Below are positions 1 through 64,000 of a stretch of 64,000 bases of DNA, in pieces. The notes under the pieces are model-generated. The model was given only the letters and a program-made list of their open reading frames with translations, did no database searches and had not been told where the DNA came from. How positions within the stretch are numbered: position 1 is the first letter of the stretch; each line of letters begins with the position of its first letter. Both the position numbers and the translations under genes were made by a program. Source of the stretch: an uncultured virus (IMG/VR IMGVR_UViG_2061766007_004329) (taxonomy: Duplodnaviria; Heunggongvirae; Uroviricota; Caudoviricetes); the IMG/VR virus record IMGVR_UViG_2061766007_004329, one strand, 5' to 3'.

Positions 1-1572
1 TCACTCCCCCACAACCACATCAATACCCCCGACGAAGGTGAAAACGATTCTGTCCTTTGTATAGACCGTCACATGGTCTACAATTCCGCCCCAGAGCTCT
101 TCATCGAAAACTGTCTGTTCTCCATCAATTGTCATAAGATTGGCGATAAAGATTCGGATGCGCTCACTCAGTACAGTTTTCTCTCTTTTCTTTGCCTTTA
201 TCTCCTCCCGCCGTGTCCGTTTTGTATCATAGCGATCATAGACGGCATTGTATTTCTGGTTATACTCGTCCTGCTCCTGATCTACATGAGCGTTTTCCAC
301 AATGAGACGGCGAAGCTCTTCCTCTAAGATCGTGATCTCCTGGTCTAGCTGCTTCTTCTCCTCATCCAGGGTAGAAGTGTCAGAAACCAACTGCCCGAGC
401 TTTCCCAGATTGGCAATGACCTCTTCCTTCTCCCCTATCATCTGATTCAGGGCTTGCAGAAAAAGTCGCTTTATATCCTCTTCTGTCAGATGCGGTGTCC
501 CGCATTTTTGCTGACGGCGATATTTCTGATTGCACTGATATATGATCCTGCGGTACTTGTCCGTGGAATGCCATACCTTTTTGCCATACCACCCTCCACA
601 TTCTCCGCACTTGATTCTCGATGCGAATACACTAGCGCCGCTGTAATATGTGCCCTTGCCACCGCGCTTCTTCAACTCAGACTGCACCAGTTCAAAGGTT
701 GACGGGGCTATAATCGGTTTATGATGCTCCTCCACATAATACTTGGGAATTTCGCCCTCGTTTTTCTTTCGCTTCTTCTGGAGGAAATCCACAGTATAAC
801 CTTTCTGCAGTAAGGCACAACCTTTGTATTTCTCGTTCATAAGGATTGATTTTATTGTAGAAACAGACCATGTGTCCTTTCCACAGGGCGTTTTCAGGCC
901 ACGGCTTTTCAGTTCTTTTGTGATGGCATAAAGCGAAAGGCCAGACAGAAAGAGCTTATAGATCAGCATCACAGTCTCCGCTTCTTCTTTGTTTATCACA
1001 AAACCCTTGTCATAGCCAAGAAAATGAGAGTATGCCACACTGGCTTTCCCGTCTGCAAAAGACTTTCGCTTTCCCCAGGTTGTATTCTCAGAAATGCTTC
1101 GGCTTTCCTCCTGGGCAAGACTACTCATAATTGTGATGAGCAACTCGCCTTTGGAATCAAGCGTCCAAATATTCTCCTTCTCGAAAAAGATCTCAACGCC
1201 GTTTTCCTTAAGTTTCCGTACCGTGGTCAGGGAATCGACCGTGTTTCTCGCAAAGCGACTGATCGATTTCGTTATGATGAGGTCTATCTTCCCGGCAAGC
1301 GCATCCTCTATCATTCTGTTGAATCCGTCCCTGTGGAGTGTGTTTGTTGCTGTAATGCCCTCGTCAGAATACATGCCCACAAATTCCCAGTCGTTTCTCG
1401 ATGTGATGTAGGTTCTGTAGTAGTCCATCTGGGCTTCATAACTGGACTGCTGCTCCTCAAGATCGGTTGATACCCGCGCATATCCGGCGACCTTTTTCTT
1501 TTCTGCTGCATAGATTGGCGCTGATGTAAACCTGTTCAGTGTCGCGGGAATCGCTGTTATTCTCTTTGCCAT
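1..1572 (-). CDS. Large serine recombinase (resolvase + recombinase + Zn ribbon + coiled coil)
   Basis: YARVST catalytic motif, TKSISRFARN, CGECG zinc ribbon, coiled coil. Confidence 0.95.
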   Translation of the reverse strand: MAKRITAIPATLNRFTSAPIYAAEKKKVAGYARVSTDLEEQQSSYEAQMDYYRTYITSRNDWEFVGMYSDEGITATNTLHRDGFNRMIEDALAGKIDLIITKSISRFARNTVDSLTTVRKLKENGVEIFFEKENIWTLDSKGELLITIMSSLAQEESRSISENTTWGKRKSFADGKASVAYSHFLGYDKGFVINKEEAETVMLIYKLFLSGLSLYAITKELKSRGLKTPCGKDTWSVSTIKSILMNEKYKGCALLQKGYTVDFLQKKRKKNEGEIPKYYVEEHHKPIIAPSTFELVQSELKKRGGKGTYYSGASVFASRIKCGECGGWYGKKVWHSTDKYRRIIYQCNQKYRRQQKCGTPHLTEEDIKRLFLQALNQMIGEKEEVIANLGKLGQLVSDTSTLDEEKKQLDQEITILEEELRRLIVENAHVDQEQDEYNQKYNAVYDRYDTKRTRREEIKAKKREKTVLSERIRIFIANLMTIDGEQTVFDEELWGGIVDHVTVYTKDRIVFTFVGGIDVVVGE

Positions 1573-3080
1573 GTTTTCACCGTCCCGTCTTTGAATTGAT
1601 ACTGGACACAGTCATTAAAAACAATCGTCCAGTTCACCGTCTCTACGAAAGCAGGCTCATATTCAGTTGTCCCGAGAACAGATGCTGTCGCCCGCCGCAA
1701 TTCCTCCTCGGGTAAACGTTTGAGAGAGCAGCTGCATCGCGGGCCAGTACAACACCAACGATAAGTCTTTTCAACTGATTCTGCTTTATGTAACGCCACG
1801 GTTTTTCTGCAGAGCTTCCAGCCACATTCACCGCAAAACAGTTTCCCGGAAAAACCGTTTCTGACTTTATATCCACCATATTCCCTCACCACGCTTTTCT
1901 TTCTTCCGTTTGCTAACCAAAACTCGAGCCGGTCGCCGAATACGAGTATCCTCTTGACTTGCCTCTGAAAGTTCGTATCATCCACCTTTCCTAATACGCT
2001 GACCGTCGCCTTCTCAAGCTCTGCTTCCATGACGGGACGCATGTCGCATAGGCCCTTGCCTTTCCGCTCCCTCGTGTTGCAAACCCATCTCTTCGCAGAT
2101 TTGAAAGAACGTCTACTGATACCGCTTCCACAGTTTCCACATTTTATCAGCCCGGAGTATTGAGTCGAAACTGCAGAGGCACTCGCCGATTCTTGAGCCC
2201 TTCGTTCCCGTATGGTTTTTGCCTGTTCAAATTCATCCGTCGTAATCAGAGGTTCGAACATCTCTTCGACTGCGTACCGGTTGTATTCTCCTCTATTCCG
2301 TTTACGCACATGATCATCTGTGAAGAAGTTCTTTTGGAGGATCATAGTCCCTGTATAGGAGATGTTTGAAATAATATCCTTAATCGTGGTATCGCACATA
2401 GGGCCGCCTTTCTGCCCTTTTATGCCTCGTTTCTTCAGATTCTTGGCAATACTGTATCCCGATTCTCCGGCGATGTACTGCCGGAATATTTCCTTTACAA
2501 CCTCGCCTTGCTCGGGGATAATGCGGAACATTTCTCCATCCCATTTATATCCATATGGCGCTTTATGTCCGTTGGGTATACCATTCTCGAATCGCTTCCT
2601 GATCGACCATTTGATGTTTGTAGATATGCTCTCGCTTTCCGCCTGTGCGAACGCTGCCAGCAGCGTCAGAAGAAGCTCGCCATCCGCTGAAAAAGAAGAA
2701 ATACCTTCGCGCTCAAACCTGACTTCCACGCCGATATCATTCAGGTGCCGGATGGTCTTAAGGGAGTCTACTGTATCACGTGCCAGTCTGCTGACTGATT
2801 TTACCAGTATTAAATCAATTTTCCCTAAATCACAGTCTGCAATAAGCCTTTTGAACTCGCTCCTGCGGTCAATGCTTGTCCCTGTCACCCCCTCATCGAC
2901 ATAAGCACCTGCATATTCCCATTCGGGATGAGCTTGTATCATCTGCCTGTAATGGCTGACCTGTGCAGAAAGAGAATGAAGCAATGATTCTGTTGCATCT
3001 GAAACCCGGGCATAGGCTGCAACACGTTTCCTGGGTGCAATCTTTGCCGGCGGTGCTATAATCTTACTTATAGTGGGCAT
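1557..3080 (-). CDS. Large serine recombinase, second tandem copy with two Zn ribbons
   Basis: YARVS, KSVSRLARD, CGNCG and CGECG motifs. Confidence 0.93.
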   Translation of the reverse strand: MPTISKIIAPPAKIAPRKRVAAYARVSDATESLLHSLSAQVSHYRQMIQAHPEWEYAGAYVDEGVTGTSIDRRSEFKRLIADCDLGKIDLILVKSVSRLARDTVDSLKTIRHLNDIGVEVRFEREGISSFSADGELLLTLLAAFAQAESESISTNIKWSIRKRFENGIPNGHKAPYGYKWDGEMFRIIPEQGEVVKEIFRQYIAGESGYSIAKNLKKRGIKGQKGGPMCDTTIKDIISNISYTGTMILQKNFFTDDHVRKRNRGEYNRYAVEEMFEPLITTDEFEQAKTIRERRAQESASASAVSTQYSGLIKCGNCGSGISRRSFKSAKRWVCNTRERKGKGLCDMRPVMEAELEKATVSVLGKVDDTNFQRQVKRILVFGDRLEFWLANGRKKSVVREYGGYKVRNGFSGKLFCGECGWKLCRKTVALHKAESVEKTYRWCCTGPRCSCSLKRLPEEELRRATASVLGTTEYEPAFVETVNWTIVFNDCVQYQFKDGTVKTWQRE

Positions 3081-3123
3081 TCACTGCACCTCCTCTTGGG
3101 TCTATCTTGGCATGTCTCTCCAA

Positions 3124-3300
3124 CTATAGCAAGTTAAGGTTAGTAAACAAGCCACCAAATATTGGCTTATACTTTTGTTGCATTATCTCATCAAATCGTC
3201 TGTACTGCTCTCTTGTAATCATCTGTTCTTCCATTAATTTTTTCGCTATATTCATTGTCATCTGATAGGCAATTTCTCTACGTCCCTCTTCTTTCGTCAC
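3124..3300 (-). CDS. Small SHOCT-like protein typical upstream of tandem recombinases
   Basis: GTG start after GGAGGA; LMEEQMITREQY...KYKPIFGGL pattern; position. Confidence 0.7.
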   Translation of the reverse strand: MTKEEGRREIAYQMTMNIAKKLMEEQMITREQYRRFDEIMQQKYKPIFGGLFTNLNLL

Positions 3301-3706
3301 AGTGTTTTCCTCCAAATCTGTATCTAATATAGCAATCATGTGAGCAGTATTTCCTATGTGCATTACCATATGTAGAAAACACTTTCCCACAGGACTGACA
3401 GACACATTCATAATTAGCCTTCCGCTTTACCAGATCAAGATGACTATTCCACCAGGTATTACGACAGCGGTCGGAGCAAAACTGTTTGGTTTTCCTGCCC
3501 GGTATCCGAAGAATTACAGCCCCACAGCATTTACAGATAGCTCTTCCTTTTGCAACCTGAATAGAAACAGCCTGACCACTTAGCCCATTTCTTTTACAAA
3601 ATGACTTTATGGTGTTTTCGCTTAAATTGATAATCTGACTGATCCTTTTATATCCATACCCTTCTTTACGATATTCCATAATAGAATTCTTTTGCTCATC
3701 CGTCAT
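3278..3706 (-). CDS. HTH (sigma-70 region 4-like) plus Cys-rich Zn-finger DNA-binding protein
   Basis: GYGYKRISQIINLSENTIKSFC HTH; CxxC/CSxxC repeats. Confidence 0.8.
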   Translation of the reverse strand: MTDEQKNSIMEYRKEGYGYKRISQIINLSENTIKSFCKRNGLSGQAVSIQVAKGRAICKCCGAVILRIPGRKTKQFCSDRCRNTWWNSHLDLVKRKANYECVCQSCGKVFSTYGNAHRKYCSHDCYIRYRFGGKHCDERRGT

Positions 3707-3778
3707 AGTTCTACTCCTTGTAGAATAGCTCTATAGTTTAAAGAAAAATGGAGACCGGTCGCCCAGCCTCCTTGGCTA

Positions 3779-4999
3779 TTATTCTCTTCTGGAATCCTCC
3801 CCGGACACCCAGCCAACCTGCCTGTCCAGCAGAACGGCATGCCAGCCGTTCACCGCCGTGGCGATGTACGGAAAATGCGCGCCATTCTCTGCGGCGGTGA
3901 TNNNNNNNNNNCGCGCGAAGTTGATACCATTGCCCACACGGATATCGACCGTGCCGTCGCTGCAGACGATGGTGACCTCAGGGGCGGCATCCTTGCCGGC
4001 GGGCGTTTCTTCCACGGCCTGGTCAGTGCCGGGGAGATCGGCAGCAAGCTCTTGCTCCTTCTTTCTTGCGTCGTCTTCGGCCACAGCGCTCATAAGCGCC
4101 TTGTGGGTATCCTGACCGTACAGGCCGTCCTCCTTCAGCTGGAACTTCTTCTGGAACGACCGCACGGCGGCCTCGGTCTTGCTGCCGAAATTGCCGTCCT
4201 CTTCCAGAGCCGGCGTGACGATCTGAAGGTGGTTCAGATATTCCTGAAGTGTTTTCACGTCGTCGCCGTTCATGCCCTTCTTCAGCAGACGGGTGCCGAG
4301 AAGGCTTTCGGCTTCAGAGGGGCCATCATTGTAAGCAGGCTCTTCTGCCGGTGCAACAGCCCCCATCAGCGCAGCGACATCGTCGCGGATGGTCTCCAGC
4401 GTCTTCCCGAACCTGGGAAACCAATGGGCGATATCCCCATGATTGTTGCCCAGCTCCAGGGCGTGGCTGGTGCGGTGGTCCAAAATGACTGGGACGTCCA
4501 CGCCATTGAAGCGCACAGAGCCATGCGGATCGAGGCCATACATCCGACAGAGATAAGCCGTCAGCTCACACGCTTCCCTGTAGACGGACATGGCATAATC
4601 ACGGTTATTCAGGCCGTCTTCACAGATTTCGAACTGGATCCAGGCGGAATTGCAGGAGCCCTTCTTGCCGGCGCCGCAGCCCCAGGGCGCCCAGTTCCAG
4701 GGCAAAGTCTGAACCGCAGCAACGGACCCATCGGCCAACTTTCCGATCCAGGCGTTCATGCCCATATTCCGGGTCTTATGGTTGATGTCGTTGTGATACT
4801 TGTTCGTGCCGAGCAGCTCGAGCATCCGGACACGGTCCACCGCGTTGTCGCTGGGCTGGATGTAGCGGCACAGATTGGGATTATTCGCGCCGGTGCTGTG
4901 CCACAGCACGCCCTTCACGGTCATGGGCTTGGTGCCCTTGTAACAGGTGCTCTGCGTCTGCATGCAGATGAGGGGTTTATTGTTGCCATTATACTTCAT
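3779..4999 (-). CDS. Endolysin: amidase-2-like domain + peptidoglycan-binding domain + SH3-like C-terminus (contains gap)
   Basis: HSTG...FEICED...H motifs; DGNFGSKT/DGLYGQDT PG-binding repeats; next to holin. Confidence 0.88.
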   Translation of the reverse strand: MKYNGNNKPLICMQTQSTCYKGTKPMTVKGVLWHSTGANNPNLCRYIQPSDNAVDRVRMLELLGTNKYHNDINHKTRNMGMNAWIGKLADGSVAAVQTLPWNWAPWGCGAGKKGSCNSAWIQFEICEDGLNNRDYAMSVYREACELTAYLCRMYGLDPHGSVRFNGVDVPVILDHRTSHALELGNNHGDIAHWFPRFGKTLETIRDDVAALMGAVAPAEEPAYNDGPSEAESLLGTRLLKKGMNGDDVKTLQEYLNHLQIVTPALEEDGNFGSKTEAAVRSFQKKFQLKEDGLYGQDTHKALMSAVAEDDARKKEQELAADLPGTDQAVEETPAGKDAAPEVTIVCSDGTVDIRVGNGINFAXXXXITAAENGAHFPYIATAVNGWHAVLLDRQVGWVSGEDSRRE

Positions 5000-5071
5000 A
5001 CTTGCCTCCATAAAAGAAGGGCGGCGGTTTTTCCCCGTCGCCCGTGTCGGTATACTCCTGCGGCGAATAAG

Positions 5072-5527
5072 TCAATCGCCTTTATCCATGTCGTCCACAT
5101 CATCTTTTTCCTTCTCTTCTCGCCGGTGGAGTTGAGACAGCACTTCCTTCAGCCGCTCAGGGACGGGCAGTCCGATATAGGCCGCGTTCTCCAGCAGCGA
5201 CAGGCCTTCGTTGCTCAGGTAGAAGCAGATGACGGCCCCGCGCAGCGCACTGCCGTTGCCCACCACGTGGACGTCGATGATGTTGGCAACGCCCACCAGC
5301 ATCAGGATCAGCACCTTCTTGCAGATGCCCTTGAAGCCGACGGCACTGGACAGCTTCTTGTCCATGACGGCGCACATCACACCGGTGATGTAATCCAGCA
5401 CCATCAGCACGATCAGTGCGATCATCATGCCGTCAATCCCTCCCACAAAGTAACCCAGCCATCCCCCAATGGCGGTGATGGCCATCTGAGCCTTCGCCCA
5501 GACCAGTTCAATCGTGAAGTCTTTCAT
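5072..5527 (-). CDS. Phage holin (Phage_holin_4_1 type)
   Basis: DYITG, SSAVGFKGICKK, NEGLSLLENA motifs and TM segments. Confidence 0.93.
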   Translation of the reverse strand: MKDFTIELVWAKAQMAITAIGGWLGYFVGGIDGMMIALIVLMVLDYITGVMCAVMDKKLSSAVGFKGICKKVLILMLVGVANIIDVHVVGNGSALRGAVICFYLSNEGLSLLENAAYIGLPVPERLKEVLSQLHRREEKEKDDVDDMDKGD

Positions 5528-5621
5528 AAAGCGTCCTCCTTCTTTTATTGCACTTATATGGAAAAACCGCCCCAATCGGAGCGGCTGATCCTTCAGTTAT
5601 CCATCTTTTTCTGCTTCTGTG

Positions 5622-5650
5622 TTGCATGTTTCCGGTCCCCATGCTATTAT
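5622..5650 (+). promoter_or_regulatory. Putative sigma-A promoter of the phosphotransferase moron
   Basis: TTGCAT-17 nt-TATTAT with extended TG. Confidence 0.55.
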
Positions 5651-5705
5651 AACGATAACGCCTTTACCCCGCGGCGATTCCGGCAATCATTCGGGCGGTG
5701 ATGCT

Positions 5706-6398
5706 ATGAGCTTCGAAGACAATAACAAACAGCCCCTCAATGGTGGCCGGGTAACAAAAAGCCTGTTCCTGCTGCATGGCGCCGTCCACCGTCCGAAGCG
5801 CCCCAACTCGGCTTTCGTTGCAGGCGTACTGGCCTACGCTCATGCGAATGGACTGGACTTTGTGCCGGAGTATCTGGGTGAAGACGAGGATGGCAACGAC
5901 ATGTTCTCATTCATCCCGGGCGAAGTTCCCACTGATCTCGGTGAATTCAGCGATACACAACTGTGCAGGGCAGCAGAGCTGATCAGGCGATTTCACACCG
6001 TCATGCGAGACTACGTCGGTGATGAACGCCTGACTGTCTGTCACAATGACCTGTCGCCCTGCAACTTCACTTTCGTGGACGGTATGCCGAGCGGCATCAT
6101 CGATTTTGACGCCTGTGCGGCCGGTGAAGCGGAAGACGATTTGGCCTACGCGCTGTGGATGTGGTTGGATATCGGCAACGCGGATCAGGAACCGCAATAT
6201 GTCGCCCATAGATTCAAACGCATGCGGCAGGCATACGACTGCGAGCTGAACGATCACGTTCTGGCCGACCGCATCCTGAAGCAGATGAGCCGTGTAGAAC
6301 ACAGCGTTTTCACCGACCCGGCGCAAACCCAAAAGACAACAGCATGGGCGCGCAGCTGTGCGATCTGGCTGAAAAGCAATCTCATTCCGCTGCTGTAA
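5706..6398 (+). CDS. APH/choline-kinase-fold phosphotransferase (moron)
   Basis: CHNDLSPCN Brenner motif, IIDFD, DLA; opposite strand to phage genes. Confidence 0.85.
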   Translation: MSFEDNNKQPLNGGRVTKSLFLLHGAVHRPKRPNSAFVAGVLAYAHANGLDFVPEYLGEDEDGNDMFSFIPGEVPTDLGEFSDTQLCRAAELIRRFHTVMRDYVGDERLTVCHNDLSPCNFTFVDGMPSGIIDFDACAAGEAEDDLAYALWMWLDIGNADQEPQYVAHRFKRMRQAYDCELNDHVLADRILKQMSRVEHSVFTDPAQTQKTTAWARSCAIWLKSNLIPLL

Positions 6399-6405
6399 TT
6401 CAGTT

Positions 6406-6432
6406 CCCGATCGCGACCCAATCAATCGCCCT
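6406..6432. repeat. 27-bp direct repeat, copy 1 (duplicate of the tail-gene 3' end)
   Basis: CCCGATCGCGACCCAATCAATCGCCCT matches 8008-8034 at 26/27. Confidence 0.85.
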
Positions 6433-6536
6433 TTGACCGGGCTCAATGCCATAGAAAAAAGAGCCGTTGAAGCGACTCTGTGGTGAGAAGGACTATCTGT
6501 ATTTCTTTTCTATAAAGGCAGCTCTGCCGCCTCATG

Positions 6537-7722
6537 TCAGGGCAATAGATCGATGACGGGAACGTCGACAGGCATGCTGTCCTTCAGGATGGACTCATGA
6601 GCAAGCAGCCCGGGGACGGTAAAACGCGCGGCCAGTGCTGCGTTCACCGTGGGCGTGGTTCCGTTGAAGGCGGCAGTGCAGAAATCATCCACCAGCAGCT
6701 GATGTGAGCCCATGTGGCCGTTGGGCAGCCCGTGGAAGCTCTCAGGCAGGCGCGCGACGCGCTCGTCCTGCTGAGGTGAAAAGGCGTCCCACTGCCAGGT
6801 GTGGTTGGCGACACGCTGCTTGAAGTCCACGTCGCCGCGGTGTTCCTCCATGGCGCGCGGGTTGACCTCTGCGCTCACATCGGTCAGGTCGACACCTTCC
6901 TTCGTGAGACGGGTCACGATGTGCTGGGCGTTGCTGAACTGATACGAGCCCTGGGTGCCGTAAAAGCCGCTGATATACGAACTAGGCGCTTTATAGCCGA
7001 TGCGCCGGCACTCATTGATGCGAATGGTGCCACCATTGGCCAGCTTCATCAGCGAATAGCTGTTTGAATACACATTGTCCCATTGATTGACGCCGCGTCT
7101 GAAGAGGCCGTCCTCTTCCTGATCTTCATAGCCCATGGCTACCACTTTCGTGACGTAGCTGTCCACTGCATTGAGCAACATGGAGGTGGAGTGCGTAGGA
7201 TAGAAGAACGGCGGCACGCCCGCGCTGCTCCTGTCCGCGCGGAACTTCTCGGAAAAATGCGAGATGTCATGGAAGTACTGCGCTTCGCCATAGACGAAGC
7301 GACCGAAATCGCCCCGCGCGTAATGCGCCTTACAGAACATCGAACAGGGGTAATAGACGCAGGTCTCGCCCATCATGTAGGTAAGTCCGGTTTGCCGCAC
7401 CAGATCCACAATTTCCAGGCACTCGTCTACGCGGCTGGCCATGGGCACAGCCGAATAGACGTGTTTGCCGGCTCTGAGCGCGGCCTTCACCAGCGGGCCA
7501 TGCAAATGGCGCTGGACGAAGATTGCCACGGCGTTGACGGCGGGCGACCGGNNNNNNNNNNNNNNNNNNNNNNNNNNNNNNNNNNNNNNNNNNNNNNNNN
7601 NNNGCGCGGATCAGATCGCACACATACACCTTCTCCACCAGTGGATGTGCCTTGAACAGCGGAATAAAAGACTTTGAAAAAGCGCCGCAGCCGATGACGG
7701 CGATTGTCAGTTTTTTACTCAT
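6537..7722 (-). CDS. Gfo/Idh/MocA family NAD(P)-dependent oxidoreductase (moron; gap splits the frame)
   Basis: IAVIGCG Rossmann start, ALRAGKHVYSAVP, YPTHS; ORFs 7330-7722 and 6537-7529 join across the N-run. Confidence 0.88.
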
Positions 7723-7747
7723 GTCGGATTCCCCCCCATTTACGACT

Positions 7748-7776
7748 ATTCTATCGCTTTCTGTGCCTTATTGCAA
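7748..7776 (-). promoter_or_regulatory. Putative sigma-A promoter of the oxidoreductase
   Basis: TTGCAA-17 nt-TAGAAT on the minus strand. Confidence 0.6.
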
Positions 7777-8001
7777 GCGATGATCAGCCGAAAGAATAAC
7801 AGTTGCGGTTTTTTACCGTGGTCGTGAATGCTTTTTGTTCCATTCCTGCAGAGCCATCATAGAGCTGAAGAAGACAATGACAGCCAGAAACCTGAGCCAG
7901 GGGAGCGCGGCAACATAAAATTCATCGATCATGCGGATACAGTGGATGATGAGAAATTCTTAATTCATGAACGTATTTTGTCTCCCATAAGGCAACCCCC
8001 T

Positions 8002-10235
8002 CTACACCCCGATCGCGAGCCAATCAATCGCCCTGGAGGTATTGAAACTGCCGCCCACGATGATGTTCGCGCCAGTGGTCGTTTTGTTGTAGATCTTCAG
8101 CGCGCCGTTGTCACCGGACCAGTTGCTCCCGGTGGTCGAATAGCTCGCCACGACATAAGGGACCGACGTGAATCCCGCGGATGAATAGTTTATGGTCAGC
8201 GCAGTACTGCCGTTTACGTTGCCGGACCCATAAGCGACTTTGAAAGGCAGCCGTGCCATGGGCACAGTCCCTGTGGTCAGGTTGCTGGCATTGTTGGCGC
8301 CGAGATTGCTTCGCGCTGTCGCCGCGTTCGCCGCTCCGGTGCCGCCGTTGGCGATGGGTATGGCAGTCGCCATGCCGGCGTGGAACAGGCGGTAGGTATT
8401 CCATGTCCCGCCCACGCAGGTGCGCAGCACCACAGCGTTGTCGTTGCTGTTCTGATTGGCCCTTGTGCGCACCTCCAGCATGCGCCGGTCATTCCCTGTC
8501 CCGTCTTCCCAAATGCCCAGGGAGATCGTCCCGGCATAGCTGCCTTCGAAAACGGCACGGTTGGTCGTTCCATTGTACGTCGGTATCAAGAACAGAGACG
8601 GATACAGGCTCGTGACGATGCTCAGATCCCCCGTCATGCTGTCGCCGGAACGTCTGACGCCGCCCAGATTGAGCAGGGCGTTTTCCGCGTCCGCCTCCCC
8701 TGTGCCGCCGTAAGCTATTCCCAGAGGCTGGNNNNNNNNNNNNNNNNNNCACGGTCTCGGGCAATTCGGCTACCTTCCCGAACGCAATGCCGTTTCCGGG
8801 GGACAGGATGTCCATGATGACGCCCTTTGTCCCGATACTCACAGACTGCGCCGCCTGGTTGTAGCTGTCTACCAGATGCACCATGATGTCATAGCTGGCC
8901 AGCGGGTCAAATGTCTGGGGAAGGAGCCGGTTAGTCACGGCCACACTGTATCCGGAGACTGCCGGCATCTCAGCCGGCGTCCATGCGGATGAGCCGCTGA
9001 GCCTGTAGTAGACAGCGTAGGCGATGGTGTTCACATCATTCAGCGGAGTAACGCTGCCCTCAAAGGAATAGCGCACCCGCGTGCCATCCACCTGGGCCGT
9101 GCCGTCCGCGTTGCATCGCTCCGCCCTGAAAAGCCGGATGGAGGGAGAGGCATACGGCAGCACCGTAAGGGGCAGCGAATAGGACGCTGTCCTGCCCCGG
9201 CTGTCCGTAATGCCGATGCTCATGGATAGCTCTCCGGAGGCATTGAAGGGCCGGCTCGCGGTAAATGAAGCCGTTGTATAGGTCAGGCCATCCAGTATGA
9301 TGCGGTAGGCCGAAACCGTGCTGCCATAAGCGCCGGAGGCTGTGACGGACACCGAAAGCCGGCTGAGGAATTGTACATACGAGCCGACTGTCTGGGCGAC
9401 GGTGGTATTCGTATCGGATACAGAATACTGTGAAATGGACGGCTTGACGGAAGAGGGAACGGTCAATGTCAGCGCACAGGAGCGGGTGCCCGTCAGGACG
9501 CCGCCATAATAACTNNNNNNNNNNNNNNNNNGCATTGGGGATCTGGGACGCCAGCGTCAGCGGAGGCGTCCAGGACACGGACGCACCCACATTGGTGGCG
9601 ATTGTGCCGCTGGCGCCGCCGAAGGTGTAAGATACCGTGTGAGTCGTACCGGTGCTCTGGCGGTTGGTGTAGATTGTCACCGGCACGCCCATGTCCGTGC
9701 TGGCCGCGGAGACTGTGGGGGCAGACACACCCTCTTCATAGGTGACCGTCATGGTGACGGCAGACCACTGCAGGTAATTGTAGGAGTAGCCGTGGCTGGT
9801 GGCGGTGGCGGAAGGATTGTAGAGCGTGAAGGTGTTGTTGCCCTGGGCGATGTAGTTCGCCATATTGGTGAGCAGCGTGCCGGCGATATTGTAGGATGTG
9901 GTATTCCCGTAGAAGGAGCCGTCGAAAGTGCCCAGGGCTGTCCCCACATAGTTGATGCCGGTTACCCCGGCGACGATGCCGCCCTGGTAATTCGACCGGC
10001 GCAGGTAAACGGTCTTCGTATGGCTTGCGCCATAACCGGCTTTTGCCGCCGTGATCGTCAATTGGATGGCCGTGATGACCTTGTTGGCCAGGTTCATGCC
10101 GGAGAAACTGAGCACGCCCACAAGGGGCTGGCTGGAATCATAGAATTCCTGGCTGGCGTCGCTGGCCTTATAGTTTGAGGATGACGCGGCCAGGCGCGTC
10201 ACCATGGAAGCAGCATAACTGACTGTTGTAGACAT
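8002..10235 (-). CDS. Minor tail/receptor-binding protein (DUF859-like, lectin-like C-terminus); gapped
   Basis: TDSRGRT, GIAFGKVAE, PIANGGTGA motifs; ORFs 9060-10235, 8489-9535 and 8002-8637 separated by N-runs. Confidence 0.7.
8008..8034. repeat. 27-bp direct repeat, copy 2 (last codons of the tail gene)
   Basis: Encodes RAIDWLAIG on the minus strand; duplicated at 6406-6432. Confidence 0.85.
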
Positions 10236-10289
10236 CGGTATTCTCCTGCTCTTTCTGATTAATCTTATCCGTAATAGATCAGCCCTGTC

Positions 10290-13085
10290 TTACCCGTTAA
10301 AGATCAGCGATAGATTCCCATTGGCCTGGGGCTCAAAGGCGAATTTGCCGATGACGAGCTTTGACAGGATTTCCGCCTGGGTGACATAGAGTTTGTTGTT
10401 GGAGAGGTAGGCCACCTCCGTGTCGTTCATGTAGAAGGCCAGGCGGTCATTGACCACGCGGAAGGTGAACGGATTCCCGGTCTTGCCAATCACGAGCCCG
10501 TCCTCTCCAAAGGACATGTATGTCCGCAGAATGCTGAGCTGTTCTTCCGTAGCCTCCGTAGCGGCGTCCAGGTCATTTTCCAGCTGGTTGATGCGGGTGA
10601 CGGACCACGTGTAGTTGCTCTCCGTCTGCTGGGCCAGGGTGCCGACCTGCTGACGCACCTGGTTCATGTCGGAGGAAAGGGCGTAGGATGCCTGCACTTC
10701 AGACCGAATGCTGTCGGCCTCCGTGCTGATCTGCGCCCGGACAGCGGCCAGTTTCAGCGCCATGCTTTCCTCGGCGTCTTCCGGCGCGGGCGTGTAATCT
10801 GTCGCGCGATTGCCCTTTTCCACCTTTGCCCAGTGGATTTTGGAAACAGATGTGGAGCCGGACGCGGGCTTGGGAAGCCGGTAGATGCGGATATTGGCAT
10901 TGACCGGATCGTCAGCTGGCGTCTTTCCGGCAGAGTATTGGGCGGTGAATGTCAGGGAAGTAATCTGCCGGCCTGTCCCTGAAACAGGCGCTTCACCCTG
11001 CTTACAACTGGAACCGCTCATCCAGACGCCATAAGCGGTGACGCCTTCGGCCGGTGTGACGCACATGGATATGGTGTATTCCTGGCCCGCTTCAAGCGGC
11101 GCGGCCACGGCATATTCCCAGATCAGATAAACGTCTGATTCGGCTTCGGCATCAGATTCCAACAGGTAATTCCTCCCGCCGACCTCCAGGTTGTCAATGT
11201 CGTTCTGAGCCTCACTCGCTGTCACATACGCTTCATAGGCGATCTGCGAGATGGTCTTGAACCCGCCGTCATAGTAGCGGAACATGGGATGCTCCGGAGC
11301 CAGAACCGCGTTAACCGTCGTGCTCATCAGGCCAAGCAGGATATAGGTGTATCCGTCTTCGGCCGTGGGAACAGTCGTCGTGAGCACGCCTGAAACGGGC
11401 GTGAACAGAGAGCCGTTCAGCGTCCCCTTGATGTAGACGGTCGCACCGGCTGTTCCTGAGAAGCCGGCCACTGTGTTGGCCAGTGAGAAGGCGGTACCCC
11501 AGGAGATATAGTTGTTCGTCTGCGTCAGCGCTGAAGTGGTGTACTTCGTACCGACATACAGGATGGGCTTCGTCACATCGAAAGCTGTGGTGGACAGCAG
11601 CATCAGTTTGCCCGCGCTGTTGAACACACCCAGCCTGCCAGCAGAAATCGCTCCGACTGCAGTGACGGAGGCTTTATAATTGATCCGGTCGTAGTAGTTG
11701 GTGGTCGTGTCCTGGTTCCGGTTGATCCANNNNNNNNNNAGCGGTCCAGTCCGTTGCCCGGTTGCCCTTCTCCAGCTTGATCTGATGGATGATGGTGCTG
11801 GCTGTTCCCGCGCTGGCGGGNNNNNNNNNNNNNNNNNNNNNNNNNNNNNNNNNNNNNNNNNNNNNNNNNNNNNNNNNNNNNNNNNNNNNNNNNNNNNNNA
11901 ACAGGTCAATGGTTGCAAGTGTCTTATCCCCGCCTGAGGTACGCACCGTCAGGCCTGTGTATCCCTCCATGGGCGTCAGCGTCAGAGAGACAGTGTATTC
12001 TTCTCCCGGGACCATGGCTTCCGACAGCGCATAGCGGGCGATCAGGGCTGCTGAAGAGGAAGATTCCGATCCTGAATTCAGGATATAGTTCCTACCNNNN
12101 NNNNNNNNNNNNNNNNNNNNNNNNNNNNNNNNNNNNNNNNNNNNNNNNNNNNNNNNNNNNNNNNNNNNNNNNNNNNNNNNNNNNNNNNNNNNNNNNNNNN
12201 NNTGTCGTGCTCATCAGTCCCAGCAAGATATAAGTGTATCCATCCTCCGACGTCGGAACGGTGGTGGTCAGGACTCCTGCAGCAGGTGTGAACATGGAGC
12301 CATTCAGCGTGCCCTTTATATACACCGTCGCTCCGGCAGTCCCGGAAAAACCGGATACTGTGCTGGCCAGGGAGAAAGCCGTGCCCCAGGAGATATAGTT
12401 GTTCGTCTGTGTCAGCTTGGAAGCAGTGTACGCCGTTCCGACATACAGGATGGGNNNNNNNNNNNNNNNNNNNNNNNNNNNNNNNNNNNNNNNNNNNNNN
12501 NNNNNNNNNNNNNNNNNNNNNNNNNNNNNNNNNNNNNNNNNNNNNNNNNNNNNNNNNNNNNNNNNNNNNNNNNNNNNNNNNNNNNNTGCGGTCATAGTAG
12601 TTGGTGGTCGTATCCTGGTTCCGGTTGATCCACCAGCCGGTATAGCTTCCGCTGCCCGCGATAGGCGTATTGACACGGTAGGTCATCAGGGTGATGTTGC
12701 CGACAGCCACATGTGTGGTGCACCGGGTGGTACCATTGATGTACACGGGCACAGCGCCGGTGGTCTGACCGTTTGCCAGCGTCAGTTCCAGCGTGGCATT
12801 GGAGGNNNNNNNNNNCACCGCCACATGCGTGGTGCAGCGGGTCGTGCCATTGATATACACAGGCAAAGCGCCGGTAGTTGTTCCGTTTGACAGCGTGAGG
12901 TTCAGCGTTGCGGACGATGATGTTCCAGCAAACGGCAGCCAGTACAGGATGGTCTGGCCGTCCCTCAGCTCAGAGAATGTGGCGTTGCCTGTCCAAGCGT
13001 TGGTAGCTGCAGCCTGCGTGCCGACAATGACCTCAGCCGTGGCGTCAGAAAGATCCGCAATCGTGAAATGAGCCTGAGCAATCAT
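10290..13085 (-). CDS. Tail fibre/baseplate protein with repeated modules; fragmented by gaps
   Basis: GGRNYLL, KVEKGNRATDYTPAPED and EVAYLSNNKLYVT tail motifs. Confidence 0.65.
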
Positions 13086-13121
13086 NNNNNNNNNNTCGGT
13101 AGGTCATCAAAGTGATGTTGC

Positions 13122-14808
13122 CTACCGCCACATGTGTTGTGCAGCGGGTCGTGCCATTGATATACACAGGCAAAGCGCCGGTAGTTGTNNNNNNNNNNNN
13201 NNNNNNNNNNNNNNNNNNNNNNNNNNGCACACAAATACAGTCTTTACGGTCACATCGTCACCGTCCACATAGATCACCTTGCCGGAAGCGAAGACAGCGC
13301 CGCTGTCCATAGGATTGCCGTCCTTGTCCCTGCGGTACCAGGTGTAGGTTTTCTCGTGGCCGTAGGTGGCGTCCGTAGTCACATCCACCCAGGCGGAGCC
13401 GCTGTATCGCATGAGGGCTGTCGTGGGGCTGTTCGAGGCGATCTTGTAATAGAAATCCCCGGCGGCGGGAGAAGACGGAGCGGTTGTCGAATAGGTCGTG
13501 CTCTTCAGCGGATCAACCTCCGCGCCGTTCTGCCACAGNNNNNNNNNNCGGCAGCGGTAGGAAGCGGAACCGACCACATCAGTGGCATGAACCGTTAGGG
13601 TGTTGCCGTTCGCTCCGGTAGCCTCGGCCTTGACCGTTACCCATTCGCCGCTCTCATACTTCTGCCAGAGGAACTGNNNNNNNNNNTTCATACTTCTGCC
13701 AGAGGAACTGCGCCTTGGTGTTGGCGGTGTAATCCGTAGTGCCGTAGAAGTACTGCGCGTTGATCGTGATTTCATCCGTATCATTCGCNNNNNNNNNNCG
13801 CCTGGTAATTGTCCGTCTTGTCGATGATGGTGATCGTGTCGTAGCAGTACACGGAGCCGCTGTTATACCGCGCCCGGCAGCGGTAGGAAGCGGAACCGAC
13901 CACATCAGCGGCATGAACCGTGAGGGTGTTGCCGTTCGCTCCGGTAGCCTCGGCCTTGACCGTCACCCATTCGCCGCTCTCGTACCTTTGCCAGAGGAAC
14001 TGTGCTTTGGTGTTCGCGGTGTAATCCGTGGTGCCGTAGAAGTACTGCGCGTTGATNNNNNNNNNNTGCGCCAGTGGCTCCTGTATTGACCTTGCTCCAC
14101 TGGATCTGCAGGGTTGTTTCAACAGGAGAAGTGACCGGCACACTCACCACACCGTTCAGCTGGCCCGCCGCACCGAGCGTGGAATTGGCGGCAACGGCGA
14201 TCGTCAGCGGCACCTCATCATTGACCGCTTCTCCAACCGTTATGGTCATGCCCGTGGGCATCCCGGTCGGTGTGCCGACCGTAGGCGTGACNNNNNNNNN
14301 NGTTGGTAAACACCGTGCCGCCCGGAGCGTAAAGGGTCAGCACATAGGTTCCNNNNNNNNNNNNTGCATTTTCGCCCGTGCTGATCAGGGCGAAGGAAAT
14401 GTCTGCCGTGGCGTTGATCGTCAGCCCGGTATCCGGATCTGCGTATGCGACATAGGCAATATAGGTCAGCAGGCCGCTGGTGACGGAAGCCAGCTTGTTC
14501 TGATTGACCGTCAGGATATTTCCGCTGACGGTTTCACCGGTGGTCAGCGCCGTTTCGGAGCCGGAGCCTTCCTTGCGCTTCCAGGTAATCGTCAGGGCAC
14601 TGTTGTTCAGGGCGATGGCGGTCTGGTTGACGTAGACCACAGGCGTAATCACCAGCTTGCCCGCTGAGGTCGTCCAGTTCGGATTATAGGAGTTCCCGTT
14701 CACATCATGGATCTGTGTCCGGGGCTGGTTGGCTCCCAGGTAGCAGGACAGGCTTTTCCCGTCCGAAAGGTCAATGATCGTTTTCGATCCGGTTGCGATG
14801 ATGGCCAT
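13122..14808 (-). CDS. Tail/baseplate structural protein; fragmented
   Basis: MAIIATGSKTIIDLSDG start, Ig-like WQKY/YRC modules, many N-runs. Confidence 0.55.
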
Positions 14809-14809
14809 G

Positions 14810-17636
14810 TCAGGTCTCCTCCTTCAGTAGTTCGCAGTCATAGGTGGCGCTGTATAACACGTCCCTGGTAGTCAACAGGATGCTCTTCATCCCCGTATGC
14901 GCGTTGTTCCATATGGCGTCCGCCGTGCTGTCAGCGGATTTCCGTTTCCACTGGAACCGGGCAGCGGGAATACCGGCGGTCACGTTCTGGCTCCCATGCC
15001 ATACACGGGCAGTCAGGGTTGTATTCTGGATATCCTCTGACAGGATGTCCGAGGTGGAAATGATCTCGATCCGGAAGCCGACCAGCTCATCCATATCGGA
15101 ATAAACCCGTTCCACCCGCTGGTTGATGCCCGTATTACTGGACAGGTCGAGGGTCTGGCCGAAGTCCGCCGACACATGATTGGTGGTAATGGCTCCGGCC
15201 TTGATGTTGGAGCCTTCAATGGTCGCTGCGGCAATCTTTTCGCCTGTAATCGTGCCGGAAAGAATTTCATTCGCCGTGATGGTAGCAGCGGCGATCTGCT
15301 CCGCAGTAACCGACCGTGCCACCAGAACAGTGCCGCTCAGCTGTTCCCGGTATTTTTCATCCTGCAGTTCNNNNNNNNNNNNNNNNNNNNNNNNNNNNNN
15401 NNGTTGCCCCGGATGATAAGCCGTTCTGTAGCCAGGGTGCCGGATGTGATGACGTCGGCGTTCAGGGAAACGATCTTTGCATCCGTAATCGAAGCATCCG
15501 CGATTTGAGCGGTACCTACTGCACCGTTGGCAATCAGGGCGGCGGTAATCGCACCGAGGGCAATCTGTGCCGTGTCGACCGCTGCATTGGCGATCTGGGC
15601 GTTTGTGATTGCCGCCTGCGCGATCTTCGCCGTGGTGACCGCCAGGTCGGCAATCTTGGCGGAATCCACCGCCAGATCGGCTATTTTCGCCCGGGTCACC
15701 TGACCGTCGAGAATGTGGGCTGTGACGATCGCGCCATTCTGTATGTTGGCTGTCCCGATGGCCGCTCCGTCTATTTTCGCGTTGTCGATGGAGGCGTCCG
15801 CGATTTTCGCCTTGTCCACCGAGCCGTCCTCTATGTGAATCTGTTTGACTTCACCCTGGCCGATCTTCGCGGAAGTAATGGCGGCGTCGGCGATGTTGGC
15901 TTCCTGGATCTGGCCCCGGCCGATGTGGGCTGTGTTGATGGAGCCCTCCTCTATCTTGGCGCTCCCGATGGCCCCGTCCTTGATGTGGGCGGTATCGATG
16001 ACGGCCTGGCCTATCTGGGCTTCCCCGATGGCGCCCTCAGCGATTTTCGCCCGGATGACAGCGGCGTCCTCTATCTGGGCGGAACCGACTGCCGCCTGGC
16101 CTATTTTCGCCCTGGAGACTGCCGCGTCCTCGATGTGCGCGGTCTGTATGGCCGCCATCCGGATTTGGACGGCCCCGACTGAGCCGCCCTGCAGCTGTCC
16201 CGCCCCGACAGAATTGATGGCCAGCTTGCTGCCCGTAATGATGCCGCTGGGGAGCTGCCGGGCGGAGATCATGTTCCCCGCGATGGTGTCGGCGACCGTG
16301 CCGAGCGTGACGGAGGTGTACTGTCCCGTCAGGCAGTCGAAGACATACTGGGTCATGCGCATGGAGACCCATATCCCCACGCGCGGGGCAATGACACGAA
16401 CCGCGTCCCCCAGGTAGATGGTCTGAAGAAAACCGTATGGGCGGTATTCTTCCGTATTGGCGCAGTCGATGAAGTCCACATTCAGCGTCACGATGGGCAG
16501 ATCGCATCCGCTGTCAAAGGCGTCCTGCGCCGCCTGCCGCATTTCGGCAAAGCACTCCCCGCGGGTCTTTATCGCGTCGCCCTCTCCTTTTGTGCTCTCT
16601 TTGGCTCCATCCACGGGCAGGTGGATCCACTTGACCACGGGGTAGTCATTGATATGAGGGCTGTCGACGTACAGCTCCGGCAGATACAGGATGTTGCCAT
16701 CCTCGTCCTCGCCGATGGGCATGATACGGGTGGTGACGCCGCTCAGATCCACGTCGTATGAAACGCCCAGCAGGTTCTTGCCCTGGCGGATCTGCACATT
16801 GGTATCATTGCCCACGCGTTTGACCACATACACGTCGAACCAGTCCCGGGCCAGCTCGCCGCCATACTTCTCAATGACACCCTCTTCCCCCAGCAGGGCT
16901 TCCACGGGATTGATGTTGACGAATTCCACGTCAGCGGCAGTGCTCACCAGGTCGGAGTAGAAGGTGAAGTGGTGGGATGAGAGACAGTTTGTCCCGATTC
17001 CCATGGCGACGGCGGCGCCCGGCGTGGAACCCAGGGGCCTGTAGGACTGGATCATGTTATCCATGAGATCGTAGAAGACGTGCCGGGCATAGACGGTGAT
17101 CCTGTCCAGCTCAGGAACGACGCGATAGATGCGAAAGGGCTGGTCCCGCTGCTGCCGCGGCTCGACGACCTNNNNNNNNNNNNNNCGGTTTCCGTGCGGA
17201 CATGCGTGAGATACTGGGCGGACATGTAGCCGCGCTTGCCGTCCGGGCAGGATACTTCATACCACTCCGCATTGGTCTTCTCGATGATGACGACCTCTGT
17301 CCCTATGGCGTATTTGCTGAGGATCGTGTGATCCAGGCCAGGCCCGGAACGAAGACGGAGGGGATCGCGGCTGGTGCTGATCCGGTAGATCATGGTTTCG
17401 GCGCCGGGAACGTCAGCGGCCAGGTTGATGCGCGGCGTCATGGCCGCGGGCACCGGCGCGCGAATGATTGCGCCTTCCACCAGCCGGCTCCATTTGCCCG
17501 CGTCATCTATGGGATGAGCCAGCTCAAGCTCATATTCGCCGTTCAGGGTTTCCGTGACGGAAGCGGACAGTGGAGATAGCGAGCCGCTGCCATTGGAAGA
17601 GAAATCGACGCAGTCCGGCGGATAGACACAGATCAA
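14810..17636 (-). CDS. Tail spike/Tal-like protein with SH3 insert and KIADAAVTTA-type repeats; gapped
   Basis: ETLNGEYELELAHP N-terminus, LRLRSGPG SH3 motif, GKNLLGV, long 10-residue repeat tract. Confidence 0.8.
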
Positions 17637-17765
17637 TGGATGGTCACCTCCCTTCCTGGCTATATTGGTAATATAGTGTCACTAATATATCGTTTCCAAC
17701 GTTTGATCAATCGAATATGCAAGATAATATCGATAGTTTCAGTGGACAGAACGAGTCGAATAATC

Positions 17766-18464
17766 TCATAATGTCCGCCAATTCGGTGTGATGACGAGCC
17801 TGCTTACATTCCCCGTCCAGCTGATGCCATTCGCGCCAGGCGTGAGGATGGGAAAGTCACCCGACATATGATCGTTCAGCAGGGTATTCCCCCAATAGGC
17901 TTCCTTCAGCACGGAATCTATGACAATATTGCCAGTAACATCTTCCAGCTCAATGATGGTCGTGCCCACCATGAGCGTCATCGCGCCGCTGCCATAAACC
18001 GTGATGACGGGCTCGGAAAACACACTGCCGGGATTGGTTACCATATTTCCCGACGCTGTGAGCGTAATGTCCTGCACGCCACCAACGTACCAGAAGGGCT
18101 TACAGCGAAAGTTCACGGTGAACCGCCTGTGCGGATTGCCGCGCAGGATCTTTGTGAATGGAATCTGATTCACGATTCGCGCCTCATAGTATCCGCCCGG
18201 CCGACAGGCAAAGGTGACAGTCCCGCTGCCTTTCAGGTAATTAGCGATTTCATCGATCCGGGACATATCCGAAACGATACACTCGGCGGAGAGGATCATG
18301 TCGTCAAAGATATCCTCGCCCTGAAGCACCGTCAGGCTGCCTGAACGGCCGGGCACATCCGTGAATGTCACGCGCTCAGCCGGGAATGTGATATCTGGCT
18401 GTGTCAGCACATGGATGCCATACTCCGTGCAGCGCACACCGTTCCAGTCAAACCAATCAATCAA
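17766..18464 (-). CDS. Distal tail (Dit-like) protein
   Basis: VPGRSGSL, FRCKPFWY, NPGSVFSEP, ITPNWRTL; follows the tape measure. Confidence 0.85.
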   Translation of the reverse strand: MIDWFDWNGVRCTEYGIHVLTQPDITFPAERVTFTDVPGRSGSLTVLQGEDIFDDMILSAECIVSDMSRIDEIANYLKGSGTVTFACRPGGYYEARIVNQIPFTKILRGNPHRRFTVNFRCKPFWYVGGVQDITLTASGNMVTNPGSVFSEPVITVYGSGAMTLMVGTTIIELEDVTGNIVIDSVLKEAYWGNTLLNDHMSGDFPILTPGANGISWTGNVSRLVITPNWRTL

Positions 18465-18540
18465 AAGCACTGCCTCCGTAAGAGAAGCGCCGCCTCTTTG
18501 AGCAGCGCTTCGTCTATTCTTTCCTATTTTATATGATTGT

Positions 18541-19224
18541 CTATATATGGCAGTCAACGATTGTGATGAAAAGGTCCTGTTCCTTGGCTGTCCTGAGATA
18601 TGCCTCAAATGCCGTCATGTAGGCGTCACGGCTTTCCTTCGTTGCATCATCTACTCCCCACCACCCCATGCGGCCAGTTTCATGCCACTCGCCGTCTGCA
18701 GTGATGAAAGCGTAGGTGGAGAAGTCAGACATGAGCTTCGCATAGCGTTCCCGGGTCCCATACTGTTGGATGTAGTATTCGCCTTTATACAGCAGCAGAT
18801 ATTTCTTCTTCTCCTCTTCGGTCATGGGCGATCCGTCCACCGCGATCTCCCAGGCGCGGAGAGCCAGGCGATATGCCTCTTCATTCGGAGAGAAATCACA
18901 GTCCCTCACACGGGCGATATCGCAGCGGTTCGGAGCCGGCTGATGATCCTTGTCCAGGTTGTACTCCTGGCCATATTCCCCGTTCCTTCCGGGAAGCAGT
19001 TTCAACTGGCCGCTCCACCTGCCGCCCACGCAATACCAGTCCCACCGGGCATTCAGATTATACCAGTATCCCCTCTTCCCAGTGGTTTCATCCAGCTCCG
19101 CATCCTTGTTCTCCCTGAATACTGCAAACGGGGAACCAGCTTCCACAACCTCATTGTACGGAGCCAGAAGCTCGTCAATCTGAGCCTCATATTTGGAAAA
19201 AACTGCGACATTGAAATGGGACAT
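18541..19224 (-). CDS. Phage hypothetical protein (YNLNARWDWYCVGGRW motif), moron between tape measure and Dit
   Basis: AAGGAGG RBS, own promoter-like motif, downstream hairpin about 18483-18510. Confidence 0.75.
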   Translation of the reverse strand: MSHFNVAVFSKYEAQIDELLAPYNEVVEAGSPFAVFRENKDAELDETTGKRGYWYNLNARWDWYCVGGRWSGQLKLLPGRNGEYGQEYNLDKDHQPAPNRCDIARVRDCDFSPNEEAYRLALRAWEIAVDGSPMTEEEKKKYLLLYKGEYYIQQYGTRERYAKLMSDFSTYAFITADGEWHETGRMGWWGVDDATKESRDAYMTAFEAYLRTAKEQDLFITIVDCHI

Positions 19225-19329
19225 TTTGAACCCTCCTTTTTCGTAGGTTGTATCATCGCTCTGTTCGCCTGACTTTTCAAGGCCCCCTTATAGAGAAATA
19301 TTGGGGAAAGCCTTGTTCACTATGAACAA

Positions 19330-22300
19330 TCAGGCCATTCTCAAGCCTCTGCCCTGCTGCTNNNNNNNNNNNNNNNNNATGGCCAGAGAACGGATATCCT
19401 GTTCGTCGCGGATACTCATACTCTGGACATTGAGATTAATTGTACTGTTCTGGTTATAGGTGCGGCTGCTGCCGGAAGGATTTCCTATAGCGCCTTCATG
19501 CACAGCATCCGACAGGTATCGGACCGCATTCTTCACGGCTTTTGCCTGTTCCTTTGTCTCCTTCACCGCGCCTTCTCCCAACCCCCGCATGGCCATGATT
19601 CCTACTTCATCCCGGAATACACCCGAAGGACTGGCGATTTTCAGCTCTGATTTTGCCGCATTGACAGCGGCGCGGGCGGCGCTTCGCATGGCGGAGATGA
19701 CGCCGGAACGCCCGGCATTGATACCGGCCACAAGGCCGCTCATCACATGAGTTCCCGCGCTGCGAAGGGTAGAGCTGTTCAGATTGCTGGAGACAGCGGA
19801 GCGCACTCCAGAGGCGACAGTGCCGGCTGCGCCGGTAAAGCTGTAGCCTGTCATCCTGGAAGCAATGCCGTCCATAGACTCTTCAGCATACTTTGAAAGC
19901 AGGCTGGCCGAAAACACGCTGCCAATGGCGCGGCTCACATTGCCGGAGATCGCCGATGCAGCGGATGAAAAGTCATACGCGCCGGCCCCCTGGCCGATCC
20001 CAGCCGAGATGTTTTCCCCCACGGGCACCATGCGCTGCGCGGGGCTGTGGGCGTCCAGGGCCTGGTTCAATGCCGCCTCCAGATTGCCGACCACAGTTTC
20101 GGTATCTGTGTCCCAGCCGCCTTCCGTCATGCCCTGCCCAATGCCCTGTATGACATTGTCGCCAATGCCCAGCGTGTCCAACTCTGAGATGAGCGTCAGG
20201 ATATTCTGCAGGTTTTGGATGTCGGATTCATTCACTTCCTCGCCATTCTTTATGGCGGCAACGACCTCAGCCACATAAGTAGACAGTTCAGCGACATTTT
20301 CCGCATTGAAATCCGTCTGCATGCTGGTATCAAGCACGCTGAGGCGTCCGGAGGCGTCGATCAGGTCAGACAGCCACGCAAAGTCGAGAAAGCCGGGATT
20401 TTTATAGGTTTCGATCCGGTTCAGGGCAGAATCCACGTAGCCCATGAGCGTCGTGGGCAGCAGGCCAATGGCGCGTCCGGCCATCGTTACGCCCAGCTGA
20501 TCCACCTCATCCACGGCCATGCGCATTTCTGCGATGGCCTCCTGCGTGCCGGTGATCTCCGGGGAAATGAGCACATGAAGCGTGCCGTCTTCGCTCAGCA
20601 CGGCCACGCGGTCTGCCGTCAGCTGATCAGTAGGCACCGCTTCGACGGGTATCTCCACGCCTTTGCAGTCATAGAATTTCACGTCCTCGTCCGTCAGCAC
20701 ATCGGAGGGATTATCATAGATCTCGCTGAGCCGCACCACGCCCTTGACCTCTACTTCATTTTCTGCGAGGAATTTCCTGAAGGCAATCGTGTCGTATCCA
20801 GTCAGGCCAACCTGGGCTTGTATGGGCGGCAGTGATACGCCCTCTGCCACCTGATATTCGGTGACGACGGCTGTAAAGGAGGTAAGCAGTCCGCTCCGGT
20901 CGCAGTTGGTGGCTTCAGCAAACTTCGTGACGATGCCCTCAATCTGATCGGGCTTCAGGCTGGCGATGTCCACCCCTTCCGCCTCCAGGTATTTCACAAC
21001 GGTCGCCGTGATGTCATCCGGGGTCAGCGCCGTTGTCAGCGCGCCGCCCGTCACTTCCTCATAGGCGAGCACGGCGGCGGTCAGCACCTCTGGCGTCAGG
21101 CCGGTCATGTCCACGCCTTCCTTTTCCAGATAGGACGAGACATAGGCCACGATCTCATCCGGCTTCAGGGCACTGACATCCGCCCCTTCGGCCAGTTCCC
21201 GATAACTGGAGACAATGGCCGTGATGCTTTCCGGCGTCAGCGCCGAAACGTCAACACCCGTCGTCGCCTCCGCGTATGTGCTCACATAAGCGATCAGGCC
21301 CGCTGGAGAAAGGGCCGTCCTGTCCGCGCCTTCCGGGATTTCGGTGAATCGCTCGATGACGGCGTCCACCATGACCTGCTGGCGCTGGGTCGTCTCATTT
21401 TCCTGGATGCCCGCAATGATGGCGTCCGTGGTGATCGCGCCAGGGTTGGCTGCGAACTCGTCCCACCGCGCCTGTGCGCCGGTCATGTCCAGGTCCGTTG
21501 TCAGCGTGATCATCTCATCCGACAGCGCTTCGCCGAACATCGTCTGAAGGCTGTCCAGATTGGCATCCCACTTATTCTCATTCAGATACTGCTGAATGGC
21601 GGCCAGCTGATCCAGCGCTTCAGAGAAGTCGATGTCGGGGAACATCGCCTCCACTTCCCCCTCTGGAACCCCGCTGTCAAGCAGCGATTGGATCTGTGTG
21701 AGCAGGCCCACGTATTCCACCAGGGAGGATTCGTCCATACCCGCCATCAGCTCATTCAATTCGCCCAGCATGCCCTGCTTTTCATCGGGCGTCGCCGCAC
21801 TGTACTCGCGCAGCGCCTGTGTAAGCCGGCTGACATCCGTCGCAGCCTGCTGGATATTCTCCTGTTCCCACACCGGCATGACCGCATTGGACAGCGCATC
21901 GGCATATTCCCGGGCGCCAGCCAGTCTCTGTTCACGATACCACGCATCCAGGTCCGCCTGCGCCGCCTTGCGTTCATCCTCGTCCTCAATCAGCTGCACG
22001 ATGGCATATTCTTTATCATACTGCGCATCAATCTGAGCATTGACGGCGGCCATGCCCTCGGCCAGACCAACCACGGCGTTTTCATATACCGTGATGTCGG
22101 CATCTGCCTGACCCCGGGCATGAGCGCGGGCAATCTCCGCGTCCAGCTTGTCAATCACCGTGTCAAAGCCGTCTGTGTCAGCATTGGTCAGGTGATACTT
22201 GATTTCAATCGCTTCACGGGTGTCGATCAGATCCTGAAGGCGGATCTTCTCCTCGTCGGTCAGGTACCCGTTCTGGCGTTTCTTCAGCAGCCTTTCGATC

Positions 22301-25300
22301 TCCTGATCCATCGCGTCCAGCTGGGCGATGTCCTGATCGATCTGCTCCACTACAGACGTGTGACCCGAATTGCGCGCGGTCTCTCTCAGCTCCTCCAGCG
22401 AGGTGCGGGTAGAGGCTGTCAGCTCCTTGAAGGAATCCGTCCAGTGCCGGACAATCTCGTCCGTTTCACCCTCGCCGTCAGTCCAGACCGCAATGAGGTT
22501 GTTCATCCAGGTCTGGGCGTTCTGCATGGAATTGACGAAATCGTCCTTCGACATACCGAAAAAGCCCAGGCCTTCGGACTGGTTATAGAAGGTCTCCGCA
22601 GCGTTTTCCTTCCAGGATTTCGCGGTTTCCTCCAGGCCCTTCAGCGCTTCCCGGGCGGCTTTCGCGCCAGAGGCCCAGTCCGCGAAGGCAACTGTGCCGA
22701 CCACAACAGCGGCAGCGACAGCCAGCCACACGGACGGACTTCTGGCCAGCACGCTGATGAAACCGCCAAACCCGCCGCCNNNNNNNNNNNNNNNNNNNNN
22801 NNNNNNNNNNNNNNNNNNNNGGTCACGACAGTACCCAGGCTCTTTGTGAATCGGGAATAGACCATGAGTACGGGCCCAACGGATGCGGCAATGGCCGCCC
22901 ACCGGATAATCTGCTGGCGCTGGGCTTCATCCATGCCCATGAACCTTTCGATGAGACTGTCCGCGCCGGACATGAGCTTGCCGAGCATCGGCTGGACGTC
23001 GTCGCCCAGTTGCTGGGCGAACAGCAGCGCCTTATTTTTCAGATTGGTCAGTTGGCTTTCTGTCGTGGCGTAGCGCTTGTTGGCTTCCACTGTCAGCGCT
23101 GTGTTCTCCTCCCACGCGCGGTTGGCACGGGCCTGGGCGTTGGAGAAAAGCTCCGTCGCGTTGGTGGCACGGAGCAGCGTGTCGCGCAGGCGCACTTCCT
23201 TGATGCCGATCTCATTCAGCGTCGCGATGGCGGATTCGCCTTCCTCATCCATCCGGGAAAGACCCACAATGAATGCCTGGAACGCGGCAGCCGGATCACT
23301 GTCAAAGAGGGTTTTGAACTCTGCGGCGGTCATACCACAGATCCGGGCGAAATCGTCCNNNNNNNNNNNNNNNNNNNNNNNNNNNNNNNNNNNNNNNNNN
23401 NGAGAAGGCGGAGCCGCCCATCTGCGCTTCAATGCCCACGGAGGACAAAGCCGCCGCAAAGCCAAGCACCTGGGCTTCGGTCAGACCGACCTGACGGCCG
23501 GCGCCGGCAAGGCGCTGCGCCATTTCCATGATGGGCTTCTCGGTTGTCGCAAAATTGTTGCCCAGATCGACCATGGTCGAGCCGATATTCTGAAACAGCG
23601 ACTGATCCGTGCCCATGACATTCGCAAACTTCGCAATGGACGCCGCAGCTTCATCAGCATTCAGGTCTTCACAAGAATTGCCGAGATCGATCATAACTTT
23701 TGTGAATTCCCGCAGGTGTTCGTTGGCGATGCCCAGCTGTCCGCCCGTCGCCATGACCGCGTTGATCACATCGGTTCCTGCGGCCACCTGGGTGGACATT
23801 TCTTTTGAGGCGGCAGCCAGTTCCGCGAACTCCTCTTCCGTAGCGTCCACGGTCTTGCGCACTCCGGCAAAGGAAGACTCGAAGTCGATCGACGCCTTGA
23901 GCGCCGCCGTGCCCAGCCCCGTCACCGGCGCCGTAATCATCGTGGAAAACGCCCTGCCGACCATGCCGGTCGTGCGGGAACTGTTCTGGAGCGCTTTGCC
24001 CGCAGCGGTGGCGCTTTCGCCAAGCGCTGTCCATCCGGAAGCAGCAGTTTTCAGCTGCCGGTTGGTGGCATCGATCTCCGAACGCGTTCCCCTGAGTGCG
24101 GCATTGGCATTGTTCAGGGCGGCCTCCGCGTCGAGCACGGCGTCGTTGGCTTCGCGCACCTTTTCCGGATCATTGGCCTCGTTCGCAGCCTCCATCTGAA
24201 CCTTTGCGACTTCCAGCGCTTCCTCGTAGTGGCGAACCGCCTGCTCCTGCAGTCCCATGCGCTGCCCCAGCATGTTCAGCTTCTCATTCAGGCCATAGAC
24301 GCTCTTGTCCATGTCCTTTATGCCCGTCGTGGAAGCCTTGAAGGCACTCTCCGCCACCTTGATCTCCCGGCCTATGGTGGCGATGGCATTCCTGGAGTCA
24401 GTGATTGCCTTTCCCGCCGCATACCAGTTGGTCTGGGCAAGGGTAAGAGCGTCATTGCACTGATATATCTGATTCTGTGTTTCAGCCAGTGCCGTGCGGG
24501 CATTGTTGAGCGCCGTCTGCGCTTCCGTCACGGCGTTGCTTGCCTGGTGGATCTTCTCCGGATCGCCTGCTGCCTGTGCCGCTGATAGCTGCTGCTGCGC
24601 GGCCCGGAGCGCCACCTCATACTGGCCGACCGCCTCGTTCTGNNNNNNNNNNNNNNNNNNNNNNNNNNNNNNNNNNNNNNNNNGAAGCTTCCATTTTGTC
24701 TATGCCCACGGTCGCCAGATGGAACTCGCTCTCGGCCCGTGAGATGTCGCTGCCAATGGCCGAAATGGCGCCTTGGGCATTGGACATCGCCTCGGCTGCA
24801 GAATGCCAACCGTTGTTCGCCAGGGCCAGCTCGCTATTACAGGCCTGCAGCTGGGCCTCCGTCTCCTTCACGGCGGCGTTGGCATTATTCAGGGCGGTCT
24901 GGGCGTTGGTGACAGCCTGTGTTGCCTGATTGATTCGCTCCGGATCGCCTGCCGCCTGCGCTGCCGCCAGCTGTGTCTGTGCCTGGACAAGTATGTTGGC
25001 ATACTGAGCCACAGCCTGGTTCTGGAGATTCAGCTGCTGGGTCAGCATATTGGAGCGAGCCGTCAGGCCAGCCACTGTGGTATCCACGTTCTGCATCCCT
25101 GCCGTGGCGAGATTGAATTCGCTCTCGGCCAAGCGCAGCTGATTGCCGATCCCGGTGATGGCCGCCTCTGATCCCCTGATGCTCTCCGCGGCGGAGAACC
25201 AGTTGTTGTTGGCCAGCGTCAGCTGCGTATTACAGGACTCCATCGCCAGCTCAGTTTCCCGGACGGCGGTCTGCGCCCGGGTCAGCGCTGTTTCGGCATC

Positions 25301-26236
25301 TGTCACTGCGCCCGTTGCCTGTCGGATGAGATCAGGGTCGTTGACGCTCTGGGCGGCAGCAAGCTGTTCCCGCGTGGCGCTGAGTATATTCTGATACTCC
25401 TGAACCGCCTGATTCTGGAGACGGAACCGCTCCTCCAACAGCCTCATTTTTGCCGTCAGGCCGTCTGTGCTGCTGTCTACATCCTTTATGTCGACAGTCA
25501 GCAGCTTGAAGGTCGCATCGGCGGACTGCATCTCCCTGCCGATGCTNNNNNNNNNNNNNNNNNNNNNNNNNNNNNNNNNNNNNNNNNNNNCGGCAGCGCG
25601 CCAGTTCGTCTGGGACAGCTGCAGCGCCCTATTGGTGCTCTGGATATCTGCTTCAGTCTGCTTGACGGCAGCGGAGGCTTTGTTCAAATTGGAGTTGCCC
25701 GTGGACACAGCGTCGGCGGCATTCTGTGTCGCCCGCTGCAAAGCCTCGCACTGACCGGCGAGCCTGTGCACCTCCTCGGTGGTCTCCCGGTAGCGCTCAC
25801 GGACTTCCTCCAGATGGCCAGCAGCGTCCAGCGTCGCCTGATCCGATTCGCCCAGGCGGGCCCGGCAGTCGGCATAGGCCTCCGCAGCCTGCCTGACTAC
25901 GTCATTGAGGACAGCCTGGCGACTTTGCGCCTCAGTCAGGCGGTTGGCATAATCGCCCTGCCGGTCATAGCATTCCTGCAGCTTGTCCCTGGCCGCCTGC
26001 AAAGCCTTCTGGTACTGATCTACGACATTCCTTTGCAGGGACAACTTCTGCTGAAGAGTGGAAAGACGGGAGGCCAGGCCTTCCGTGCTCTTGTCAAAGC
26101 CCTCCACGCCCGCAGCTGCGAGCTTGAAGAAGCTTTCCGCTTCCTGGATCTGCTTGTTGACGGAACGAATGTTCCGGGTGAAGTTGTCAGATTGCAGGGA
26201 CAGGCTGACAACGAGATCACGCAAAGTTTCTGCCAT
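19330..26236 (-). CDS. Tape measure protein (about 2300 aa, gapped)
   Basis: MAETLRDLVVSLSL start, DFESSFAGVRKTVDAT and GIEAQMGGSAF motifs, SPSGVF C-terminal motif. Confidence 0.92.
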
Positions 26237-26308
26237 GGCTCTCACCTCTCCATAAATCGGAATTACTTGCTGTCATTTGTGGTTTTCCGATTATACTCCA
26301 TAAAACTC

Positions 26309-26337
26309 TTGACTTTTGGCTTGAAAATGGGTAAGCT
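26309..26337 (+). promoter_or_regulatory. Putative sigma-A promoter of the ATPase moron
   Basis: TTGACT-17 nt-TAAGCT. Confidence 0.6.
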
Positions 26338-26358
26338 AATCACAGGGAGGTGGTCGCT

Positions 26359-27567
26359 ATGTTCGACAGGCCCACTTATGTCAATGCCATTATGCGCTTC
26401 GTGGACGCGCCCATGATCAAGGTGATAACCGGCATCCGTCGGTCCGGCAAATCCACGATTCTGCTCATGCTGATCGAGGCGCTCAAAAAGAGAGGCACCC
26501 CTTCCGAGCGCATTCTCAGTTATCGTTTTGATTCCATGAAATACGACGGGCTGACGGCGAAGGCGCTCTATGAGATGCTGCTTGCCTCCATCAAGCCCGG
26601 CCAGAAGACATATATCTTTCTGGATGAGCTTCAGGAGATCAGCGGCTGGGAAAAAGTCGTCAACTCTCTCGTGCAGGAAGAGGATGTGGACATTTACGTC
26701 ACCGGATCCAACTCCCGTATGATGTCCTCGGAGATCTCCACCTACCTGACCGGGCGCTATGTGTCGTTCGAGGTCTTCCCCCTGTCCTTCGCGGAATACC
26801 TGACCTTCAAGCGTTCATATGCCGAAGTCCAGTCCCCTCATCTAGAGCTGCCCCGGTACATCCAGTACGGTGGTTTCCCGGTCGTCCAGCTGCAGGACTA
26901 TGCGCGGGATGACGCCTATACCATTGTGCACGACATCTACAACACGGTCATCTTCACCGACATCGTCAAACGCAATGAGATTCGCAAGGTCGACCAGCTG
27001 GAGCGCGTCGTGAAGTACACTTTTTCCAACGTGGGCAATACCTTCTCAGCTTTGAGCATATCGAAGTATCTGAAATCCGAGCATCGTTCCCTGGACGAGG
27101 AAACGGTGTACGCCTACCTTGAGAAGCTGGAGAGGGCCTTCCTGCTCCATCGCTGCTCCCGCTATGACCTGAAGGGCAAGGAGCTGCTCAAGACGCAGGA
27201 AAAGTTCTATCTTGCGGATCCGGCGCTGTTGTACGCGGTGCTCGGCTATGATCCCAACATGGTCGCTGCGATGCTGGAGAATGCCGTCTATCTGGAGCTT
27301 CGCCGGAGGGGTTATACAGTTTGCATTGGCAAGACGCCAAACGGAGAAATCGATTTTGTCGCCACCCGGCAGAATGACAAGCTGTATGTCCAGGTAACTG
27401 AAAAGATCGAAGGGGAAGCCACTGAGCACAGGGAGTTCGACCGGCTGCTGGAGATCAGGGACAACTACCCCAAGTACGTTCTCCGCACAGATGAGTTCGC
27501 GGACGGCAATCATGAAGGCATTAAGGTCATGCACGTCGCCGACTTCCTCCTGAGCGATGCCTATTAA
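26359..27567 (+). CDS. AAA_14 ATPase with DUF4143 C-terminus (moron)
   Basis: GIRRSGKS Walker A, IFLDELQ Walker B, VTGSNS, EIDFVA...YVQV nuclease-like end. Confidence 0.9.
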   Translation: MFDRPTYVNAIMRFVDAPMIKVITGIRRSGKSTILLMLIEALKKRGTPSERILSYRFDSMKYDGLTAKALYEMLLASIKPGQKTYIFLDELQEISGWEKVVNSLVQEEDVDIYVTGSNSRMMSSEISTYLTGRYVSFEVFPLSFAEYLTFKRSYAEVQSPHLELPRYIQYGGFPVVQLQDYARDDAYTIVHDIYNTVIFTDIVKRNEIRKVDQLERVVKYTFSNVGNTFSALSISKYLKSEHRSLDEETVYAYLEKLERAFLLHRCSRYDLKGKELLKTQEKFYLADPALLYAVLGYDPNMVAAMLENAVYLELRRRGYTVCIGKTPNGEIDFVATRQNDKLYVQVTEKIEGEATEHREFDRLLEIRDNYPKYVLRTDEFADGNHEGIKVMHVADFLLSDAY

Positions 27568-27592
27568 TCTTCGCGTTATCGTTTTTCTTCCA

Positions 27593-27617
27593 AAGGCCGC
27601 CTCAACGGGCGGCTTTT
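27593..27617. terminator. Intrinsic terminator between convergent genes
   Basis: GCCGCCT-caac-GGGCGGC hairpin followed by TTTT. Confidence 0.65.
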
Positions 27618-27618
27618 G

Positions 27619-27906
27619 TCATGCCCGCACGTTGGGCTGAAGGCTGCTCCACACCTCGTCAATGTACCGTCGCACCGGCTGTTTTTTCTGCTGTTCGCGT
27701 TGGGCTTTCCAGGCCCGAACACGCAGGTAGCCGAGCATATCCATCTCGTCTATGTCCCGCATCTTCCACCCATTCTCCAGCAGGGTGTTGTAGGTTGAAA
27801 GAATAAAATCCGGCAGCGTCAGATTGCTGTTTCGTTCTTCGGAGTCGTTTCCGGCTTCGTCTCCGTTTTCGTCATCGGCTGTTCCGGCGCTGCTTTCGTA
27901 GGGAAT
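27619..27906 (-). CDS. Tail assembly chaperone -1 frame extension (gpGT-like)
   Basis: The -1 frame opens at ATTCCCT and reads ...YNTLLENGWKMRDIDEMDMLGYL...YIDEVW to TGA at 27619. Confidence 0.7.
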   Translation of the reverse strand: MPYESSAGTADDENGDEAGNDSEERNSNLTLPDFILSTYNTLLENGWKMRDIDEMDMLGYLRVRAWKAQREQQKKQPVRRYIDEVWSSLQPNVRA

Positions 27907-28232
27907 TCAGAGAGAATTGATGTGGTCTGCGACTGGACGGCCATGAGCGTCAGGGCGATATCGTGCATCAGCCGGTCAACGGGATAGTTATCCAGCAGTT
28001 CGTCCGGCGTAAACTGATTGCTGAAAACCAGACAGAACCACTTGGTCATCACGTCCATCGCCTCGGGGATCGTCAGGGTATCCGCTTCAGGAATGTCCTC
28101 GCCCTTCACGGCGGCATTGGAGATGTTCACGATTTTCGCGTACATCTTGGCGGCGGGCTCCATCTCGCGCAGCGCACGGCCGGAGATGAAGTCGATTTGA
28201 TAAGCCTTTTCACCCAATTTGCAAGTGATCAT
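27819..28232 (-). CDS. Tail assembly chaperone (gpG-like)
   Basis: Between major tail and tape measure; FSNQFTPDEL motif. Confidence 0.85.
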   Translation of the reverse strand: MITCKLGEKAYQIDFISGRALREMEPAAKMYAKIVNISNAAVKGEDIPEADTLTIPEAMDVMTKWFCLVFSNQFTPDELLDNYPVDRLMHDIALTLMAVQSQTTSILSEFPTKAAPEQPMTKTETKPETTPKNETAI

Positions 28233-28263
28233 TTTATATCCCTCCCATAGAACGTCATGGAAT

Positions 28264-28293
28264 GCCGCCGCACGATTCATATCATGCGGCGGC
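28264..28293 (-). terminator. Strong hairpin after the major tail gene
   Basis: GCCGCCGCATGAT-ATGA-ATCGTGCGGCGGC. Confidence 0.5.
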
Positions 28294-28303
28294 AGGCAGT
28301 TGC

Positions 28304-28915
28304 TTAAGGAGCAGGCGTGAAGGTGGGCGTGTACACGGACTGCAGGAAGGTCGCTGCCTTCTCAGCCGTGAAGCCATTCTCGCCCTCGTCTGCGACAGCC
28401 TGATACTGGCCGTCGTGGGTACGCTTGATGGCCACCCATTCCACCTCGCCGGTCTGACGGGTGATGGTCTTGCCGGCCTTTGTGGAGTAGTTTTCGGTGA
28501 CCGGCTTCGCCCTGACCTTATACAGCCAGACATAGCGGAACTTATGGTTTGCCTTCTCAGACATGAAGCCTACCGCGAAGTACGGGGGCTTGTCGGTCGC
28601 GCTCCTGATCAGGACGCCGTTGTCGTCGATCTTGTTGTCGAAGATTTTCTGCTGGATCAGCAGCGGCAGGTCAGCCATCTTCGTCTTGAAGGACAGCTCC
28701 GGGTCGGGATACAGGGTGTCGAACTCGATGTCATCCGCATATTGGATGTCCGGGTCCGTATTATTGGGCGTGATGGACGCATCAATCGCGCCAACCACCG
28801 CCTGCAGGTCGCCATAGGTCAGGGTCTCTTCGGTGTCCTCCACCAGAGGGGCGATGACAACATTTTTCAGGCCGATCGTCGAAGAGACGGTCGGGGATGC
28901 AGTGGGAGCAGGCAT
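28304..28915 (-). CDS. Major tail protein (phi13 type)
   Basis: IGLKN, YADD, PPYFAVGF, YVWLYK motifs. Confidence 0.92.
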   Translation of the reverse strand: MPAPTASPTVSSTIGLKNVVIAPLVEDTEETLTYGDLQAVVGAIDASITPNNTDPDIQYADDIEFDTLYPDPELSFKTKMADLPLLIQQKIFDNKIDDNGVLIRSATDKPPYFAVGFMSEKANHKFRYVWLYKVRAKPVTENYSTKAGKTITRQTGEVEWVAIKRTHDGQYQAVADEGENGFTAEKAATFLQSVYTPTFTPAP

Positions 28916-28946
28916 ATTCTCTTTCCTCCATTTCAATTGAAAGTAC

Positions 28947-29375
28947 TCATCTGAGCCGGTCCAGCGCTTCGCGAAGACCGTCGCGGATGAGTTCATAGGC
29001 TTCGTCCTCCGTTACATCGTAAGCAGGACGAATGTAGGGATGGGAAGGCGCGGGGCCGGGACCGCCGTGGCCAAACTCGACGTAGGACGGATAGTAGCCC
29101 TCTTCACTCCAATCCTTCCGGTGGACACCGATGGTGATGTACTTGCCGCCCTGGGCACGCTTGCGCACCTTGCCGATATTGATGGCATCGTGCAGAGTGC
29201 CGGTGATGATTTTCGGATCCTTGGTGGCATTCTGCCTCATCTGCTCATGCACCGGCACAGCGGCATTCTCCAGAATGATGCGCGTGACTGTTGAACCCGC
29301 GCCCTCGGTGTCCAGGGCACTGGCCATCGCCGCAATCTGTGTCCTCAGTTCATCCAGACCTTCCACGTTCATCAT
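28947..29375 (-). CDS. HK97 gp10-like tail component
   Basis: VEGLDEL, TGTLHDAI, YVEFGH, HPYIRPAYD. Confidence 0.88.
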   Translation of the reverse strand: MMNVEGLDELRTQIAAMASALDTEGAGSTVTRIILENAAVPVHEQMRQNATKDPKIITGTLHDAINIGKVRKRAQGGKYITIGVHRKDWSEEGYYPSYVEFGHGGPGPAPSHPYIRPAYDVTEDEAYELIRDGLREALDRLR

Positions 29376-29380
29376 CGCAC

Positions 29381-29548
29381 TCACCTCCTGCGTCTCCATC
29401 TCGCCAGCAGGAAGACAAACATCATGATGAAGATCAATATGGGAATCGCAATGCGGAGTACATGCCATATACGCTCCAAAATGATATCAATTCGCACGAT
29501 GTTCACCTGCAGCTTCTTTTCCGGTGTCAGTTCATCAAATGGCATCAT
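29381..29548 (-). CDS. Small single-TM protein (55 aa) with RWRRRR tail
   Basis: GGAGG RBS; overlaps the upstream stop; hydrophobic IAIPILIFIMMFVFLLA. Confidence 0.6.
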   Translation of the reverse strand: MMPFDELTPEKKLQVNIVRIDIILERIWHVLRIAIPILIFIMMFVFLLARWRRRR

Positions 29549-29899
29549 GACGGGTATTCCTCCGTAAACAGCACGAACGTCCACTGCATGGTGTACTGAC
29601 GCGTCGCAGTGTCATAAGCCGGCTGATTATACCCTTTGTCGCTCTGCTCCAGCATGCCAAAACCAGCGGCGTACATCAGGGTGCGGATGCGATCCGCTGT
29701 CTCCGTGGGATCGACATCCGACCACAGGTTCAGGTAGACATACGTCCGGAAGCAGGTAATGCTGTCGTCGGCTGCGGCAGCTTCTGTGGTTGTAGTGGAA
29801 TACACCACATACTGCNNNNNNNNNNNNNNNNNNNNNNNNNNNNNCCATCACGGGGATGTCCGGCATGAGCGAAGAGAGCGCTTGTTGGACTGCTTTCAT
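29545..29899 (-). CDS. Tail terminator/completion protein (gapped)
   Basis: Position in neck module; YLNLWSD and MYAAGF motifs. Confidence 0.7.
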
Positions 29900-30264
29900 C
29901 AGCCGGACACTCCTTTCGCTATGGAGGCCTTCAGGCCCAGGTAGGTGCGTTTGAACTGATACTCGCCCAGGGTGGAAATGATCCATTTTTCCCCGTTGAA
30001 GTACACCCACATGCCCGGTTTTACATCCTGCCGCCAGCGGATGGTGAAATTCAGCACGCCTTCGGTATTCACCACGTCGGCGCTTCGAAAGTGCTGGTTT
30101 CCGGCATCCACGACCGAGGCCCAGGTCTCGCAGACGATATAATCCTTCGGTTCGGGGTATCCATTCTCGTTGATGGTGTTCTCCGTGTACCCGATCTGCA
30201 CCCGGTGGCGCAAATCCCCGGGATGGGGAGAGCCTTCAAAGTTCTTATAGCCTCTCAAACACAA
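29899..30264 (-). CDS. Head closure protein
   Basis: GDLRHRVQI and FTIRW motifs. Confidence 0.85.
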   Translation of the reverse strand: MCLRGYKNFEGSPHPGDLRHRVQIGYTENTINENGYPEPKDYIVCETWASVVDAGNQHFRSADVVNTEGVLNFTIRWRQDVKPGMWVYFNGEKWIISTLGEYQFKRTYLGLKASIAKGVSG

Positions 30265-30273
30265 TCACCATCC

Positions 30274-30558
30274 TCAGAACATTTGCGCAGGGTCGCGATG
30301 CGGATACAGCAGGTGTTCAAACGCCATCCGCATGGACTTATATGTGACCATATCGGGAATATCCCGGTTTTCGTAATGATAGGAGACAAACAGCAAGCAG
30401 GCCAGGCGCACAGGGTCCGCCACATCCTCGTCAAAGGACACCCGGCAGAAATCCTCCGCGCTGGCCTGCGCCTGGCGTATCAGCCCTTCGATGAGGGTGT
30501 CCTCTTCGTCATTGTCGATGCGCAGGTGCTGCTTGACCTCATCCACAGTTAGCACCAT
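30274..30558 (-). CDS. Head-tail connector (gp6-like)
   Basis: EVKQHLRID...YENR. Confidence 0.9.
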   Translation of the reverse strand: MVLTVDEVKQHLRIDNDEEDTLIEGLIRQAQASAEDFCRVSFDEDVADPVRLACLLFVSYHYENRDIPDMVTYKSMRMAFEHLLYPHRDPAQMF

Positions 30559-30599
30559 GCGNNNNNNNNNNNNNNNNNNNNNNNNNNNNNNNNNNNNNN

Positions 30600-30857
30600 N
30601 NNNNNNNNNNNNNNNNNNNNNNNNNNNNNNNNNNNNAGCAATCCATTGAAGCTCTCCCTGAGCTGCGTTGCGTTCGTTGCCGTGCTGTCGGGGATGAAAG
30701 CGATCTGGCCCCGCGCAGTCCCGCTTTCCGCTGCACCATCGAACAGCCCCTCGCCGCCTTCCACCACCGCGCCGGGAAGGAATGTCAGCTTGCCGCCGAT
30801 GACCCATTCGCCGCCGCCATGTGCGACATAATTCTTGGTGTTACTGGTAATATCCAT
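30600..30857 (-). CDS. Head fibre/decoration-like protein (3' end in gap)
   Basis: NTKNY...GGGEWVIGGKL motif after the capsid gene. Confidence 0.65.
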
Positions 30858-30912
30858 TTTTACCTCCATACTGTGGAGCTGCCCATATTTCAGGGCAGCT
30901 CCGGTCTCATTG

Positions 30913-32121
30913 TCAGGCAGCCTTCATCTGCAGGACTTTGACAGCTTCGGGCAGGATCAGGCGGCCGTCCAGGCGTTCTGTGAGCTTAAATCCGACCTGG
31001 TCGGTCATGGCGTACAGTTCGTTCAGGCGCTGCAGGGTGCGGCCAGCGCGGTCGGCCAGCCAGTAGTAGCTGTANNNNNNNNNNNNNNNNNNNNNNNNNN
31101 NNNNNNNNNNNNNNTCCACCAGCGGCATGTAGTTGGAAACATACACGCGGGTATTCAGAATCATGTCCGGCACGCCTTCGCGGATACTGGGCTGCCACAA
31201 ATACTGGCCCTGGCCGTCCTTGAGTTTCCGGATGGCCTTGATGACGGCATCGTTCATAATGAAGGACGCCTTACGGCGATAGCCACTCTTCAGGCTGTGC
31301 TGCAGATCGATCAGCTCATCCGTGGTGATAGCCGTTGCAGAAGCAGCAGTCACGCCAACCTGCGCGCCGAGGGAATCGTGCAGCAGGCCGATGGGCTTGT
31401 GGGAACCGTCGCCGGAGATGATCGCTTCCTCCTCAGCGGCACCGGCACGGCGCTGGAATTCATGGACGATGAAGCTGGCCAGATCGAACGCAGAGTCATT
31501 CAGCAGTTCCTGGGAGATGCGGATGGCAGTCGCCAGTTTGTGGGCACCCAGCGTGATCTGGTTGAACGCCACATCGCTCTCGGGGATCTGCGCTTCTTCC
31601 TCGATCCAGCTCGCGTTGCCGTAGTTGGTCACCAGAGGAATCTTGCGATCGCCGGAGGATGTCGTGATCACGTGCACCATTCCGCGCATGATGTTCTCAT
31701 CCTGCAGCGCTTCAATCAGCTGATGCTCGAACTCGTCGGGAACAGTATAGCCGCCTTCAGCCAGTTCGCCGACCTGAAGGGCGTTGCGCACTTCATAGGA
31801 AGTGCGGCCGCGCAGCTGATTCCAGAACGCCTTGTTGTATACCTCAGAGCCAGTGCCACGCTTGGTATCGGCAGCGGGCATCGGATNNNNNNNNNNNNNN
31901 NNNNNNNNNNNNGCTTCATTCAGTTCGTGATCCATCTGCTCAGCGCGCTCCAGCCGCTCAATGGTGCGTCCCATCTCCACGACTTCCTGCTCCATGCGTT
32001 CGTACTGTTCCGTGTCCTCGGCGCTCATCACGCCATTCTCACCGGTGTGCTCATCCAGGAAGGCCTTCGCCTTGTCCCAGATCTCAGCCCTTTTCTGACG
32101 CATTTCCAAAACCTTACTCAA
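30913..32121 (-). CDS. Major capsid protein, HK97 fold
   Basis: EGGYTVPDEF, ISQELLNDSAFDL, ERLDGRLILPEAVK. Confidence 0.95.
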   Translation of the reverse strand: MSKVLEMRQKRAEIWDKAKAFLDEHTGENGVMSAEDTEQYERMEQEVVEMGRTIERLERAEQMDHELNEXXXXXXXXXXPMPAADTKRGTGSEVYNKAFWNQLRGRTSYEVRNALQVGELAEGGYTVPDEFEHQLIEALQDENIMRGMVHVITTSSGDRKIPLVTNYGNASWIEEEAQIPESDVAFNQITLGAHKLATAIRISQELLNDSAFDLASFIVHEFQRRAGAAEEEAIISGDGSHKPIGLLHDSLGAQVGVTAASATAITTDELIDLQHSLKSGYRRKASFIMNDAVIKAIRKLKDGQGQYLWQPSIREGVPDMILNTRVYVSNYMPLVXXXXXXXXXXXXXXYSYYWLADRAGRTLQRLNELYAMTDQVGFKLTERLDGRLILPEAVKVLQMKAA

Positions 32122-33049
32122 AACAGTTTCCTCCTTGCTTTCTTGCCTCATCGGGCATAATTAAAGCCAGCCGTTTACGCAGCTGGCCAACGGGGGTACC
32201 GGTATTCGGTCCGTCGGGGATTACCGCATCGGAGGATTGCTCCGGCGCTTCACTTTTGCCAGATTCCACTGGCAGATTGTCGGCCATCCGCGCCGCCTCT
32301 GTTTCGGCAGGCGCGGCCTTCGCTGTTTCGGCGGCCTGCGCTTTTTCAGCTTCTTCTGTCGAAACCGGCCGCTGTTCCGGCTGTTCATCAGACTTGTCCT
32401 CCTTCGGAATGATGGTCTTCTCCTGATCCTTCTTCCCGTAGGCATTGGACAATTGCCGATGCCGGTCGATCCACAGCTGTACCTTCTTCTCTGCCACGTC
32501 ACGGGCGACAGCGCAGTTGATGATGGTGCTGGCCGGGTTTACTGAAGCCACGCGGTCTACAAAGCCGTATGCCAGCGCTGCTTCCGCATCCATCCATGTG
32601 GTATCACGCATCATCTCCGCGATCTGGTCACGCCCTGCCATAGTGCGCGTCGCATACACATTGATGATGCTGTCCTTGCACGCCCTCAGCAGCTTGATGG
32701 CATTCATGAGATCTGCCTCGTTGCCGATGGCCGCGACGATGGGATCATGGATCATGAACAGCGACCCGGGTGTCATCTCCAGAAGGTCAGCAGCCATTGC
32801 CAGCACCGTTGCTGCCGAAGCAGCCGTGCCGCTGATGGTGATGCTGATCTTGCCCGGATAGGCCACCAGGTCATCGTGCATTCGGACGGCGGCATTACAG
32901 CTGCCGCCATAGGAATTCAGCCGGATATGCACGTCTTCCGACTGATCCGCTCCCGGTTCATACAGGATGTCATGCAGGTTTTCCGGCGTAATCTCATCGC
33001 CAAACCACACTTCATCGTCTATGTAACCGTTCAGATTGATCTCCCGCAT
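32114..33049 (-). CDS. ClpP-type prohead protease
   Basis: LNSYGG, AASAAT, FMIHDP, TWMDAEAALAYGFVD. Confidence 0.92.
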   Translation of the reverse strand: MREINLNGYIDDEVWFGDEITPENLHDILYEPGADQSEDVHIRLNSYGGSCNAAVRMHDDLVAYPGKISITISGTAASAATVLAMAADLLEMTPGSLFMIHDPIVAAIGNEADLMNAIKLLRACKDSIINVYATRTMAGRDQIAEMMRDTTWMDAEAALAYGFVDRVASVNPASTIINCAVARDVAEKKVQLWIDRHRQLSNAYGKKDQEKTIIPKEDKSDEQPEQRPVSTEEAEKAQAAETAKAAPAETEAARMADNLPVESGKSEAPEQSSDAVIPDGPNTGTPVGQLRKRLALIMPDEARKQGGNCFE

Positions 33050-33236
33050 TGACGGGATCACCTCCTTTCCTGGGTTTTGCCTGCGGGTTCACCGTCTTCG
33101 TCTGGTTGCGCCTCTCCAGTTGCCGCATGATGAAGAATCCCAGCAGCAACAGGATCCACGGCGTGATCTGCAGGATGATAACCAGCGAGATCACCAGACG
33201 CGTTATCTGATTCACCAACTCTGCTTCCACCTTCAT
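33012..33236 (-). CDS. Possible overprinted single-TM protein within the portal 3' end
   Basis: AGGAGG upstream; hydrophobic LVISLVIILQITPWILLLLGFFIM followed by basic tail. Confidence 0.45.
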   Translation of the reverse strand: MKVEAELVNQITRLVISLVIILQITPWILLLLGFFIMRQLERRNQTKTVNPQAKPRKGGDPVNAGDQSERLHRR

Positions 33237-34470
33237 CGTCCTCCTCTGGCAATATGCCCGGGGCGGGCTTTCCTTGTGTTGTCGCCTGAATCGGGATCAT
33301 ATTGCCGTTTACAAGGTACACATTGCCGCCCTGGTCCTCAGGTATGGGGTTCATGTTCTCCAGTGCCCGGATGTCGTTCGCGTTCAGCCAGCCGTTCTGG
33401 CGGCCAATGGCGTAACCTTCCATGCGGCTTTTATAGTCGCCGCGCATCAGGCCGTCCATGTTGAAGCGGACATAGAAAATGCCCTTCTCCTTTTCCGGGA
33501 AAAGAGCACGATTCATGGCCTGTTCAATTCTCACCAGCCATGGGCGTATGGTGTGGACAGCGAATGAGATGGACTGGTTCTCGATGTTGGAAAACGTCGC
33601 CCGGTCCAGGTCGCCGATCATGTGGGGCGGCACGCGGTAGATCCGGCAGATCTCCGACACTTGGAATTTGCGTGTTTCGAGAAACTGTGCTTCATTATTG
33701 GGCATGGATATTCTGGTGAACGTCATGCCCTCTTCTAAAATGGCGACTCGATTGGCATTGGACGAACCGCCATAGGCTTCCATCCACGCCTCCCGCAGGG
33801 CTTTGGGATTCTTCACGGTGTTGGGGTGCGTCAGGATGCCACTGGGCGTAGCGCCGTTGGAGAAAAACTTGCTTCCGTATTCCTCCGCAGCGATCCCGAG
33901 GCCAATGGCGTTCTTCTCGACAGCAATGGGGCTGTAGCCCATGATGCCGTCAAAGCCGAGGCCCGGGATGTGCAGCACATCCTCCGGTCTGAGCCGCACT
34001 GTCTCACCCTTGGTCGTGGAGTAGGTGTAGGTCAGTTGTCCTGACTTCTCATCCCTGTCCACTTCCATGTGGTCCGGCAGCAGCGGGTATAGTCCGATGA
34101 TCTTTCCACGTCCGCTGCGGATGATCTGACTGTAGGAGTTGCCCCACAGCAGCAGGTGCGTGAGCATTGCTTCCCGCCAGATGAAGGAAGTCATCTCGCT
34201 GTTCGGCTCATCATGGATGATCCGGTACAGTGGATGCTCCAGCGCTTTCACCGAGCCTTCCTTCGTATCCTGGAACACCCCAAAGGGCAGACTGGCGATG
34301 GTCTCTGCGATCACACGCACACAGGCGTACACGACGGACACCTGGATGGCGTTTCTCGGTGTGACCGATTTGCCAGCGCTGCTGCCGCCGAAGGAAAAGG
34401 TAGTGGCAGCACTGACGACGTCTTTAGGCTTGTCCCGCGCACGGAACAACCCCGCGAATGGGTTCTTCAT
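33058..34470 (-). CDS. Portal protein, HK97 family
   Basis: VYACVRVIAETIASLP, GYSPI, QFLETRKF, VPPHMIG. Confidence 0.95.
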   Translation of the reverse strand: MKNPFAGLFRARDKPKDVVSAATTFSFGGSSAGKSVTPRNAIQVSVVYACVRVIAETIASLPFGVFQDTKEGSVKALEHPLYRIIHDEPNSEMTSFIWREAMLTHLLLWGNSYSQIIRSGRGKIIGLYPLLPDHMEVDRDEKSGQLTYTYSTTKGETVRLRPEDVLHIPGLGFDGIMGYSPIAVEKNAIGLGIAAEEYGSKFFSNGATPSGILTHPNTVKNPKALREAWMEAYGGSSNANRVAILEEGMTFTRISMPNNEAQFLETRKFQVSEICRIYRVPPHMIGDLDRATFSNIENQSISFAVHTIRPWLVRIEQAMNRALFPEKEKGIFYVRFNMDGLMRGDYKSRMEGYAIGRQNGWLNANDIRALENMNPIPEDQGGNVYLVNGNMIPIQATTQGKPAPGILPEEDDEGGSRVGESDNASGDLAGYHPADHAVDPVAAGILHHAATGEAQPDEDGEPAGKTQERR

Positions 34471-34482
34471 GTTCTACCTCCA

Positions 34483-34824
34483 TTACAGGCCGTGGCCCGT
34501 CTTTTGATCATGGCATCCTTTGCAGAGTGCCTGCCAGTTCTCCTGATCCCAGAACAGCAGCTGGTCACCCCGGTGCGGAACGATGTGGTCGACCACCGTC
34601 GCAGGGGTGATTCTGCCGTACTTCAGGCAGCGCTGGCAGAGCGGATTTCGCTGCAGGAACAGTCTGCGTGCCTCCCGCCATTTGGCATCATAGCCTCTGG
34701 CGGCTGCGTTGCCCCGAAGCGATTCCGGCGACCATTCCTTCCGGTGTTCCTCGCAATAGGTGCCCGTCTCACACAGGTTCGGACATCCGGGATACCGGCA
34801 TGGTCGTTTGGGTTTGTGCGGCAT
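34483..34824 (-). CDS. HNH endonuclease (packaging-associated)
   Basis: VVDHIVPHRGD...NWQALCKGCHDQKT. Confidence 0.93.
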   Translation of the reverse strand: MPHKPKRPCRYPGCPNLCETGTYCEEHRKEWSPESLRGNAAARGYDAKWREARRLFLQRNPLCQRCLKYGRITPATVVDHIVPHRGDQLLFWDQENWQALCKGCHDQKTGHGL

Positions 34825-34836
34825 ATTGGCCTCCTA

Positions 34837-35088
34837 TTACAGCTTCACATCAGGGTCAGTCTCCCATTCGTGGACGAGGGGCGGCCACTCCTCAAAGAAG
34901 AGATTGCGGCCCACTTCCTGACTGCGTCTGATCCTGTCCATGAAGGATTCGGTCGTCTCCTCCAGAGGCATCTTGTACTCGCGGTTGTTCTCGAAGTCAA
35001 CAACCGTCACATCGCCATCCGGCATGAGAAAGCATAACTTTGAATCAGGAAAAGCCTCCCTATAGGCATCAAACACATAAGTCTCCAT
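34837..35088 (-). CDS. Small acidic hypothetical protein (candidate immunity)
   Basis: 83 aa; starts right after the upstream stop, with GGGAGG RBS. Confidence 0.65.
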   Translation of the reverse strand: METYVFDAYREAFPDSKLCFLMPDGDVTVVDFENNREYKMPLEETTESFMDRIRRSQEVGRNLFFEEWPPLVHEWETDPDVKL

Positions 35089-35988
35089 TTATCTGATTCC
35101 TCCCAATCTCCGTTCAAACCACTCCCAGGCCGTGGGCAGATAATCCTGCATCGCCTGTCGCAGCCTCGGACTGAATGCCGCGTCGAACATATTCGCCCAA
35201 GCCTCAGAAGTGATTTCAAATTGCTGGTTTCCACGAGTCCAGTAATCCCAGGTATGGCCCCATTCGGTTCCTCCACCGGAATGCGCGTTATAGTCCTTGA
35301 ATACACCACCGAAGATGTCCTGTATGCCGAATGTCAGGTTGCTTCCGTACTGGATCATTTCGCGGCCAATCCTGTGGCGCAGATCATGTTCTGTAATGTC
35401 GCCTCTGGACATGCCATGCTCGCTGCGCCAGCGATCTTCAAACGCGAGGACGTCGCGCTGAATGGCATTGAAAAAAGCCATGCTCCGGCTGGGCAGTTCG
35501 GTGTTATGATCGACATAATGCCCATGCTCATGAAACCAGGTTGAGCCTGCCTCCTTCGACCACCCTGTGGAGTCTTTTCTGAAGCTCATCTCAACATCGT
35601 TGAAGTACGGCCTGTAGTGAGCGGTGTCTTCTCGGTTGCCATCTGATACCGCGCCACCTCTGGGAACGATGGCATCATATACACGCTTGGCGTCATCTGT
35701 GCCAGATTGAAACTTTCTCTCAAGCTGTCGCCGGTATTGCTGTGTCAGTGGCCCTTCGCGGCGCTCAAACCGGCCTTGCACAGGAGTGCCGGGAGCACCT
35801 CCGCTTCCGGGTGGACCCTGACCGGGAGGCAAAGGCCCACCGCCTGCACCTCCAGCACCTCCACCGCCGACCAGTCCACGTCCGCCGCGCCCACCGATAA
35901 TGCCGCCACCACCGCCGCCACCGGGAATGCGACCACCGCCGCCACCTCCAGGGTGTATTCCTCCGCGTGCACCGCGTCCGCCCATCAT
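35089..35988 (-). CDS. Gly-rich MGGRG N-terminal protein with zincin-like HExxH domain
   Basis: MMGGRGARGG Gly/Pro tract; WFHEHGHYVD and downstream SEAWANMF. Confidence 0.75.
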   Translation of the reverse strand: MMGGRGARGGIHPGGGGGGRIPGGGGGGGIIGGRGGRGLVGGGGAGGAGGGPLPPGQGPPGSGGAPGTPVQGRFERREGPLTQQYRRQLERKFQSGTDDAKRVYDAIVPRGGAVSDGNREDTAHYRPYFNDVEMSFRKDSTGWSKEAGSTWFHEHGHYVDHNTELPSRSMAFFNAIQRDVLAFEDRWRSEHGMSRGDITEHDLRHRIGREMIQYGSNLTFGIQDIFGGVFKDYNAHSGGGTEWGHTWDYWTRGNQQFEITSEAWANMFDAAFSPRLRQAMQDYLPTAWEWFERRLGGIR

Positions 35989-36653
35989 GTCACCCCCGTT
36001 TCTATCTTCCGGAGGCGCTCCTGATAGGCCGCGACAGGCACCAGTTTCGGGCCACTTTCGCCGTACATAGCGGCCATTTTCGTGGTGATTTCACCAGGTA
36101 TTCGGCCATGAAACAGCACCATTTTGGGCTGTAACCTGCTGATCATCTGCTCATATCCGAGCAAAAACAGGCATTTCGCCCTCCGTTCCATCTGTGTTCC
36201 CACAGAAGAGACCGCCACAGTGCTGTTTTCCGGCTCACCGTCGAAGCACCAGTCGAAGCTGCGCTCATCTGACCAGCATATCGTCGGAATGACAGTGATG
36301 CCCTTACTCTGCCAATAAGCGCCAAGCCAGTGTTTTCGGTAGTGGCTATTGATCTGCAGCGCCAGCGGAAAATCCGTGAACATGGAGAAGTCCGGCGTGC
36401 ATACAAAGCGGAACTTCCGGAGCATGTCTGTGTAGATGTCCGGCGACGTCCACAACCGCGAGAATTGATAGTCCTTTAGAAAGAAATGCACTCCCACTTG
36501 CTCAGGGTGGCGTTGCTTCGCGGCAAAGTTAAAGCCGATCATTTCGACCGGCTCTTCTATCTCCATCGGCAGAATGCGTGGAACCTCGTACTTGCCAACC
36601 CCTTCAAAAGAGGCTTTGTCCATGTTCTCGCACTGTCGAAGTGTCCACAGCAT
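35985..36653 (-). CDS. DUF4417-family protein
   Basis: VHFFLKDYQF, PDFSMFTD, GITVIPTICW, WCFDG, VAVSSVG motifs. Confidence 0.85.
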   Translation of the reverse strand: MLWTLRQCENMDKASFEGVGKYEVPRILPMEIEEPVEMIGFNFAAKQRHPEQVGVHFFLKDYQFSRLWTSPDIYTDMLRKFRFVCTPDFSMFTDFPLALQINSHYRKHWLGAYWQSKGITVIPTICWSDERSFDWCFDGEPENSTVAVSSVGTQMERRAKCLFLLGYEQMISRLQPKMVLFHGRIPGEITTKMAAMYGESGPKLVPVAAYQERLRKIETGVT

Positions 36654-36665
36654 AGCATCACCACC

Positions 36666-38222
36666 TCATCCGAGGACCAGCAGGCCACGGGTATCGTACA
36701 CCGAGCCGTTGTTCTGGTTCTTCATGGCACGATCCAGCGCCATGACCATTGCGACCGCACCGTCCACCTTCTCCGTGCTTTTCTCCTTGTCGATCTTGAT
36801 GTTCCCGGCAGGATCAGTGCGCACGAAGGCGTTGTCCATATTCCAGCGGAGCACCGGATGGCCGCCGTGGTTGATGCGGTGCTCCAGCACCAGCCGCATC
36901 AGCTCCTTGGTGGGAGCGCTCATGTCTCTGAACCCCTGACCGAATGGGATCATGTTGAAGCCGTCCTCTTCCAAGGCCTGGACCATCATGCTGGCGTTCC
37001 ATCGATCGTATCCGATCTCCCGGATGTTGAACCGTTCTCCCAGCTCCACGATGAACTTCTCGATGAAGCCGTAATGCACCACATTGCCTTCGGTGGTTTT
37101 TAGAAAGCCCTGCTTCTCCCATACGTCGTACATCACATGATCGCGCCGCACACGCAGAGCCAGTGTCTCATCCGGCAGCCAGAAGAACGGAAGGATAATG
37201 TATGGCTCCGAATCGTCCTGCGGCGGGAACACCAGCACCAGCGTCGTCAGGTCGGATGTGCTGGACAGATCCAAACCTCCGTAGCAGGCACGGCCCTCCA
37301 AGTCATACTCGCTGACATAGCCGCCACACTCATCCCACTTGTCCATAGGCATCCAGCGCACGGACTGCGCAGTCCACTGATTGAGTCGCAGTTGTCGGAA
37401 CATATTTTCGTCCGCCGGTGTCTCCAGCGCCTTGTGATAGGCATCGCGCACCTTGTCGATGGTGATCGTGTACCCGAGACTGGGGTTGGCCTTGTACCAG
37501 TTTTCTTCCTTGTGCCAGTCCTCCGACTCGGCGAGACCATAGATGACGGGATAGAACCGGTCATCCTTCTTTCTGCCCTCCAGCAGGTCGAGTGCTTTCT
37601 GGTGAACCTCCCAGCAGATCGATGTCCTGTCCGTGCCAGCCGTGGTCAGGAAGAACCACAGTGGCTGGCGGCGGGCATCGCCCGAGCCCTGGGTCATGAC
37701 ATCATACAGAGCACGGGTCGGCTGGGTGTGCAGCTCGTCAAAGATGCACGCCGATACATTCAGGCCGTGCTTTGTCGCAACTTCGGAGGACAACACCTGG
37801 TAGATACTGCCTGTCGGTACATACACCATGCGCTTGGTGGAGGGCACTATCTTGATGCGCTTCGACAGCGCCGGACTCTGGCGAACCATGTCGCATGCCA
37901 CGTCAAATACGATGGCAGCCTGCTGGCGGTCGGATGCGCAGCTGTACACCTCAGCCTTCCATTCATCATCGTTCACCAGCATGTTGAGCGCGATGGCAGC
38001 GCCCAGCTCCGACTTGCCCTGCTTCTTGGGGATTTCGATGTAGGCCGTTGTGTACTGGCGCATGGTGGGATCATCATCTCGGACCGTGCCGAACACGTCG
38101 AAGATGATCTTCTCCTGCCAGGGAAGGAGGGTGAAGGGCTTTCCGTGGAATTCGCCCTTCGTGTGCTTCAGGCACTCGATAAACCGTTTGACACGGTTCG
38201 CTTTGCTTACATCGAACGCCAT
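36666..38222 (-). CDS. terL: Terminase large subunit
   Basis: PKKQGKSEL Walker A, IFDELH, GGLDLSST, KVDGAVA. Confidence 0.96.
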   Translation of the reverse strand: MAFDVSKANRVKRFIECLKHTKGEFHGKPFTLLPWQEKIIFDVFGTVRDDDPTMRQYTTAYIEIPKKQGKSELGAAIALNMLVNDDEWKAEVYSCASDRQQAAIVFDVACDMVRQSPALSKRIKIVPSTKRMVYVPTGSIYQVLSSEVATKHGLNVSACIFDELHTQPTRALYDVMTQGSGDARRQPLWFFLTTAGTDRTSICWEVHQKALDLLEGRKKDDRFYPVIYGLAESEDWHKEENWYKANPSLGYTITIDKVRDAYHKALETPADENMFRQLRLNQWTAQSVRWMPMDKWDECGGYVSEYDLEGRACYGGLDLSSTSDLTTLVLVFPPQDDSEPYIILPFFWLPDETLALRVRRDHVMYDVWEKQGFLKTTEGNVVHYGFIEKFIVELGERFNIREIGYDRWNASMMVQALEEDGFNMIPFGQGFRDMSAPTKELMRLVLEHRINHGGHPVLRWNMDNAFVRTDPAGNIKIDKEKSTEKVDGAVAMVMALDRAMKNQNNGSVYDTRGLLVLG

Positions 38223-38723
38223 TTAACCACCATCCTTCCATGCGCCGTTGAGCAACTGCTCCATTGGATCTTCCGAGTCCTTGCCGCCTGTACCGCCACC
38301 CGCCGCGATAATGCGGGAGCGTGTTGCAGGGGAGAGGCCAAACTCGCCAGCCAGTGACTGCATGATCTTCAGGTTCTGCTGGGCGATGGACACCTGCGGC
38401 ACCTGCTGGACATAGCCGCTGGGAGTCTTGAAGATGGAGCCATGCTGGGTGATGAACTCTTCGGCTTCCTTCCATCGTGCATAGGCCTGGCAGTAAGCGG
38501 AGAAGCTCTCGATGTCCCAGATCGTCAGCACGCCCATCGCTTCGAGGGAAGGTGCCAGCCGCTTCCATTCCTTCTTTGCCTCCGACAGCAGCCAGGATGG
38601 ACACTTGATGACGCCCTTCGGCGGCGTGGGTTCATACTCGTTGATGGGCCGTCTTCCCTTGCCCCGGTCGCCCTCTAGCTTCTTCAGCGCGGTCGGCAGG
38701 GGCTTTCTACCCTTAGTCGCCAT
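38223..38723 (-). CDS. terS: Terminase small subunit, P27 family
   Basis: GRKPLPTALK, EFGLSPATRSRI. Confidence 0.94.
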   Translation of the reverse strand: MATKGRKPLPTALKKLEGDRGKGRRPINEYEPTPPKGVIKCPSWLLSEAKKEWKRLAPSLEAMGVLTIWDIESFSAYCQAYARWKEAEEFITQHGSIFKTPSGYVQQVPQVSIAQQNLKIMQSLAGEFGLSPATRSRIIAAGGGTGGKDSEDPMEQLLNGAWKDGG

Positions 38724-38759
38724 TGGACATCCCTCCCTTCGTCAAAAGTACATATGGGT

Positions 38760-40007
38760 TTATTCAGCTGGCCAGGTTTCAGCCACAGCCTCTTCATAGG
38801 AAAGCTCCGTTCCATCGCGGAGCACTTTTACATTTTGGGACGCACCTTCGTGGAACTGAATGTACCTGTCCACAATGACGGAGGCATACCGTTCGTCCAG
38901 CTCCATCGTGTAGCAAATGCGGTCTGTCTGGTCGCAGGCCATGAGTGTGCTGCCGGAGCCGCCAAACAGATCCATAACCACCGCATTCGGTGCGGAGCTG
39001 TTCTTGATGGGGTACGCCACCAGCGGGATGGGCTTCATCGTAGGATGCTCGGCGCTCTTCTTCGGCTTGTCATACTGCCAGATGGTGGTCTGCTTTCGGT
39101 CGGCATACCACTTGTGCTTGCCGTTGGGCAGCCATCCATAGAGCACCGGCTCNNNNNNNNNNNNNNNNNNNNNNNNNNNNTTTGCCCAGATGCACACGCC
39201 GCTCAGGTGAAAGCCGGCCTCCTTGAAGGCTCGCCTGAAGTTGATCCCTTCCATATCCGCATGGAATACATAAGCACTGCCACCCTCAGCCATGTGCGCC
39301 GCCATGTTCCTGAAGGCGGTAAGAAGGAAGTTGAAGAACTGCCCGTCCTCCATGCTGTCGTTCTGGATGCTTTTTCCGTCTGCGGATTCATACGCCACGT
39401 TGTACGGCGGGTCCGTCACCACCAGGTTGGCCTTGATCCCGCCCAAGAGCAGGTCAACATCCTCCTCGTTGGTGCTGTCACCGCACATCATGGTGTGCCT
39501 GCCGATTTTCCAGATGTCCCCGCGCTTCACGAACGGAGCAATGGTCTCCGGATCGGCCTCACACTCGTCATCCTTGACTTCTTTGTCATGCACCTTGCTG
39601 AACAGATCATCCACCTCGGCCATATCAAAGCCGGTTGCCGTCACGTCATAACCGGACTGCTGCAAGTCCTGCAGCAGATCGGCCAGCGCGGTCGGTTCCC
39701 AGTCGCCGGTTGCTTTGTTCAGCGCGATATTCAGGGCTTTTTCGTCCTGCGGGTTCTCGATATGAACCACCACGCAGTCCACTTCCGTCGCGCCTTCATT
39801 GACCAGCACCTTGTAGCGCTGGTGGCCTCCGACGATGTTGCCGGTCACCTCATTCCAGACGATGGGGTCTACATACCCAAAGTCGTGCAGGCTGCGCTTA
39901 ATCTTCTCATAGGCCGAGTCTCCCGGCTTCAGGTCTTTGCGTGGGTTGTATTTCGCGGGCTTCAGCTGATCCACAGGAAGCCGCTTCATCGTCAACTCTG
40001 TTTTCAT
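38760..40007 (-). CDS. ParB-domain N6/N4 DNA methyltransferase (copy 1)
   Basis: YNPR/GGHQR ParB domain, TDPPY, HPTMKP, DLFGGSGST. Confidence 0.93.
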   Translation of the reverse strand: MKTELTMKRLPVDQLKPAKYNPRKDLKPGDSAYEKIKRSLHDFGYVDPIVWNEVTGNIVGGHQRYKVLVNEGATEVDCVVVHIENPQDEKALNIALNKATGDWEPTALADLLQDLQQSGYDVTATGFDMAEVDDLFSKVHDKEVKDDECEADPETIAPFVKRGDIWKIGRHTMMCGDSTNEEDVDLLLGGIKANLVVTDPPYNVAYESADGKSIQNDSMEDGQFFNFLLTAFRNMAAHMAEGGSAYVFHADMEGINFRRAFKEAGFHLSGVCIWAXXXXXXXXXXEPVLYGWLPNGKHKWYADRKQTTIWQYDKPKKSAEHPTMKPIPLVAYPIKNSSAPNAVVMDLFGGSGSTLMACDQTDRICYTMELDERYASVIVDRYIQFHEGASQNVKVLRDGTELSYEEAVAETWPAE

Positions 40008-40018
40008 GTGTCTCTCCT

Positions 40019-41263
40019 TTACTCGCTCACGATCTCCTCAAAAGAAAAGGTCTGGCCTCCGCGAAGGACAGACACATCTTCACTTGTCTCCACCAGGTCG
40101 ATGTACCTCTGCACGATGACCGAAGCATACCGTTCGTCCAGCTCCATCATATAGCAGATACGACTCGTCTGTTCACAGGCAATGAGCGTGCTGCCCGAGC
40201 CGCCGAAGGTATCCAGCACCACAGCGTTCGGCGCAGAGCTATTCTGCAGCGGATAGGCCAGCAGTGGGATGGGCTTCATTGTCGGATGGTCCTTGGAGCG
40301 CTTCGGCTTGTCGTACTGCCAGATGGAACTCTGATTCTTCCCTGCAAACCAGCGGTGCTGGCCGTTGGGCAGCCAACCGAAGAGCACGGGTTCATGCTGC
40401 CACTGGTACGGCGAACGCCCAAGCACCATGCTGTTTTTCATCCAAATACATACACCGGCGATGGCAAATCCCGCCTCCTGAAAGGCCGTCCGGAAGTTCA
40501 GTCCCTCGGTATCTGCGTGGAAGATGTACGCAGACGCGCCTTCGGCCAGGTGAGGTACCCAATTCTGAAAAGCGGCAAAAAGAAAAGCATGGAACTTCTC
40601 ATCTTCCATGCTGTCGTTCTGGATGCTCTTGCCGTCAGCCGATTCATACGCCACGTTGTAGGGCGGGTCCGTGATGACGAGGTTCGCCTTAACGTCTCCC
40701 ATGAGAATGTTGAGGTCGGCAGGGGAAGTAGCATCGCCGCAGTACACGCGATGCGGCCCCAGCTGCCAGAGATCGCCGGGCTTCACGAAGGGTTTGATGG
40801 TGTCTGCACTCAGGTCGGTATCATCGTCTTCCAGGTCATCCACATCCTTCCGCGCCAGTAACGCGTCGATCTCATCATCATCAAAACCGGTCAGGCCGAG
40901 GTTATAGCCGGACTCCTGGAGGTCAAGCAGCAGCGAGGCCAGAGACTGATCTTCCCATTCGCCCACGGCCTTGTTGAGCGCGATATTCAGGGCTTTTTCA
41001 TCCTGCGGGTTCTCAATGTGAACCACCACACACTCAATCTCAGCAGCACCCTCGGCCACCAGGATTTTGAAGCGCTGATGCCCGCCGACGATATTGCCCG
41101 TCACTTCATTCCAGATCAGCGGGTCGACATATCCATACTCGTCCAGGCTGCGTTTGATCTTCTCATAGGCGGCATCCCCCGGCTGCAGGTCCAGACGGGG
41201 ATTGTACTTTGCCGGTTTCAGAAGTTCCACCGGCACACGCCGTGTTTCAATACTCGTTTTCAC
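40019..41263 (-). CDS. ParB-domain N6/N4 DNA methyltransferase (copy 2)
   Basis: Same motifs: TDPPY, HPTMKP, DTFGGSGST. Confidence 0.93.
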   Translation of the reverse strand: MKTSIETRRVPVELLKPAKYNPRLDLQPGDAAYEKIKRSLDEYGYVDPLIWNEVTGNIVGGHQRFKILVAEGAAEIECVVVHIENPQDEKALNIALNKAVGEWEDQSLASLLLDLQESGYNLGLTGFDDDEIDALLARKDVDDLEDDDTDLSADTIKPFVKPGDLWQLGPHRVYCGDATSPADLNILMGDVKANLVITDPPYNVAYESADGKSIQNDSMEDEKFHAFLFAAFQNWVPHLAEGASAYIFHADTEGLNFRTAFQEAGFAIAGVCIWMKNSMVLGRSPYQWQHEPVLFGWLPNGQHRWFAGKNQSSIWQYDKPKRSKDHPTMKPIPLLAYPLQNSSAPNAVVLDTFGGSGSTLIACEQTSRICYMMELDERYASVIVQRYIDLVETSEDVSVLRGGQTFSFEEIVSE

Positions 41264-41345
41264 TCCTGTTTCCTCCCGTTTGGCACCACTTTTTATGCCC
41301 TACAAGGCACCACTTCACAATGCACTTGCCTTTGCCTCTCATCCA

Positions 41346-41435
41346 GATACCCCACCCCCGTAATTTGTCGGAAATTCACGCGAGAGGGGCCGGCGGTCCC
41401 CCTTTACACACCGGTGAGGATTAGACCCCCCCTCC
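41346..41435 (-). other. Putative cos/packaging initiation region
   Basis: GGGGGG...GACCGCCGGCCCCTCTCGCGTGAATTT...GGGGGTGGGGTATC upstream of the MTase-terS block, resembling cos regions of P27/HNH phages (recalled similarity). Confidence 0.55.
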
Positions 41436-42202
41436 CCGGCACACCTCGGGCGGCCGGNNNNNNNNNNNNNNNNNNNNNNNNNNNNNNNNNNNNNNNNNNN
41501 NNNNNNNNNNNNNNNNNNNNNNNNNNNNNNNNNNNNNNNNNNNNNNNNNNNNNNNNNNNNNNNNNNNNNNNNNNNNNNNNNNNNNNNNNNNNNNNNNNNN
41601 NNNNNNNNNNNNNNNNNNNNNNNNNNNNNNNNNNNNNNNNNNNNNNNNNNNNNNNNNNNNNNNNNNNNNNNNNNNNNNNNNNNNNNNNNNNNNNNNNNNN
41701 NNNNNNNNNNNNNNNNNNNNNNNNNNNNNNNNNNNNNNNNNNNNNNNNNNNNNNNNNNNNNNNNNNNNNNNNNNNNNNNNNNNNNNNNNNNNNNNNNNNN
41801 NNNNNNNNNNNNNNNNNNNNNNNNNNNNNNNNNNNNNNNNNNNNNNNNNNNNNNNNNNNNNNNNNNNNNNNNNNNNNNNNNNNNNNNNNNNNNNNNNNNN
41901 NNNNNNNNNNNNNNNNNNNNNNNNNNNNNNNNNNNNNNNNNNNNNNNNNNNNNNNNNNNNNNNNNNNNNNNNNNNNNNNNNNNNNNNNNNNNNNNNNNNN
42001 NNNNNNNNNNNNNNNNNNNNNNNNNNNNNNNNNNNNNNNNNNNNNNNNNNNNNNNNNNNNNNNNNNNNNNNNNNNNNNNNNNNNNNNNNNNNNNNNNNNN
42101 NNNNNNNNNNNNNNNNNNNNNNNNNNNNNNNNNNNNNNNNNNGTATCAGAAACTACGCAATTCCGACTCCCAAACAACGCTGAAACGACGCTGACAGTTA
42201 TC

Positions 42203-42235
42203 TGGACTTTCCGGCCCCGCGGAGTGATTAATGTG
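42203..42235 (+). promoter_or_regulatory. Putative promoter of the amidoligase operon
   Basis: TGGACT...GAGTGATTAATGT; related motifs at 47397-47425 and 19250-19280. Confidence 0.55.
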
Positions 42236-42301
42236 TCACGGGCCGGAAAACGGCCCCACCGGGCGGGCGGGAAAAGCCGCCGCCGGAAAGGAGCGCGAAC
42301 C

Positions 42302-43192
42302 ATGAACAGCATGAAAGAGCAGACCTTCGGTGTTGAGGTCGAAATGATCCTCTCCCGCGAGAAAGCCGCGAAGACCATCGCCGAGTATTTCGGCACCACG
42401 GCCCGCTACGTCGGCGGCGCCTACCACGCATGGAAGGTGCGCGACCTGCAGGGCCGCGAATGGACGGTCGAGAGCGACGCTTCCATTGATGCTCCGAACG
42501 GGGAGATGCAATGCGAGTTCGTCACCCCGATCTGCCGCTGGGACGACCTCGAAACCCTGCAGGAGCTCATCCGCGAGCTCCGGAAGGCGGGCGGCAAGGC
42601 ACACCGCTCCTGCGGCATCCACGTTCACATCGGCCTCGGGGAGCACACCCCGAAAACCCTCCGGAATCTGGTGAACATCATCAACGCACACGAGGACCTC
42701 CTGACCCAGGCGCTGGCCATCTCCTTCGATCGCCGCGCCCGCTGGTGCAAGCCGGTCGACCCTTCCTTCCTCCAGCGCCTGAACCGGCGGAAGCCCGACA
42801 CCAGCGAAGCCTTCGCCCAGCTTTGGTACAACGACCGCGCCTGGGAATACCACGCACACCAGCACTACGACCCCAGCCGCTACCACCTGCTCAACCTCCA
42901 CGCGGTGTGGCAGAANNNNNNNNNNAGGGCCTTCAACAGCACGCTCCACGCCGGCGAAATCAAGAGCTACGTCCAGCTCTGCGCGGCCATTTCCTTCATG
43001 GCCCTCAAGGCCAGCGCCGCCAGCCCGCGCAGGCCGGTCACCGACAACCCCGCCTACACCTTCCGGTGCTGGCTCCTCCGGCTCGGCATGAACGGCGAGG
43101 AGTTCAAGACCGCCCGCACACACCTCCTGAAAAACCTGCCCGGGAACGCCGCATGGCGCAATGGCACCCCGACCGCCCGACGCACCGCCTGA
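42302..43192 (+). CDS. Phage amidoligase (COOH-NH2 ligase type 2 / Amidoligase_2)
   Basis: TFGVEVE, SDASI, CEFVTP, SCGIHVH, RYHLLN, FNSTLHAGEIK; AAGGAG RBS. Confidence 0.9.
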   Translation: MNSMKEQTFGVEVEMILSREKAAKTIAEYFGTTARYVGGAYHAWKVRDLQGREWTVESDASIDAPNGEMQCEFVTPICRWDDLETLQELIRELRKAGGKAHRSCGIHVHIGLGEHTPKTLRNLVNIINAHEDLLTQALAISFDRRARWCKPVDPSFLQRLNRRKPDTSEAFAQLWYNDRAWEYHAHQHYDPSRYHLLNLHAVWQXXXXRAFNSTLHAGEIKSYVQLCAAISFMALKASAASPRRPVTDNPAYTFRCWLLRLGMNGEEFKTARTHLLKNLPGNAAWRNGTPTARRTA

Positions 43193-43210
43193 TCCGGGCG
43201 AGAACCACAC

Positions 43211-43270
43211 CCCGCCCGACGAGTGCCCGGTGGCTCCGGGCCGAAACGCCCAGCGCGTCGCGGGAAGCCG
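43211..43270 (+). ncRNA. Type I hammerhead ribozyme HHR1 (core variant CCGACGA); predicted cleavage after C43259
   Basis: Stem I CCCGC/GCGGG; stem II G(U)GCCCGG/CCGGGCC; GAAA; stem III ACGC/GCGU; GUC; loop UGGCU pairs with 3' AGCCG. Confidence 0.82.
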
Positions 43271-43301
43271 CACATTTCAGAAATCGAAGGAGGACACACC
43301 C

Positions 43302-43901
43302 ATGAAGAAGACCACCATTGAGCGCATGTACACCGAGAAAGTCGCTGAGCTCCTGAACCAAGGCTGGCGCATCCACACCAGCACCATGCCCGGCCATCAG
43401 GGCGAGATCGCACACGTCGACCTGACCGACGGCTCTGAAATCCGCAGGGCCCTCCTGTGCCGGGAGATGACCTGGGGCCACAGCGACGCCGAATTCTACG
43501 GCCACAAGATCATCATCATGGTCGGGAAGAACACCGACCGGATCTGGCCGGGCTGGGACAGCACACTCTGGAACAACCACATGGAAGTCTGCTCCCAAAT
43601 CGAGCTGGCCGAGATACAGGAGCCCGACCACCATCACCCCGAGGGCTGGTACACCGACATGGCCAGCGCCCAAGATATCCAGCGCATTCGCAATGAGCGC
43701 CGGAGAGCACAGCGCACCCCCACCGAGAAGGCACTCGGCACAGCTTACAAATCGATCGCCCTGCGCTGGCTCCGGAAACAGCCCCGCATGAAGAACACCA
43801 GGCTGGAGGACATCACGAAGGTGATCCGGTACACCAAGCGCGACGGGAGCACCGGCTTCCAAATCGAGGCCAAGGGCAAGATATACACCCTCCACGCCTG
43901 A
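43302..43901 (+). CDS. Hypothetical protein (199 aa) bracketed by two hammerheads
   Basis: AAGGAGG RBS, open frame, stop immediately before HHR2. Confidence 0.85.
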   Translation: MKKTTIERMYTEKVAELLNQGWRIHTSTMPGHQGEIAHVDLTDGSEIRRALLCREMTWGHSDAEFYGHKIIIMVGKNTDRIWPGWDSTLWNNHMEVCSQIELAEIQEPDHHHPEGWYTDMASAQDIQRIRNERRRAQRTPTEKALGTAYKSIALRWLRKQPRMKNTRLEDITKVIRYTKRDGSTGFQIEAKGKIYTLHA

Positions 43902-43902
43902 C

Positions 43903-43962
43903 CCCGCCTGACGATGGCCTCTGGCACAGGCCGAAACGCCCAACAGGGCGTCGCGGGAGCCA
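43903..43962 (+). ncRNA. Type I hammerhead ribozyme HHR2; predicted cleavage after C43952
   Basis: CCCGC-CUGACGA-U-GGCCU(CUGGCAC)AGGCC-GAAACGCCC(AACA)GGGCGUC-GCGGG-AGCCA; canonical core, three stems and pseudoknot. Confidence 0.92.
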
Positions 43963-43997
43963 TCCCGACAGCTTTCAAATCAAGGAGGATTTACACC

Positions 43998-44612
43998 ATG
44001 TGCATCATCTGCGTATCACCCACCGGAGTCCGTCAGCCCAACTACACCACCATCCGCACCATGTTCCGAAACAACCCCCATGGCGCCGGGTATATGTTCG
44101 CCCGGGACGGCAAGGTTCACATCAGCAAGGGATACATGGACATCGACAGCCTGCTCGACGCCCTGCGGTGCGAACACTTCACGAAGAAGGACGCGGTTGT
44201 GTACCATTTCCGCATCAGCACTCAGGCGGGCGTCAGCCCGCAGATGACCCATCCCTTCCCGCTTTCAAATCGACGCGAGCACATGAAGGTGCTGGACCTG
44301 GACTGCAAATGCGGCATCGCACACAACGGCATCATCCGGCTCACCACCGACCCGACCAACAAGGAATACAGCGATACGGCCATTTTCATCACCGACTACC
44401 TCTCCGAAATCATCCGCAAGCCCAGCGACCTGAAAAGCCCCGGAATCCTGAAGCTGATCCAGCGGCTGGCAGGCTCCAAATTGGCGATCATGGACGCGGC
44501 CGGATACATCGCCACGGTCGGGTATTTCATCAACGAGAACGGCCTGCTCTTCAGCAACAACAGCTTCATCATGCCGAAGATCCACTGGACTTTCCCCACC
44601 CAGCGCTCCTGA
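43998..44612 (+). CDS. Class II (Ntn) glutamine amidotransferase-like protein
   Basis: M-C N-terminal nucleophile, NPHGAG, HFRIST, HPF, AHNGII, SDT motifs. Confidence 0.88.
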   Translation: MCIICVSPTGVRQPNYTTIRTMFRNNPHGAGYMFARDGKVHISKGYMDIDSLLDALRCEHFTKKDAVVYHFRISTQAGVSPQMTHPFPLSNRREHMKVLDLDCKCGIAHNGIIRLTTDPTNKEYSDTAIFITDYLSEIIRKPSDLKSPGILKLIQRLAGSKLAIMDAAGYIATVGYFINENGLLFSNNSFIMPKIHWTFPTQRS

Positions 44613-44629
44613 ATCGAGCGCTGGAGTTC

Positions 44630-44704
44630 CCCGCATGACGACGGCTAGAGGAATATAACCGCCGAGGCTCAGNNNNNNNNNNNNNNNNNNNNNNNGGGAA
44701 GCCA
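44630..44704 (+). ncRNA. Degenerate or gapped hammerhead-like element HHR3
   Basis: CCCGC-AUGACGA-CGGC...GCCGAGGC, N-run, then GGGAAGCCA 3' tail. Confidence 0.45.
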
Positions 44705-44737
44705 CACGCTTTCAAATCGAAAAGGAGGAATAATCCC

Positions 44738-44932
44738 ATGATCACGCTCCCACGATACACCTACAATCTCCTGTTCCTGCGCACCGATGGTGAACAGGAA
44801 TTAGTCGAACACGTCACTGAGAAGGAGGCCCGCGAACACCTCGCGCTCTTTGGAGACGGGGACGCGGATATCTACCGGCGAATCGACCTGTATGAGCAAG
44901 ACTGGCTGACCCAAACAAGCCGCCGCTTGGAC
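44738..44932 (+). CDS. Small hypothetical protein (3' end in gap)
   Basis: AAGGAGG RBS; MITLPRYTYN... Confidence 0.65.
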
Positions 44933-44955
44933 NNNNNNNNNNNNNNNNNNNNNNN

Positions 44956-44999
44956 CGGCCCCAGGCCGAAACCGGGCGTCGCCCGGTCGCGGGAAGCCG
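44956..44999 (+). ncRNA. Type I hammerhead HHR4, 3' half (5' half in gap); predicted cleavage after C44988
   Basis: CGGC loop...AGGCC-GAAACCGGGC(GUC)GCCCGGUC-GCGGG-AAGCCG. Confidence 0.75.
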
Positions 45000-45031
45000 C
45001 AAACAGCTTTCAAATCGAAGGAGGATTCATC

Positions 45032-45250
45032 ATGAAGAACACAAATCAGCACACTCTCAGCCTTGAAACCTGCATGGACATTCTCAATTGGTTCAACGAC
45101 AGCAACTATGACTACATCAATCACATCATGACCGCCAAGCTCGACGGCGAGGAGCGGATCAACTGTGCCTTGCCCGCCATTTCAGAATACTGTCTGAATC
45201 TGGTCGACGCCCATCGCGCATCCGACAATGCCTATCCGCTGGAGGTCTGA
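45032..45250 (+). CDS. Small hypothetical protein (72 aa)
   Basis: AAGGAGG RBS after HHR4; MKNTNQHTLS... Confidence 0.7.
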   Translation: MKNTNQHTLSLETCMDILNWFNDSNYDYINHIMTAKLDGEERINCALPAISEYCLNLVDAHRASDNAYPLEV

Positions 45251-45277
45251 CACAGCTTTCAAATTGAGGAGGCCATT

Positions 45278-45460
45278 ATGAATCAGCCCATTGACACATC
45301 CACGCTCATCCAGGCAGTTCTTGAATACGCTGCCGAACACAGCCAGGAGGACGCTTACCAGTCCGTTACCCGGCTTCTTGCCGCCAAACAGATCTCCCTG
45401 GATCAGTGGTATGACAGCATCCACGCCCTGTACCCGGAGGCCCCCACAGAGACGAATTGA
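45278..45460 (+). CDS. Small hypothetical protein (60 aa)
   Basis: GAGGAGG RBS; last gene before the terminator. Confidence 0.65.
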   Translation: MNQPIDTSTLIQAVLEYAAEHSQEDAYQSVTRLLAAKQISLDQWYDSIHALYPEAPTETN

Positions 45461-45487
45461 CTTTTCGCCGCGCGTATGGCAATCCCA

Positions 45488-45510
45488 CCGCCCTTCAGGG
45501 CGGCTTTTTT
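45488..45510 (+). terminator. Intrinsic terminator of the amidoligase operon
   Basis: CCGCCC-TTCA-GGGCGG followed by C and T6. Confidence 0.8.
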
Positions 45511-45856
45511 GCTTTCAAATCGTCGCGGCCACGCTGCCGCCACGTTCGCGCCTGTCCCCAGGAATGGGAAAACCCTCGGCCGTCGGGAAGAAGTGGCGAC
45601 GTGGGCCAATTCCCGCCGCCACGTTGCGAAGCGGCCGGCTTTCAAATCGTCACGNNNNNNNNNNNNNNNNNNNNNNNNNNNNNNNNNNNNNNNNNNNNNN
45701 NNNNNNNNNNNNNNNNNNNNNNNNNNNNNNNNNNNNNNNNNNNNNNNNNNNNNNNNNNNNNNNNNNNNNNNNNNNNNNNNNNNNNNNNNNNNNNNNNNNN
45801 NNNNNNNNNGCTGAAGCGGCGACGTGGGCCAATTCCGGCGACGACGTTCGGTAACA

Positions 45857-45887
45857 AGAAAAGCGACCCGCCGAAGCAAGCCGCTCT
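45857..45887 (-). terminator. Putative intrinsic terminator of the minus-strand unit
   Basis: AGCGGCTTGC-TTCG-GCGGGTCGCT followed by TTTCTT. Confidence 0.6.
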
Positions 45888-45923
45888 CATATTTTCACTT
45901 TTCATGGCGGGCAACTGTCAGGA

Positions 45924-46443
45924 TTACTTCCCGACAACATCCCAGGCTATTTCCACACCGTGACCGGTGTCTCTGAACCGCAGGATCAGGTCGCCGTCCT
46001 GTACCTCATAGCTCACATGAAATGGCTGCCCCCACATCTCCTTCAGGCCCTTNNNNNNNNNNCCGGTATGCTTCGAAATCCGCTTTGCCTTTCTCTTCCT
46101 GCCAGCGCTCAAAGAGCTGGGAAAGGAAAGGCAGCTGTGTGTTCCTGATCTCCTCCCAGGCTTCCGCACCGGACACAGCTTTGAAATCGCCAGCCGGTCG
46201 TTCCGGCTGGAAACAGGCCCAGGAGGTCAGCGGCTTCGGGTTCCGCATGAAGGCAAGCATCGCTTCCTCGGTGCCGCACTGATCGCACACCATGATCCCG
46301 GCGCTTCCAGCCTCCCGGCTGAGAGCGTTGGTGTAGAGCTCCGGCTTCATCCGGTCGAGTCCGCAGCGCGGGCAAACCATGTGTTCACCCGATTCCTGCC
46401 GCGCTTTCAAATCCGCCAGTTTCTGTTTCAGCGTATCATTCAT
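45924..46443 (-). CDS. Hypothetical Zn-finger protein (gapped)
   Basis: CPRCG...NALSR...CDQCG; overlaps the upstream stop. Confidence 0.7.
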
Positions 46444-47366
46444 CTTCTGTCCGCCTCCTCGTTGACCTCTTTCCTGATGCGTCTGATCTCCTTGCATCTG
46501 TCCCTGTGTTTCTGGGCCCTGCTCTCGTCGGGAAAAGCGCAGTAGCCGTCCAGGTTCCCGATCATCAGCCTGCGCAGGGCTCTGGAATCCGGCCCGCCAC
46601 AGCCCAGCCGGATCAGCCAGCTGTACATGAAGTAGCGCTCGTTCTCCGGCTTTTGCAGCACCGGCCTGGTGCGCCTGGTGCTCATGGCGCAGTGTACTAT
46701 CCTGGTCAGCAGGTCTGCATACAATGTCCATTTCTCAGGAGTGTGTTCATCCTGGGGAAATGCCATCGTCACTTTGCCATCCTCATAGGAGAAACCCTGG
46801 AGTTCGTCAAGGCTCCAGGCGTCCTTCAGGATCCTCTCAAATTCCTCAAGGCTCTCCGGGGTATACTCCTGAAGCCGGGTGACCAGCTTCTCCGTGATCC
46901 TGAGCTGTGGCTCACCGAACGCCCGGTTCAGCAGGTGCTGTTTCGTATAGAGCATGAACACCAGGTTTTTCAGAGCCAAGATTGTCATATCCGGCACCGG
47001 CATCCCGATGACCATGAAGCTTCCATCGTCGTCTGTGACGTGCGGCACTTCGGAATCCCCCGCGGCTTCCTCTTCGGCGTTCTCTTCGACCTCCCCTATG
47101 GCGTTCTCTGCATTGACCTCGTGGGGTTCAGCCTGCGCTTCGAAATCCTCAGCCTTCGCATAGCCGTTCTCGATCAGGAAATCCCGCAGCGGCGTGATGT
47201 CCTCGCAGACAATGCTGCCGTCCCCTTCGATCGTGTAAGGGCCAACCTTGTAGGATCGGGAGGGCATCCCGTTGTAGACGGAGCGGACACCCAGGTGCAC
47301 AGCGAGCGCTTTCACCAGCTCCTTGCGGTCGAAGGTTTCGGCTTCTGTGTGTTTACTGAATCGCAT
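46440..47366 (-). CDS. Phage 'virulence-related protein' family, with amidoligase-like C-terminal domain
   Basis: RKELVKAL...YNGMPS N-terminus; NERYFMYSWLIRLG...NLDGYCAF C-terminus. Confidence 0.75.
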   Translation of the reverse strand: MRFSKHTEAETFDRKELVKALAVHLGVRSVYNGMPSRSYKVGPYTIEGDGSIVCEDITPLRDFLIENGYAKAEDFEAQAEPHEVNAENAIGEVEENAEEEAAGDSEVPHVTDDDGSFMVIGMPVPDMTILALKNLVFMLYTKQHLLNRAFGEPQLRITEKLVTRLQEYTPESLEEFERILKDAWSLDELQGFSYEDGKVTMAFPQDEHTPEKWTLYADLLTRIVHCAMSTRRTRPVLQKPENERYFMYSWLIRLGCGGPDSRALRRLMIGNLDGYCAFPDESRAQKHRDRCKEIRRIRKEVNEEADRR

Positions 47367-47396
47367 CTTGAAAACCTCCTTCTTCGTGGTAGTGAC

Positions 47397-47425
47397 ATTA
47401 ACGCTCTTTCGCCCCGTAAAGTCAA
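47397..47425 (-). promoter_or_regulatory. Putative promoter
   Basis: TTGACT-17 nt-GTTAAT, preceded by AGAGC. Confidence 0.55.
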
Positions 47426-47461
47426 GCGGATTCGTTCATCTGTGAATGATAAATGTATGCA

Positions 47462-47845
47462 TCAAAAATCCCCGAAGGCGTACACCCTCGGGGACCGGCT
47501 CCTGAATCATCTTCCGTTCTCTGACAGCTTATACTATACCACAGATGGATACTGTCATTCACTAGCAAAAGCTGTCAATTTTCTGAGAAACTTAAATTTT
47601 TTTCAGTTTTTTCCCTGAAGATCAGCTGGTACGACGTTATTCGCCAGCGTGAGGTCAAAAAATCCCAAAGGTGTACACCCCCGGGAACCGGCTCCTGAAT
47701 CATCCTCCGTTCTCTGACAGCTTATACTATACCACAGGTGGATACTGTCATTCACTATCAAAAGCTGTCAATTTTCTGAGAAATCAGAATTTTCCCAGTT
47801 TTTTCCATGAGGATCTTCCGGTATGACAAAGTTCGCCAGCGCGAG
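47462..47845. repeat. Tandem duplication of about 193 bp containing a putative late promoter
   Basis: 47462-47653 vs 47655-47845; each copy has TGACAG repeats, TGTGGTATAGT and a hairpin with T-tract on the minus strand. Confidence 0.85.
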
Positions 47846-48211
47846 CCCATGCGTTCTGTACACCGTCGACTCGCTGATATCCATTGCCTCCGCGATCTCT
47901 GGCCAGGTCTTATAGCACAGATACCGGAGCTCCAACACCAGGCGCTCTTCTGGATTCGCCATGGCGTTAATGGACACTCTGGCGGCCTTTTTCAAATCCN
48001 NNNNNNNNNNNNNNNNNNNNNNNNCCAGATCAATGATTTTGATGATGGTGTCTTCCAGTCGCTGCAGGTTCGGTGAACTGCTGCGCGGCATGTCTGATAC
48101 CAAGGATGTTGCCTTCGTGGATTCATTCCGGAGCTTCTGAACTTGTTCCAATTTGCTGTCGATTGCCTGGTCCACATAGCGCACCTGTTCCAGGAATTCT
48201 TTTGCGGTCAA
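47768..48211 (-). CDS. ArpU/RinA-like late transcription activator (DUF1492-like)
   Basis: MTAKEFLEQ, VLELRYL..KTWPEIAEAM HTH; last gene of the replication block. Confidence 0.85.
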   Translation of the reverse strand: MTAKEFLEQVRYVDQAIDSKLEQVQKLRNESTKATSLVSDMPRSSSPNLQRLEDTIIKIIDLXXXXXXXXXDLKKAARVSINAMANPEERLVLELRYLCYKTWPEIAEAMDISESTVYRTHGLALANFVIPEDPHGKNWENSDFSEN

Positions 48212-48444
48212 ACCGTTTCCCTCCTCCAGGGCATCGTGCCTCTGAAATACTTGTAGGCAATGTGCCGCTGCACTTTCTCCGGCAGCGCCGCCAGTCTGGC
48301 GTATTTTCGCTTCAGATCACGCTCAAATGCCCAGACAGGTTTATAAAACGGGCAGGCGGCGTACCCGGGGCAGTTCCCCTCACGGCACAGGCAGTTCTCT
48401 GTACTCGTCGCAGTCCTTTTTAATGCGAAACACTTCTCATTCAT
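48208..48444 (-). CDS. Small Cys-rich hypothetical protein
   Basis: CFAL...C...CPFYK; AAGGAG RBS. Confidence 0.7.
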   Translation of the reverse strand: MNEKCFALKRTATSTENCLCREGNCPGYAACPFYKPVWAFERDLKRKYARLAALPEKVQRHIAYKYFRGTMPWRRETV

Positions 48445-48745
48445 GTGATTTCTCCTTCTCCATATCAACCTGCGCAATAATGGCTCGCACATCATCCACG
48501 CTCTCTACCCGTCGGGCAATGCCGCCCGCAGCGTTGATCCGGTCCAGCGCTCGCTTCTGCAGTTCGGTCAGCTTGCCCGTGGGCAGTTTCGCTTCCAAAC
48601 CGAGGAAGCGCCCCCTGTAGCAGCAGATGATGTCAGGAATGCCGGAGGTGCCATAGGGCCCGCCGTGTTCTTTCCAGAAAAAGACATCACCCCCAAGTGT
48701 GACGAGATACCTCTTGATTGCCGCGACCACATCACGTTCCAGCAT
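48437..48745 (-). CDS. VRR-NUC nuclease
   Basis: GIPDII...GLEAK...LQ. Confidence 0.9.
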   Translation of the reverse strand: MLERDVVAAIKRYLVTLGGDVFFWKEHGGPYGTSGIPDIICCYRGRFLGLEAKLPTGKLTELQKRALDRINAAGGIARRVESVDDVRAIIAQVDMEKEKSHE

Positions 48746-50148
48746 CAGACCGCCTCCCTGATCCTGGCTTTCACAGCAGCCAACAGTGCGTTCTGATCGG
48801 CAGCTTTATCACGGAGCGCCCGCATCACCTGTTCATCCATCGTCCCCTTCACCACAAGGTGATGGATCACGACCGTCTCGTTCTGCCCCTGCCGCCACAG
48901 ACGGGCGTTGGCCTGTTCGTACAGCTCCAACGACCAGTTCAGACCGAACCACACGATGGTAGAGCCGCCGCGCTGGAGGTTGAGGCCGTGGCCGGTGGAC
49001 GCGGGCTGTGTCACGGCGATGGTAATCTTGCCTGCGTTCCAGTCCTCCATATCCTCAGCCGTTTTCAATTCCCGCACGCCTTCCGGATGATCCTGACTGT
49101 ACTTCCCGAAGCGCTCCTGGATTCTGGCGAGGTCATGCTGGAAGCTGTACATCACCAGCACCGGCTTGCCATTGGCCGCCTCGATCAGATCCTCCAGCGC
49201 GTCCAGTTTCCGGTCATGAATGAGGCGCACATTGTGGAACTCATCGTAGCAGGCCCCGTTGGCCAGCTGCAACAGCTTCCCGGCCAGCGTCGCCGCATTC
49301 AGCGCCAGGATGTCGCCGTCCGCGTAGGGCAGCAGCATATCCCGTTCCATCTGGCGATACAGCTTTTCTTCTCGGGGAGACAGCTTCAACTCCACGATGT
49401 TGTCGATCCTTTCCGGCATCCTGATGTGGTCACTGGCCTTCATTGACACACAGATGTCGCCGATGCGCTCATAAATCTGTTCCTCCGCCCCAGGTTTCAG
49501 CTCATGCTTATAGGGCAGCCAGCTGTTGGGGGTCGTGAAAAACATATCGATGTACGAGCTCATTGTCCGGCCCAGCCGCTGTCCCTTGTCCAACAGGAAA
49601 ATCTGCGGCCACAGGTCTTCGAGGCCGTTAGGAGCGGGCGTACCCGTCAGCCCCACCACGCGAGTGAACTGTGCCAGCACCCGTTTCAGAGCGATAAACC
49701 TCTTGGCTTTGGAATTCTTGAAAGAGGACAGCTCGTCAATCACCAGCATGTCGAAGGGAAGCCGGCGCCCGGTGTAGTGTTTGACCAGCCACTCCACATT
49801 CTCACGGTTGATGATGTACAGTTCTGCCTTCCGGGACAACGCCGCGACGCGTTCCTTCTCTGTTCCGATCACGCGCTCTATCCGTAGGCCCTTCAGGTGT
49901 TTCCACTTCTCCAGTTCCGCGATCCAGGTGTCCCGCGCCACGCGCAGAGGCGCAATGATCAATACCCGGCTCACTTCAAAACTGTCGTACAGCAGATGCG
50001 AGATCGCCGTCAGTGCAATCACTGTTTTGCCGAGGCCGCAGTCCAGAAACAGCGCACACTGCGGCTTGTTCTCCACAAAATTCACACAGAACTGTTGATA
50101 ACTGTGCAGGTCTTTCTCGGCCAACAGCGCCTTTTCAGTTTCAATCAA
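48745..50148 (-). CDS. SNF2-family helicase
   Basis: CGLGKT, IDELSSFK, LTGTP, GHGLNLQ, QANARLWRQGQ. Confidence 0.93.
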   Translation of the reverse strand: MIETEKALLAEKDLHSYQQFCVNFVENKPQCALFLDCGLGKTVIALTAISHLLYDSFEVSRVLIIAPLRVARDTWIAELEKWKHLKGLRIERVIGTEKERVAALSRKAELYIINRENVEWLVKHYTGRRLPFDMLVIDELSSFKNSKAKRFIALKRVLAQFTRVVGLTGTPAPNGLEDLWPQIFLLDKGQRLGRTMSSYIDMFFTTPNSWLPYKHELKPGAEEQIYERIGDICVSMKASDHIRMPERIDNIVELKLSPREEKLYRQMERDMLLPYADGDILALNAATLAGKLLQLANGACYDEFHNVRLIHDRKLDALEDLIEAANGKPVLVMYSFQHDLARIQERFGKYSQDHPEGVRELKTAEDMEDWNAGKITIAVTQPASTGHGLNLQRGGSTIVWFGLNWSLELYEQANARLWRQGQNETVVIHHLVVKGTMDEQVMRALRDKAADQNALLAAVKARIREAV

Positions 50149-50337
50149 ACAACCATCTCCTTCGCGGCACACAAAACCCGGATAACTTATGAACCAGCAT
50201 CCTTCGGCGGTAGCTTACCGAACTTTGCATCCTCATGGGTTATCCGGGTTGTTCTCGTTGTTTTTGTTCTTTCTCGTGGTCATAGTATCCGGCCTGAGCG
50301 CCATGCGTTGACGCACACAGTTCTGGAATCAGGCTGT

Positions 50338-50582
50338 CATGCTGTTTCCTTCGCGCGCGTATAGCGCACACGCGCCTTTTTGCATGTTTCCTTATCCTTT
50401 TTCTTCTCTTTTGAAACAACTCCTGAAAGAAAAGAAGGAAACAAGGAAACAGCGATATTTCGTTTCTTAATTGAATCCAGTTTTGGCGCTATGTTTCCAT
50501 CCCCGTTTCCTTCTGTTTCCATCTCCCGAAGGAAACACGCGCTTTGTTTCCTTCTCCGGAAGGAAACACAAGGAAACAGATC
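50338..50582. other. Putative phage replication origin (GGAAACA iterons)
   Basis: Many GGAAAC(A)/TGTTTCC copies in both orientations, a pyrimidine-rich tract and CGCGCGCGTATAGCGC just downstream of the primase. Confidence 0.6.
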
Positions 50583-53013
50583 AAAACACAGCTTCCGTAC
50601 CCGAGCGGATGTAGCAACGCTGCGGGCCATAGGGCGGACGTCGAATTGAGCCGTTTCTGTTGCCGGAGTACTTCTCCCAGCCGCCGATCTTCATCAGCAT
50701 GCCGAAGATGTCGTATGTATCCGCGCGTTTGATGGCCGCCGGATCGCGTCCGAAGCACTCAGCCCACACCTCCACGGCGGAAACCGCCGTGCGTTTGACT
50801 GTGCCCGCACGGTTGCCCGCCGTGAGCATATCGCCTCGGAGGAAGGCGCGGCGCTCGGAAATATCCATGTCGTCCCAATCCTCGGGCAGCAGCGCTTCGA
50901 GATACTCGGAGATCATGCCCTCCCGCACATCGGATTCCAGCGCGGCTACCTGTTCCTGATTGGCCGCAGCTTCCAGCTCCGTCGTGAGGTACAGCGGTTC
51001 ATCCTCGCGGTAGTAATGATACGCTTCCGCCCACAGCTGGGGCACGACGTTCTCGACTTCCCACGGATGGTGCGGACTGTTTTCAGAACAGGTCACCGGC
51101 CAGAAACGCCGATTTCCGGTGATGTCGCGCAGGAATCCGTCGTTTGTGTTCGTGCTACCCACGATGATGCACTGTCGGGGGTGATCCTCAACGCTGTAGC
51201 CGTAGCTATGCCGGAACTTGTCGTCTTGCCGTGTGATGAACGCTTTGACCGTCTCGACATCGACCTTCTTCAATCCGGCCAGCTCGCCCAGTTCCAGAAT
51301 CCAATAGCCCTGCAGCTTTTCCGGCGCGGCCTTGTCGCGCATGTCACCGATGGTCAGGGAATCGGAGAACCACTTGCCGCCGATCTTAGCGAAAAACGAG
51401 GATTTGCCCATACCCTGCGGGCCTACCAGCACAACGACACTGTCGAACTTCACGCCGGGTTTGTACACGCGGGCGACAGCAGCGACCATCATCTTCCGGG
51501 CAACAGCGCGGTTGTACGATGTGTCCATCGCTCCGAGATAGTCGATGAAGAGGTGTTCCAGCCTTGGTGTACCGTCCCACTCAGGCAGCGCTTCGATGTA
51601 GTCGCGGATGGGATGGTATGCCCGTTCCGCTGCCACGGCGAGAAGGATGCCTTTTAGTTTCGTAGGCGTGTACAGCCCATACACGCGCTCCAGGTAGATC
51701 TGCAGCGATCCCAAATCAGACTCCGTCCAGCCAGGCTTGATTTGACGCCAGGGGAGCGTGGTCTTACCCTCCTGATCATGGCGCACATCGATGCCGCTGC
51801 GGTGGATGTTGTAGGAGATGTCCTTTAGCCGGGGATCATTGCGCAGGATCAGAGCGAGGTTGCCAAGGGTGTCTTTCACTTTCCCTTGTTTGTCCACGAC
51901 CAGCTCAGCCTGCCAGTCATCGCCTGGTTCGTTGGCAGGTTCATCTGCGAAATCGGCCTCCGCCTGCTCCATGCGCTCCTGCGCCAGCTGCCGCCTTGTA
52001 GCCTCGTCGTTTGAGGCGTACTCGCGCATAAGCTGGATGGACTTCTGGTCGGTGTCGATGACAGTGCCGTCCTCAGTCTTGCTGCCGGGGGTGAACAGAT
52101 GCCAGCGCACCAGATCAAAGGCGTTGCACAGCTTTCCGGAGCTGGGGTCAGTCGCATGATGGGAATAAGCGAACTTGTCGTCATATACCACGAGGCCGCC
52201 CACGGAGGTGCCGCCCACATAGGTATATCGACCGTCTATGACGGTGGGGGTGTAGAAGGAGGAGAGTATATTCTCCAGCACATCTGTCATGCTGTGAGCA
52301 CGGCAGAATGCGCCGATGATGCCGCTCTTGGTCAGCGGGTCCTCGGCCTTTGCTGTCGTGGAGTGCATTCTCTCTTCCACCGGCTGTGTGGTCGGCCACA
52401 GCGAGGTGTCCTTCCAGTCAGCATAGCTGGCCAGCACAGCGTCCGGATCGAGGAATGACGCGTCCTCATACCTAAACACATACTCGCCGTCCTCCGGCGT
52501 GCTCGGCCAGTACATCAGGCGGGCAGGCTCGAAGGTGGTGGGGTCGAAGCGGGTCAGCGTCAGGTCGCCCGCAATCCTCCTCGCAATGGCGGCATACTCG
52601 TCCGGCGTCACCGTCCGTGCCAGTGGAATGATGATGCGCAGGCGCATCTGTTCCGGCGTATGGCTGTGTGTGGAGTACAGCGCATAAGCATTGATAAACG
52701 TCATATCCAGATCATCCAGCAAGCTGGGCTCTGCATTGTCAGCGTCCAGACAGACGGCGCATCGGTTGACCACCGAGGCGTTGTTTCGTTTGCCGCCTTT
52801 CAAATAGCCTGCCACGAAACCGCCCACATCCTTGCAGCGGTTCTTGTCCTCCTTGCTCATGGCGGCATACTCAGCCACAGTTTCCCGTGTGCGTGTAGTC
52901 GTGGAGAGCTTGTCCAGCAGTTCGCTCCACATGATTTCTTTGTTCTGCCAGTGTTTCGCCATCCGGCTCTTGCCTACACCCACCAGCAGCTTCTTGTCAT
53001 GGGTCACTTTCAA
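50581..53013 (-). CDS. Primase-helicase with VirE (virulence-associated E) domain
   Basis: YSTHSH primase-like motif, GPQGMGKS, ELGEL, TGNRRFWPV. Confidence 0.92.
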   Translation of the reverse strand: MKVTHDKKLLVGVGKSRMAKHWQNKEIMWSELLDKLSTTTRTRETVAEYAAMSKEDKNRCKDVGGFVAGYLKGGKRNNASVVNRCAVCLDADNAEPSLLDDLDMTFINAYALYSTHSHTPEQMRLRIIIPLARTVTPDEYAAIARRIAGDLTLTRFDPTTFEPARLMYWPSTPEDGEYVFRYEDASFLDPDAVLASYADWKDTSLWPTTQPVEERMHSTTAKAEDPLTKSGIIGAFCRAHSMTDVLENILSSFYTPTVIDGRYTYVGGTSVGGLVVYDDKFAYSHHATDPSSGKLCNAFDLVRWHLFTPGSKTEDGTVIDTDQKSIQLMREYASNDEATRRQLAQERMEQAEADFADEPANEPGDDWQAELVVDKQGKVKDTLGNLALILRNDPRLKDISYNIHRSGIDVRHDQEGKTTLPWRQIKPGWTESDLGSLQIYLERVYGLYTPTKLKGILLAVAAERAYHPIRDYIEALPEWDGTPRLEHLFIDYLGAMDTSYNRAVARKMMVAAVARVYKPGVKFDSVVVLVGPQGMGKSSFFAKIGGKWFSDSLTIGDMRDKAAPEKLQGYWILELGELAGLKKVDVETVKAFITRQDDKFRHSYGYSVEDHPRQCIIVGSTNTNDGFLRDITGNRRFWPVTCSENSPHHPWEVENVVPQLWAEAYHYYREDEPLYLTTELEAAANQEQVAALESDVREGMISEYLEALLPEDWDDMDISERRAFLRGDMLTAGNRAGTVKRTAVSAVEVWAECFGRDPAAIKRADTYDIFGMLMKIGGWEKYSGNRNGSIRRPPYGPQRCYIRSGTEAVF

Positions 53014-53220
53014 AGATATTTCCTCCTGTTCGCCATCGAATGTGTACATGAAAAGAACCCGCACACATGACTGTGCACGGTGTTTAAAATGGGTTTATAA
53101 CTCGTCCCTGGCCTGAATCTTTAGAGCATGATATTCACTGAGCAACTTTCCTGCGTCATTCTTCAGCGGCAATCTCCTTCAATGCTGCCTTGGAAAGAAG
53201 ATGGAGAATTTCCTGCCTGA

Positions 53221-53589
53221 TCACCCGATGAACCTCTGCTTTCCATCCTCACTGAACACGATGATTCCCCTGGGTGTCCAGGCAAAAGCCTCGCGGTAAT
53301 AGAACATCTTCTCATACTTCTCCGCCATGTCGTCGGGGAGATCAGTGAAGTCCTCCTCATCTATTCCGCAAATGAAGAAAGTACCAGCGATGACATCAAT
53401 CCCGGCAATCGCACGGTTCAGTCTGGAGTTCTTATTCTTGCCTTCTTCGTCACAGACGATTGCGACCGGATCATCAAACGGATACAATGCTTCGATATAG
53501 CCTTCGACCACTCTTTGCATTTCCTCCAGGGTGTGCGGTATATCTGCCCGACGTGGATGTTTCCCCGGTTCAATGATCAGAATCTTCAC
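53221..53589 (-). CDS. DUF3846-like protein
   Basis: LEEMQRVVEGYIE, CDEEGK, NR, IAGTFFICG. Confidence 0.8.
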   Translation of the reverse strand: MKILIIEPGKHPRRADIPHTLEEMQRVVEGYIEALYPFDDPVAIVCDEEGKNKNSRLNRAIAGIDVIAGTFFICGIDEEDFTDLPDDMAEKYEKMFYYREAFAWTPRGIIVFSEDGKQRFIG

Positions 53590-53924
53590 GCATGATCCCC
53601 CTTTCCGCTGTCCCAGGAAAAGCGTTCCCACGGTATGTCACAAGCAGGACGCTCGGCACCGCATGCGTACCAAAGCCGCCAGGACTTACCATAGGAGAGC
53701 AGTTCGTAGGTCCCGCCGCCTTCAATATAAACATCCGCGTTTCCCTTACCAGCTGTGTCATAAAAGACCGTCAAAATCCCCGGAGCCAAGGGAAACCAGC
53801 CCACATGCGAATGCTCATAATAACGCATGTTCACTTCTATCCAGACCGGTATCGGCTGGAATGCGTCACCCTGTCTTTGCATTGCCTGTAAGTCTTCAAG
53901 GGACATTATCTGACAGTGTTCCAT
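53586..53924 (-). CDS. Hypothetical protein
   Basis: AAGGAGG RBS; YGKSWRLW motif. Confidence 0.65.
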   Translation of the reverse strand: MEHCQIMSLEDLQAMQRQGDAFQPIPVWIEVNMRYYEHSHVGWFPLAPGILTVFYDTAGKGNADVYIEGGGTYELLSYGKSWRLWYACGAERPACDIPWERFSWDSGKGDHA

Positions 53925-54017
53925 CCGCTAAGCCTCCTTCTTGAATTGGGTAGTGGTACTATCGCTCTACCCAGCCTGAATAGCAATGGCTGTAATGATA
54001 ACTCGTTGATAACTCGT

Positions 54018-55958
54018 TCATCCCTTGCGGTATGAAGCGCACTCATAGCCGTCTGCGCGAAGGGGCAGGTCTCTGCACCAGTCGGGCGTTTCGCCCATGA
54101 TCATACATGCCTCTTCGACAGAGCCGACACCGGTGGGCATCTCCATCACGCACTCATCGTGGACGTGAAACACAATGCGGTAACCATGAGCTTCCAGATT
54201 CAGCATGGCATGCGCCAGCAGGTCGCGGGCGATAGCCTGCGTCACGTTCTCGCAGGCTTTGCCGCCGAAAGTCTCCTGCACACCAAGCTGTCCGTTTGCC
54301 ATAGGCGCAAGATACCCGATACCGTCGTTCCCGAATCGGTTCGGAACCGTACGCGGGGAGAGATAGCACAGATCGCGACCAGATGGCAGCCGGATCAGCA
54401 GTTTCTCGTCCCGCCAATACAGAATGACTTTGCCCACACGCACAGAGCCGTGGACATGGATCACTCTACGCATGCTGCGATCCATCGCGTTCCAGAAAGC
54501 CACGATGTGCGGGTTGGCCTCCCGCCAGGCATCCACCAGCGGCTGCATTTCATCCTCGGGCATCTTCGCGCCCATATTCTTCAAAGCGCCAACACCGCCG
54601 CCATAGCCGCAGCTCAGTGTGGCCTGCTTGCCCTTCTGCCTGTACTCATAATTCGGATTCCCCTTGACAATGCTCTCCTTAGGTACATGGTACATGCGCG
54701 AGGCGGTTGCCTCGTAAATCTTGCCCGCGCCTCTGAATTCTTCCAGTACCCATTCTTCACTGGCAAGCCATGCCAGAACACGCGCTTCGATGGCGCTGAA
54801 ATCAGCCACGATAAAACGGGACCCATCCCTGGGGATGAGCGCCGTGCGAATGAGCTCTGAGAGAGTGTTGGGCACAGAGCCGTACAGCAGCTCCACTAGT
54901 TCCGTATCTCCGGCTTTCACAATACTGCCCGCCAGATCGAGATCTTCCAGATGGTTCTGCGGCAGGTTTTGCACCTGCAGCAATCGGCCTGCCCATCTGC
55001 CTGTACGATTGGCCCCATAATACTGCAGCATGCCATGAACACGTCCGTCCCGGCACACACAGCGGGCGATGGTCTCATATTTCTTGATGGATGTCTTGGA
55101 CAGTTCCAGACGGAGCGACAAGAGTTCCGAAACCAGACCTTCCGTGTTCGCCGCCTTTTCCTGTACCAGCTTCTTGGCCAGAGACTCCATCGGCACATCC
55201 TGATCGGCGAGCCATTCCTTGAGCTGTGCCACACTGCCCGGGTTTTCCAAACCGGTGATCTTCTTCGCACGCTGATACGCAGCTTCACTGAACTGCGAAT
55301 CGACCGCCATGGCCTGTTTCACCAGCAGCTTATCCACGCGGACACCCCGGTCGTTGATCATCTGATCCAGCGCGTACAGTTCCCATTCCGACTCTGGTAT
55401 GGGATGGGCTTCGCAGGCTTTCCGAACAGCACGTTCCGTCTCCACGTCCTGCGCGTTGTACCGCTTGTACACTGACCACTTCTCCGGCGCTTGCTCCGGA
55501 AGGTTTCGAGTTCTGCCGTTGTTTGCCTTGGTTGGCTTACAGGGCACCGAAAAGTACCGGATCAGGTCTTTGCCTTCTTCCATCTTCTGCTCAGTGACAG
55601 CCAAGGCGACGGCAGCGTCTGCCAATCGCGCGGGCATGGTGAGGTATGCAGCCATCGCAGCCGTACAGCGCCATTGACGCGGGTCGAGCCAATGACCGAG
55701 GTATCTGGACAGACACACGCGCTCGAACTGCGCGTTGTACGCTGCCTTGATGACCTCTGGGTTTTCCAGATCCGCAAGCACATTGTCCGGCAGGCGTTCG
55801 CCGCAGGCCAGATCTACGGTGCGCACCGGTTCGTCGTCATAGGCATAGGAGAACAGCAGGATTTCAAATTCATCGGTATCGACATACCGGTACACGCCGG
55901 TCTTTGACAGCGGCACCGGACTGTAGGTCTCAATATCGATGCCGAGGATTGGTTTCAT
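54018..55958 (-). CDS. Phage DNA polymerase, family A
   Basis: DIETYS exonuclease, TGRWAG, ADFSAIEARV, HVHDE. Confidence 0.95.
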   Translation of the reverse strand: MKPILGIDIETYSPVPLSKTGVYRYVDTDEFEILLFSYAYDDEPVRTVDLACGERLPDNVLADLENPEVIKAAYNAQFERVCLSRYLGHWLDPRQWRCTAAMAAYLTMPARLADAAVALAVTEQKMEEGKDLIRYFSVPCKPTKANNGRTRNLPEQAPEKWSVYKRYNAQDVETERAVRKACEAHPIPESEWELYALDQMINDRGVRVDKLLVKQAMAVDSQFSEAAYQRAKKITGLENPGSVAQLKEWLADQDVPMESLAKKLVQEKAANTEGLVSELLSLRLELSKTSIKKYETIARCVCRDGRVHGMLQYYGANRTGRWAGRLLQVQNLPQNHLEDLDLAGSIVKAGDTELVELLYGSVPNTLSELIRTALIPRDGSRFIVADFSAIEARVLAWLASEEWVLEEFRGAGKIYEATASRMYHVPKESIVKGNPNYEYRQKGKQATLSCGYGGGVGALKNMGAKMPEDEMQPLVDAWREANPHIVAFWNAMDRSMRRVIHVHGSVRVGKVILYWRDEKLLIRLPSGRDLCYLSPRTVPNRFGNDGIGYLAPMANGQLGVQETFGGKACENVTQAIARDLLAHAMLNLEAHGYRIVFHVHDECVMEMPTGVGSVEEACMIMGETPDWCRDLPLRADGYECASYRKG

Positions 55959-56035
55959 AGGATCACCTCAAATAACAGCCGCCCGCAGAACATTCCACGG
56001 GCGGCACAGTTGGAGCACAAGTGGGCTAAATGGCA

Positions 56036-56320
56036 TCAGCTCAGGAAATCATCATCGTCATCCGAATCCAGTGCATCGAATTCATCCTCGGCACGCACTC
56101 GGCTGGTTAGGGGTTCGCCGTCTGCCCAGAACTGGACATTGCTCAGACCGGCAGCCACACCCTTGTTCCCATTCACATTGAAAGGATAGAAGTTGACACT
56201 TGCACGGACGTAGCATCCGGAGTACACGCTCAGCGGGTCGGTGATGGGGATGCGCTTGCGATCCACGACGCCGGGCTTTTCCAGACTCGTCGCGTTCACG
56301 AAGTAGGCGTCCTGATACGC
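56036..56320 (-). CDS. DUF2815 ssDNA-binding protein, partial extra copy
   Basis: Near-identical to the C-terminus of 56337-56879; bounded by a gap. Confidence 0.7.
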   Translation of the reverse strand, partial: AYQDAYFVNATSLEKPGVVDRKRIPITDPLSVYSGCYVRASVNFYPFNVNGNKGVAAGLSNVQFWADGEPLTSRVRAEDEFDALDSDDDDDFLS

Positions 56321-56336
56321 NNNNNNNNNNACGGCA

Positions 56337-56879
56337 TCAGTTCAGGAAATCCTCGTCGTCATCCGCGTCCAGCGCGTCGAACTCGTCCTCTGCACGCACA
56401 CGGCTGGTCAGAGGTTCGCCGTCCGCCCAGAACTGGACGTTGCTCAGACCGGCGGCCACACCCTTGTTCCCGTTCACATTGAAAGGATAGAAGTTTACGC
56501 TTGCTCGGACGTAGCAGCCGGAGTACACGCTCAGCGGGTCGGTGATGGGGATGCGCTTGCGATCCACAACACCGGGCTTTTCCAGACTCGTCGCGTTCAC
56601 GAAGTAGGCGTCCTGATACGCCTCGTCCTCTTCGCGGTCGATGTCGCCGTCGCGCAGCGGCAGCTTCAGGTTCGGCGGGCGCTTGCCGCCCCACTTGCCG
56701 GAGATGCCGTTCTGGATGGCTTCTTCGATGGCAGCTTTGATCTCGCTGACTGTTTTGCTGTCGGACTTGGGAATAATGAGCGACAGGGAATACTTGGGAT
56801 CGCTCCCGTTGACGCTCTGCGGCTCGAAGATGTGTACGAAAGACGCGCGGCACTTGCCTGTGATAACCTTGGTAGACAT
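56337..56879 (-). CDS. DUF2815 (gp2.5-like) ssDNA-binding protein
   Basis: KYSLSLIIPK, LPLRDGD, YSGCY, acidic tail. Confidence 0.9.
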   Translation of the reverse strand: MSTKVITGKCRASFVHIFEPQSVNGSDPKYSLSLIIPKSDSKTVSEIKAAIEEAIQNGISGKWGGKRPPNLKLPLRDGDIDREEDEAYQDAYFVNATSLEKPGVVDRKRIPITDPLSVYSGCYVRASVNFYPFNVNGNKGVAAGLSNVQFWADGEPLTSRVRAEDEFDALDADDDEDFLN

Positions 56880-56916
56880 AATTGCTTTCCCTTTCTCCCC
56901 TTACAGGGGCCTGTCG

Positions 56917-58086
56917 TTACTGTGCAAAATCGGAAGCTGCGCTGGAGATCGCCTGCCGGGGATCTGAAATCGGCACCAGCATCGGAGCGCCTTCGGGCTT
57001 GTACACCAGATCACCGAGCACATCTTTGAACGCCTTTCTGCCCATGCGCTTCTCCAAATCTCCCACGCCCAGCAGCGTGGTCTTGTAGATGTCTGTGTAC
57101 CCGGCGTCAGTACATGCCCTGATGACCTCGGCTTCGCTGGTGTATTTGCGGACGGTGCGTCCGGCCACCAGCTTGTAGCCAGTCCACTGTTTGCCCTCAA
57201 CGGCCTGCTGCGTCGCAAAGGCGAGAAGGTCCTGAACCCAGTTGTTGAGCGCCTCGGCGATGGGCAGCATGTCGGCGATTTCCTCGTCGGTCAGCAGATC
57301 GGGCTGTTTGAAGTCCCGCCTGGCCAGCTGCATGAAATACTCGCTGCGGGCGCGGCAGGTGTGACGGGCCTTGCACCACCGGCAGTGTTCACCGGCGCAG
57401 AACTCGCCTTCGCCCTTCTGGGCCAGCAGCGCCCTCGGGTGCAGGTATTCGTCCGCCCACCTGATCAGCTCGTCCGCGCCCATCTCGAAGGAGGAGATGT
57501 TCTGAAGACGGGGCTGCACGATGGTCATGCGCAGCGTCCTGATGTCGTACAGCGGATCGAACTCCAGCAAAGCTCCGAGACCGTACAGCATCAGCTGGCT
57601 GTTGTGGTCGGCGTTCACACGAACCCCGCGCCCGCCCTTGAAGTCGATGACTTCGATCACGCCGTCCGCAATGGCTATAAAATCGCCGGTGCCGAAGCCA
57701 CCCGGCACATACTTGCTGAAGTCCAGCCTGTGCTCCACGGCGATGTAGGGATCAGGGCAGGACAGACGGATCGCCTCGATGATCTCAATGCAGTGATTGA
57801 CGTACACATCGGTGACCTCTTCGGCCTCATCCGTGTAGAAATCGCTGTTGCGGTGTTCGGCGTACTGACGCTCGATCACGTCAGGCGTCATGTCGCCCAG
57901 ATACCTGTGGAGCTTCAGCTCGCACAGCTCGTGGAGGAACGTGCCTTCCTCGGCGAACACTGAAGGCTTGTCCTGAAACTGTGCCGACAGCATGGCGCTG
58001 GGGGTACACTTGAGCCAGCGCTCAGAAGAGGAGGGCCCTAGCTCCGAGTGGCTGCGTTCACTGTGCTGAATGACCTGATCTTTCAC
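56917..58086 (-). CDS. DUF2800 Cas4-like PD-(D/E)xK nuclease, copy A
   Basis: SSERWLKC, GFGTGD, IDFKGG, QLMLY, HCRWCK...C. Confidence 0.9.
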   Translation of the reverse strand: MKDQVIQHSERSHSELGPSSSERWLKCTPSAMLSAQFQDKPSVFAEEGTFLHELCELKLHRYLGDMTPDVIERQYAEHRNSDFYTDEAEEVTDVYVNHCIEIIEAIRLSCPDPYIAVEHRLDFSKYVPGGFGTGDFIAIADGVIEVIDFKGGRGVRVNADHNSQLMLYGLGALLEFDPLYDIRTLRMTIVQPRLQNISSFEMGADELIRWADEYLHPRALLAQKGEGEFCAGEHCRWCKARHTCRARSEYFMQLARRDFKQPDLLTDEEIADMLPIAEALNNWVQDLLAFATQQAVEGKQWTGYKLVAGRTVRKYTSEAEVIRACTDAGYTDIYKTTLLGVGDLEKRMGRKAFKDVLGDLVYKPEGAPMLVPISDPRQAISSAASDFAQ

Positions 58087-58493
58087 AGCTTATTCACCTC
58101 ATCCATGAGTGGGCCATACTTGTCTTCAGGCAGCTCGGTCAGCTTCGACACGCCGAAGCCCTTTAGGATCGCCTTGATTTTTCCCCTGTTTTCCGGTTTC
58201 GTGCGCTCGGCAACAAAGGCGCGGACCTCTGTGATGGTGTACTTCTTGGCGGGCGGGGTGTTCGTCGGTGTCGGCTCATTCGCCAATGAAGCCTCGGCTT
58301 CAGCGACCCACTCGGGATCGACCGTCGTCTTGCCGGTAATTTCTGCCGCTTCGTTCTCAGCCTTCTTCGCGGCCAGCTGCTCCGCACAGTCGTCCACCAC
58401 GATCTGCATCGCTGCCGCCATCGCCTGCGCTTCATCTGCCATTGCCTGCGCATGGCTGGCAATGTCGGCCAGCATCTTCAAGCTCATCGTCAT
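58083..58493 (-). CDS. Phage hypothetical protein, copy A
   Basis: GVSKLTELPEDKY C-terminal motif. Confidence 0.75.
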   Translation of the reverse strand: MTMSLKMLADIASHAQAMADEAQAMAAAMQIVVDDCAEQLAAKKAENEAAEITGKTTVDPEWVAEAEASLANEPTPTNTPPAKKYTITEVRAFVAERTKPENRGKIKAILKGFGVSKLTELPEDKYGPLMDEVNKL

Positions 58494-58644
58494 TTCCTTT
58501 TCCTCCTTTTTAGTAGTCGTACTGTGCCAGTTCCCGGAGCTTGTCCGCCATGTCGTCCTGCTCCCAGGGAAGGTTGAGATCGGTGCGCCCGTAATGTCCG
58601 TACACGGAGATCAGGCTGTAGCTCGGCGTGGTCAGCTTGAGCCG
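58490..58644 (-). other. Second, divergent copy of the metK 3' end next to a gap
   Basis: Similar to 60439-60575 (YGH.GRTDLNLPWEQDDMAD). Confidence 0.7.
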
Positions 58645-58654
58645 NNNNNNNNNN

Positions 58655-58813
58655 CTCTTCGATGGCGGCTTTGATCTCGCCGACTGTTTTGCTGTCGGAC
58701 TTGGGGATGATGAGCGACAGGGAATACTTGGGGTCGGAGCCGTTCACGCTCTGCGGCTCGAAGATGTGTACGAAAGACGCGCGGCACTTGCCTGTGATAA
58801 CTTTGGTAGACAT
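58655..58813 (-). CDS. DUF2815 N-terminal fragment truncated by a gap
   Basis: MSTKVITGKCRASF..., as in 56879. Confidence 0.7.
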
Positions 58814-58851
58814 AATATCTTTCCTTTCTCCCCTCTATGGGGTGTTCGCCT

Positions 58852-60021
58852 TTACCATTCAAAATCGGAAGCCGTGGCTGATAAAGCCTGCCGGGGATCG
58901 GACACCGGTACCAGTGTAGGCGCGCCTTCTGGCTTGTACACCAGTTTGCCCAGTACGTCCCGGAAAGCCTTCCTGCCCATGCGCTTTTCCAGATCGCCCA
59001 CACCCAGCAGCGTGGTCTTGTAGATGTCCGTGTACCCGGCGTCAGTACAGGCTTTGATGACCTCAGCCTCGCTTGTGTACTTCCGGACAGTGCGTCCCGC
59101 CACCAGCTTGTAGCCAGCCCACTGTTTGCCCTCAATGGCCTGTTGCGTTGCAAAGGCCAGCATGTCCTGCACCCAATTGTTGAGCGCTTCAGCGATGGGC
59201 AGCATGTCGGCTATCTCCTCGTCGGTCAGCAGGTCGGGCTGCTTGAAATCGCGCCTGGCCAGCTGCATGAAATACTCGCTGCGGGCACGGCAGGTGTGGC
59301 GGGCCTTGCACCAGCGGCAGTGTTCGCCCGCACAGAACTCCCCCTCGCCCTTCTGCGCCAGCAGCGCTCGCGGGTGCAGATACTCGTCTGCCCACCTGAG
59401 CAACTCGTTGGCATCCATCTCGAAGGAGGAGATATTCTGGAGCCTGGGCTGCACGATGGTCATGCGCACGGTCTTGATATCGTACAGCGGATCAAACTCC
59501 AGCAGGGCGCCCAGGCCGTACAGCATGAGCTGGCTGTTGTGATCCGCATTCACCCGGACTCCGCGCCCGCCTTTGAAATCGATCACCTCAATCACGCCAT
59601 CCGCGATGGCGATGAAATCACCTGTGCCGAAACCATCCGGCACATATTCGCTGAAATCCAGCCTGTGTTCCACTGCAATATAGGGATCTGGGCAGGACAG
59701 GCGGATCGCTTCGATCACTTCAATGCAGTGGTTGACGTACTCATCGGTGACTTCTTCGGCCTCATCCGAATAGAAATCGTTGTCCCGATGCTCTGCATAC
59801 TGGCGTTCAATGACGTCCTGTGTCATGTCGCCGAGATACCTGTGGAGCTTCAGCTCGCACAGTTCATGGAGGAATGTGCCCTCTTCGGCATAGACCGAGG
59901 GCTTATCCTGAAACTGCGCTGACAGCACTGCGCTGGGCGTACACTTGAGCCAGCGTTCTGAGGACGAAGGGCCAAGCTCCGAGTGCCCGCGCCCACTGTG
60001 CTGAATCACCTGGTCTTTCAC
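58852..60021 (-). CDS. DUF2800 Cas4-like nuclease, copy B
   Basis: Same length (389 aa) and motifs as copy A. Confidence 0.9.
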   Translation of the reverse strand: MKDQVIQHSGRGHSELGPSSSERWLKCTPSAVLSAQFQDKPSVYAEEGTFLHELCELKLHRYLGDMTQDVIERQYAEHRDNDFYSDEAEEVTDEYVNHCIEVIEAIRLSCPDPYIAVEHRLDFSEYVPDGFGTGDFIAIADGVIEVIDFKGGRGVRVNADHNSQLMLYGLGALLEFDPLYDIKTVRMTIVQPRLQNISSFEMDANELLRWADEYLHPRALLAQKGEGEFCAGEHCRWCKARHTCRARSEYFMQLARRDFKQPDLLTDEEIADMLPIAEALNNWVQDMLAFATQQAIEGKQWAGYKLVAGRTVRKYTSEAEVIKACTDAGYTDIYKTTLLGVGDLEKRMGRKAFRDVLGKLVYKPEGAPTLVPVSDPRQALSATASDFEW

Positions 60022-60422
60022 AGCCTGCTCACCTCATCCATCAGCTGCCCATACTTGTCCTCCGGCAGCTCCGTCAGCTTGGACACGCCAAAGCCATTCA
60101 GAATGGCCTTGATCTGGGCCCGATTCTCCGGCTTGGTGCGTTCCGCAATGAACGCCCGTACTTCCGTGATGCTGTACTTCTTCGCAGGCGTATCCGGCAG
60201 CAGTTCGTTTACCACAGGGGCTTCAGCCTCAGCGACTAATTCGGGTTCTACCACCGTCTTGCCAGCCACACCCTCCGCCTCGTTTTCGGCTTTCTTAGCG
60301 GCCAGCTGCTCAGCACAGTCGTCCACCACAATCTGCATGGCCGCCGCCATCGCCTGCGCTTCATCGGCTATCGCCTGCGCATGGGCGGCGATGTCAGCCA
60401 GCATCTTTAAACTCATCGTCAT
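60018..60422 (-). CDS. Phage hypothetical protein, copy B
   Basis: Paralog of 58083-58493. Confidence 0.75.
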   Translation of the reverse strand: MTMSLKMLADIAAHAQAIADEAQAMAAAMQIVVDDCAEQLAAKKAENEAEGVAGKTVVEPELVAEAEAPVVNELLPDTPAKKYSITEVRAFIAERTKPENRAQIKAILNGFGVSKLTELPEDKYGQLMDEVSRL

Positions 60423-60438
60423 TTTGTTTGTCCTCCCA

Positions 60439-61608
60439 TCAGTGATCACCCTGTGCCAGTTTCCGGAGCTCGTCAGCCATGTCATCCTGTTCCCAGGGAA
60501 GGTTCAGGTCGGTGCGGCCGAAGTGCCCGTATACGGAAACCATGCTGTAGCTGGGCGTATTCAGCTTCAGGCGCCTGATGATCGCCGAGGGCTTCAGATC
60601 AAACACCTGCTGAACCAGCCTTGCCAGCTCGTTATCCGGCTTCTTACCGGTGCCAAATGTGTTCACTGTAATGCCTACAGGATGGCACACGCCGATGGCG
60701 TACACGATGGAAACCTCGCACTGGCTGCACAGCTTTGCGGCGACAAGGTTCCGCGCGATCCAGCGAGCAGCATATGCGCCGGAGCGGTCCACCTTGCTGG
60801 CGTCCTTACCGGAGAGTGCACCGCCGCCGATGTGCCCGACAGGGCCATACTGATCCACGGCCAGCTTTCGCCCGGTCAGGCCGGTGTCGGCAGCAGGGCC
60901 GCCCAGCACAAACCGACCGGAAGGGTTCACCAGCAGCCTTGAATTGGGTGTCCACATATCAGATCTGCCTACCGCTTTATACACGACCCGCGTCACCATG
61001 CCCTGAAGAATGTCTTCCGGCGCGTTTGGCGCATGCTGCACCGAGACGACAATAGTGTGGACATACACGCGGCCACCCTCGTACTTGAGGGACACCTGCG
61101 CTTTGCCGTCCACGCCCAGCCAAATCGTGTGCGCCGCTTCCTTATCCAGCAGTCGGCAGATGCGCTGGGCGATGATGAACGCAAGGGGCATCTTCGCGCT
61201 GGTCTCGTCGGTCGCGTAGCCGACCATGATGCCCTGGTCCCCCGCGCCCTGATCGCTGTCCGGATACCGGCCTTCCACAGCGGCGGCAATGTCCGGAGAC
61301 TGGTTGTGGATGTTGACGTAGATATCCAGGCTGTTCATGTCCTCCTCGCACAGATCCGCACGACGGTACCCGACCTGCTGGATGACACTGTCCACGATCT
61401 TGCCATAGTCCACCTCGGCACGGGAAGTGACCTCGCCGGCAATTACGATGTTGCCCGCCGTGGCCATCACCTCCACCGCAACACGGGCGTCGGGATCATA
61501 GCTCAGGTGTGCGTCCAGGATCGCGTCGGCGATCTGGTCACAGAACTTATCCGGGTGGCCGCGTCTCACGGCCTCAGCGGTTACGAGCCTTGCATTCCTT
61601 TCATTCAT
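60439..61608 (-). CDS. metK: S-adenosylmethionine synthetase (phage-encoded)
   Basis: GHPDK, GAGDQG, DGKAQV, GGGALSGKD signatures. Confidence 0.95.
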   Translation of the reverse strand: MNERNARLVTAEAVRRGHPDKFCDQIADAILDAHLSYDPDARVAVEVMATAGNIVIAGEVTSRAEVDYGKIVDSVIQQVGYRRADLCEEDMNSLDIYVNIHNQSPDIAAAVEGRYPDSDQGAGDQGIMVGYATDETSAKMPLAFIIAQRICRLLDKEAAHTIWLGVDGKAQVSLKYEGGRVYVHTIVVSVQHAPNAPEDILQGMVTRVVYKAVGRSDMWTPNSRLLVNPSGRFVLGGPAADTGLTGRKLAVDQYGPVGHIGGGALSGKDASKVDRSGAYAARWIARNLVAAKLCSQCEVSIVYAIGVCHPVGITVNTFGTGKKPDNELARLVQQVFDLKPSAIIRRLKLNTPSYSMVSVYGHFGRTDLNLPWEQDDMADELRKLAQGDH

Positions 61609-62077
61609 GAAACGTTCCTCCAAATTCAGTAGATTGGGATTCCAGCGTCCGCCTGGTCAGCCGCCGCCAGCAGATCAGCACACGTGCCGCCACCAGTTTG
61701 CAGCCGCGCTTGACACGCATCCAGAAGTACACCGGCACATAGCCAGCGTCCTCGCCAGTCGTGAACACATCGGTGATGTACCAGATCCCATGCACTTTCC
61801 TGATGATCAGGAAAAGGCCGGACTGGTAGCAGAGCTCCTGGCATTCCGTATCCATGAAAACACCCTTTTCCTCATGGGCGGTGATGTACAGGGCCAGATC
61901 TGCTTTGATGTTGATGGACTGAATAAAAGCGGAAACCGGAGAAGTGTTATGCTGGAGCAGCTGCTTCCAGCCGTCCCTGGTGAACTCAACGCTCACACGA
62001 GCGGACTTGAAGAGGAGCTTTGTGATCTCCGCCATGCGATGCCACATAACGGCGGGAGAAGTGAAAGATACCTGCAT
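61601..62077 (-). CDS. Hypothetical protein
   Basis: GGAGG RBS, ATG at 62077, overlaps the metK start. Confidence 0.7.
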   Translation of the reverse strand: MQVSFTSPAVMWHRMAEITKLLFKSARVSVEFTRDGWKQLLQHNTSPVSAFIQSINIKADLALYITAHEEKGVFMDTECQELCYQSGLFLIIRKVHGIWYITDVFTTGEDAGYVPVYFWMRVKRGCKLVAARVLICWRRLTRRTLESQSTEFGGTFHE

Positions 62078-62294
62078 GATATTGCCTCCAATCGACTTCG
62101 TTGAACCGGCCAGTCGGCCTGCTCTTTCTGAACGGAGGCTGGTATCTTCCCCCACCCGCTGTCTATGACAGAAGGGAGTGAGCCGCGGCCTCATCCGTTC
62201 ACTGGTTCGCTGAGTTTCATGGATGCATCCACCTGTTCCCGACGAACGGCGCGCCTGCAGTGCGCTTTTGCCGCTTGCCTCTGGAACTGGGTTC

Positions 62295-62371
62295 ATTGTA
62301 TCAGAGAAACAGGCGGGATACCACACAGCGCGCTGTGGGTTGCGAGCCGTTTACCCACAGCGCACTGTGGG
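62295..62371 (-). promoter_or_regulatory. Early promoter (extended -10 TGATACAAT) with two palindromic operators
   Basis: CACAGCGCGCTGTG (62324-62337) and CCCACAGCGCACTGTGGG (62354-62371). Confidence 0.7.
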
Positions 62372-62445
62372 ATGATAAACCTGCTCCTGAAAACCGGGTT
62401 AATGCTTGTAATAAAAAAAGAACCACGCCCATTTTTGAGCGCAGT

Positions 62446-62805
62446 TCACATGGCCTGCAGCAGATTGAAGAGAGATTCCGTCTGCCCAGTAAAAACCGTC
62501 AGCTTCTTATGATCCAGATCGCGGGCAGCTTTTTGTGTCACGCTTCTGAGCCGGTCCACAAGAGGATCGTGTGGCTCGCCGGTCGTTCCAAACAGAAGAT
62601 AGTCGGCTGAACAATGAAGTGCCGTTGCGAGTTTTCGAATACTCGTCGCTTTTGCGTCCGCCCTCCCGGATTCAATCATGGCGATTGTGTTGACGGACAG
62701 TCCGCTCAGTTCTGACAGGGCTTCCTGTGTCAGGGCTTTCTCCTGTCGGATATCATATAGCCGGAAGCCCATTTCTTTCCTGGCTCTGATTTCGTCCGCC
62801 AACAA
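62446..62805 (-). CDS. XRE-family HTH regulator
   Basis: LTQEALSELSGLSVNTIAMIESG...ADYLLFG. Confidence 0.92.
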   Translation of the reverse strand: MLADEIRARKEMGFRLYDIRQEKALTQEALSELSGLSVNTIAMIESGRADAKATSIRKLATALHCSADYLLFGTTGEPHDPLVDRLRSVTQKAARDLDHKKLTVFTGQTESLFNLLQAM

Positions 62806-63218
62806 CGCACTTCACCTCCTTCTGTATGTCTTATGCCATCAATTGCCTTGTGTGATTTAATTGTACACTCGCCATTTCCCTTTGTCTATGTACATGAACG
62901 TGATCTTTTGTTGACCCTGTTGATGTTTTGGCGACAAACTATTGATTTTTGAATTTGGTTTTTCGGTGGCTCTTTCACTCTCATGCCGCAATGCAAGTCC
63001 AAATTTGCGGCCGAACCAGCATTTCTTGCTGACGATTATGTCCTGATTGTCTGAACAACGGGGCTTTTTCGATAGGATATGGTTCTTTTAGCGTCAGGAC
63101 GACACTTATCATTTGTCTCAGTCGCATTTTGATTTTTAGTTGCTTTTCTCTTGATTTTCCATTGACCATATGATATACTTTCTTCAGAATAGAACAGATG
63201 TTTTCAGGAGGGAATGGG

Positions 63219-64000
63219 ATGAGCGCCTGGGCTTGCCGGCTGAGCTTTGCCATATTCTACTATGCCGTTTATTACGACAACACGAATGGGCATCAGTATG
63301 AAAACATCAGCATACTGCTAGACGGCGTGCGTTTATCCTCGCTACGGAACGCACCGCCTGAATATAGGCGTCAGGATATGGCCAGCCGGTACTGCCGAGG
63401 AGACAAGGCCATTGCCAAATCAAAAGCGGCCGAGCTGAGAGGCCTGCCTGACAGGCAGCTTGTTCAGCGCATATCTGATACCAGCATCACAGATGTCGAT
63501 CTGGCCGCGTCCACCATGGCGGCACTGCTGCAATCAGACCATTTGACGCTGGACAATACGACGCGCCGCGCGCTTCTGGCCATGCCCTATACAGAAGACC
63601 CACGGTCTTTCCTGGCCAGACTACTCCGCATCGCCGTGGACTGCCCGCTGAACGCTGTTGTAAAACTGTCCGATGAGATGATTGGGGATATCATGGCCTG
63701 TCGGGAAAACGGCCGTGTCAATATGGCCGGGGTCACAAGAGATCTGCATGAACCTTCGCGACAGAATACGATTCTTCCCACTGCCTCAGGTGAAGATTCA
63801 AACCTACATGATGGCGCGGCCACCCAGGTTTTCTCGGATGGCTCATTTGCCTCTTATGCCATCCACCAGCTGCAATATCCAGAGGACAAGGAGGCGCTCA
63901 GGGAAGACTACCTTGCGCTGCATGATTGTACGCCTGTATCTCCATTTTCTGATGATGAGATGCTTGAATGCGCGGAACGCATAGCCCGTGCAGAGGCAGC
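63219..64000 (+). CDS. Hypothetical protein, divergent from XRE, runs off the window end
   Basis: AGGAGG RBS, ATG at 63219, frame open to 64000 (MSAWACRLSFAIFYYAV...); absent from the ORF track because it has no stop. Confidence 0.7.
   Translation, partial: MSAWACRLSFAIFYYAVYYDNTNGHQYENISILLDGVRLSSLRNAPPEYRRQDMASRYCRGDKAIAKSKAAELRGLPDRQLVQRISDTSITDVDLAASTMAALLQSDHLTLDNTTRRALLAMPYTEDPRSFLARLLRIAVDCPLNAVVKLSDEMIGDIMACRENGRVNMAGVTRDLHEPSRQNTILPTASGEDSNLHDGAATQVFSDGSFASYAIHQLQYPEDKEALREDYLALHDCTPVSPFSDDEMLECAERIARAEA

Follow-up and report, generated by a model that had tools for sequence, protein, structure and literature searches.

What do the spacers of a phage operon do when one after another appears to carry a self-cleaving RNA? 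The question is raised by an accessory operon in the 64-kb window (64,000 nucleotides, the whole stretch of DNA that was analysed) of IMG/VR record IMGVR_UViG_2061766007_004329. It touches a wider one, as the role of self-cleaving ribozymes in bacteria and phages is treated as an open question in a 2019 review (PMC6765202). An initial annotation, made from the letters of the DNA, had read four successive spacers as an array of type I hammerheads. In our view the spacers form an array of pseudoknot-stabilised type I hammerheads that cut a polycistronic transcript into gene-sized mRNAs, a reading to which we give a probability of roughly 0.72. The hammerheads are real; this kind of element has been known since 2011 and the locus adds no new mechanism.

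The prophage that harbours the array is a Heliusvirales-like siphovirus of gut Clostridia, and the operon comprises six plus-strand genes, coding for an amidoligase, a protein B, an Ntn/class II amidotransferase-like protein and three small ORFs (Table 1). The phage genes on either side lie on the opposite strand, which makes the unit antisense to the lytic modules, as had been annotated. A terminator and a promoter of its own had also been proposed; the terminator is there, but no sigma-70-like promoter was found for the operon, the 685 nt upstream of position 42143 reading N. The amidoligase assignment is secure, with 199 bits for ORF A against a Pfam cut-off of 22 and profile positions 1-244 of 245 covered. 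Of the 102 locus groups retrieved via the RNA pattern described below, 12 have homologues of ORF B adjoining amidoligase genes, and homologues of ORF E are present in the same operons of relatives. The proposed glutamine amidotransferase stands at the level of predicted fold but not of sequence profile: the sequence of ORF C has no match in Pfam, NCBIfam or PDB, whereas its AlphaFold model (pLDDT 87.5) is matched by Foldseek to the glutaminase domain of GlmS (1xff, E 8.6e-6, TM 0.59) and also to those of PurF and EgtC (overall E 9e-6 to 1e-3, TM 0.5-0.6). M1 and C2 are invariant across 18 homologues, and "predicted glutamine amidotransferase" is the JGI name of 3 of 120 ORF C homologues among the matches listed. 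Judged by these predicted fold matches, ORF C would be a protein with a class II (Ntn) amidotransferase fold and a putative enzyme, either an amidotransferase or a hydrolase. Phage and mobile-element cassettes of amidoligase, amidotransferase and gamma-glutamyl cyclotransferase genes were reportedly described by Iyer et al. in 2009. The present locus resembles them in that a PF12224 gene adjoins an Ntn-type amidotransferase-like gene, and GGACT-family genes occur in two related arrays (L172 and L072). A ribozyme-punctuated layout of such cassettes is not mentioned in the literature searched ("hammerhead" with "amidoligase").

Table 1. Features of the accessory operon and its spacers, in positions of the 64-kb window.
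Feature	Position	Strand	Evidence or remark
ORF A, amidoligase, 296 aa	42302..43192	+	Pfam PF12224 Amidoligase_2, E 1.5e-58; PHROG 2443 "amidoligase enzyme", E 9e-94
E1, type I hammerhead, core CCGACGA (U4C)	43211..43270	+	R1 54.9 bits, E 1.5e-12 (43208-43283)
ORF B, 199 aa	43302..43901	+	PHROG 38037, E 4e-20
E2, canonical type I hammerhead	43903..43962	+	R1 66.6 bits, E 1.3e-15 (43900-43976)
Leader motif GCTTTCAAATC	43971..43981	+	Between cut site and ribosome-binding site
ORF C, 204 aa, Ntn / class II glutamine-amidotransferase-like, starts Met-Cys	43998..44612	+	Predicted fold
E3, hammerhead-like, core AUGACGA (C3A)	44630..44704	+	R1 11 bits, E 0.43, not significant; partly N
Leader motif, further copy	44708..44718	+	Motif search
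ORF D, at least 65 aa	44738..44955	+	ORF list and sequence; stop codon in stretch reading N
E4, 3' half of hammerhead readable, 5' half N	44956..44999	+	R1 20.2 bits, E 0.0017
Leader motif, further copy	45006..45016	+	Motif search
ORF E, 72 aa	45032..45250	+	ORF list
Leader motif, further copy, one mismatch	45255..45265	+	Motif search
ORF F, 60 aa	45278..45460	+	Leader motif upstream, no hammerhead upstream
Intrinsic terminator closing the operon	45488..45510	+	6-bp all-G-C stem, then T run

A covariance model (R1), built from about 100 relatives, was used to score the spacers and the whole 64 kb on both strands. Sequence reading and the R1 scan together place the four elements at about the positions first reported, and neither strand of the 64 kb has any further match better than E 0.3. 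The claim of an array is upheld by the scores of E1, E2 and E4 but not by that of E3, and the consensus core is read only in E2, the core region of E4 reading N. The elements run in the order stem I 5' strand, core, hairpin II, GAAA, hairpin III, UH and stem I 3' strand; stem I is open and stems II and III are closed by loops, which is the type I layout. GAAA, a stem III closed by an A-U pair and C17 in a GUC context are present in E1, E2 and E4 (the corresponding region of E3 is N), and stem III differs among these three yet stays paired, as had been remarked.

E2 has the complete core CUGACGA (43908-14), GAAA and GUC with all three stems, minimum-free-energy folding gives exactly the three-way hammerhead junction, and its tail AGCCA pairs with loop II (UGGC/GCCA). 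E1 likewise has three stems, stem I being 43211-15 with 43260-64, and loop II can pair with its tail AAGCC (GGCU/AGCC); its U4C core had gone unmentioned. What can be read of E4 is the 3' strand of stem II, GAAA, a 6-bp stem III, GUC, the 3' strand of stem I and the tail AAGCC, with the R1 match ending near 45012, and the element is probably complete though half unreadable. E3 offers a stem I strand, the AUGACGA core, in which C3A breaks the C3-G8 pair, and an atypically long stem II region followed by 23 N; it is probably impaired, or not judgeable owing to the N run. The equivalent position in the two closest relatives, L004 and L005, is occupied by canonical hammerheads (55.9 and 51.5 bits). 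Counted independently, the cuts predicted after 43259 (E1), 43952 (E2) and 44988 (E4) fall on C17.

The proposed search with Rfam hammerhead models gave a negative answer: RF00163, RF00008 and RF02275-7 produced nothing at the gathering score in the 64 kb and no match at E<=10 in 42100-45700. In narrow searches RF00163 (Hammerhead_1) reached 11.0 and 10.6 bits, the latter for E1, where the gathering score is 34. The model nonetheless aligns to both E1 and E2 over its full length (positions 1-45 of 45), with core, GAAA and cut site in register; below threshold, the two are non-members by the Rfam criterion. Rfam also misses the canonical copy in Faecalibacterium phage FP_Brigit, an intergenic element 88.9% identical to E2 over 63 nt. 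A negative Rfam outcome should consequently not be taken to mean that Clostridia phages lack hammerheads; the locus belongs to a very large, sequence-conserved subfamily, carried by abundant gut phages, that this standard RNA library does not detect.

The extent of that subfamily became apparent with a search pattern limited to the core, GAAAC and the stem I 3' strand. Its matches number at least 120 in IMG/VR, and among bacterial genomes there are at least 150. Among the matches listed, unspecified upstream bases complete stem I in 104 of 117 distinct IMG/VR matches, and every unspecified gap forms a hairpin of at least 4 bp in 94 of 118. Covariation, suspected at first from the copies within the operon, was computed on 101 model matches (90 distinct): 92.3% of cells are paired in the family, whereas shuffling gives 77.2% and sliding the partners 33-44%. 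Double-sided changes number 203 cells against 69.7 in shuffles; none of 500 shuffles reaches 203, and 11 of the 16 pairs show such changes. The catalytic residues (CUGAYGA, GAAA, A15.1-U16.1 and H17) are kept in 95 of the 101 matches and the stems vary freely, a combination that is the signature of a working hammerhead. Complementarity between loop II and the tail averages 4.0 bp, against 3.65 +/- 0.06 with tails permuted among elements, and covarying examples of this pseudoknot include GGUC/GACC and GCGGAA/UUCCGC; Perreault et al. 2011 (PMC3088659) put a stem I-stem II pseudoknot in about 40% of natural hammerheads. These sequence comparisons support the assignment of the spacer elements to a large, covarying type I family. 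L004 and L005 each carry four hammerheads around the same genes, so the layout recurs in homologous prophages as anticipated, and the enrichment of arrays beside amidoligase genes is possibly a new detail.

It is possible, though we think it doubtful, that the array is partly decayed, with E2 and perhaps E4 still cutting while E1 and E3 are dead relics that serve only as structured spacers. Their deviations lie at positions that do not otherwise vary in 95 of 101 family matches, the C3A core pattern of E3 has no match in IMG/VR, and E3 has, besides its non-significant R1 score, a readable part that folds no better than shuffles (z +0.58). For E1, one C4 element (L141) is otherwise identical over the ribozyme to a U4 element (L108), as fits a recent point mutation. 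Against decay, C4 recurs in at least 16 further, sequence-diverse IMG/VR elements whose stems and pseudoknot are intact: stem III has at least 4 bp in 15 of 16 and stem II at least 5 bp in 11 of 16, in a simple count that overlooks stems with bulges, and one (L144) has a covarying GACU/AGUC pair. No comparable variants occur at other core positions, variation in the heptamer being restricted to position 4 (5 C and 1 A in the 101 matches), and the N run leaves E3 not judgeable. A viroid hammerhead with the same U4C substitution is, according to PMC3088659 (its ref. 30), weak in vitro yet sufficient in vivo; the difference here is that the variant is phage-borne, in E1 and the at least 16 others, and in arrays that also hold canonical copies.

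If the array does process its transcript, the ribozymes would fold as the operon is transcribed, with a stem I of 5 bp and loop II pairing with the 3-5 nt that follow stem I, and would cleave after each GUC, E2 presumably fast and E1 more slowly. The upstream piece would then terminate in the compact body of the ribozyme, bearing a 2',3'-cyclic phosphate, and the downstream piece would begin with a 5'-OH, its first bases GCGG re-pairing with a conserved CCGC slightly further along to give a 5'-terminal hairpin, followed by the leader motif CUYYCAAAU and the ribosome-binding site. The net effect would be that a single transcript yields gene-sized mRNAs whose ends are defined and perhaps protected; expression in lysogens, as annotated at first, would be a conjecture.

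Both downstream features can be traced in the family. Of 99 elements, 85 have a 5'-terminal hairpin of at least 4 bp, and shuffling the tails lowers this number to 31.6 +/- 4.4. The stem I strand fails to begin with GCGG in only 1 of 150 elements among the matches listed, and the support for the hairpin is accordingly its conservation and not covariation. The leader motif GCTTTCAAATC has seven exact copies, all on the plus strand between 43971 and 46403, where about 0.03 would be expected by chance in the 64-kb window by our own arithmetic; the relaxed form CTYYCAAAT is present after the cut site in about 28% of the family, against 2.1% of random segments. The sequences suggest a conserved 5' hairpin on the downstream cleavage product and a CUYYCAAAU leader motif after many elements, each possibly a new detail. 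They lead to testable predictions on mRNA stability and translation, and the subfamily offers a tractable test bed, with a fixed gene set (amidoligase, B and the Ntn protein) and canonical and U4C ribozymes side by side.

The initial annotation knew of no characterised function for the arrangement, but the arrangement as such has been published. According to Perreault et al. 2011 (PMC3088659), multiple hammerheads flank single genes in prophages, with arrays in Clostridium scindens, Azorhizobium caulinodans and Agrobacterium tumefaciens; three arrays were cleaved in vitro, cleavage occurred in E. coli too, and processing of long transcripts into gene-length mRNAs was proposed. Those arrays and ours share several complete hammerheads in successive intergenic spacers of one transcription unit, pseudoknots, core variants beside canonical copies and the suggested role in processing a polycistron. 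The present array differs in being one sequence-conserved type I subfamily with stem I CCCGC/GCGGG, in its setting (an amidoligase/Ntn-amidotransferase operon of a Heliusvirales-like phage of gut Clostridia) and in the conserved 5' hairpin and leader motif downstream. A 9-mer search for the subfamily in the text of their supplement, which may break sequences up, gave no match. The 2019 review (PMC6765202) repeats that such processing could yield transcripts differing in stability and that its purpose is unproven.

Ribozyme and leader could instead be, mainly, junctions for the exchange of gene cassettes, some 100 nt conserved between unrelated genes, with RNA cleavage secondary. E2 is the sole part of a 1.7-kb query that matches FP_Brigit, the flanking genes being unrelated; gene content between hammerheads varies in close relatives, with additional small ORFs separating B from C in L004 and L005; two almost identical hammerheads stand about 300 nt from each other in L004; and genes flanked by hammerheads are not constant in PMC3088659 either. 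We nevertheless find this unlikely, as selection acts on the RNA to preserve the catalytic core and every pairing, which a role in DNA recombination would not require. Least probable is that the elements only resemble hammerheads and are conserved RNA structures without cleavage in the cell, serving to stabilise 3' ends, to bind proteins or to attenuate, a reading favoured by the lack of an Rfam match at threshold and by RNA-library contigs of relatives that bridge the E1 and E2 cut sites, but opposed by the retention of the catalytic residues in relatives with freely varying stems and by the cleavage of comparable bacterial arrays. Contigs do not show RNA ends, and the bridging ones could stem from DNA carry-over, from RNA left uncut or from antisense RNA.

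Within the preferred reading of a self-cutting array, a broader picture, possible though less likely than not, can be drawn. RiboJ-type synthetic insulators place a hammerhead and then a hairpin before the ribosome-binding site, and cleavage gives a defined 5' end independent of the upstream sequence. By analogy, ribozyme, a second, decoy version of the 5' strand of stem I, leader motif and ribosome-binding site might form one composite, self-processing intercistronic cassette, a natural insulator that bolts unrelated accessory genes into one operon, especially around the amidoligase/Ntn-amidotransferase module. It would differ from RiboJ in being natural, in being tandemly repeated in one operon and in a hairpin that reuses the 3' strand of stem I. 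Once cleavage has taken place, the decoy would draw the new 5' end into a hairpin, the CUYYCAAAU motif could pair with the ribosome-binding site, and slow U4C copies might set product ratios. In a fraction of cassettes the UGA of the core is also the stop codon of the upstream gene, which would couple the end of translation to ribozyme folding: an ORF D homologue in L132, 62% identical, terminates at the UGA within a hammerhead core.

The spacers of the plus-strand operon hold a hammerhead array that is well supported as genuine, and it belongs to an already known kind of arrangement, because prophage arrays, their cleavage, a pseudoknot and core variants have all been reported (Perreault et al. 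2011, PMC3088659). That paper describes hundreds of bacterial hammerheads near prophage genes, several ribozymes flanking single genes or short blocks, cleavage of three multi-ribozyme arrays in vitro and of one in E. coli, and core variants adjoining canonical copies; it proposes that processing turns long transcripts of the phage into mRNAs of gene length. According to a 2019 review (PMC6765202), the purpose of bacterial hammerhead arrays was still undefined. The link to an amidoligase, a 5′ hairpin, a leader motif and recurrent U4C copies, in which position 4 of the core heptamer is C, are modest additions to the known arrays.

PHROG scans of the 48 long ORFs of the window describe a siphovirus-type prophage with its genes on the minus strand, lysis, tail and head genes among its modules, and its large terminase shares 84.9% identity with the one in the Christensenellales phage NatCom_6392 (Ca. 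Heliusvirales). The operon is placed between the ParB-domain methyltransferases and the replication module. Its ORF C has a Cys2 that is invariant across 18 homologues, and its predicted structure (pLDDT 87.5) resembles GlmS, PurF and EgtC in their class II amidotransferase (Ntn) domains; a fold search with this model, which gave matches at E 9e-6 to 1e-3 and TM 0.5-0.6, was the only informative route to its putative identity, and no family was returned by Pfam, PHROG function, NCBIfam or PDB sequence searches. Runs of N interrupt spacer elements E3 and E4, and another run, of 685 nt, lies directly upstream of the operon. Elsewhere on the minus strand, both the ParB-domain methyltransferases and the exonucleases (PHROG 69, 56920-60021) form tandem near-duplicate pairs. 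A second, divergent amidoligase homologue (46443-47366, minus strand; PHROG 2443, E 1.5e-20) faces the ribozyme operon from the opposite strand; because it overlaps the annotated minus-strand ORF 46009-46731, one start site is probably wrong. NatCom_6392 carries a tRNA gene (2502-2572, minus strand, 60.4 bits) between its ParB gene and its amidoligase operon, where the window sequence reads N.

Coordinates of the prophage modules, the operon and its sequence elements in the window
Feature	Position	Strand	Basis or remark
Two adjacent serine integrases	1-3080	-	PHROG
Terminase	36.7-38.7 kb	-	PHROG
Two ParB-domain DNA methyltransferases (PHROG 498)	38763-41263	-	PHROG
ORF A	42302-43192	+	amidoligase, PF12224, E 1.5e-58
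Spacer element E1	43211-43270	+	
ORF B	43302-43901	+	ORF list
Spacer element E2	43903-43962	+	
ORF C	43998-44612	+	starts Met-Cys
Spacer element E3	44630-44704	+	
ORF D	from 44738	+	ORF list
Spacer element E4	44956-44999	+	
ORF E	45032-45250	+	ORF list
ORF F	45278-45460	+	ORF list
Terminator, operon end	45488-45510	+	sequence
Leader motif copies, exact or with 1 mismatch	43743-43753, 43855-43865, 44261-44271, 46178-46188, 46403-46413	+	motif search
Replication module	46-62 kb	-	PHROG

The initial annotation had described four hammerhead-shaped elements; just one of the four, E2, is fully canonical and two, E3 and E4, are only partly readable. Read directly, E2 consists of a 5-bp stem I, the core CUGACGA, hairpin II, GAAA, hairpin III and GUC, and its minimum free energy fold is exactly the hammerhead junction. 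E1 shares this architecture with the core CCGACGA; E4 has a fully readable 3′ half and a 5′ half of N; E3 has a stem I strand, an AUGACGA core, 31 nt unlike a normal stem II, 23 N and the usual 3′ tail. The cleavage sites that had been predicted do fall on the C17 positions. A covariance model of this subfamily (R1), built from 96 pattern-retrieved sequences and run over the whole window with filters off, scored E2 at 66.6 bits (E 1.3e-15) and E1 at 54.9 bits (1.5e-12), the partly N elements E4 and E3 at 20.2 bits (E 0.0017) and 11.0 bits (E 0.43), and matched nothing else below E 0.3.

The proposed check against the Rfam hammerhead models came out negative, with no match at the gathering score in the whole window and none at E<=10 in the 3.6 kb of 42100-45700. 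This says little, because the same search also missed the canonical copies in three related phages, including the perfectly canonical one of the Faecalibacterium phage FP_Brigit. Run on an element alone, the type I model RF00163 aligned end to end with all core positions in register; E2 reached 11.0 bits and E1 10.6 bits, both below the 34 bits needed for curated membership. The alignment in register and the missed canonical relative together argue that the negative stems from the model rather than from the RNA.

When 42926-44672 was compared with phage genomes by blastn, two Heliusvirales phages of Christensenellales matched. In both, as in the window, an amidoligase operon on the plus strand accompanies a ParB gene on the minus strand, and the spacers hold hammerheads. 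FP_Brigit matched solely across 63 nt of E2, at 88.9% identity. Loci of relatives that were retrieved with the ORF C protein as sole query, and are for that reason unbiased for the RNA, carried four hammerheads each in the two closest cases (78% and 75% identity) and none in five relatives at 51-58% identity. In one of the two closest relatives, near-identical hammerheads at 1109-1192 and 1406-1489, about 300 nt apart and with the cut site GUA instead of GUC, look like a recent cassette duplication.

A pattern specifying only the core, GAAAC and GTCGCGGGA matched at least 120 stretches in IMG/VR, where rough arithmetic leads one to expect a few tens by chance. Among the matches listed, about 10 of 118 were unstructured, unspecified upstream bases completed stem I in 104 of 117, and all unspecified gaps formed hairpins of 4 bp or longer in 94 of 118. 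With four stem I bases added, the pattern matched at least 150 stretches of bacterial genomes, which among those listed were mostly from gut and rumen Clostridia (Christensenellales, Oscillospiraceae, Limiplasma), with a few in Desulfosporosinus, Paenibacillaceae and cyanobacteria. The expected covariation among homologues was found: the 101 R1 matches (76 loci) show 203 double-sided changes where shuffles give 69.7, and 92.3% of their pair cells hold standard pairs, a share that falls to 77.2% in shuffles and to 33-44% once the partners are slid. The alignment was fitted to the structure and so favours pairing, a bias from which the raw-pattern counts are free. One further relative holds two array members (1497-1573 and 1885-1961) with compensated stem I changes (UCCAC/GUGGA), U-A as the second pair of stem III (U15.2-A16.2, GAAAUG...CAUC) and, in one of them, the core CAGACGA (U4A).

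Of the 101 R1 matches, 95 have CUGAYGA as their core heptamer, and the departures are at position 4 alone (five C, one A), the position at which E1 differs. E1 is probably a live, slower ribozyme. A scan of IMG/VR for C4 cores found 16 elements, 15 of them with a stem III of at least 4 bp; pseudoknot partners in this set covary (GACU with AGUC, for example). A viroid U4C hammerhead is described in PMC3088659 as much less active in vitro and adequate in vivo. That E1 is a relic is the less likely reading, to which we would give something under one chance in three; some C4 variants may indeed be recent mutations, because one of them is otherwise identical to a U4 element across the whole ribozyme. 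For E3, one third of which is unreadable, we lean towards impairment, judging from its sequence: the C3A substitution breaks the C3-G8 pair, and the C3A pattern had no match in IMG/VR. Both closest relatives have a canonical hammerhead at the equivalent position.

In relatives, 59 of 193 elements have an open frame of at least 80 codons that runs up to the core UGA, against 25 and 25 for the other two frames; therefore some upstream genes stop inside the ribozyme, as is seen directly in two loci (L132 and L002). Loop II is complementary to 3-5 nt past stem I (GGCU/AGCC in E1, UGGC/GCCA in E2), with a mean over 99 distinct elements of 4.0 bp, which drops to 3.65 +/- 0.06 on permutation of the tails; PMC3088659 gives this contact for about 40% of hammerheads. 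The predicted 3′ cleavage product starts with GCGG, and 74 of 99 elements have CCGC within the next 18 nt, against 4-21 for other tetramers made up of these bases. At the very 5′ terminus, 85 of 99 can form a hairpin of 4 bp or more, against 31.6 +/- 4.4 with shuffled tails, and the predicted products of E1, E2 and E4 fold into one. After cleavage, the short stem I would open and the new 5′ end would be captured in this hairpin, which would make re-ligation less likely and protect the end. Conservation is the sole basis for this candidate structure; the 3′ strand of stem I departs from GCGG in 1 of 150 elements, and a covariation test of the hairpin is powerless. Logan contigs of relatives from public RNA runs, with at most 12% of sampled words matched, bridge the E1 and E2 cut sites; they may reflect carried-over DNA, and contigs do not show RNA ends.

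Among 102 non-redundant locus groups of at least 2.5 kb each, retrieved by the RNA pattern only and grouped by shared 150-mers, 20 have an ORF A homologue within about 3 kb. The homologue is present in 10 of the 20 groups that have at least three hammerheads and in 6 of the 70 that have a single one; the groups are not phylogenetically independent. Homologues of ORFs B, C and E recur in conserved order. Of 18 array loci, at least 6 have an amidoligase according to Pfam and at least 2 have GGACT-family genes, lower bounds because the choice of ORFs was greedy. Full-text literature searching returned no paper pairing "hammerhead" with "amidoligase"; the main text of the Heliusvirales paper (PMC11283538) contains neither these words nor "ribozyme", and a 9-mer of the subfamily and "amidoligase" each occur zero times in the accessible supplements of PMC3088659, whose alignment PDF may split strings.

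The 11-mer GCTTTCAAATC has seven exact copies between 43971 and 46403, all on the plus strand. It stands directly upstream of the ribosome-binding sites of ORFs C, D and E and, with one mismatch, of F, and its CUUUC pairs with the ribosome-binding site in computed folds of the products. About 28% of family members have the relaxed form CTYYCAAAT 11-21 nt past the cut, against 2.1% of random segments, a ratio from a count in which most elements appear twice. Copies also lie within ORFs B and C, within minus-strand coding sequence and past the terminator, always on the plus strand, and a role in translation initiation alone does not explain them. Directly past the terminator, the non-coding and partly N stretch 45511-45850 contains two more exact GCTTTCAAATCGTC copies and a direct repeat of 36 nt whose copies, 223 nt apart, are 86% identical and include the inverted repeat ACGTGG...CCACGT; the stretch might serve as an origin or regulatory region, or encode small RNAs.

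Follow-up and report, generated by a model that had tools for sequence, protein, structure and literature searches.

Clusters of hammerhead ribozymes (HHRs) in prophages, several of them placed around single genes or short blocks whose gene identity is inconstant, were described in 2011 (Perreault 2011, PMC3088659). As far as the accessible part of that paper goes, three arrays cleave in vitro, one of them from Clostridium scindens, and an Agrobacterium array also does so in E. coli; gene-length mRNAs were proposed as products, and spliced or circular products were raised, sought and not detected (data not shown). The same part reports that the core variant U4C lowers hammerhead activity in vitro and that, in a type II construct, insertions and deletions around the pseudoknot lower rates by orders of magnitude. 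A 2019 review, in its available sections, still asks for work defining the purpose of such ribozymes. Work on B. subtilis shows that the 5'-OH RNA left by glmS ribozyme cleavage is broken down by RNase J1 and that mRNA is stabilised by hairpins at its 5' end (PMC3997798, accessible sections).

The window analysed here, a 64,000-nt stretch of DNA from an uncultured virus, is a prophage, judged from its phage gene set. A Pfam scan of 35 ORFs found terminase, portal, Clp protease, capsid and tail genes, together with DNA polymerase A, a VapE-like primase, an SNF2 helicase and two serine recombinases. A short plus-strand operon (42302-45460), oriented opposite to the remaining prophage, has four hammerhead-like spacers inside it. 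The features of this region are the following.

42302..43192, plus strand: putative amidoligase gene (PF12224, E 1.5e-58; phrog_2443), the first gene of the operon.
43211..43272, plus strand: H1, type I hammerhead of the long-stem-II class (7 bp), core variant U4C, predicted cut after 43259.
43260..43271, plus strand: predicted 5'-terminal hairpin with a 4-bp stem and a 4-nt loop, made of the stem I 3' arm and the pseudoknot strand.
43272..43301, plus strand: leader (repeat families D1/D3) with a repeated motif of the (C)TTTCA(G)AAATCG type and a GGAGG ribosome-binding site.
43302..43901, plus strand: 199-aa ORF (phrog_38037, E 4e-20), kept by Clostridia phages and prophages.
43903..43967, plus strand: H2, type I hammerhead of the short-stem-II class (5 bp), canonical core, predicted cut after 43952.
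43998..44612, plus strand: 204-aa ORF, matched by tblastn to a phage gene annotated as putative glutamine amidotransferase (30.7%, E 8e-15).
44630..44706, plus strand: H3, probable hammerhead, recognised from sequence only, with GAAA, stem III and the cut site under Ns.
44738..44932, plus strand: small ORF of at least 65 aa that enters an N gap, no family match in Pfam or PHROG.
44956..45000, plus strand: H4, readable 3' part of a hammerhead (stem II end, GAAA, stem III, UC, GCGGG, AAGCCGC).
45032..45460, plus strand: two small ORFs of 72 aa (45032-45250) and 60 aa (45278-45460) that share the leader motif.
45488..45513, plus strand: intrinsic-terminator-like hairpin at the operon end, weak because the region holds 3 such sites against a chance expectation of 3.4.

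The 199-aa protein has 155 homologues and a structure model with a pLDDT of 88.8; it gave no Pfam match above the cut-off and no Foldseek match at E ≤ 0.001, its atlas scores stayed below 0.8, and the best VIA match had Z 5.9 across 54 residues, so that no function was assigned. The 204-aa ORF probably encodes a class II glutamine amidotransferase, given an N-terminal Cys right after Met, which we take to be a trait of that family; the protein had no Pfam match and no PDB sequence match. The amidoligase gene (42302..43192) contains a 10-nt run of Ns, and no HHR lies between the 72-aa and 60-aa ORFs. A consensus scan of the region found no sigma-70 promoter; a TGGACT...TAAT-like site near 42203-42235 was spotted by eye only. 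The amidoligase leader (42236-42301) holds a GC-rich hairpin like the post-cleavage hairpin, without a hammerhead, and many relatives carry a long-class HHR at the matching position.

Several further observations concern the surroundings of the operon. The motif CTT(T/C)CAAATCG (one mismatch allowed) occurs 15 times on the plus strand of the window and once on the minus strand, 12 of the plus-strand matches falling within 43592-46404 and some of them in ORFs; across 25 arrays it gave 101 matches, 0 of them on the reverse strand, at 1.43/kb inside and 0.56/kb outside, and several alignment breakpoints fall close to it. The motif may act as a signal for protein binding or for recombination. Elsewhere in the window there are paired nearby DUF2800 genes (56920-60021), tandem ParB-methyltransferase-like genes (38760-41263) and a SAM synthetase gene (60442-61623), and the minus-strand ORF at 46440-47366 matches the amidoligase PHROG without a Pfam domain. 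In one related locus (L245:3787-3857), a tRNA gene lies near a distant homologue of the 199-aa gene.

An earlier note on this DNA had proposed that cuts after 43259 and 43952 free a 693-nt unit carrying a ribosome-binding site and the 199-aa ORF, and the analysis agrees: the two predicted cuts lie within UC|GCGGG junctions, between UC and GCGGG, and would release a fragment that begins GCGGGAAGCCG and contains the GGAGG site and the ORF from 43302. H1 pairs loop II UGGCU with tail AGCCG, and the downstream product of H2 is predicted to open with a 5-bp hairpin (43954-43967). The core of H3 reads ATGACGA (C3A) and its 5' arm lies at 44630; at the equivalent place in relative L181 there is an HHR whose loop II is enlarged. 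H4 has a predicted cut after 44988, its 3' arm at 44989 and a product hairpin like that of H1, N runs at 44673-44695 and 44933-44955 masking halves of H3 and H4. The note's description of a stem I that is CCCGC/GCGGG wherever readable was confirmed, in whole for H1 and H2 and by the readable arms for H3 and H4, as were its (A)AGCC(A/G) 3' tails, which agree in H1, H2 and the readable parts of H3 and H4.

A strict-core scan of the window gave 1 match (H2), compared to a total of 1 over 30 block shuffles; H1 was detected by a relaxed scan only, owing to its U4C change, and the shuffle control covers the strict scan alone. The type I elements CUGANGA, GAAA and UH were found at the three-way junction, canonical in H2 and with the natural variant U4C in H1. 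By sequence and covariation tests the HHRs of this family are real type I hammerheads, with cleavage predicted. Searches with Rfam returned no hammerhead for the window (E ≤ 1) and none, at the gathering threshold, for 14 related loci, one of which has five scanned HHRs; thus Rfam models miss this hammerhead group. Long inserts in loop II or stem III were seen at L181:2310-2386, L218:6388-6467, L224:6668-6747 and 44642-44672 of the window, and some insert-bearing HHRs hold the leader motif within stem III.

Related loci were gathered via the 199-aa or 204-aa protein, plus a DNA pattern biased towards this stem I, which gave 276 distinct HHRs (454 hits in 327 sources), and the closest named records of these loci were rumen and gut Clostridia genomes. 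Among the 189 loci from the 199-aa alignment, 82 lacked HHRs, and 52 carried between two and six of them on the coding strand; these arrays of 2-6 HHRs stand around single genes or short blocks, with inconstant genes. A complete GenBank phage genome labelled Ca. Heliusvirales (PV036454.1) has the same array with three HHRs, its likeness consisting of one accessory gene at 69% plus the array. U4C was present in 10 of 148 unique HHRs, and stem I was CCCGC/GCGGG in 122 of 145 HHRs from protein-selected loci.

For covariation, H1 was aligned with 43 of 48 long-class HHRs, five minus-strand, pattern-selected rows being omitted. In the 43 distinct long-class HHRs, 92.2% of cells were paired, compared to 81.9% after shuffling, and 10 pairs showed compensatory change as opposed to 6.0 in shuffles, 0 of 500 of which reached the observed value. 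Covariation extended to stems I (open), II and III, stem I hardly varying, and the stem part of the test leans towards structure because the rows had been chosen by a scan that demanded these stems. The loop II/tail pseudoknot, a mark of type I hammerheads, was recovered by covariation and by permutation: one of its pairs was C-G in 33, U-A in 10 and unpaired in 0 of these sequences, and permuting tails within the long class gave P < 0.0005, a value inflated, like the other P values, by the relatedness of the sequences. The pseudoknot was unused in HHR detection; nevertheless, the covariation rows were picked by tail class.

The family has two geometries, one with a short stem II and a one-base linker and the other with a long stem II and a two-base linker. 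A total of 107 distinct stem II/tail combinations were collected, of which 104 could be classed: 33 were short/short, 71 long/long and 0 mixed. H1 is long and H2 is short, so joining the two ends of the 693-nt unit would create a ribozyme of the mixed type. On paper the H1-H2 hybrid retains a 5-bp stem I together with 4 pseudoknot pairs, of which one becomes G-U, and it joins the short stem II of H2, whose native linker is one A, to the tail of H1, which has a two-A linker. The claim that the hammerhead halves are interchangeable, pseudoknot included, was therefore not confirmed for this unit, the geometry of the hybrid being seen in 0 of 104 natural combinations. The pseudoknot sensitivity of the type II construct would, by analogy, carry over to such a type I hybrid.

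Neighbouring HHRs showed no sign, in their sequences, of selection for re-ligation. Of 97 distinct neighbour pairs, 46 matched in class (51.1 by permutation), 78 could re-form a 5-bp stem I (78.0 by permutation) and 23 gave a fully native-like hybrid (24.4 by permutation), so that in principle about one unit in four could restore a native-like ribozyme. Among units shorter than 800 nt, 27 of 46 were class-mismatched, 26 of those in the order of H1-H2, and 19 were class-matched. Lone HHRs had the same stem I in 12 of 12 cases; thus, the constancy of stem I is no sign of neighbour pairing. At L204:4836-5223, L208 and L260, neighbouring HHRs have a common long stem III and differing stem II/tail classes, as if gene conversion had evened out stem III only.

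The released products are predicted to start with a hairpin. In the folded 693-nt fragment (ViennaRNA), the hairpin at 43260..43271 had a pair probability of 0.98, and recurred in a further fold, and the hybrid stem I had a probability of 0.015; over 46 units the latter had a median of 0.0055, exceeded 0.1 in 9 and reached a maximum of 0.56. These probabilities are rough, since ViennaRNA lacks pseudoknots and left native HHRs unfolded (stem I probability 0). Taken on its own, the stem I duplex is the stronger of the two structures (-8.3 kcal/mol, against -5.7 kcal/mol for the 12-nt hairpin), so that the hairpin prevails only because stem I would have to close a costly loop of ~640 nt.

A 5' hairpin at most 2 bases from the end was found in 67 of 81 protein-selected products, compared to 45.7 expected when downstream bases were shuffled, and in 80 of 93 pattern-selected products, compared to 40.5 expected, the failures numbering 14 and 13, respectively. 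When 225 products were thinned to 94 dissimilar ones, 79 had the hairpin as opposed to 43.9 expected, or 61.1 expected if two more tail bases were held fixed. Swapping downstream parts between HHRs reached the observed mean in 0 of 60 trials in either class; 34 of 48 exact GCGG..CCGC hairpins were not attributable to extension of the pseudoknot, and in all 8 tails with a stem I arm other than GCGG the 5' end still folded back. In many short-class HHRs the partner strand of the hairpin was the conserved GCTYYC leader. On these folding results, the predicted product hairpin is a conserved trait of the family. The cut lay 30-76 nt upstream of the next start codon in 79 products, which makes every product a ready mRNA, and RNase J1 attack on 5'-OH RNA implies that a useful 5'-OH mRNA would need a hairpin. 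Local folds showed no consistent shift in ribosome-binding-site accessibility with cleavage.

The gene content between HHRs varied widely. The earlier note had asked for inter-HHR ORF content to be compared across relatives, with invariance as the outcome that would speak against its cassette idea; the ORFs within and next to the arrays formed 167 clusters, and each inter-HHR unit contained from one to about seven ORFs. By tblastn, 54 loci carrying the 199-aa gene had enough flank to be judged; in 2 of them it was the sole gene between two HHRs, and in 22 the scan detected no type I HHR up to 1.5 kb away. Comparing relatives that share at least 90% identity, and that are not necessarily direct ancestor and descendant, we found nine distinct gains or losses of 250-780 bp. 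Five of the nine were HHR-bounded on both sides, HHRs covering 8.6% of the positions examined; four of these were labelled by script, with repeats of 56-106 bp, and the fifth (L219), whose second HHR the scanner had overlooked, was read by hand. The remaining four did not run from HHR to HHR: two showed ribosome-binding-site/ATG microhomology, one started at an HHR tail and one lacked an HHR. Together with the variable gene content, the five HHR-bounded indels support the suggestion that the conserved spacers serve as recombination points for swapping ORFs.

Crossovers could be placed upstream of the cut, in stem I or the core, for L240/L239 and L206/L263, and downstream of it, at the ribosome-binding site, for L218/L224 and L210/L260; L207/L204 and L219/L224 had long crossover intervals that include the cut site. 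With no crossover pinned to the cut and no cross-class chimeras, DNA recombination between short repeats is favoured over an RNA route. We infer that recombination acts in DNA, its products being filtered for working ribozymes.

Public sequencing runs were examined for RNA junctions. Sixteen runs matched the stretch, as contigs only and each in at most 0.12 of its words; four of them, from four studies, were aligned at 80% likeness and consisted mostly of relatives' sequence. The joint 43952 to 43260 was not present in the four aligned runs, whose contigs cannot show absence, and the same runs, again contigs only, had no start or stop pile-ups; the four joints of the main table in the aligned contigs were forward skips. 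A contig in run X1 with a back-jump from 43919 to 43251 and 25 other letters turned out to be the genomic HHR of L235 and not a circle, so that short junction reads in metagenomes are ambiguous, a relative's genomic HHR mimicking a back-junction. A second back-jump (44616 to 43968) lay off any cut site, and an endless ORF read from a circle was excluded because a stop codon precedes the junction. In run X13, a 159-nt contig from a cDNA library lies on 43306-43446 with no differences to the 199-aa gene; it has adapter letters at both ends and is thus probably one amplified fragment. The self-pairing of the 693-nt unit was not unusual (z -1.48, 20 shuffles), and no RtcB or reverse transcriptase was found among the 43 prophage ORFs scanned.

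From the computed HHR anatomy and covariation, the two non-mixing geometries, the predicted hairpin, the variable gene content and the HHR-bounded indels, we infer cleavage in vivo, its irreversibility, RNase J protection and DNA-level recombination, and we consider it probable that transcripts of the array are processed one way, into linear mRNAs capped by hairpins, and that the ribozyme repeat also recombines. The operon would be built of a repeated module consisting of a stop codon, a type I hammerhead, a leader, a ribosome-binding site and one or more genes, and every hammerhead would cut one time in the transcript. The short downstream strand would then quit the ribozyme and fold back on itself into a hairpin at the freshly made 5'-OH terminus; this hairpin would block re-ligation and would probably guard the mRNA from a 5' exonuclease of the RNase J type, such that the operon transcript would become separate linear mRNAs of one to several genes each. 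As a dispersed direct repeat, the 60-100-bp module would allow recombination between copies to add, remove or replace gene units. The U4C change of H1 counts against this model. A broader proposal, in which the 60-100-bp part has, in gut Clostridia phages, a dual job as self-capping ribozyme insulator and recombination point within an integron-like array without an integrase, is offered tentatively and is one we lean against.

We judged it unlikely that cleavage is instead a decay or uncoupling switch like glmS, which would destabilise or tune each mRNA, possibly through translation of the upstream gene or a factor, with the hairpin only aiding product release. The glmS precedent in Firmicutes (PMC3997798, accessible sections), U4C-type core variants and large loop II or stem III inserts that could tune rates, and upstream stop codons a few bases from stem I are consistent with such a switch; however, no ligand-binding element was seen, and in 150 of 159 minimum-energy folds the 5' end closes into a hairpin that leaves no more than 2 bases free, a structure that hinders 5' decay. 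The chances are lower still that the module is retained mainly as a portable expression or recombination part, cleavage being incidental or lightly selected. The 22 of 54 loci that have the 199-aa gene and no nearby scanned HHR would fit this, as would the use of the same leader motif by HHR-less genes and the 4 of 9 indels that were not HHR-bounded on both sides, whereas compensatory conservation of core, stems and pseudoknot and the unmixed geometries point to selection for catalysis.

It is improbable that the released units are circularised, by a rebuilt hammerhead or host RtcB, into functional circular mRNAs as the main product, which the earlier note had envisaged for the excised unit. 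The ends would be a 5'-OH and a 2',3'-cyclic phosphate, the hybrid keeps its stem I and pseudoknot pairs on paper, 23 of 97 neighbour pairs were native-like and 19 of 46 short units class-matched, and RtcB circularised 30-80% of retrozyme monomers in vitro (PMC7229834, accessible part). Against this stand the hybrid geometry (0 of 104), the lack of neighbour selection (class match 46 of 97 against 51.1 permuted) and the stem I of lone HHRs (12 of 12), as well as the large rate losses caused by pseudoknot indels in the type II construct and the circles sought and not detected by Perreault 2011 (both PMC3088659, accessible part), and a retrozyme self-ligation of only 1-3% in vitro (PMC7229834, accessible part). 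The predicted hairpin, moreover, hides the 3' strand, hybrid stem I probability being 0.015 here with a median of 0.0055 over 46 units; the unit shows no unusual degree of self-pairing (z -1.5), only 2 of 54 loci place the 199-aa gene by itself between two HHRs, and neither a ligase such as RtcB (43 ORFs) nor a reverse transcriptase occurs among the prophage ORFs scanned. An RtcB of the host could still join the ends. True protein-coding circles may form in a minority of units that have matched geometry and lack the hairpin lock. We give very little credence to a shuffling of cassettes via RNA, by cleavage, ligation (skipping or circle re-insertion) and reverse transcription into the prophage: gained or lost units often ran exactly from HHR to HHR and some intervals include the cut, but the mappable switches lay in stem I or the core upstream or at the ribosome-binding site downstream, cross-class chimeras of body and tail were not seen, and no reverse transcriptase was present among the ORFs scanned.

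The hairpin lock, the two geometries and the mapped indels make the question of why phages place ribozymes between genes, posed since 2011, directly testable, and the family supplies more than 200 natural variants. A role as crossover points for accessory-gene exchange could explain why the ribozymes are retained and spread, and the modules could provide compact self-capping parts for gene expression in Firmicutes. A circular mRNA would be more striking; the sequence evidence runs contrary to it.

Overall, the array resembles several known systems and differs from each of them. T4-type PeSL modules, which bound gene cassettes in phage hypervariable regions, are regulatory repeats of promoter and stem-loop that also offer the homology at which genes come and go; the module here would have the same double use, but its repeated part is catalytic RNA plus leader. 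The array architecture and the idea of circles are already known from Perreault 2011, and the present locus is like the arrays of Clostridium scindens, Azorhizobium and Agrobacterium in its tandem HHRs, variable genes, prophage context and loop II-3' tail pseudoknot. It is unlike their description in the product hairpin, the geometry classes and recombination, the string 'recombin' occurring 0 times in the main text of PMC3088659, as far as this was accessible. What this analysis adds is the hairpin lock, the pair of geometries and the mapping of HHR-bounded indels, and a literature search, in which most subscription papers were outside reach, returned nothing on a product hairpin or on HHRs as crossover points.

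Like retrozymes (the non-LTR kind with type I HHRs, PMC7229834, accessible part, and the plant LTR kind), the array has units of some hundred bases between two HHRs and would give 5'-OH and cyclic-phosphate ends. Retrozymes, according to the same source, are one unit tandemly repeated, non-coding, highly self-paired and circularised mainly by tRNA ligase, whereas here neighbouring HHRs differ in geometry, the units are unrelated protein genes and folding is no better than in shuffles. The junction of the 693-nt unit would not rebuild a native ribozyme as in retrozymes and viroid-like RNAs (H1 long, H2 short), nor is the unit a self-paired non-coding monomer (z -1.48; conserved 199-aa ORF). Like the glmS ribozyme of Firmicutes, which is ligand-triggered and whose product is degraded by RNase J1 (PMC3997798, accessible sections), self-cleavage in the leader would leave a 5'-OH mRNA with its ORF; unlike glmS, the ribozyme recurs from gene to gene, and a predicted hairpin, conserved in the family, would open the product.
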